Shown here one piece after another: positions 1 to 29,630 of a stretch of 29,630 nucleotides of DNA. Within the stretch, counting starts at the first letter, position 1, and every line of letters starts with the position of its first letter. Below the pieces are notes generated by a model. That model was not told the origin of the DNA, did no database searches, and saw only the letters and a list, made by a program, of their open reading frames with translations. Source of the stretch: Candidatus Heimdallarchaeota archaeon (GTDB taxonomy: Archaea; Asgardarchaeota; Heimdallarchaeia; Heimdallarchaeales; Heimdallarchaeaceae); contig DAOVER010000037.1 of assembly GCA_030668875.1 (NCBI GenBank), forward strand, positions 1-29,630, read 5' to 3'. Both the position numbers and the translations under genes were made by a program.

Positions 1-1
1 T

Positions 2-601
2 TCCTGATTTTTCATTTCTGGGGTCAAAATATCCAGCAACACCTGCAGCATCATCCAAATCTGCTAGAAGTACAGTAACGTGGGGATCATCGTCTATGTC
101 ACCTAGGTACCCGTCAGGATTACCAAAATAAAGGAGATTATTGGGGTAGATTTTATTTTCAAACTCATCTCTCCACGCTTCTGCTCGAGTACGAGCAGTA
201 GAGGCTCCCACTGAACTGATAATACTATTAGTGATATAGATGTAAGAATTAGCACCTATTGCCAACAGTGTAGCGCTTATTTGGCTGTAAATAATATCAT
301 AGAAATCAGTAACTATCCAGAAGGATTCTACATTACCAATCTCCTCATCTTCTTCATCTAAACTAACAACATAATCAGCAGGTGGTTTCTTCTCATTTTT
401 CAGATTTTCTATCAGTTTTAGTATTTGCGTAGGATTAATTGGATTCTCTTTAAGCATTGACTGTACTCTTGGATCCTTGATAATTTTAGCACGTATATCC
501 ACATCAGTTTCCTGATCAAATGACAGTGTATTTGAAGAAACCAAAGGGATGAATAACAATACACATAGTAAGTAGAAAGATACTTTGAGTTTTTTTGACA
601 T
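2..601 (-). CDS. Secreted protein, probable zinc metallopeptidase N-terminal part (M30/hyicolysin-like); truncated by the window edge
   Basis: Not in the ORF track. Manual translation from ATG at 601 (GAGGT RBS upstream) gives MSKKLKVSFYLLCVLLFIPLVSS (signal peptide) ... FENKIYPNNLLYFGNPDGYLGDIDDDPHVTVLLADLDDAAGVAGYFDPRNE, open to the edge. The GDID.DP...LL.D....GYF motif recalls the pre-HEXXH region of M30-like proteases; HEXXH itself is outside the window. Confidence 0.55.
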   Translation of the reverse strand, partial: MSKKLKVSFYLLCVLLFIPLVSSNTLSFDQETDVDIRAKIIKDPRVQSMLKENPINPTQILKLIENLKNEKKPPADYVVSLDEEDEEIGNVESFWIVTDFYDIIYSQISATLLAIGANSYIYITNSIISSVGASTARTRAEAWRDEFENKIYPNNLLYFGNPDGYLGDIDDDPHVTVLLADLDDAAGVAGYFDPRNEKSG

Positions 602-678
602 CAACTAGACCTCGCTTCTGAGAGTACTAAACACATGTGATAATAAAAATGTTGACAAACTATCATTTTTTGAAACTG

Positions 679-1509
679 TTAGAAAGGAGTTCCTGTCATC
701 ATTAGGAAAATTTGGGTAACTAAAGCATTGACTGCTAGAAGGACAACTGCAAGAGTTATTAATTGTATAGAAACGAAGTTTCTTCTTGCATGACCAGCAG
801 CTGCTTTCATTTCTTTACCCCAATAAGTATCATCTTCTCTCTTGAATTCCCAATATTCAATATAATCTTCTTCATCAGATTCTGGATCACATATTATACG
901 TATTTTATCCGAAACTTCTTTACCGTTTTTCCTGATCGCAGTAGCTTCTATAAGCATTGTAACTGTTTTTTTAGGAGGAGATTTGAATATTTTCGGAACT
1001 ATGATATGACTAGTAGTTTCATCAATTTTTCCTTGAATCCTCTTCTCATTTATTGCTATACTTACTGATGTGGGATCAATATCTGAAGAATCGTATTTAA
1101 TTCTTATTTGAAAATTTGAAGGTGTTACAGCTTGATTATCGGGTTCTACTATTCTCATTTTTGGTGGAACATTATATCTACTTAAACCACCCAAACAACC
1201 ACCAATAATTAATAGTAAAGCAGGAACAATTTGAAGTGAGTATTGAAAGAAAATAGATCCACTAAAACCAACAGGAGCTCTAATCATAAGTGAATACGGA
1301 GAGATGTATAGAAAAAAATAAGATCCGCTGAAATCAGTTAGATAATAAAGAAGAATCCATATTAGAAAACTTGGTATCAAAATTATAAGACCCCATTTCA
1401 AAGTGAAAATGGCTATAAGTTTGATTTTTTCCTTGTTTGATAAACTAAAATAATCTATTTTCTTTTTGTTCTTTTTTCTTAGTTTAAGTTTCTCCAATTG
1501 CAACTTCAT
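679..1509 (-). CDS. Hypothetical membrane protein (two N-terminal TM helices, central Ig-like beta domain, C-terminal TM)
   Basis: 276-aa ORF. Hydrophobic segments at about aa 30-70, 90-110 and 248-272; beta-rich middle (NFQIRIKYDSSDIDPTSVSIAINEKRI); starts 2 nt after the upstream stop. Confidence 0.65.
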   Translation of the reverse strand: MKLQLEKLKLRKKNKKKIDYFSLSNKEKIKLIAIFTLKWGLIILIPSFLIWILLYYLTDFSGSYFFLYISPYSLMIRAPVGFSGSIFFQYSLQIVPALLLIIGGCLGGLSRYNVPPKMRIVEPDNQAVTPSNFQIRIKYDSSDIDPTSVSIAINEKRIQGKIDETTSHIIVPKIFKSPPKKTVTMLIEATAIRKNGKEVSDKIRIICDPESDEEDYIEYWEFKREDDTYWGKEMKAAAGHARRNFVSIQLITLAVVLLAVNALVTQIFLMMTGTPF

Positions 1510-1511
1510 CG

Positions 1512-1811
1512 TTAATCACTGACAATATACTTAAAAAGTGCAAAGGAGTAGTAAAACATTAAGAGCGTCATATGAATACCTAAGAAGGTCCACACTGAGA
1601 TTATCTCCCCTTCAAAACCTGTAAAATTAACAAAATCAGAATTTAATGAGAAGACAAGTAAAGAACCTCCTCCAAATAGTAATGCTACACTAAAAGCTAG
1701 TGCAGCCATCATTTTGAAAATGATTAAGTCGAACAATTTATCGGGTTTTTGTTTGGTTTTAGGAGGTTTCTCTATTCTTTGAGGTCTTTCGTCTATAATT
1801 CGTCCTTTCAC
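1512..1811 (-). CDS. Small two-TM membrane protein of unknown function
   Basis: 99-aa ORF with GTG start, basic N-terminus and two hydrophobic helices; co-oriented inside the ABC operon. Confidence 0.6.
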   Translation of the reverse strand: MKGRIIDERPQRIEKPPKTKQKPDKLFDLIIFKMMAALAFSVALLFGGGSLLVFSLNSDFVNFTGFEGEIISVWTFLGIHMTLLMFYYSFALFKYIVSD

Positions 1812-1875
1812 TTCAATCTAAACTCTTTATCTTTACTCATATTGTTATATATTTCGATTTCTATAATTGTATTGG

Positions 1876-2757
1876 TTAATCTTTCTTCACTTCTTTTGAT
1901 AGAACAAAATCATCATCTTGAGATAGAATTATCTTTCCGTTTTCTTCTGTGATAGCAATTTTTTGTTGGACTTCTAATTTATCAATTATATGTCTTGGAA
2001 GTTGAAGCCCCCCATATCGATCAAGGTATACTTGATACATATCGCTAATAGTTTTTAGATCTGCAGTAGGAGAGTATCCGGATATCCTTCCATCGACTAT
2101 CTGAATCAATCTATCAGTCGCTTTAGCTACATCAAAATCATGCGTAACCATTATTGCTGTGATTCCTCGAGTATCATTAAGATGTTTAAAGTATCGAAGC
2201 AATTCTCCTGCGGTTTTTGAGTCTAACTCGCCTGTTGGCTCATCTGCTAGAAGAAGCAATGGTTTGTGTGCTAACGCACATGCAAGTCCCACTCTTTGAA
2301 CTTCACCACCGGAAAGCTGTTTGGGTTTATGATTCATTCTATGATCCATACCCACCTCAGCAAGCATTTCCTTAGCTTCCTTTATTCTCTGCTCTCTAGG
2401 AAGTCCTAGTAGACGCATTGGAATCTCAACGTTCTCAAGAGCAGAAATTTCCCAAATTAAATTTCTGTTAGGGATTTGCCACAAAGTTCCAACACTGAAT
2501 CGTCTGTAATTACTCCTATCTGTTTCTGTATATTGGTCCAATCTAAAATCACCTACTCTTAAGTATCCAGCAGAAGGTTCAGCCATGCCAGCAAGCATCA
2601 ACAATAGTGTTGTTTTTCCACTTCCTGATGGACCAATTATTGAGATAAATTCACCCTGTTCAATATTGAGCTCGACTCCTCTTAAAGCTGGAACTCTCAG
2701 ATTTGATTCTTTAGGATTGTAAATTTTGATTAAATCACGTATTTCTATAAACGACAT
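1876..2757 (-). CDS. ABC transporter ATP-binding protein (LolD/MacB family) with C-terminal AbrB-like extension
   Basis: Walker A GPSGSGKTT, Q-loop LWQ, signature LSGGE, Walker B LLLADEPTG, H-loop VTHD; extra tail YLDRYGGLQLPRHII...ITEENGKIIL. Confidence 0.93.
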   Translation of the reverse strand: MSFIEIRDLIKIYNPKESNLRVPALRGVELNIEQGEFISIIGPSGSGKTTLLLMLAGMAEPSAGYLRVGDFRLDQYTETDRSNYRRFSVGTLWQIPNRNLIWEISALENVEIPMRLLGLPREQRIKEAKEMLAEVGMDHRMNHKPKQLSGGEVQRVGLACALAHKPLLLLADEPTGELDSKTAGELLRYFKHLNDTRGITAIMVTHDFDVAKATDRLIQIVDGRISGYSPTADLKTISDMYQVYLDRYGGLQLPRHIIDKLEVQQKIAITEENGKIILSQDDDFVLSKEVKKD

Positions 2758-2765
2758 ATTATCAC

Positions 2766-5700
2766 CTAGGCTGATTGCCTCAACTCCGTTCCAATTTCTT
2801 CCCTAGAAGAACTAAATGTAGGAATAATAGCACCTAAGAATGCGGCAATCAGTAGAGCACTTATTGATATTAAGAGCTGTACGACTGGTAATCCCATAGA
2901 ATATGGAGGAATTGTTCGATTAGTTGCTAATACTCCCATGAGCATTGTTGAGGTTATATAACCTACTACTAATCCGCAAATTGTAGTAAATACTAAAAGA
3001 GCAATATATACTGCCATATAATATTTGAGCAACTGGTTCGTTGATATACCAATGGCTTTCATCGTTGCTATTTCTCTTGCTTTATCTATTAATTGAATAG
3101 ATGCAAATAATGCAAGAATGATGGCATTTATCGCAAATGACATAATTAATGTAGAATTTATTGCTGAGAAGAGGATAGATGAACGAGGACTGTCTGGTTT
3201 AACAAATATTTTGTCTTCTACATTAGTTACGGTTCCACCAGTAAGTGAAAGAACTTTTGCAGTAACATCACCAAGTGCATAACTTGAATTGCCTTTAATA
3301 AACAGATAATCAATCACATCAAATGGAGCTATTTGGATATGATCCATAAACTCAATATCTGCAACAAAATGATAGAAAATTGACCTAACATTCCCCAAGC
3401 TTAATTCATTAACAAGTACTGGCCAATAATTATAGCTGTCAACAACTGAAACAGACATATTTTCATAGAAAAAGGGAGAACCAATTATTTCTCGCATGCT
3501 CTCATTATAGGCCCTATATGCGATAGCAATTTCATCACCAATATTTTGATTTAACACCCCAAGTTCATCTTTTTGTACAAGAACTTGAAGAGGGTTTTCC
3601 AATTGAGCAAGTAAATCTCCCAAAGGCTTATTAGCAAAATCTTTCCTGAAATAAGCTGTTTGTTCATATTCCGTTATGTTTACCGTTAAGACAGAATATG
3701 TGATGGAAAGATCTCCTTGAACATCTCTAAGATTAACAAATCGTACGATAGTTGATGATTCAACTTCAGTGAGAGCATCAACCTCAGCTTTCAGATATGT
3801 ATTATCAATTGGAAATCCGCGGATAACTATATCTGCTCCTAAATCATAGTATGCACCTTCTGTGTTATAGGATTGATAGGTTGAAGGGATAACTATGGAG
3901 CTAACTACTAAGGAGAAAGATAGAGTCAATATAATTGATGATCTAACAAAACTTTTCTGGTATCTTGAGATTTCTCTTACACTTAGAGAAATAATATCAG
4001 ATTTGAATAGAGTGCTTATCTTCACAATAATCTTAGAGAATAGTGGAAGTAATCTTTGCAGGAAGAGTATTGAACCAAATAGTACAAGAATTGTTGCTGG
4101 TATGCCGACATATTTAGCGGTAAAATCTTGATAGTCTGACAAACCTGGCATTTTGTAAATAACCCATATTATAACACCAAATACAATTAATATTACATCA
4201 ACAAAATATTTGTAATACTTCGGAAGAGATTTCTCAACTTTCCCATAATCTTCTATACTTCTCTTTTTTAGAAGTGTAATCGTGTTCACAATTTGAATTA
4301 ATAGAATCGCTCCCGCACTACCCATCAAAGCTACATATATAGAAGCCAAATCAATTTGAAGCGGAATAGTTGTATTCGAAAATGACAAAAATCCTGAACT
4401 TTTTGTAAGAAGAGCAGAAATGGGTACTCCTACTAGAACACCAAATAACAAGGATACTCCTCCAATTATCAATGATTCCAAAGCTAAATATGAACCTATT
4501 TCACTCCGTTTCGCTCCCCTCTCTGTAAGAATTGTAAGTTGCTGATCACGCTTCTTCCTAACTAAATTAGCTGCATAGACCGTAAGAATGATGGTTAACG
4601 CAATAATTGGAGATAAGAAGGCATACATAAATGTTTGATACAGATTATACTCACCTTGGAATTTTTCTAATAAATCAACTAAATATGAATTAATTCTAAC
4701 TTGTGTGTAGGATTCAAGTATCAAATACCATTCTTTTAATTCCACACCAACTAATTTTATCGTGTTAATTTCATCCTCCAAATGAAAGGCGTCAATTACT
4801 GTAACATCATAAAATAAGTCCTCGTTAATGGTAGCTAAACCATAAGTCATTACAATTGATTGGAGAATTTCAGCTCCTTGTATCCACCATGTTACTGCTG
4901 CTGCCCGTTCATCTAGTTCTAAAATGTATTCCATGGGGATTCCAATATTAGATCCTAGAACATTATAATCTGCTAGATCATCTAAGAAAACTATACCTGA
5001 AACATTTACTGTCGTGTAAGCATCAGGAACATATAGAGAGGCATCTTTTGTAAGCGAGATTGGGATGTATAGGTTCGTTAAGCTATTAACACGAATAGAT
5101 GAATGATTATAATAATCGTGAGAAACAACTGCCAAAATTTCATAAGGATTTTCAGGAGCTCTGCCTATAGCAATATTATTCGATAGATACGTTCTCAATT
5201 TACCTTCCGTGCCTATAAGAGGTATGTTTGGTAATATCGTTTCATTCGTAATTGGATCAAACGTTCGCGTGAACATACCTCTTTTGAAGAATAAATCTCT
5301 TTGTAGAACTCGATCTGTCATATTTATGTGATTTAGAGCTATAGCTGAAATTCTATCAAAACTATTGTATTGATTGAAACTTTGTTGTATAAATGTTGAT
5401 TCTACTTGTACTTGTATGTAAGTCCTTGGTTCATCAGCAAGGAATAAGTTGAAAGCTTGAAATTGATAAGAGTATATAAAAAACACATATTGTGTGATGA
5501 CAGCAACAGCTAAAGTGACTCCAATCGCTGAAATTAATCCATATTTCCAACCTGCTTTAAACAAAGGCTTGAATAGATGTAAACCAGGAAGGAAAATCAA
5601 TAAAAAGATATCAAAAATTGGGAGAAGGAAAATTGCTATTGGTGCAATAATAAAATATAGAATTTTCCAGAAAATATTAACTTGATCTTCTTTTTTCTTT

Positions 5701-5873
5701 TTTGAAAAAGAAGTAATGAAACTAAAATATGTCCGTGTTACAATAAAAATATTTTGAAGTAATAGATTATAGCGAACACTTTTCTGTGAACTATCTTTCA
5801 TTATCCGAAGGAACTTACAGACATCTATAAGCCTTTTTCTTTGTCCAGTCAGACGCTTATATCTCTTACGCAC
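2766..5873 (-). CDS. FtsX/MacB-like ABC permease with two FtsX repeats and two large extracytoplasmic domains; start codon uncertain
   Basis: Two FtsX signature helices (RKKRDQQLTILTERGAKRSEI and KAREIATMKAIGISTNQL), multiple TM segments, directly upstream of the ATPase with a GGTGA RBS between them. Confidence 0.88.
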   Translation of the reverse strand: MRKRYKRLTGQRKRLIDVCKFLRIMKDSSQKSVRYNLLLQNIFIVTRTYFSFITSFSKKKKEDQVNIFWKILYFIIAPIAIFLLPIFDIFLLIFLPGLHLFKPLFKAGWKYGLISAIGVTLAVAVITQYVFFIYSYQFQAFNLFLADEPRTYIQVQVESTFIQQSFNQYNSFDRISAIALNHINMTDRVLQRDLFFKRGMFTRTFDPITNETILPNIPLIGTEGKLRTYLSNNIAIGRAPENPYEILAVVSHDYYNHSSIRVNSLTNLYIPISLTKDASLYVPDAYTTVNVSGIVFLDDLADYNVLGSNIGIPMEYILELDERAAAVTWWIQGAEILQSIVMTYGLATINEDLFYDVTVIDAFHLEDEINTIKLVGVELKEWYLILESYTQVRINSYLVDLLEKFQGEYNLYQTFMYAFLSPIIALTIILTVYAANLVRKKRDQQLTILTERGAKRSEIGSYLALESLIIGGVSLLFGVLVGVPISALLTKSSGFLSFSNTTIPLQIDLASIYVALMGSAGAILLIQIVNTITLLKKRSIEDYGKVEKSLPKYYKYFVDVILIVFGVIIWVIYKMPGLSDYQDFTAKYVGIPATILVLFGSILFLQRLLPLFSKIIVKISTLFKSDIISLSVREISRYQKSFVRSSIILTLSFSLVVSSIVIPSTYQSYNTEGAYYDLGADIVIRGFPIDNTYLKAEVDALTEVESSTIVRFVNLRDVQGDLSITYSVLTVNITEYEQTAYFRKDFANKPLGDLLAQLENPLQVLVQKDELGVLNQNIGDEIAIAYRAYNESMREIIGSPFFYENMSVSVVDSYNYWPVLVNELSLGNVRSIFYHFVADIEFMDHIQIAPFDVIDYLFIKGNSSYALGDVTAKVLSLTGGTVTNVEDKIFVKPDSPRSSILFSAINSTLIMSFAINAIILALFASIQLIDKAREIATMKAIGISTNQLLKYYMAVYIALLVFTTICGLVVGYITSTMLMGVLATNRTIPPYSMGLPVVQLLISISALLIAAFLGAIIPTFSSSREEIGTELRQSA

Positions 5874-5926
5874 AACTTACTAGTTCATATCACAACAGAT
5901 TGTTATTGTCGGAAAATAGTATTTAT

Positions 5927-5984
5927 GTCGAAAATTCGAATAATTCGAATGATACGAAAAGTTCAAATATTCGAATAGTTCAGA
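5927..5984. repeat. Array of seven TTCGAA-like palindromes at 8-9 bp period in a divergent intergenic region (probable operator array)
   Basis: GTCGAA 5927, TTCGAA 5935, TTCGAA 5944, TACGAA 5953, TTCAAA 5962, TTCGAA 5970, TTCAGA 5979. Confidence 0.65.
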
Positions 5985-6006
5985 TGTTGTCTGGATAATA
6001 TTTGTT

Positions 6007-7239
6007 GTGGTGACTATGGACAAATTTGAGAGACTAGCACGTGAAGCAATCAATGAAAGTGACAGCGTCTCATATACACCTCAAGATCCATTTGTTTCTT
6101 TTGGATTTGAATCTAATCCATTCTTAGATGTATCCCTTGCAGATTTGGAATCTGAAACATTCATAGAACCACGTTTCAAGCAAGTTATACGATACATCAA
6201 CAAAGTCCACAATAGTTTCACACAAAGTTTAGAAAAAAAGCCTAATAACAATGATGGAGTAATAATGGATGGAGTCATATTTGGTTCCAGTCATTCAGGT
6301 ATCAGTACTTTAATTTCTCTTGCTCATCGGTTCATTGTTAAAACATCCAAGAAACTACGAAACACGGTTATTATCGATGCTAAAGAACTGGTTGAATTTA
6401 CAGACCAGCAGTATTCCATTGCTAAATCCATTCAAAATTTTAGAAATATTCTTGCTGAATCTGATTCAGGGGGAGGATCTCTCTCACTTATTATTATTGA
6501 TCATTCAGATTTCATAGTTGAGTTTTTCGAAGATTTTCGTTATGCAATGGAAAGAGATTTTCAGAACACACCAATTGTTTTTATTTTTTCCCATTCAGGG
6601 TGGACACGATTAAAGAACAGTATGGCGTATTCTAATTATGATTTAATTAACCACATAGTTCCTAGTGAAAGAATTAATTCACTGAATGATGAAGAAATTC
6701 TGGAAATTCTTGTTTTAAAACTGTCAAAGAACAAGCAGATACAACAGCCATTCTCTTCAGAGATTCTTAGTTATATAGCCAGCAAATCTAGTGGAAGTTT
6801 GATAAACGCCATCAAGATCTGTTCTAGAGTATGTGAGGATTGCTATTATAATGGCCTAGACATTGCTTCAAAATCACTTGTTAATGACATCATCTCATTT
6901 CTAGGTATCAACTTGAATAAAGATTTTTACAATCTAGTTACTCTAAATGATAATACTCAAACATTCATCTTAGCACTCACATCTATGAAGTCTATTGCTT
7001 ATGACCACGGAATTACCTATGATGATATTATAAACAATTTAGGCATACAAAAAACATCAGCATCTCACCATCTTAAACAGTTGCAAGAGAAGCGATATCT
7101 GCTTAAAAAAACGGTTAGTAGGAAAGCTCATTATCGTTTAAGAGAAGAACTAAAAACAGCTGCAGATACTCATCTAATTACTCGCTTCGAACAAAAAGAA
7201 ACTCATGTTATGCTTGAGAATATTGTTGATTTAATCTAG
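6007..7239 (+). CDS. Cdc6/Orc1-like AAA+ protein with C-terminal winged-helix domain; ATPase motifs degenerate
   Basis: P-loop-like GSSHSGIST (aa 93-101), Walker-B-like LIIIDH (aa 161-166), lid INSLNDEEILEIL and SKSSGSLINAIKIC, C-terminal wHTH ITYDDIINNLGIQKTSASHHLKQLQEKRYL...YRL. Confidence 0.7.
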   Translation: MVTMDKFERLAREAINESDSVSYTPQDPFVSFGFESNPFLDVSLADLESETFIEPRFKQVIRYINKVHNSFTQSLEKKPNNNDGVIMDGVIFGSSHSGISTLISLAHRFIVKTSKKLRNTVIIDAKELVEFTDQQYSIAKSIQNFRNILAESDSGGGSLSLIIIDHSDFIVEFFEDFRYAMERDFQNTPIVFIFSHSGWTRLKNSMAYSNYDLINHIVPSERINSLNDEEILEILVLKLSKNKQIQQPFSSEILSYIASKSSGSLINAIKICSRVCEDCYYNGLDIASKSLVNDIISFLGINLNKDFYNLVTLNDNTQTFILALTSMKSIAYDHGITYDDIINNLGIQKTSASHHLKQLQEKRYLLKKTVSRKAHYRLREELKTAADTHLITRFEQKETHVMLENIVDLI

Positions 7240-7766
7240 TACTTGATCATAAAAGAGTGGTCTGCAATTTTCTTAACACAGGTACTCATCCCTGGTTCAA
7301 ATCCAACTATTATTGTTTCTTTTCCTTTTTCTTTTATTTTCAGCAGTATCGGCGCGGTTCTTGCATGTCTAGACGCTATTACTACGGCATCAATCTTTCG
7401 ACTTTCAATTAGTATATTCATTACTTCAATAGACATTGTTAAATAAATATCATGGGGAGATACGACAGGTTCATATCCGCTATTAGATATTGCTTGAATC
7501 AGCTTTTCTCCTGCATACTCATTGAGTATTACTTTCTTAATAACAGGTTTTCCCAAACCTTTAGTTATCTCATCAATTTCCTCAAGTTTAATGTGTCTAT
7601 CTTTAATTTTCCTGAGAAAATTCGGTCCATCTACGATAATTGCAGTGTTTCTTTCTCCAGATATTCTCTCCCTTAATGCTTGAATGTGGGGGCTGCTTTG
7701 AATCCTATCAATAATTTTTTCTATTAGCTTCCTTTCCTCTTGTGTTTCATGATCTGAATCACTCAT
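7236..7766 (-). CDS. NYN-domain protein (archaeal TIGR00288/DUF88 family), active site partly degenerate
   Basis: AIIVDGPNFLR, KVILNEYAGEKLIQAISNSGYEP, AKEKG-like IKEKGKETIIVGFEPGMS match the family. Start reassigned to MSDSDHET (7766) because the track's N-terminal 28 aa overlap the upstream gene. Confidence 0.8.
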   Translation of the reverse strand: MSDSDHETQEERKLIEKIIDRIQSSPHIQALRERISGERNTAIIVDGPNFLRKIKDRHIKLEEIDEITKGLGKPVIKKVILNEYAGEKLIQAISNSGYEPVVSPHDIYLTMSIEVMNILIESRKIDAVVIASRHARTAPILLKIKEKGKETIIVGFEPGMSTCVKKIADHSFMIKY

Positions 7767-7809
7767 TAGAATCCCATGCAAAATAAATGAAAAAAGAAAG
7801 TATATAATT

Positions 7810-9450
7810 TTATTCTTTTGTAGCTTCTTCTTTTTCTGCAGGTTCCTCAAGAGTTAATGGGGGAGTTAATAATGCGGTGGATTCGATCAAGCTCTTACCA
7901 TCAACAATATTTTGCTTGATATATCCAAAATAATCAAGTTCATAAATATATTTTGAAGCAACTTCAGGACTTATGTTCAAGATTTTTGATAGTTCTTCTT
8001 GAACTAAAGGTCTTTGAAAGTCATTTAAGATATAAAGGACACGATATTTCGGATCAGTATTCAAAAATGCTTCAACAGATTTTAGTGTGTTTTTAGTTTG
8101 ATCTATTTTCTTCTGTAGTTTTTGAACATTAAGCTCATATTGATACTTTTCTTCAGAGGACATTGTCCCTTGTTTTTCCATAATTTCTAGAGTGTTCTTG
8201 GTAGCACTTAGCTCTTTGTTTGCTTCATCAAACTTTGCTCGTAAATCTTGAATTGTTTCATCATGATCAAGCAATGTCTGTTCTAAACTCTCCTTTTCAA
8301 TAGTTGCCTTTTCAGCCATATCACGAATGTCATTCATTTCTGATTCTTTCTCTGCAAATTGCATCATGAGTTCATCTGATTGAGTTTTAAGAGTGTGTGC
8401 TTCCTGTTCTTTTGAACTAATATCTTGTTGTAGCTCAACCATAGTTTCAGCAAGTCTTTCCATATCTGAATCTCTTTCTTGGAGCTGTTTCCTTAATGCA
8501 TCAATTTGAGCGCTTTCCTCTTGCTTTCCATCAGCTTGTTCTTGAATTGAGGTTATCTGTTGTTTTAAAGATTCAACCTGTGTAGCTTTTTGTTGAATAT
8601 CAATTTTCTGATTTCTAACGGTATCCTCATGTTCTGCTATTTGATTTCTAAGGTTAAAGTTAGTCTGACGTGATTTATCCAATTGTTTCTGCAGATCATC
8701 GAACAATTTATCTTCCTTTGATGCTGATTCTGAAGACATGGCGCGTAATTTAGTTTCCATTTCTTCAACATGTTTAGCCATTGCATCACGTTCTATTTTA
8801 AGCCTGTTAAACTCTGATTGGAGATTGTTTTTCTCTAAACTTAATTGATGAACCAATCTATCTTTTTCCATAATCACTTGGTCTCTATTTTCAATGATGG
8901 TATGGTCCACACCAACAGTGGTGGCACGTTTAGATAACTCATCTATCTGCTGGTCTTTGCTAACTAAAACAGTTTGAAGATCAGTTATTTCATTCTGTAA
9001 AATAATGGTTTCAGCTTTGTAATTCCCCAAGGCATCACTCATTTCATCTATTCTTACAGAATCTTCTTGAATTTTTGTTTTTAGTCCAGGTATTTTACCT
9101 GCTTCTTTTTTGAATTTATCTAGCTCATCTAACATTTCCTTGGTTATCATACCTGCATCTACAAAGCCTTGCTCAATACCTAGTCTGATCTTTGATGTAC
9201 TTTCAGTTACAACTGTAAGATGAATATCTCGAAAGAGGTTTACATAACTATTCTTGAAATTACGTATTATATTGTCCACTTCAGAAACAGAGTATTGTGC
9301 TTTACCAGGAGCAAGAGAATTACTCTTTATTTCCTCCGCTCTTGCCTTTGTTTGCTCTTCTGAGGAATTTCGAACTATCCTCATATCTCCTAGGAATTTT
9401 TTAATTAGTGAGCGCACTATACTGAATGGACTATCAGATTCTACTGCCAT
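7810..9450 (-). CDS. Long coiled-coil protein with C-terminal winged-helix domain
   Basis: About 350 aa of heptad-rich E/K/Q/L sequence followed by YRVLYILNDFQRPLVQEELSKILNISPEVASKYIYELDYFGYIK. No Walker motifs, so not an SMC ATPase. Confidence 0.75.
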   Translation of the reverse strand: MAVESDSPFSIVRSLIKKFLGDMRIVRNSSEEQTKARAEEIKSNSLAPGKAQYSVSEVDNIIRNFKNSYVNLFRDIHLTVVTESTSKIRLGIEQGFVDAGMITKEMLDELDKFKKEAGKIPGLKTKIQEDSVRIDEMSDALGNYKAETIILQNEITDLQTVLVSKDQQIDELSKRATTVGVDHTIIENRDQVIMEKDRLVHQLSLEKNNLQSEFNRLKIERDAMAKHVEEMETKLRAMSSESASKEDKLFDDLQKQLDKSRQTNFNLRNQIAEHEDTVRNQKIDIQQKATQVESLKQQITSIQEQADGKQEESAQIDALRKQLQERDSDMERLAETMVELQQDISSKEQEAHTLKTQSDELMMQFAEKESEMNDIRDMAEKATIEKESLEQTLLDHDETIQDLRAKFDEANKELSATKNTLEIMEKQGTMSSEEKYQYELNVQKLQKKIDQTKNTLKSVEAFLNTDPKYRVLYILNDFQRPLVQEELSKILNISPEVASKYIYELDYFGYIKQNIVDGKSLIESTALLTPPLTLEEPAEKEEATKE

Positions 9451-9557
9451 TTATTCCAGCTCTAATCCTTTATGTTATATAAGATATTAAGATATTTGAA
9501 TATAAATGAATTTCGTCAGTTCGACTAACAAATCAACTGTGTTTTTTGAGAATTTCT

Positions 9558-10241
9558 TCAATTAACAGTTAAGGAAAGGTTGAACATTACATCTCTATAT
9601 TCATCAATTTCTTGTAAAAAGCCTGACAAATGACTATAAGAGACAATTGGGATTTCAGAGTAGAATTGAAGGTTATATGCCCTCCAAGAAACAATTAGCG
9701 GTAAGAAGATTATTTTTCTTTTTATTGGTAAAGCCAAATTTGAAATTAAATCCTCTGATATTATAGGGAATTGCTCAAATAAGACTTCCACCCTTTCTTT
9801 CTGTTTCTCAGCAGAATTCTTTAGAAAACTAGAAGATCCTGTACTATGACGTTTACAATCAATAGCAAACAAATATGGGAATTTAAACGCTAATAAATCA
9901 ATTTCATATTTTGTAAACTCATCTTTGAATCTAAAATTTGTCATAACAGAATAGTTGTTCTCATCAAAGATTGTACTTATTATATGCTCGAAACTCTTCC
10001 AATCCAGTTTTTCCATAATTGGTGACGAATCTCTCCCATGTTTTAATAATGCATAAACTATCTTTCCTTTCTCATTTTCGCTAAACGCTGTCTTATTAAA
10101 AAACTCATCCAGAGAATAGTTGATTGATTGAAGAATCATCTGGCACTTGAATTTCTCATTTCGTGAAAATTTGGTTGTTTTAAGAACATCTTTTTGTAAA
10201 ATGTGATTTAAAATTATTCGAGTGACAGTATCAAGCTTCAA
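9558..10241 (-). CDS. PD-(D/E)xK restriction-endonuclease-like (Mrr/NERD-type) protein
   Basis: LDWKSFEHIISTIF...YEIDLLAFK...AIDCKRH carries the E..D..DxK catalytic set; TTG start with GAGGG upstream. Confidence 0.72.
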   Translation of the reverse strand: MKLDTVTRIILNHILQKDVLKTTKFSRNEKFKCQMILQSINYSLDEFFNKTAFSENEKGKIVYALLKHGRDSSPIMEKLDWKSFEHIISTIFDENNYSVMTNFRFKDEFTKYEIDLLAFKFPYLFAIDCKRHSTGSSSFLKNSAEKQKERVEVLFEQFPIISEDLISNLALPIKRKIIFLPLIVSWRAYNLQFYSEIPIVSYSHLSGFLQEIDEYRDVMFNLSLTVN

Positions 10242-10269
10242 GTCCGACCCTCAAAGAAATAAAGAAAAA

Positions 10270-11052
10270 TTATCCTGGTTTAGCAGATTTCACTCTTTGT
10301 ATAATAATTTCCCTTGTTAATTGTTCTATCGGCTGTGCAACTTTTTGAACGCTTAAGGGTCTTGCACCTCTCTGTAATCTTCCATAATCATCTAGTTTGG
10401 ATTTGATATCTGGACTACGGAGCAATGTCATAAGCTCGTTCCTAGCTTGGAGACAGGAGGTTTCAATTACTCTCATGTAAGCATCACCTTTATTTGAAGC
10501 TAATTTTTTCTCTACTAACATATCTAGGAAATTATCTGTAGGAGTTCTATCTTCTGCTGGCATATCTATTTTGTTCAATACTACTATGAATGGCAAAGAT
10601 TTTCCTAAAGTATCTCCTTTCAAAGAGAGAAGTTCTGTTAAGCTTTCGACATTATCATCCCACATATTTTTACTGGGATCAAACATGAAAATTAAGCCAT
10701 CTGCTCCTTCAAGAACTACTTTTCTCTGTATGTAATGTCTTTTTTGTCCAGCAACAGTCCATACTTGATACCGAAGTTTTGGTACGCTAACTCCTTGACC
10801 TTTAGGTAACTCAAAAGTGCTTTGATCATAAAATATGGTTCTCCCGCTGGGGTCGTCAATTTTCTTTAAAGATGAATAAATAGTTTCAGGATCTTCAACT
10901 TTTCTTAGTACATTATAAACAGTAAGCATACTTGTTTTTCCAGCTAAAGAAGGACCATAAATTACCAATTTAAGGTAAGGAACTCCAGAACCATCAACCT
11001 TGAAGATATCTTTGATAGTTAATTTTCCTGACATCGCTTTTCTTGCCACCAA
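10270..11052 (-). CDS. MglA-family small GTPase
   Basis: G1 YGPSLAGKTS, switch I GRTIFYD (MglA RTLFFD), G3 WTVAGQ (MglA TVPGQ), VVLEGADGLIFMFD, G4 NKID. Confidence 0.85.
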   Translation of the reverse strand: MVARKAMSGKLTIKDIFKVDGSGVPYLKLVIYGPSLAGKTSMLTVYNVLRKVEDPETIYSSLKKIDDPSGRTIFYDQSTFELPKGQGVSVPKLRYQVWTVAGQKRHYIQRKVVLEGADGLIFMFDPSKNMWDDNVESLTELLSLKGDTLGKSLPFIVVLNKIDMPAEDRTPTDNFLDMLVEKKLASNKGDAYMRVIETSCLQARNELMTLLRSPDIKSKLDDYGRLQRGARPLSVQKVAQPIEQLTREIIIQRVKSAKPG

Positions 11053-11063
11053 TAGTTTGTTTT

Positions 11064-11099
11064 TTCGAATTAAGATTTTAATTTATATAATCTTTTCGA
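11064..11099 (-). promoter_or_regulatory. TATA box of the GTPase gene flanked by an imperfect inverted repeat with TTCGA half-sites
   Basis: Minus-strand TTATATAAAT at 11081-11090, about 30 nt upstream of the start. TTCGAA-TT-AAGATT (11064-11077) pairs with AATCTT-TTCGA (11089-11099). Confidence 0.4.
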
Positions 11100-11207
11100 G
11101 TATGAAGTCTAATTCTTTTATGTTTTGGAATTCTATTAAATCTTACTATGGTTTCAACCATATTTTGTCAGAAAAATAAGGAAACGCTGATTTTTCTTAA
11201 CATATCC

Positions 11208-11915
11208 TTAAACACCTTGATTATGCTGTTCAGACAAGCTTTTTTCATCTCTATGCAAAGATACAGCAAGCTCAGCTACAATGCCATCAAGAAAAGCTAA
11301 AGCTGCTTGCTCAAAAGCAGTTCCTTCGGGAGCTAAGGTACTGTCTAAACCTTTACTTCTTCTATTTAAATCAGATTTTGTTCTTCCTTTTAATTTCACT
11401 GTAACATCACCTAATCTTCCAATCACACTTTGTGGATAACTAGTTAAGACAATTACGAATGGATTATAGATCAGATAGGTTTCCAACATTGCTTTAACAA
11501 TTGGTGTAGTTCCAGAACCACTTACTACAATAATACTATCTTCCTCTTTTAATCTTGGTACAGACCTAGTGTTGGTTATAAAACGACATTCTACTCCAAA
11601 ATGCTCAAGCCTTGTTTGGAACATTTGACCAACCATCGCACTTCTACCACTTGCAAGTATATAGATCCTTTTCTTATTTTGAATATCTGATAATAATCTA
11701 TCTCTAACTTGCTGAACATATTCATAATGTTCCATCATATGTGCGATGTTAGTTTGAAGGTTTTCAACCATGAGCTGCATAGCCAAGATAATTGCAGAGT
11801 GTTCAGTTTGCTGATTTGCTAAATTCTTAATGCGCTCATCATAAGCTAGAGAACGAACAGATTTATTTACCCCAGAATTCTTTTTCTTTCCTTTATTATT
11901 CATTATTACCCCCAC
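11208..11915 (-). CDS. hxlB: 6-phospho-3-hexuloisomerase-like SIS-domain protein with N-terminal extension
   Basis: RIYILASGRSAMVG, TRLEHFG, IVVSGSGTT, TSYPQSVIG, LAPEGTAFEQAALAFLDG match the PHI family pattern; somewhat divergent. Confidence 0.72.
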   Translation of the reverse strand: MGVIMNNKGKKKNSGVNKSVRSLAYDERIKNLANQQTEHSAIILAMQLMVENLQTNIAHMMEHYEYVQQVRDRLLSDIQNKKRIYILASGRSAMVGQMFQTRLEHFGVECRFITNTRSVPRLKEEDSIIVVSGSGTTPIVKAMLETYLIYNPFVIVLTSYPQSVIGRLGDVTVKLKGRTKSDLNRRSKGLDSTLAPEGTAFEQAALAFLDGIVAELAVSLHRDEKSLSEQHNQGV

Positions 11916-12079
11916 AGATAGATTTAATGTACTTGAAAAATGGCTATGAATTGAAGCTAATTTCCCAAGTTAAGATGTCTATGTGCTGAAGGTTTTAGTT
12001 ACTTAAAAATCACTCGGTAAGAAGCGAAAGACCATAAATAAAATTATAAACAATAATATGAGAATTAGAATGGAGTAAT

Positions 12080-15013
12080 TTGAAACTATTAGACAAGCTA
12101 AAGAAAAACTACAGAATGTCGTCAATCTGTATACTCATTTTTTGGATTCTAATAGTTTCAATAAATATGAATAAGATTTTCAATTTGAATGATTTTATTG
12201 CTGACGAAAGTTCTAGTTTAATATCATCTGGAGATATTCAAGAAGCTGACCGAGGTGCAGACATCTTAGGTCAATTCAGCGAAGATAATAGTAGTTTCCA
12301 GATAATAATTCACAATCCAAATGGTACAATTCTAACTGAAGAAATGAGAGCAACTATTACGAGCATTATAAACAATATAACAAGTAACCCAAAGATTGGT
12401 CCTTATCTTTCCTCAAAATTACCATATTCGTCTCTTTTTGATGATGCAGATAATGTGTTAAGGACAATTTTTAGCCTACAATGGTTTGCAACACAACTTT
12501 CGTTTTCTTCAGTTCATTATATTTGGGGAGGTATTGATTATTTTTCCAGTATATGGTTAGATAGATACAACATTTCCACAGATGTCACCATAGCAACTGA
12601 TACAACCGTTTTCCTAACAAAAGATTATCTAGATACATTGATGGATTCGTTCAATGAATCTAGATATTTACTAAATGCTTATGCTTTCTTTGACTTACTA
12701 GCGGAAAGTTTCAAAGTATCTGCAAACCTCACACTTCCAACTACATCACAGGACGTAATAGATTTATGTAAGGATATAGTAGTAGCTAATAATTCACTTT
12801 TTGAATCCTATGTAGATGATCCAAGATATCTTCAGTTATTGCTCTCTATATCTGAAGATTTTAATGAGACGAGATGGGATGAAAGTGGATATACTTACCA
12901 ACAAATTACAAAGTTTCTGTTTAACTCGACAGATAGTTTTAGCATTGATTTCGTTAAGGAAGTATATGCTGATGGTGATATTGAAGGTTTTGTAAATGCA
13001 AAAAACAAGTATCTAATGGATGTTCTCAAAAGAGAGGTGGAACTACCTCCTATTTCATTAGGAATAGTTGAAACATTCTTGAAACAATATACAAACTATA
13101 AAAATGAAACATCTCTTGTTGATACAACATTAATTACATTTAGAATGTCGTTAAGCCATAGAAACGAGATAGGAAAAGAAGTTTATATTGAACTTCTTGA
13201 CTTTATGGAAGATTTGCAGTCGAATTATGAAGATTTAATACTATTTGTAACCGGAATTAATCTATTCATAGTAGAGCTCTCACTAGATTATATTCAACAA
13301 CTTCAAAAAACTGATATAATAATAATTGTTACGATTATTGTAATTCTAGCCTTGGTATACAGATCACCTGTTTTACCAGTAATCCAACTGTTCGTATTGG
13401 GAATAGCGTTCAGTATCTCAAGGTTGATATTCATTTTAATAGGCAATATGGTGGGAGGTTTATCAGGTACAAGTTTAATTTTATTAAGTGTAAGTGTACT
13501 CGGAGCAACAACTGATTATTGTGTATTCCTCATGGGAGATTACTTGATTCACATTAAACAAGGGAAGAATAGAAGAGAGGCTTTACGAAAAACTCTAAAG
13601 AGAACATCTAAAAGTATCATCATCTCTGCTATTTCTCTGACTGTAGGTTTTGGATCTTTCATCTTAAGCCGGTATTCAATTATGACAGGGATGGGTTTTG
13701 GAGGAGCTATTGGCTTTTTTACAAGTATGGTTGTTTCCCTAACAGTTGTACCTGCGATTCTTCTTCTAATAAATCCAAAGTATCTAACTAAATGGAAATT
13801 ATCTTTAAAGAGAAAAAAGAAACCAAGGTTTTCAGCAATAGATGGTGTGAAAAAAGCAGTTAATAATCCAGGAAAGGTATTAGCTGTTGCATTTGCTTTA
13901 GCAATAATAGGAACTGGGTCTTTTCTTTTAGTTCCTACTGATTATGCTCAAATTTCTACTGCACCACAGTCTTATCAGAGTAGACAAGGTTTAGATGCTT
14001 TGAATTATTATATGGGGCCTGAATTTACTAGTCAAATAGTAATATTGTTCCACACTCCAGAAGGAGAAGGTTTCATTCGAGATAATCAGAGTTTAAATTA
14101 TGATTCTATCAATATTGTTCGTGAATTGGTCGAAACGGTATTAGCAGAAATTGATTTTTCCCGAGTCATAGGAATAAGTCATCCTATTGGGGAACCATAT
14201 ACAACAAGTAATGAGAACAGTTCCTATTTCTTAAATGAGGAAATCCAAATTCTAATGAAGAATTTTGTACTTCCTGATGTGACATATGGAACACTTATCC
14301 TTGGCTCTAATTTCGAAGAAGGAGATAGAAGGTTAGACATACAAATAGAGAGAACCAGAGAAATAGTAATTGAACAAAAGCAAGAGAAGGGTATCGAAGA
14401 TTGGGATATCTACTTAACTGGTTTTGCACCTATTCTTTACGATTCCAAAGTGGGTATAGCTGATGATTTTCTTCTCATTATTGTAATAGCGTCAATAACC
14501 ATTCTTGTCCTACTCTTCATTTTTATGAAAAGCATTTTTATGGCTCTTCGAGTGTTAGTAACAATCTTAATATCACTAGGAATCAGTCTAGGCTTCCTAG
14601 GCGGGGTTAGCTATTTCTTCTTGGGTGGAACTATATATTGGATCGTTCCTTTACTTCTTTACACGGTACTAATTGCTTTAGGGTTGGATTTTGATGTATT
14701 ATTCTTGGGAATTTTCAATGATCTCAATAAGAAAGATAAAAATGTGAATAAAAATATAGTTGACGCTGTGGATCAAACAATGAGTAACATCTCTGTTGCG
14801 GGAGTTGTCATGGCTGCTACCTACTTAACATTAGTTTTTACATCATCGATTCATATGCAACAAATAGGATTAGGATTAGGTATTGGAATTCTCGTAGATG
14901 TGTTTGTATCAAGATTATTTATTGTACCTCCTGCAATTGTTGTTACAATTAAAACAAAAATATTTAGCAATAAGAAGAAAAAGAAAACGGAGAGTAGCAC
15001 AGATGAAAAATAA
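12080..15013 (+). CDS. MMPL/RND-family transporter
   Basis: Two repeats of a TM plus extracytoplasmic loop plus five TMs; TM4 GATTDYCVFL, TM10 ALGLDFDVLFL; TTG start after GGAG. Confidence 0.88.
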   Translation: MKLLDKLKKNYRMSSICILIFWILIVSINMNKIFNLNDFIADESSSLISSGDIQEADRGADILGQFSEDNSSFQIIIHNPNGTILTEEMRATITSIINNITSNPKIGPYLSSKLPYSSLFDDADNVLRTIFSLQWFATQLSFSSVHYIWGGIDYFSSIWLDRYNISTDVTIATDTTVFLTKDYLDTLMDSFNESRYLLNAYAFFDLLAESFKVSANLTLPTTSQDVIDLCKDIVVANNSLFESYVDDPRYLQLLLSISEDFNETRWDESGYTYQQITKFLFNSTDSFSIDFVKEVYADGDIEGFVNAKNKYLMDVLKREVELPPISLGIVETFLKQYTNYKNETSLVDTTLITFRMSLSHRNEIGKEVYIELLDFMEDLQSNYEDLILFVTGINLFIVELSLDYIQQLQKTDIIIIVTIIVILALVYRSPVLPVIQLFVLGIAFSISRLIFILIGNMVGGLSGTSLILLSVSVLGATTDYCVFLMGDYLIHIKQGKNRREALRKTLKRTSKSIIISAISLTVGFGSFILSRYSIMTGMGFGGAIGFFTSMVVSLTVVPAILLLINPKYLTKWKLSLKRKKKPRFSAIDGVKKAVNNPGKVLAVAFALAIIGTGSFLLVPTDYAQISTAPQSYQSRQGLDALNYYMGPEFTSQIVILFHTPEGEGFIRDNQSLNYDSINIVRELVETVLAEIDFSRVIGISHPIGEPYTTSNENSSYFLNEEIQILMKNFVLPDVTYGTLILGSNFEEGDRRLDIQIERTREIVIEQKQEKGIEDWDIYLTGFAPILYDSKVGIADDFLLIIVIASITILVLLFIFMKSIFMALRVLVTILISLGISLGFLGGVSYFFLGGTIYWIVPLLLYTVLIALGLDFDVLFLGIFNDLNKKDKNVNKNIVDAVDQTMSNISVAGVVMAATYLTLVFTSSIHMQQIGLGLGIGILVDVFVSRLFIVPPAIVVTIKTKIFSNKKKKKTESSTDEK

Positions 15014-16619
15014 GATACTCACTTGGTTAATCATTTTAGCAATTATATTGCCTACTATTCCAACAGCATTAGCTGAAACAGAAGAGGATTTTCGAAGCAT
15101 GAGTTTTGATGAAAAAGGTTACTTACTTAGATATGATATTGTTCAAGGTGACAATCTAGATAACGTTTTTTCAGATATGGGTTTCAACCTAAAGGGGACA
15201 CTCTCAAATGCTGAACTGCATGTTGTATTAAAAGATAGAAAAACTGTACTTCAAGATATTTATCTCATTGAAAAGGATAAATTTGAGCAGATGTATGTAA
15301 CATTATTTACAATGGAAACTTATGTCCTCCTTACAGAGTCAATTGAGGTAGAAGTAGATACTACAAGTGATGTTATCTTAGATTTAATTGATTTTAACTT
15401 CCAACCAGTAGAAGAAGAAATAATCAATGTTGTACTTCCAGCAGGAACAAGCATAGTTGTTCCAAAAATATTTACTAACATAACTAGACCTAATTTTGGT
15501 AGTATGTTAGAAAATCTAGATGTTTTTGATTTCTTACCGCTTGTTTTGGACTACGATTATACAAGGTTTGAAGCAGAATTTGCAACATTAGTTTTAGATC
15601 AAACTTTCTCAGTTAATGTATTTAATCAAGGCTATGATGACTTTACAGTGTCTCTAGAAGCAAACGTCGAACCAGCAATTTCAATGAAAGCTTCTTGGAA
15701 TAAAGAAAGTGGTATACTAAAATCATTTTCCTCTCACATTACTTCTGGGAATGAATCAACCACATTAATATTCTCATTAATGGACTATGAAAAAATTGAA
15801 TCACCAATAGACATTCCAGTTATTGATTATTTCATGAATAACAGCAAAGCTGATTTTGAATTTTATGCGGGTTCAAGCTCAACAGAAGATCTAATAATAG
15901 ACTGGGCAAATTGGGTCAATCAACTAAATCAAACATTCGGGATACAGTATGCCCTATTTGAATCAGGGTTAGATTTTGATTGGAGCATGCGCATTTATGA
16001 TTCAATCAATCAGTTATACTCTTTGCACACACCTATTCACAACTCATGGACAGCTCTTATGCCTCCGATTCTTCTTCCACTATGGGAAAGATTTGAAGGC
16101 ACTATTATTCTGATTCAAGAAGTCTTCAATCAGCTAGAAGATAAATTAAATGGATATCAATTTGAGCTGAAAGGGGTCACAGATACCCTATACACAATCG
16201 AGAAAGTTGAACTTAATATTGAATATCAGTATTTAGAGAATATGCATAATGTTATTTGGGATATATCTATCAAATACCAAGGAAATAACACTCAAACAGT
16301 TATTCCACGTGTTTTTGTAAATGAAGTTTATTATAATACAACTGGGTGGTTAGCTTATTCTGATGAAGGACTTCTGAAAGGTTTTTCACACTCATTTCAA
16401 GAGAATTTTCACTCTTATTATGATCCTGAGGAAACAACTCGTATAACTAATTATTTCTTTGAATATCTAATAGAATCCAATATTCTAAATTTAACAATAC
16501 CTTCGTTTCTACCAGATTTGAATAAGACCAGTTTTTCCAATTTTGGGCAGATAGTTTTTTATGTTCTTTTAGTCTATTTTATTTGGAGAAAAAGACGTCA
16601 AAAAAGTGTATTCATGTGA
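15003..16619 (+). CDS. Secreted/cell-surface protein with C-terminal TM anchor and basic tail (CTERM-like)
   Basis: Start reassigned to ATG 15003 (MKNKILTWLIILAIILPTIPTALA, a signal peptide), overlapping the MMPL stop. Acidic beta-rich body; ends FGQIVFYVLLVYFIW-RKRRQK. Confidence 0.75.
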   Translation: MKNKILTWLIILAIILPTIPTALAETEEDFRSMSFDEKGYLLRYDIVQGDNLDNVFSDMGFNLKGTLSNAELHVVLKDRKTVLQDIYLIEKDKFEQMYVTLFTMETYVLLTESIEVEVDTTSDVILDLIDFNFQPVEEEIINVVLPAGTSIVVPKIFTNITRPNFGSMLENLDVFDFLPLVLDYDYTRFEAEFATLVLDQTFSVNVFNQGYDDFTVSLEANVEPAISMKASWNKESGILKSFSSHITSGNESTTLIFSLMDYEKIESPIDIPVIDYFMNNSKADFEFYAGSSSTEDLIIDWANWVNQLNQTFGIQYALFESGLDFDWSMRIYDSINQLYSLHTPIHNSWTALMPPILLPLWERFEGTIILIQEVFNQLEDKLNGYQFELKGVTDTLYTIEKVELNIEYQYLENMHNVIWDISIKYQGNNTQTVIPRVFVNEVYYNTTGWLAYSDEGLLKGFSHSFQENFHSYYDPEETTRITNYFFEYLIESNILNLTIPSFLPDLNKTSFSNFGQIVFYVLLVYFIWRKRRQKSVFM

Positions 16620-18403
16620 ATCCCCCACCAAATTCTGGCAATAAGTATATCTTAGATACAAACTTCTTCATTAGTGGTTTTGAGAAAAACCCCTCTGATT
16701 TTAACCTGTTTCTAAGAATAATGACAGATATGGAAATTGAACTTTATGTGACTAATTTTATTCTTCAAGAAATTAGGTGGTACTTGAGAAGGAGGATAAA
16801 ACCTCCGGTTCAAATCGAAAAAGTATTAATAAAAAATATTCGGGAATATAAGGAAAACATCGGTGAAAATGCAGCAGAAGCACCTCAGATGAATGATTTA
16901 TCTAATATTCTTGCAGCAACAAATGTAAATGGAACAGTAGTAACAAGTGATTTAAAACTAGTGAAATTCTGCGAACTTGAAAATATACCTGTTCTTATTA
17001 GTTCATCTTTTGTTTTTCTTCTGAAAACTACATGTAAAGATCTTGAAAACGAAAAACTACTTGATAAGATTTATGATATTATTCTTTCAGATGAAATTCG
17101 TCACTCTGTTGAGAAAAGACAAACATACGACCCAGTGACTAGGATAAAAAAAATACAAGAGCATGCTATAAATGTGTTGCAAAATATTAGTGAAACAAAA
17201 AGAGTTCCATCTGAAAAACCTTCATCTGAGTATCATCTTTTAGACGAAGAAAATAATCTAATTGATCTCATGAATGAGATTGAATTTGAATTTCCAAATT
17301 ACTTAGAACAATTAGAAAAAGGTAGTCTAGAAGGACTTTATTATGAATTGGAAGAAGCTTACACTGCTTTATCTGATTTATCACTTGAACTAAGAATTGC
17401 TCTGGTTGAAAAAGAAAGTTACATTGAGGAACTAGCCATACGCTTGAAGGCTAGAATATTATTTCTACTAAGCATTGTAGAATTTGCTTTGCTTGATTTT
17501 GATAAATTGGAAAGTCATTTGAATACAATCACAGAGATTTCAACCATCTTTCCTTCACTAGTTGCTGACATTTTTATGGATTTGCATTTTCTACGAATGG
17601 TTTACTTCTTACTTTCTGACAATCATGAAAGATTGAAAAGTTACTACTCGGAGAAATTTCTCTTATTATGTGAAAAACAAGATCGCTTAGACCTATTTGG
17701 ACTAACAAGAGCAGTGATTCTAGCTTCAACTATTATGGAAAGTGGATTAATAGATAAGAAAGCATCCATCGATGGAAGGGACGAAATTTCCTTACTAATT
17801 CAGATAGGTTATATATTACTTCAAAGAGAGGAGTTCGAACACGCCCTTCTAATTCTTCTGCAATCACATTATCTTGCTATCAATCTTAAAGAGACCGTAC
17901 TAGCGAAGGACACTCTAGAACTACTTGTGATTTTGCACCATTCTATTAAGGAAACATGCACCGAAGAGATTTATCAAGGAATTGAAGATTTGAAGGAAAT
18001 GGGAGTTTATGATTTACCAGTAATTACCTATGCAAATATGAATGAATTGAGAAGATTAACAACTCAAGAGTTTGTATCCGTAGATCAACTCTTTGTCATT
18101 TTACAGGATTGGTTCTACATTTACAGTAGTGGGACAATTGTTAAACAAGGTCAAGTTCAAACCTATTTACTTCTGAAAAACCCCTATTTTTCACCCAGAA
18201 TTGCGATACTTCTGAAAAACCCTTTATCGAAACACGATATAACTCCTGGAAGACAAATAAAGATATTTGAAGGCAAAATAAAATCATCTATCCCAAAAGA
18301 ATCTACGATAAATGGTTATGCTATTGATTTATTAATAGAGTTAGAAGAAAAAGATGTGAAATTTATCTTTAGAGGACCATTTGGAATGAAAATTATTCTT
18401 TAA
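16616..18403 (+). CDS. PIN-domain ribonuclease fused to a long alpha-helical (TPR-like) region and a C-terminal beta-rich domain
   Basis: YILDTNFF, ILQEIR, MNDLSNIL and VVTSDLKL supply the four acidic PIN residues. The GTG start at 16616 overlaps the upstream TGA (GTGA). Confidence 0.75.
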   Translation: MNPPPNSGNKYILDTNFFISGFEKNPSDFNLFLRIMTDMEIELYVTNFILQEIRWYLRRRIKPPVQIEKVLIKNIREYKENIGENAAEAPQMNDLSNILAATNVNGTVVTSDLKLVKFCELENIPVLISSSFVFLLKTTCKDLENEKLLDKIYDIILSDEIRHSVEKRQTYDPVTRIKKIQEHAINVLQNISETKRVPSEKPSSEYHLLDEENNLIDLMNEIEFEFPNYLEQLEKGSLEGLYYELEEAYTALSDLSLELRIALVEKESYIEELAIRLKARILFLLSIVEFALLDFDKLESHLNTITEISTIFPSLVADIFMDLHFLRMVYFLLSDNHERLKSYYSEKFLLLCEKQDRLDLFGLTRAVILASTIMESGLIDKKASIDGRDEISLLIQIGYILLQREEFEHALLILLQSHYLAINLKETVLAKDTLELLVILHHSIKETCTEEIYQGIEDLKEMGVYDLPVITYANMNELRRLTTQEFVSVDQLFVILQDWFYIYSSGTIVKQGQVQTYLLLKNPYFSPRIAILLKNPLSKHDITPGRQIKIFEGKIKSSIPKESTINGYAIDLLIELEEKDVKFIFRGPFGMKIIL

Positions 18404-19346
18404 TAGCTGATTTCCATTTCTGTATAATTTCCACTAGTTCTTGCGTTTCTATTGGATAATTCTTTACTCTATCGACCTGTTGACTCATTTCATGAGTTAC
18501 GAGAGTTGTTAGAGCACCCATTTCCATTAATGCGTCCCTTGCTTTTGCAAATGCATCAAGTAATTCTTCCCTGCTTCCCCCAACATAAACAACAGAAAGA
18601 AGGTTCTCATAGATTTGTTCGGGGGCAAGGCTTCCCCAATTTCGTGTAACATCTGTCATTTCTGCAAAATCAGAGGAGATAATAACATACCCTTGGCCAA
18701 CTTTCTTTATATTTTCTTGTTGAACTAATCTAAACAAAGCTCTATTTATTGTAGGGATATCTGAATTTAATTGCTGAATTATGTTTTCTTCAATTAAAGG
18801 CATTTCAGATTTGATGAGCGCACCTAATATTTGTTGTTCAATGGTTCCTTGAGAACTACAATGTTTGACTAAATCTTGAAGCGAATGAATAAAAACATCA
18901 TCCGTTGGTTTTCTATAGTATGCCATAATCTTTTCAACAAACTCATTCACTTTGTTTCCAACAACTGAGGTTGAGGCTTCTTGAGCTGGAAAAGATGACT
19001 GTTGATGAGGAATAGGAGTTTCTTTCAGCTTCTTTATTTCAAGCTCTTTTTGTTGAAGCAATTTGGTGAGTTCATGTTCCCGATCCTTTCTAGATTTTTT
19101 ATCTTCTTCGTGGTAATAGCGTTGCTCTTCCAAACGTTTAGAATAGTTTTCGATTTCAGAATCTTTCTGAACGATAATCTTGTTAACCTCAAGCATTTGA
19201 GCTTCGACTTCTTCTACTTTTGCACTTTGATTAGCGATACGTTGTTGTAATTGTGCTATGAATTGCTTTTGTGCTTGATCACGTAATTTTGCCTTTCTTG
19301 GATCATCAGATGAATTCTCATTATCAAATGGGTTATGAACCATCAT
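18393..19346 (-). CDS. Coiled-coil plus winged-helix protein with C-terminal helical bundle
   Basis: About 90-aa coiled coil, P/Q/S linker, then QILGALIKSEMPLIEENIIQQLNSDIPTINRALFRLVQQENIKKVGQGYVI. Start set at the MMVHNP methionines. Confidence 0.7.
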   Translation of the reverse strand: MMVHNPFDNENSSDDPRKAKLRDQAQKQFIAQLQQRIANQSAKVEEVEAQMLEVNKIIVQKDSEIENYSKRLEEQRYYHEEDKKSRKDREHELTKLLQQKELEIKKLKETPIPHQQSSFPAQEASTSVVGNKVNEFVEKIMAYYRKPTDDVFIHSLQDLVKHCSSQGTIEQQILGALIKSEMPLIEENIIQQLNSDIPTINRALFRLVQQENIKKVGQGYVIISSDFAEMTDVTRNWGSLAPEQIYENLLSVVYVGGSREELLDAFAKARDALMEMGALTTLVTHEMSQQVDRVKNYPIETQELVEIIQKWKSAIKE

Positions 19347-19445
19347 TATACACCTTATACAAATAATCATTAAGTAACAAATAAAGGTATTTATTCTAAA
19401 AAAATAATGACAATGTATTATTGAAGAGAAAAGAAGTCATCAATC

Positions 19446-20054
19446 TTATAACCCAAGAATTTCTTTCAAAATAATCTCAAAAGCCTCAGTATTCTTCGAA
19501 ATTGTAACATAGGGCCAAAGTTCATTTTCGGTACTCATCATATAATCAGCCAAAGCTATTACATCTCCTACACCATAGCCTAACTCTTTCTTATTTCTTG
19601 CAAGGAAATTGTCAAAGTTTCTCAGAAGAACATCTTCTTTTGCTTTTGCTCCTGTTGTTTCTGCAATCCTGTCAGCGTTATTTAAACGGTTGAACCTTGT
19701 TTTCATAGAGGTGTGAAAAGCTATCACGAAAACATTATCGTGTCCATAATGTTTCTTAAGAACTTCAATTTCAGAAACTGCTCTTAACCCAGATAAAAAT
19801 ACACCAGGTATGTCATCAGTGAGAGTATCAACTTTCTTAATTAATCTTTCAGTAAAGTAACTATCAGAAACTTTCTTACATTCATCTGTTACTTTCTTAA
19901 TATTTTCAGGTGAAAATTCTAATCCTCTTCCTGTAACTTCTTCCAATACTTCTGCTCCTGTTTCGTACAAAGGCATTTTGTATTTAGGTCCTATTTTTTT
20001 TGCATATGTTGTTTTTCCGCTTAAGGGGAGACCCGATAGTACTATAATCTTCAT
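19446..20054 (-). CDS. Archaeal P-loop nucleotide kinase-like protein (UPF0200/COG0237, dephospho-CoA-kinase-like AAA family)
   Basis: MKIIVLSGLPLSGKTT, TRFNRL, ARNKKELGYGVGDVIALADY family signature; GAGTGA RBS upstream of ATG 20054. Confidence 0.8.
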   Translation of the reverse strand: MKIIVLSGLPLSGKTTYAKKIGPKYKMPLYETGAEVLEEVTGRGLEFSPENIKKVTDECKKVSDSYFTERLIKKVDTLTDDIPGVFLSGLRAVSEIEVLKKHYGHDNVFVIAFHTSMKTRFNRLNNADRIAETTGAKAKEDVLLRNFDNFLARNKKELGYGVGDVIALADYMMSTENELWPYVTISKNTEAFEIILKEILGL

Positions 20055-20072
20055 TTTTATCACTCTTAATTA

Positions 20073-20146
20073 TTGGCCAGAGAGCACACTCTCTTCACCG
20101 CTAGCCATAACATTGCTCTGAGAGGTCTATGATAAGCTCTGGCCAA
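20073..20146 (-). ncRNA. Candidate structured RNA (5' leader or H/ACA-like small RNA) upstream of the kinase gene
   Basis: Perfect 10-bp terminal inverted repeat TTGGCCAGAG/CTCTGGCCAA, internal AGAGAG-N4-CTCTCT hairpin, about 50% GC by hand count in AT-rich DNA, TTTTTAAA box 20 nt upstream on the minus strand. Confidence 0.35.
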
Positions 20147-20430
20147 GAGAATATCTGCTTAATGATTTAAAAAGATTAGTTAAATGGAAAATTAGAGGGG
20201 ACGTTTTTCTCCTTCAAGTTTAAGAATTTGATTTTCTTCTGTAGATTTTCCTACTTTCTCATTCAAATTCATACCATTTATTCGCATTTCTAGGGTTAAG
20301 ATTAAGGATATAAGTTGTCTACACCTACTAATTGCCCCCATTTATCTTTGATACATGGATGTTTAGTTTTTTCCAAGCCAAATATAGTTGGTTACGTTAA
20401 AATAAGCCTTCAATAAAAAGTGGTCGAATG

Positions 20431-20481
20431 GAAGATTTTAAATGTCAGTAAACTCTTGAAAAAATCGACATCTTAAGGTGA
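20431..20481 (+). promoter_or_regulatory. Putative BRE/TATA promoter and AGGTGA RBS of grpE
   Basis: Purine-rich GAAGA followed by TTTTAAAT at 20436-20443; AGGTGA at 20476-20481, 10 nt before the ATG. Confidence 0.4.
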
Positions 20482-20491
20482 GGGCTCTTTC

Positions 20492-21178
20492 ATGAGTGAA
20501 AACGAAAAAACTAATGATAAGTCTACTGATGATTTAATTGAAGTCGATGTAGAGGATTTTGAAGATATTCCAGAAGTCGAAAATAAAGAACCTGAAAAGG
20601 TTGATCCTGAAGAATTAGAAATGAATAAAATGAAAGAGGAATTTCGCAAATTAATTGCTAAGAACAAGGATGACAAAGCTGTTGAAAAATACATGAATCT
20701 TTTCAAAGAACTAAAACAATCAAATGAAGAAAAGAATGATTACTTAAACACTGCACAGATGGTTCAAGCTAATTTTGAGAATTACAAGAAAAGAGCTCAT
20801 AAAGATCAAGAATGGTCAAGTTTTCAAAGTAAAATGAAAATAATTGAAAGGTTTTTATCATTCTATGATGATTTAGATAGGTCTGTTACTGCATTCAATG
20901 ATAATCCTGATGTTGAAAGCCTGAAAGAGGCTCTTAATCTAGTATCTAGTAATTTGAAAGCAACGTTTGAATCACTAAATGTTAAAACCATTGAACCTGA
21001 AAAAGAAATTTTCAACCCACAATATCACGAAGCAATTCACGTTGTCGAGAATGAAGAAGTTGAGCCCAATACAATAGTAGAAATAGTTTCAATAGGGTTC
21101 ATTCTAGAGGATGTTGTCATTAAACCTGCTAAAGTTGTAATTACAAGAAAATCAAGTGAAAATTCTGAAAGTAAGTAG
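20492..21178 (+). CDS. grpE: Nucleotide exchange factor GrpE
   Basis: QANFENYKKR, FNPQYHEAI, GFILEDVVIKPAKVVI signatures; acidic N-terminal tail. Confidence 0.93.
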   Translation: MSENEKTNDKSTDDLIEVDVEDFEDIPEVENKEPEKVDPEELEMNKMKEEFRKLIAKNKDDKAVEKYMNLFKELKQSNEEKNDYLNTAQMVQANFENYKKRAHKDQEWSSFQSKMKIIERFLSFYDDLDRSVTAFNDNPDVESLKEALNLVSSNLKATFESLNVKTIEPEKEIFNPQYHEAIHVVENEEVEPNTIVEIVSIGFILEDVVIKPAKVVITRKSSENSESK

Positions 21179-21310
21179 AAATATCCTATCTAAACATTCA
21201 TCTTGATTGGCAAAATTTTAATTAGATGTAGGATTTACTTTGTCTAATAATAGAAACCATTCTAATATTATCTCTATTACATCTATCACTCAAGAAACAA
21301 AGGTATAATC

Positions 21311-22351
21311 ATGAATAAAGTTGGTATTGTTTCATTTGGTTCATATATTCCACATTATAGAATAAAAGTAGAAGAGATTGCAAAGGTATGGGATGAAGAT
21401 CCCGTTGAATTGAAAGCTCAATTACAGATTAGTAGCAAATCTGTTCCAGGACCAGATGAGGATGTAGCTACAATGGCAGTTGAATCTGCTCGAAATGCAA
21501 TTAGCAGATGGAAAGGTAAAGAGAAAGATATAGGTGCAATTTATGTTGGAAGTGAGTCTCATCCCTATGCAGTCAAACCAACAGCTACTATTGTTGCAGC
21601 AGCTTTAGATGTAGAAAAATCTCTGACAGCTGCTGATTTAGAATTTGCATGCAAAGCTGGAACTGCAGGAATGCAGATGTGTTTTGGATTAGTGAAATCA
21701 CAAATGATTTCGTTAGGATTAGCAATAGGAGCTGATAGTAGTCAAGGAAGACCAAGAGATCCATTAGAATATACAGCTGGAGCAGGAAGTGCAGCTTTTC
21801 TAATTGGTTCTGAGAATATTATAGCAGAGTTGGAAGGAACCCATTCAGTTACTACCGACATGCCTGATTTTTGGAGAAGGGAAGGAGCAGTGTATCCTTC
21901 TCATGGAGTCAGATTTACTGGGCAACCTGCTTATTTCAAACACACGATTGATGCTTCAAAAGGTTTAATGGAAGAATTGGGGACAAAACCCTCTGATTAT
22001 CAACATGTTATTTTCCATCAACCTAATGCTAAATTTCCTCAAGCAGTTGCTAGAATGTTAGGATTTTCGAAAGAACAAGTTGAATTAGGACTAATTTGCA
22101 AACATATGGGGAACGCTTATTCAGCTTCTTCAATCTTAGGATTTGCGAATGTCCTTAACCACACCAATCCTGGGGATAGAATACTTCTGACATCCTATGG
22201 AAGTGGAGCAGGAAGCGATTCATTTTCAGTTACAGTTACAGAAGCAATAGACAATATCCGTCCATACAAATATGATACACAGTACTATCTAAACCAAAGT
22301 GAGTACATAGAATATGGAAAGTATGCAAGATTTAAGGGGATTCTGAGGTGA
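21311..22351 (+). CDS. mvaS: Hydroxymethylglutaryl-CoA synthase (archaeal type)
   Basis: Catalytic set intact: GSESHPYAVKP (Glu), DLEFACKAGT (Cys114), FHQPN (His), GNAYS; C-terminal YGKYAR. Confidence 0.95.
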   Translation: MNKVGIVSFGSYIPHYRIKVEEIAKVWDEDPVELKAQLQISSKSVPGPDEDVATMAVESARNAISRWKGKEKDIGAIYVGSESHPYAVKPTATIVAAALDVEKSLTAADLEFACKAGTAGMQMCFGLVKSQMISLGLAIGADSSQGRPRDPLEYTAGAGSAAFLIGSENIIAELEGTHSVTTDMPDFWRREGAVYPSHGVRFTGQPAYFKHTIDASKGLMEELGTKPSDYQHVIFHQPNAKFPQAVARMLGFSKEQVELGLICKHMGNAYSASSILGFANVLNHTNPGDRILLTSYGSGAGSDSFSVTVTEAIDNIRPYKYDTQYYLNQSEYIEYGKYARFKGILR

Positions 22352-22355
22352 TTAA

Positions 22356-23537
22356 ATGGTAAAACACAACGTGTTTATAATTGGTACAGGAATAACGAGT
22401 TTTGGAGAAAATTATGAGAACGGCGCAAGTCAACTTGCTTCTCAAGCACTAACAAGTGCTATTGAAAATTCCAAAATCACGAAAGAATCAATACAGAGTA
22501 CATTTATTGGATCATTGGTTTCTGGCTCAAATTCACAACCATCCATTGGAGCTAATTGCCTTAGAGAGAGTAACATAATAACCCCTCATGTTCGAATTGA
22601 AGCAGGAAACGCTAGTGGTGCAGCTGCTTTTCATCAAGCATATCTTGGAATATTAAGTGGTGTCTATGACTGCTTGGCAGTTGTAGGTGTTGAGAAATTG
22701 AGCGATTTTGTTAATGTAGGATTAGTTGAAAGAATCCTAAGTTCAACTATTGATTATAAATGGGAATTTGAGATGGGTGCTACCTTAACAAGTCTCTATG
22801 CAATATTAACTAAAGCTCATATGAGAGAATTTCAAACAACTATGGAACAACTCGCAGCAGTTCCAGCAAAAAACCACAAGAATGGTGTTAACAATCCGAA
22901 TGCTCAATTCAGAAAAGAAATTACAATTGAAAGATTTCTTAATGCAAAAAGAATAGCAGACCCCATAGGAAAATTTGATCCAGCAACTCATTGCGATGGA
23001 AGTGCTTCTGTTATTTTAGCTTCAGAAGAGTTCATACTTCAGAATAAAGATATTAACAGTAAGGTTCCAATTCTAGGATCTAGTTATGCCTCGGATAGTT
23101 TAGCGCTACATCATCGTAATTCATTAACTGAACTAAATGCTTCAAAAACAGCAGCTGCAACAGCATACAAAATGGCAGACATTAAACCAGAAAAAATCAA
23201 TGTTGCTGAGGTTCATGACTCTTACCCAATAGGAGAAATCCTAGCAATTGAAGATCTTGGTTTCTTTAAGAAGGGCGAAGGAGGAAAAGCTGTTGAAGAA
23301 GGCTTAACGGAGCAAAATAGTCAAGTGAGCATAAATACTAGTGGTGGATTAAAAGCTAGAGGAGACCCATTCGGTGCAACTGGTATTGCTCAAATCATTG
23401 AGATAGTAAAACAGATGCAAGGAGAAGCAGGAAAACGTCAAGTTAGTTCTATTAACTACGGATTAGCACAAAATGTAATGGGTACAGGAGCCCTAACTCA
23501 CGTAAATATTCTTGGAGAAGAAGAGGTGAAAAAATAA
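22356..23537 (+). CDS. Archaeal acetyl-CoA acetyltransferase (thiolase)-family protein lacking canonical catalytic residues
   Basis: Fold motifs VGVEKL, KNHKNGVNNPNAQF, CDGSASVIL, AEVHD, NTSGGLKA and operon position identify the family. However EAACASG reads EAGNASG, HDCF reads HDSY and GHP reads GDP. Confidence 0.88.
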   Translation: MVKHNVFIIGTGITSFGENYENGASQLASQALTSAIENSKITKESIQSTFIGSLVSGSNSQPSIGANCLRESNIITPHVRIEAGNASGAAAFHQAYLGILSGVYDCLAVVGVEKLSDFVNVGLVERILSSTIDYKWEFEMGATLTSLYAILTKAHMREFQTTMEQLAAVPAKNHKNGVNNPNAQFRKEITIERFLNAKRIADPIGKFDPATHCDGSASVILASEEFILQNKDINSKVPILGSSYASDSLALHHRNSLTELNASKTAAATAYKMADIKPEKINVAEVHDSYPIGEILAIEDLGFFKKGEGGKAVEEGLTEQNSQVSINTSGGLKARGDPFGATGIAQIIEIVKQMQGEAGKRQVSSINYGLAQNVMGTGALTHVNILGEEEVKK

Positions 23538-23926
23538 TGGAACCACCAAAAATATGGAGAGAAAAACGAGGTAAATATTTAGCAATGGGAGTTGAGTGCT
23601 CAGACTGTATGACCAAACAGTTTCCTTTTACAGAGAACTGTACAAAGTGTGGCAGCAAAAATGTGAAAAAATACAAACTTGCTACAACAGGAAAAGTACT
23701 ATATTTTTCAACCGTTACTCAAACTACAGATGAAATGATGGTTTGTACCCCTTATTTAATCGCTATTATAGAACTGGCTGATGGAATTAAAGTCACAGGA
23801 CAAATCGTTGATTGCAATCTTAGTGAAGCGAAAGAAGGAATGAACGTAAGGATGGTTTTCCGTGTGTTAGCGAGAAATGGTTCAGAAGGTTTAATCCGTT
23901 ATGGATACAAATTTGCACCCATTTAG
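23537..23926 (+). CDS. DUF35 Zn-ribbon/OB-fold protein (thiolase-HMGS scaffold subunit)
   Basis: MEPPKIWR, CSDC...CTKC, GKVLYFS, PYLIAIIEL, GMNVRMVFR, YGYKF; TAATG overlap with the thiolase stop. Confidence 0.92.
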   Translation: MEPPKIWREKRGKYLAMGVECSDCMTKQFPFTENCTKCGSKNVKKYKLATTGKVLYFSTVTQTTDEMMVCTPYLIAIIELADGIKVTGQIVDCNLSEAKEGMNVRMVFRVLARNGSEGLIRYGYKFAPI

Positions 23927-23929
23927 ATT

Positions 23930-25300
23930 TTAAGTGGGTATATGCTGAAATGATTGAACTTCTAAACCTATATCTCCTATTTTCTTTTTTGCGTAATCGA
24001 CTTCGTGAGCATATTGCTGCTCTCCCCCAGTAAAGATTCCATGAACACCACCGTGATATATATCCTTAACAACTAAAAAGCCCATTCCGCACCCTAGTTT
24101 TTTGTTGTCACAGTAGGTAACGTAAAGATTTTCTTTATTCAAATCAAAATCCAAGTTAAGTTTAGCTATAACTTTATCTGGAAGTTGATGGCTAACTATT
24201 GAATTTGAGCAAAATGGACATTTTGTTGAAAAGAATTTCTTCATACGTTTTTTTGCTTCTCCGAAAATACCCGAGAACCAATAACCTGATGATACCCGTA
24301 AAAGAGAAGCTATTTCCATACTCGGAATCGTGCTCAACTGGTGAAGAGATGCTATTTCCGCAGGTTTAGCTACCTCAAGAAGTTGTTTGAAACCTTTAAT
24401 TGTAGTCTTAATCACTACAGGATTATCAAAATTTTTCTCTACAAATTCATTATCCTTAGGTAAATAAGGTTGAAGAAAACCCTCTTTTGGTTCTTTTGTA
24501 ATAATATTGAAAAACATTGCATTTGCAGTTGATGGAAATTTCTTTGTTTTAGTTCCAAAATAGTAAACTGCAAAATCCATCAATTTTGGATGTAGTGTTT
24601 CGTCAGGCTCATCAACCATAAAAATCATCATTTGATCGTTGTTTGTCAAAGTTAAAACCAATGGAGGAAGAGTGGGTTTGGAAAGATATACAGATTTTAT
24701 AACACCAATTCGTCTAGATGCAAAAATCTCTTCAAGGTTCATAACAGCTGTTTTAATATTCTCAGGACCTTCATATTCTATGGGTTTAGAAACTTCATAT
24801 CCTTGAGTTTTGAGAGATTCCTTAAAATCCATATTCCAAAATTCTTTAATCCAATCCCAAGGTAAGTAAACCACATTTTTCTTTTTATACCATTCTTTTG
24901 ATTCTCTAGCATCACCATCGAAGAAATAATATAATGGATGAGCCCGAGATGATTTTTCCACTATGATAATAGGTACAGCGGTCTTGCCTTCAAATTTCTC
25001 GCAATAAATTGGGTCTATTCCAGAGTTAAGAGAGAGCACGCAACTCAATAGCTTAAGAGCAGGTTCTTGAAGCTTCAATTCTATTTGATCGTCTGATCCT
25101 CTGAAAGGATCACTAATATCTCCACTACGTGCCCTGATACATAATAGGAGATCGTCTTTGTAGGCACAGATTATGATTCTTTTGTAACTTTGATAGAAAT
25201 CAACACCTCGTGTATAGATATTGCAAAGTTCAACTGTGAACCCTTGATCTTGTAGATAAGCCTCTACTAGTTTCATAAAATTGGTCTTAAACAAACTCAT
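23930..25300 (-). CDS. Hypothetical protein, possible inactive PD-(D/E)xK-like domains plus C-terminal Zn-binding motif
   Basis: 456-aa ORF. N-terminal LVEAYLQDQGFTV and ICAYKDDLLLCIRAR recall an Hjc-like core; C-terminal CPFC...CDNKKLGC. Confidence 0.55.
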   Translation of the reverse strand: MSLFKTNFMKLVEAYLQDQGFTVELCNIYTRGVDFYQSYKRIIICAYKDDLLLCIRARSGDISDPFRGSDDQIELKLQEPALKLLSCVLSLNSGIDPIYCEKFEGKTAVPIIIVEKSSRAHPLYYFFDGDARESKEWYKKKNVVYLPWDWIKEFWNMDFKESLKTQGYEVSKPIEYEGPENIKTAVMNLEEIFASRRIGVIKSVYLSKPTLPPLVLTLTNNDQMMIFMVDEPDETLHPKLMDFAVYYFGTKTKKFPSTANAMFFNIITKEPKEGFLQPYLPKDNEFVEKNFDNPVVIKTTIKGFKQLLEVAKPAEIASLHQLSTIPSMEIASLLRVSSGYWFSGIFGEAKKRMKKFFSTKCPFCSNSIVSHQLPDKVIAKLNLDFDLNKENLYVTYCDNKKLGCGMGFLVVKDIYHGGVHGIFTGGEQQYAHEVDYAKKKIGDIGLEVQSFQHIPT

Positions 25301-25429
25301 TATCCAACATCCACATTAATTAATGATAAATTTTCTTATCGTAAAGATATATTTTGCAATATAAATTACCTTCAATATATGATTCTGAAATTCACTTAAA
25401 AAATAGAAGAATTTTCCGATAAAAAATCA

Positions 25430-25921
25430 TCACTCCAATGATAACAGAAGGATAAGATTTTGAACAATTTCTATAGTATTCGACTCTTCTTCCTTTACAT
25501 CAAAGTCTATAAACGTGCACACAGTATCTGGGTGAATTATTGCAATGAATCCCTCATCTGATTTTCTTACTGCAAATGGATATAATTGACATGCTAGAGG
25601 TTTGAATGAATGGATTTTACATAAGAGATTTTCATCTAGAAATGCACATTCTTTTACAAAGGGTTTTTTTCTGAGGACATATGCCTTGATGAAACCTCCC
25701 TTGACATTAGTACTAGGGATTAGTACAGGACTTAAAGATTCTAAAGATTGATCTACCTCAATTCCATTATCCAACAACCTTTGGACATCTTTCTCAGTTA
25801 CTGGAATATTATTCAAACGGCAACAATCTGCACATCCTGTGCATTTAAAATGGATATGTTTGAGAATAGTGATATCACCATCTTCATTTACTTTTGCAAT
25901 TGGCATACCACTATATTCCAT
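25430..25921 (-). CDS. YkgJ/UPF0153-family cysteine-cluster (Zn or Fe-S) protein
   Basis: FKCTGCADCC...CAFL...CKIHSFKPLACQLYPF eight-cysteine pattern. Confidence 0.88.
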   Translation of the reverse strand: MEYSGMPIAKVNEDGDITILKHIHFKCTGCADCCRLNNIPVTEKDVQRLLDNGIEVDQSLESLSPVLIPSTNVKGGFIKAYVLRKKPFVKECAFLDENLLCKIHSFKPLACQLYPFAVRKSDEGFIAIIHPDTVCTFIDFDVKEEESNTIEIVQNLILLLSLE

Positions 25922-26258
25922 TTTGATTCAAGCAAAGAAAAAAAATTGGTAATAAAAAGATTGTTAATTGATATTTTAGTGAAAAATATGATTTTTTTCT
26001 CTGTCTGTTTAGTTTACAAGAGGTTTCAAAGTAATGTTTGATCTTTTTTCATTACTCATGGGCTTCTATGGGGTTCGGGTCGATTTTCTTAATGATAGGA
26101 TTATCTATCAGCACAATGGTTGGATTCATTAATGCAAGAAAAACTATAATTACATAAGGCATAGAATCTTGTGTATATCATACTGTAGAGGAGAAAAATA
26201 ATCGCCTACTTTTTCTTATCTTCAATAAATTTATATTAAGAACTTATTTAGTTAGAAC

Positions 26259-26915
26259 ATGAATGAAGAAGATAGGGAATTTACTTTTGCTTCTTTCTGG
26301 AGAACAAATCTTCCTACTAGAAATATTTTCTTCACAATCTTAATAGTTTATATTATATTATCTATTTTAACGATAATTTTCAATCCAATCTACGATTTAA
26401 TTAGTTTGATTACTATCTCTGAAGATTTATTAGCTACAATTGGACAGCATAATTTGAGGGTTTATGAAGGACACGTATATCAGTTGTTTACCTCTATTTT
26501 TGTTCATTCAAATCTGATACATTTCCTCTCCAATAGCTTATTTCTTTTCATTTATGGATTAAGAGCTGAGGAAAAATTCTTCTCATGGCAATATTATTTA
26601 ATTTTTATTATATCTGGATTGCTTGGGAGTATTTTAAGTCTATTTGCGTTTAGTTTGGCTACAATTAGTGTTGGTGCTAGCGGTGGGATATTTGGTCTAC
26701 TGGGAGCTGATTTGGTTCTAGCATATCAAGAAGAGAAAAAAAGTAGTTTATGGATATACATTGGAATAGGTGCAATCTTCTTAGGATTTTCAGCAGGAAT
26801 CAATGTTAATATACTTGCTCATGCTATTGGTTTGCTTAGTGGTCTCATCATTCCTTTAATATTTAAGAGTAGAAAATTAAGTCCTTCCATAGAGAAAAAC
26901 GTGCAATTAGAATAG
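26259..26915 (+). CDS. Rhomboid-family intramembrane serine protease
   Basis: HSNLIHFLSN, GASGG (catalytic Ser), AHAIG (catalytic His), six TM segments. Confidence 0.9.
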   Translation: MNEEDREFTFASFWRTNLPTRNIFFTILIVYIILSILTIIFNPIYDLISLITISEDLLATIGQHNLRVYEGHVYQLFTSIFVHSNLIHFLSNSLFLFIYGLRAEEKFFSWQYYLIFIISGLLGSILSLFAFSLATISVGASGGIFGLLGADLVLAYQEEKKSSLWIYIGIGAIFLGFSAGINVNILAHAIGLLSGLIIPLIFKSRKLSPSIEKNVQLE

Positions 26916-26923
26916 GAAGAGGA

Positions 26924-27619
26924 TTAGGATTTTTTCTCTGAGCCAAAGTAGTCAGTTATTTTTGAATCTGAATGTCCTTTTCTTATTCTCTTAGCCGTGT
27001 CCCAAGATTCTCTTACAAATGGTGGAAATCTTTTGTACTGTGAATAATATTTTTTCAGAAAATTCTTTGTTTTTGGATCTGCTGGATATCCTGAACCTAT
27101 ATCTTCACCTACTTCTAAACTCAAAGATTTAACTGCACGATCTCTCTCGACTTTAGCAATTATAGAAGCGGCTGAGACTACTGGAAAATATTTATCTGCC
27201 TGATGTTTTGAGATAACTTTTGCTTTAGGAAACTCTTTTTCAAAAACAAGACCGAATCTTTTCTCATTTACATCTGCTGCATCAATATAAATCCCTTCGA
27301 GATCATGTTTCAATTCTTTGGTAAGTTTGAGCATAATTTGTTGTTCAATTACATTCAAAGAGATGCTTCTTCTTAACTCATCAATTTCTGCAGCAGATAG
27401 GTGTTTAACTTTAATATCTGCAGCAATGTTCTTTAACTGAGGATAGAGAGTCTCTCTTTGATTCTTAGATAATAATTTGGAATCCTTAGCTCCCATTTTC
27501 TTTAAATCTTGGTGTTTTTCATGCTCTATAACATAAGCGCAGATCACAAGTGGACCAATAACAGGACCTCGTCCAGCTTCATCTATTCCAACAATATATC
27601 TCTTTGAATCTTTTGAAAT
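26924..27619 (-). CDS. rnhB: Ribonuclease HII; start extended upstream of the track call to include the catalytic GIDEAGRG motif (probable ATT start)
   Basis: In-frame upstream translation ISKDSKRYIVGIDEAGRGPVIGPLVICAY..., then KDSKLL, IDAAD, KAD, VSAASIIAKVERD, GSGYP. Preceded by an in-frame TAG and an AGGTGA RBS. Confidence 0.92.
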   Translation of the reverse strand: MSKDSKRYIVGIDEAGRGPVIGPLVICAYVIEHEKHQDLKKMGAKDSKLLSKNQRETLYPQLKNIAADIKVKHLSAAEIDELRRSISLNVIEQQIMLKLTKELKHDLEGIYIDAADVNEKRFGLVFEKEFPKAKVISKHQADKYFPVVSAASIIAKVERDRAVKSLSLEVGEDIGSGYPADPKTKNFLKKYYSQYKRFPPFVRESWDTAKRIRKGHSDSKITDYFGSEKKS

Positions 27620-27637
27620 CTAAATCACCTTCTTGCC

Positions 27638-28819
27638 TTAATATTGTTCAATTACATTTACAATCTCATCATATGATGCATCTGTTTTTAGACCTTGAGG
27701 ATCAAATATAGTTCTAGAAACAGTAAACCCTTTCGATCTTAATGAATCTATTATTTGGTTTAGTGATACCCCTTCTTTCTTACAGAAACGGAGAATAAAT
27801 GGAATATAGTAAAAGAAAGGAGGGGAGTTTATTTCATCCAGAATTAAATTTAGTAATTTCTCAATCTTCTTCTCAAGTTGTAATGTAAACTGCTCAATAT
27901 CCTTTTTCATTTGTTCAATAAACTCTAACTCATAGAGATTCCCAAGCCACAACGGTCCTGCTTTTTCTAGTTTTTTCGAACAATTAGAACATAAAGTGCT
28001 TTCTAACTCTTTAGATAATTCTACTGTTGCTATGTAGGAACACTTCTTACAGAAGTATACATAACCCAGCTTTTTGTGCTGTTGATTAGCTACTTCCTTA
28101 CTGTCTTTTACCTTAACCTTAACTCTCAGAAAATGCTCATGATTGTAACAAAGAATTGGTTCCACTGCTAAACCTAATCTCCCAGCACTAATTATCATAT
28201 TATAGATTAAAATTCGTAAAGCAACTTCATGACATAGAAAATGTCGAGTTGGGAAAGCATTGTAGATTCTATAACATGAATCTGGGAACTTGCCACATAG
28301 TACCTGTAAATCTGTTGCCGTTGAAAAAAGGTAGCCTTCATTTATTCGTAAAGCTCGTAGTGATTCCTCTATATACTCAATTGGTGACCCAAAAGGATCT
28401 AAATCAATAATGTGAGTCGTGTCTTTATTTTTTGGCAAAGAATCAATAATGTTTATTGCATTCGAGTGTTTAATTTCCATTTTTTCATCAAAATTCAAGT
28501 TATTTGAATTCCGTGTAATGATATTAATTGCTATAGGATTAATATCTCCAACTATAACCTTTTCAACAGAATTTTGAGGTAATTCATTTATGATTCGGTA
28601 GCTACGAACACCTGTTCCCGCAAATGGATCTAGAAAGCAAATTTTTTTCATTTCTTTTTTGATGATTGAAGATATAGCTAGTATGGTGAGATCTCTATTG
28701 ATGGCCATTTTGGGATTATAGAAAACTGAAGCATCATAGATTATATCTGCATCTTTGTATATTGAAAAAGTAGTACTACCCTCTGTTACTTCTTCCCACT
28801 TATCTTCAGAGATTTCCAC
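27638..28819 (-). CDS. trm1: tRNA (guanine26-N2)-dimethyltransferase
   Basis: VFYNPKMAINRD, LDPFAGTGVRSYR, IDLDPFGSP, TATD, HEVALRIL, Zn-finger CKKC/CSNC, GPLWLG, KTDA. Confidence 0.95.
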   Translation of the reverse strand: MEISEDKWEEVTEGSTTFSIYKDADIIYDASVFYNPKMAINRDLTILAISSIIKKEMKKICFLDPFAGTGVRSYRIINELPQNSVEKVIVGDINPIAINIITRNSNNLNFDEKMEIKHSNAINIIDSLPKNKDTTHIIDLDPFGSPIEYIEESLRALRINEGYLFSTATDLQVLCGKFPDSCYRIYNAFPTRHFLCHEVALRILIYNMIISAGRLGLAVEPILCYNHEHFLRVKVKVKDSKEVANQQHKKLGYVYFCKKCSYIATVELSKELESTLCSNCSKKLEKAGPLWLGNLYELEFIEQMKKDIEQFTLQLEKKIEKLLNLILDEINSPPFFYYIPFILRFCKKEGVSLNQIIDSLRSKGFTVSRTIFDPQGLKTDASYDEIVNVIEQY

Positions 28820-28830
28820 CTTGACTACTC

Positions 28831-29442
28831 CTATTTCTCAGTTTCTGTTGAGGAATCTTTGCTAGCATTATATTTTAATCCTACTGCATAAATTTCTGCA
28901 CTTTTCTTTCTAGATGCTGCTGGTTTATACAACTTTGTTGTCTTGAAATGCTCTTTCATTTCCTTCATGAACTCTGGTAATTCAGTTCCTTGAAACAGTT
29001 TACAAATGAAAAAACCATTGACTTTGAGTAGAGATTGAGTTAATGTTAATGCTCTTCTCGCTAATGATATCTGAATAGAATGATCTCTGCTAAAATCACC
29101 TGATATGTTCGGTGAACAATCTGATATCAACCCATCAGTCTTTCCATAAGTTTCCAAGATGATGGTGGGAAGATTCCGATTTAGAATATCCTTATTCAAA
29201 ATTTCAACTTGTTTTTCTTTGAATGGTGAAATATAAGACTTGTCAATAGCAATCACTTTACCATTTCCACCAACAAGATGAGAGGCAACCTGCGACCACC
29301 CACCAGGTGATGCACCTAAATCTATTATTGTTTGACCCTTACGAAAAACTTTGAACTTATTGTTAATTTGTAATAATTTAAAAGAAGCTCTCGACCTATA
29401 TCCTTGGGATCTTGCTTGTTGGTAATAGAAATCTTCTTTCAC
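28831..29442 (-). CDS. rlmE: 23S rRNA (uridine2552-2'-O)-methyltransferase RlmE/FtsJ
   Basis: DFYYQQARSQGYRSRASFKL, IDLGASPGGWSQ, K-D-K-E tetrad (FKL, SDCSP, CKLF, SAEIY). Confidence 0.95.
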   Translation of the reverse strand: MKEDFYYQQARSQGYRSRASFKLLQINNKFKVFRKGQTIIDLGASPGGWSQVASHLVGGNGKVIAIDKSYISPFKEKQVEILNKDILNRNLPTIILETYGKTDGLISDCSPNISGDFSRDHSIQISLARRALTLTQSLLKVNGFFICKLFQGTELPEFMKEMKEHFKTTKLYKPAASRKKSAEIYAVGLKYNASKDSSTETEK

Positions 29443-29511
29443 AATATCACAATTCTCAATTTTAAGAACAATAAAAAATGATGTTGATAAAACTTGCTTA
29501 TCAAGAAAAAA

Positions 29512-29628
29512 TTACTTCATTGGAATTCGTATATTATCATCTTCATCTAAGATGTCAAATTCCACGAATCTAAACACTTGAATTTTATCTGTTCCATCTT
29601 CTTCTATTAACCATTCGTTAAATGATCT
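29512..29628 (-). CDS. C-terminal end of a gene running off the window (product unknown)
   Basis: Open frame from the edge: RSFNEWLIEEDGTDKIQVFRFVEFDILDEDDNIRIPMK-stop; co-oriented with rlmE. Confidence 0.5.
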   Translation of the reverse strand, partial: RSFNEWLIEEDGTDKIQVFRFVEFDILDEDDNIRIPMK

Positions 29629-29630
29629 GC

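Follow-up and report, generated by a model that had tools for sequence, protein, structure and literature searches.

The operon at positions 21,311 to 23,926 of the window (the whole stretch of DNA that was analysed, 29,630 bp) encodes an archaeal HMG-CoA synthase (HMGS), a thiolase-fold protein and a DUF35 protein. Judged from its aligned active-site positions, the thiolase-fold subunit appears no longer able to act as a thiolase by the known mechanism, because the nucleophilic Cys and the acid/base Cys are gone and an Asp stands at the position of the activating, oxyanion-hole His. In archaea, isoprenoid membrane-lipid synthesis is accepted to begin with the thiolase/HMGS/DUF35 complex, whose rationale is that it channels the thermodynamically unfavourable thiolase step. 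The substitutions reflect selection and are neither error nor decay. The reading we favour, to which we give about an even chance, is that the subunit has no catalysis of its own and serves an active HMGS as a structural partner that contributes to the CoA cleft, and that acetoacetyl-CoA comes from outside the complex. The features of the locus are as follows.

21179..21310, + strand: AT-rich intergenic sequence of 132 nt between grpE and the HMGS gene, presumed promoter/leader
21311..22351, + strand: HMG-CoA synthase, archaeal type, 346 aa, E82/C114/H236/N268 intact
22356..23537, + strand: thiolase-fold protein without thiolase catalytic residues, 393 aa
22608..22610, + strand: Asn85 codon AAC, at the alignment position of the nucleophilic Cys (EAGNASG versus canonical EAACASG)
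23214..23225, + strand: H287-D288-S289-Y290 (HDSY), in place of HDCF
23364..23366, + strand: Asp337 codon GAC, at the position of the GHP-motif His (context KARGDPFG)
23537..23926, + strand: DUF35 scaffold protein (zinc ribbon plus OB fold), 129 aa; PF01796, 6ESQ chain E

An open reading frame check returned the three genes, downstream of grpE, exactly where the first-pass annotation had placed them. Reading the sequence, we found an AAGGT Shine-Dalgarno-like element 8 nt ahead of the HMGS ATG. A GAGGTGA element inside the 3' end of the HMGS gene precedes the thiolase-fold gene, which begins 4 nt past the HMGS stop; the DUF35 ATG overlaps the thiolase-fold stop by 1 nt (TAATG). The gene order HMGS-thiolase-DUF35 is kept in 30 of 30 related loci. 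From homology and this gene order we assume that the three proteins assemble into a complex; a complex prediction with HMGS, DUF35 and the thiolase-fold subunit scored 0.89, but the control with HMGS replaced reached 0.83, and the prediction carries no weight either way.

Residue positions were assigned by aligning the protein with the solved thiolases 6ESQ/6ET9 and 7YVY. Asn85 falls under the nucleophilic Cys of these structures, Ser289 under the HDxF Cys of 6ESQ or the Ala of 7YVY, and Asp337 under the His of GHx. Re-reading the codons, including CAT, TCT and TAC at 23214, 23220 and 23223 for His287, Ser289 and Tyr290, bore out all three substitutions as first reported. It had also been claimed that every catalytic residue was lost. 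That stands for Cys85 and His337, but the Cys of HDCF is not universal in active relatives either: 7YVY and many others have HDAF or HDSF. It is thus the loss of Cys85 and His337 that is decisive. Within the HDxF motif, His287 and Asp288 are kept and invariant, while Ser289 occupies x and Tyr closes the motif.

The thiolase fold itself is present (PF22691, 1.6e-40; PF00108, 4.2e-17), and the structural model (pLDDT 95) matches 6ET9 chain C with a TM-score of 0.94, an rmsd of 1.4 Å and 36% identity. Against NF053570, the model for archaeal acetoacetyl-CoA thiolase, the protein scores 354.5 bits, below the equivalog cut-off of 600; the best NCBIfam model, NF004720 (thiolase domain-containing protein), gives 409 against a cut-off of 420. 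Canonical enzymes conserve a Ser at position 210, which nearly all Cys-less lineages have exchanged for Ala (S210A); judging by bacterial thiolase structures, this Ser may contact pantetheine. We considered a relocated nucleophile and rejected it: the family conserves Cys106 and Cys213, but elsewhere among the Cys-less lineages these positions are I/V and S/T, and Cys106, which stands in place of their Ile/Val, looks like a core residue.

The Cys-less pattern is common to 73 Heimdallarchaeaceae orthologues, and the same pattern is present in 62 database proteins and 21 genomes. Among the 73, position 85 is N in 59, T in 13 and another residue in one (N/T/A within the family), with Cys found in none, and position 337 is D in 72. 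At unsaturated dS, dN/dS of the thiolase-fold gene is 0.08-0.14, compared with 0.05-0.10 for HMGS and 0.08-0.18 for DUF35. In other words, the Asn/Ser/Asp-type state is clade-conserved and under purifying selection. Together with an operon that is still coupled, these data uphold the original suggestion of selection rather than decay or sequencing error. A decaying pseudogene or an assembly or sequencing error, for which the loss of catalytic residues and nothing more can be cited, is refuted by the conservation and selection data, and we give it a negligible chance: the 393-aa frame is open, its dN/dS is about 0.1, the model is of high confidence, the pattern recurs across proteins and genomes, and separately assembled contigs agree at the codons. 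The latter are Logan contigs from three runs of one marine-sediment study, which cover codon 85 without a difference; the runs are possibly the source sample and therefore do not count as independent evidence.

HMGS matches 6ESQ chain I at E 1.8e-130 and passes both equivalog cut-offs (NF003274, 527 bits versus 244; TIGR00748, 500 versus 353). Its catalytic residues, first described as an intact Glu-Cys-His triad, are indeed kept, and the tetrad E82/C114/H236/N268 is invariant among 99 HMGS sequences. With the tetrad kept and the cut-offs passed, HMGS looks active as far as its sequence can tell, and the genome also encodes HMG-CoA reductase. The DUF35 protein (PF01796, 1.6e-12) matches 6ESQ chain E at E 3.4e-23, and its four zinc-ribbon cysteines (C21/C24/C35/C38), likewise correctly reported as intact, are invariant among the compared sequences. 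The canonical archaeal HMGS/thiolase/DUF35 complex (6ESQ/6ET9; Vogeli et al. 2018, PNAS 115:3380, as presented in PMC12960953) comes from the same three-protein operon, and its likeness to the present one includes the identical tetrad, the Zn cysteines and a full-length match of the thiolase-fold subunit (E 4e-69). The thiolase-fold subunit here differs from the canonical one in having neither the nucleophile Cys nor the HDCF Cys nor the GHx His, and the channelled two-step reaction from acetyl-CoA could not run here by the known mechanism.

We infer the complex, the structural/CoA-cleft role and the outside source of acetoacetyl-CoA as follows. The three genes would give an archaeal HMGS/thiolase/DUF35 complex with a disarmed thiolase-fold subunit; this subunit, most likely retained because the complex cannot do without it, would hold the HMGS dimers together with DUF35, the subunit would supply its own half of the fused CoA-binding cleft, and HMGS would be the sole active enzyme, receiving acetoacetyl-CoA that enters from outside.

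The distribution of similar proteins bears on this reading, and also on the earlier description of the operon as a singular undescribed system, which proved overstated: HMGS-linked thiolases that lack the Cys occur repeatedly, in many lineages of archaea. We found them throughout the Heimdall order and in several further Asgard families, as well as in the majority of the Thermoplasmatota sampled and in the single ANME-1 (Methanophagales) genome that was included; at least three independent changes are needed to account for the Cys loss. A literature search found no description of them. Position 85 is E/G/D and position 337 A/Y/H in other Heimdall families, and the corresponding residues in Thermoplasmatota are G/D/T/S and D/H/N/Q/Y; such variation from lineage to lineage is as expected without catalysis. 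Most other Cys-less lineages have a separate working thiolase in the same genome. For example, a bacterial-type thiolase is encoded in Methanomassiliicoccales (PF00108 E about 1e-97), several C/HDCF/GHP paralogues in Heimdall families f3 and f4, and one canonical thiolase with its own DUF35 in closed Heimdallarchaeum genomes. Five Methanomassiliicoccales-type genomes in which the protein query detected the Cys-less copy alone each yielded a bacterial-type thiolase with PF00108. Across lineages, a dead copy is commonly accompanied by a working thiolase encoded elsewhere, which favours a non-catalytic partner.

Disarmed thiolase-superfamily subunits are also known from the derived complexes PhlABC (Pseudomonas), MucABC/SmaATase (Streptococcus) and P. 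fluorescens ACAT/HMGS-DUF35 (PMC12960953; PDB 5M3K, 9VBO). In these complexes, one such subunit is disarmed yet retained, and the fused CoA chamber is kept (PMC12960953). They are, however, the mirror image of the present case: there the HMGS-like subunit is dead and the Cys of the thiolase-like subunit is kept and catalytic, as had been correctly stated for PhlABC, whereas the present operon pairs an intact HMGS with a disarmed thiolase-like subunit. The PhlC/MucB acyltransferase subunit has an acetylated Cys88/Cys87, has lost HDxF and has an HMGS-like partner without the tetrad; the subunit here has no Cys at that position, retains HD and is paired with an HMGS with the full tetrad. ST0096 of Sulfolobus tokodaii (PDB 4YZO) belongs to the same archaeal subfamily (E 8e-52) and likewise aligns a Ser with the nucleophile Cys and reads HDMA instead of HDCF, but keeps the GHP histidine; our literature search found no functional paper on it. 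The Ltp2-ChsH2(DUF35) and Sal-Shy retro-aldolases (PDB 6OK1; PMC12329534) are likewise Cys-less SCP2-thiolase folds that work with a DUF35 domain, and activity of the Ltp2 type had been suggested for this operon. The sequence argues otherwise: the catalytic Tyr of Ltp2/Sal-type enzymes opens a YDHF/YDCY motif and their partner is a MaoC hydratase (PMC12329534), whereas here the motif is HDSY, the partners are HMGS and a stand-alone DUF35, and the protein is much closer to true archaeal thiolases (E 4e-69 versus 1e-19).

A second intact thiolase, the search for which the first-pass annotation had proposed, was sought with a protein query in 24 genomes of the genus and with PF00108 in nine; all are MAGs, 72-92% complete, and the families covered were thiolase-superfamily models and a few beta-oxidation families. 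The result was negative for the genus. The protein query gave one match each in 22 of the 24 genomes (the genome of this contig included) and none in two incomplete ones, and PF00108 found the Cys-less copy alone in 9 of 9. PF02803, PF08541 and PF01796 brought up nothing further in the same genome, which has one DUF35 gene; a weak ACP_syn_III_C match on contig C85 was spurious, a PALP enzyme. Genera g10 and g12 likewise gave no other thiolase, including with PF00108 in a 95%-complete g10 genome. With no second thiolase found in the genus, a role as scaffold only leaves the acetoacetyl-CoA unexplained.

One explanation, which we consider quite improbable, is that a working acetoacetyl-CoA-forming enzyme exists unseen, in unassembled parts of the genomes or in another family; a CoA ligase or transferase might activate acetoacetate, a KS-megasynthase might release the product, or an unrecognised enzyme might form it. 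The incompleteness of the MAGs and the range of families searched make room for it, the genome does encode a 3376-aa megasynthase with KS domains, and it was the protein query that missed the bacterial-type thiolases of Methanomassiliicoccales. Yet the absence is consistent over 24 genomes with a query that picks up paralogues down to 27% identity in sister families, and the canonical thiolase-DUF35 pair of a sister genus, 46% identical to the query and hence within detection, would have shown up. The lack of further PF00108 matches and the single DUF35 gene also speak against it. The idea that the megasynthase and the canonical thiolase replace one another from genus to genus was rejected, the megasynthase being present in every genus checked, thiolase-bearing ones included.

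For the non-catalytic partner, a supply within the genus would run from butyryl/crotonyl-CoA through 3-hydroxybutyryl-CoA to acetoacetyl-CoA via acyl-CoA dehydrogenase, crotonase and 3-hydroxybutyryl-CoA dehydrogenase (Hbd). The genus keeps a single enzyme of each kind, with crotonase and Hbd present in every one of the 24 genomes and acyl-CoA dehydrogenase in 20 of them, and this C4 route appears to be its only recognisable source of acetoacetyl-CoA. The route has no evident feed, which counts against it: the three genes are dispersed in the genome, and 4-hydroxybutyryl-CoA dehydratase, considered as a source of crotonyl-CoA and rejected, is present in only 1 of the 24 genomes.

It is possible, though doubtful, that the remodelled subunit is still catalytic with different chemistry and that the complex itself delivers acetoacetyl-CoA or HMG-CoA. 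In one version, a pocket decarboxylating malonyl-CoA would yield the acetyl-CoA enolate, with the Asn85 amide standing in for Cys in the way that Gln does in KSQ/CLF domains. In another, HMGS, which has a KAS III-like C-H-N set, would condense malonyl-CoA onto its own acetyl-Cys114, like NphT7, while its partner presents the CoA substrate. Besides the lack of another thiolase in the 24 genomes and in g10 and g12, several features of the proteins are in its favour. The former active-site loops are the most conserved segments of the subunit (entropy 0.15-0.16 versus a mean of 1.04), the HDSY loop being among the top two, and exceed the same loops of true thiolases in conservation (0.16 and 0.15 versus 0.35 and 0.27). 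The family has a long stem branch, approximately 1.0 substitutions per site, and many newly fixed residues absent from other Cys-less lineages, and some of the genus-specific HMGS changes (G240T/A, T269A) adjoin catalytic residues. The conserved former active site, the long branch and the newly fixed residues would count against a non-catalytic partner, and would fit a new function too. The HDxF His, invariant here with Asp288, is essential in the canonical complex (H284A; PMC12960953). Finally, the Cys-less, SCP2-thiolase-like TbSLP of Trypanosoma brucei (PDB 5AB4-5AB7) has the thiolase fold, takes up acetoacetyl-CoA and malonyl-CoA in its crystals and decarboxylates malonyl-CoA, if only very slowly (PMC12329534), although it is eukaryotic, has a YDCF motif and no HMGS/DUF35 partner, and is 22% identical to the subunit here.

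Other observations weigh against catalysis. Position 85 is unfixed even within the family, Thr cannot mimic an amide, and the sister Heimdall families vary at both 85 and 337. A carboxylate at the oxyanion-hole position should, we reason, disfavour enolate chemistry. An acyl-CoA carboxyltransferase on contig C39 could give malonyl-CoA, which would speak for catalysis, but it lies beside the megasynthase and probably serves it. To our knowledge there is no precedent for an HMGS that uses malonyl-CoA, nor for a thiolase without a covalent intermediate. We regard as rather unlikely the broader proposal that the genus, and probably two sister genera, run the mevalonate pathway without a Cys-dependent thiolase, the complex making acetoacetyl-CoA/HMG-CoA by an undescribed mechanism. 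The candidate mechanism would be a malonyl-CoA-driven decarboxylative condensation in an Asn85/His287/Asp337 pocket or at the HMGS Cys.

The thiolase half of this complex is disarmed in many lineages, including Heimdall relatives of eukaryotes. Annotations as acetyl-CoA acetyltransferase are wrong in such lineages, and pathway reconstructions that rely on them are unsafe. Since no replacement thiolase was found in the genus, the first step of its lipid synthesis would have to draw on another entry of carbon, as C4 acyl-CoA or malonyl-CoA, or else on new chemistry within a thiolase fold. With three small genes both options are testable, and both bear on how lipid metabolism was organised in the archaeal lineage closest to eukaryotes.

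The operon consists of three ORFs in the same direction, each identified by Pfam and by searches against solved structures:

21311-22351, co-directional with the next two ORFs: archaeal HMG-CoA synthase (HMGS); 6ESQ chain I, E 1.8e-130
22356-23537, same direction: SCP2/archaeal-type thiolase-fold protein; 7YVY, E 5.5e-70, and 6ESQ, E 4e-69
23537-23926, same direction: DUF35 protein; 6ESQ chain E, E 3.4e-23

HMGS and the thiolase-fold gene are separated by 4 nt, the thiolase-fold and DUF35 genes overlap by 1 nt (TAATG), and GAGGTGA lies ahead of each downstream start. All catalytic residues of HMGS (E82, C114, H236, N268) and the four zinc cysteines of DUF35 are retained. When the thiolase-fold protein is aligned residue by residue, Asn85 (AAC) corresponds to the nucleophilic Cys, Ser289 (TCT) to the Cys of HDCF, and Asp337 (GAC) to the His of GHx. 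The first-pass annotation had reported these substitutions from the sequence alone, and it was right in all details: ORFs, codons, aligned residues, HMGS tetrad and DUF35 cysteines. Many relatives that retain the remaining residues have Ala or Ser in place of the HDCF cysteine, so the decisive losses are those of Cys85 and His337. Three sizeable ORFs that flank the operon yielded no Pfam match at an E-value of 1e-4: one of 456 aa (23930-25300, minus strand), which ends convergently 4 nt from the DUF35 stop, one of 325 aa (18393-19370, minus strand) and one of 606 aa (16583-18403, plus strand). The other neighbors are housekeeping genes (GrpE, RNase HII, Trm1 and rhomboid).

The same annotation had suggested that the substitutions reflect selection rather than decay or error, and this is borne out. 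Among the 62 closest database proteins (56-93% identity; Heimdallarchaeota or Heimdallarchaeaceae wherever named), position 85 is always N, T or A, position 289 S, A or I, and position 337 D, or once N. In our collection 21 of 23 same-genus genomes have the gene, in every case located between HMGS and DUF35 and showing this residue pattern. In close pairs whose dS is unsaturated, dN/dS was 0.08-0.14 for the thiolase-fold gene, 0.05-0.10 for HMGS and 0.08-0.18 for DUF35. An AlphaFold model (75 sequences) has a mean pLDDT of 95 and superposes on the Methanothermococcus thermolithotrophicus thiolase with a TM-score of 0.94 and an rmsd of 1.4 Å. Given the pattern in 62 proteins and 21 genomes, the low dN/dS and the intact modeled fold, we rejected sequencing error and decay. 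Logan contigs from three runs of one marine-sediment study carry the same codons as the window, but are no independent evidence because the runs may be the source sample.

The former catalytic loops are the two most conserved stretches within the family, with entropies of 0.16 (AEVHDSYPI) and 0.15 (GGLKARGDPFGA) against a protein mean of 1.04; the corresponding loops of true thiolases, compared at equal overall divergence, are less conserved (0.35 and 0.27). His287 and Asp288 are invariant in 75 sequences. Residues 57-74, equivalent to a stretch that holds an invariant Glu-His, Asp and Gly in canonical enzymes, are now the most variable part of the protein (entropy 1.65 versus 0.86). About 35 positions conserved at 85% or more in canonical enzymes have new fixed residues in this family, and most of them are kept by other Cys-less lineages. 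Nearly all Cys-less lineages have Ala at position 210 in place of a conserved Ser, which may correspond to the Ser that contacts pantetheine in bacterial thiolases. In the genus, HMGS differs at 16 otherwise conserved positions, among them G240T/A and T269A, which flank catalytic residues. Together these features show a remodeled cleft under strong constraint. The constraint may come from catalysis or from binding, for example at the CoA site that faces HMGS and is shared with it.

With the conserved HMGS as bait we retrieved 80 named loci, all from species-representative genomes. Canonical residues (C, HDCF or HDAF, GHP) are found in the HMGS-linked thiolase of Methanobacteriales, Methanosarcinales, Methanocellales, Hadesarchaea, Hydrothermarchaeota, Micrarchaeota, Nitrososphaeria and Aenigmatarchaeota. 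Every Heimdall locus has a Cys-less version, as do Methanomassiliicoccales, Methanomethylophilaceae, other Thermoplasmata including Thermoplasmataceae, and one ANME-1 genome. At least three changes of the Cys state are required on a quick maximum-likelihood tree, and well-supported branches force two of them. The 17 Heimdall rows all fall in one Cys-less group, and the Heimdallarchaeaceae stem measures about 1.0 substitutions per site. In a set of 25 Asgard loci, seven families have lost the Cys and nine have kept it; in the wider family, roughly a third of about 145 cluster representatives lack it. In a small closed Asgard genome of family f6 (locus L153) the Cys (ETGESSG) and also the HDxF His (IFDSY) are lost while GHP is kept, by its motifs a further state of disarmament. 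A closed Heimdallarchaeum genome (G069:C1:1296094-1301888) carries two identical copies of HMGS plus Cys-less thiolase about 4.2 kb apart. The nucleophilic Cys is also missing from a solved, apparently uncharacterized archaeal 'thiolase-like protein' (ST0096 of Sulfolobus tokodaii, PDB 4YZO). Four bacterial-titled records contain archaeal-type operons and are probably archaeal contigs mis-binned into bacterial bins: on the tree, L063 (Bacteroides ovatus) falls with Methanomassiliicoccales, L077 (Dialister hominis) with Methanomethylophilaceae, L124 (Anaerolineales bacterium) with ANME-2 and L125 (Saccharimonadales bacterium) with Micrarchaeota.

The window differs from most other cases in that its genus seems to have no back-up thiolase. 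Each Methanomassiliicoccales genome, although thiolase-free by the protein query alone, has a bacterial-type thiolase in a PF00108 search (E ~1e-97). Two sister Heimdall families (f3 and f4) carry between 5 and 9 paralogues; eight were examined, and seven of these are canonical (C/HDCF/GHP). Closed genomes of the sister genus Heimdallarchaeum have exactly one canonical thiolase (EDACASG, HDCF, GHP; 46% identical to the query), followed by its own DUF35 gene. A search for a second intact thiolase found none in the window's genus: the protein query, which picked up paralogues down to 27% identity in the sister families, matched the Cys-less copy alone in 22 of 24 genomes (our own included) and nothing in the other two, both incomplete, and PF00108 gave nothing beyond that copy in nine of nine. 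Searches of our own genome (92% complete) with PF02803, PF08541 and PF01796 revealed nothing further, and only the Cys-less copy was detected in two more genera of the family, one of them represented by a 95%-complete genome. The sole other thiolase-superfamily domains in our genome are two KS domains of a 3376-aa megasynthase on contig C39, outside the window; an acyl-CoA carboxyltransferase gene lies directly upstream of it (C39:5933-13124), and the megasynthase occurs in every Heimdall genus checked. HMG-CoA reductase is present, and HMG-CoA is therefore needed; that a supplier of acetoacetyl-CoA exists but went unseen we consider unlikely.

One candidate source is a C4 route. The genus has one 3-hydroxybutyryl-CoA dehydrogenase (Hbd) and one short-chain enoyl-CoA hydratase in 24 of 24 genomes, and one short-chain acyl-CoA dehydrogenase in 20 of 24, all single-copy and dispersed; together they could turn butyryl- or crotonyl-CoA into acetoacetyl-CoA. 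Hbd, which sister genera and families also have, is ancestral; its retention after thiolase loss fits a role that needs no thiolysis. 4-Hydroxybutyryl-CoA dehydratase, a possible source of crotonyl-CoA for this route, turned up in only 1 of 24 genomes. The genus's only crotonase gene adjoins, at a contig end, a Hydantoinase_B/oxoprolinase-family gene (C41:16967-18547; L137:10368-11948, minus strand) whose best NCBIfam match, caprolactamase beta, is far under cut-off. Acetone and acetophenone carboxylases belong to this family, and a tie to C3/C4 keto-acid metabolism is conceivable.

By lineage, position 85 is N/T/A, E/G/D or G/D/T/S and position 337 is D, A/Y/H or H/N/Q/Y/F, with an acidic residue at the oxyanion-hole position. 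Such variety speaks for a loss of thiolase chemistry, with no single new catalytic solution in its place. That a working thiolase elsewhere so often accompanies the Cys-less copy shows that pairing a disarmed subunit with an active HMGS is viable and stable. For both reasons we favor, with about even confidence, a non-catalytic structural and CoA-cleft partner of HMGS. A new function in this genus, to which the missing acetoacetyl-CoA supplier and the extra remodeling point, seems to us less likely but a serious alternative. The Ltp2-type retro-aldolase brought up earlier is excluded, as the YDHF motif that defines such aldolases is lacking; the absence of the catalytic Cys likewise excludes an acyltransferase of the PhlC type.

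Close orthologues are annotated as no more than a generic 'thiolase domain-containing protein' (NCBI) or acetyl-CoA C-acetyltransferase (JGI), and the protein scores under both NCBIfam cut-offs. We found no published description of Cys-less HMGS-linked thiolases. The nearest paper (PMC12960953), which found H284 of HDxF and the HMGS tetrad essential in an archaeal complex, describes the mirror image: there HMGS is dead and the thiolase alive, whereas here the HMGS residues are intact and the thiolase-fold subunit is disarmed. The operon had been put forward as the best candidate for an undescribed system; it is a variant of a known complex. The Cys-less subunit is a real, conserved feature of that complex, widespread in archaea and apparently undescribed in the literature. 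What sets the window apart is the genus-wide absence of any other thiolase, which makes the finding a concrete biochemical question.
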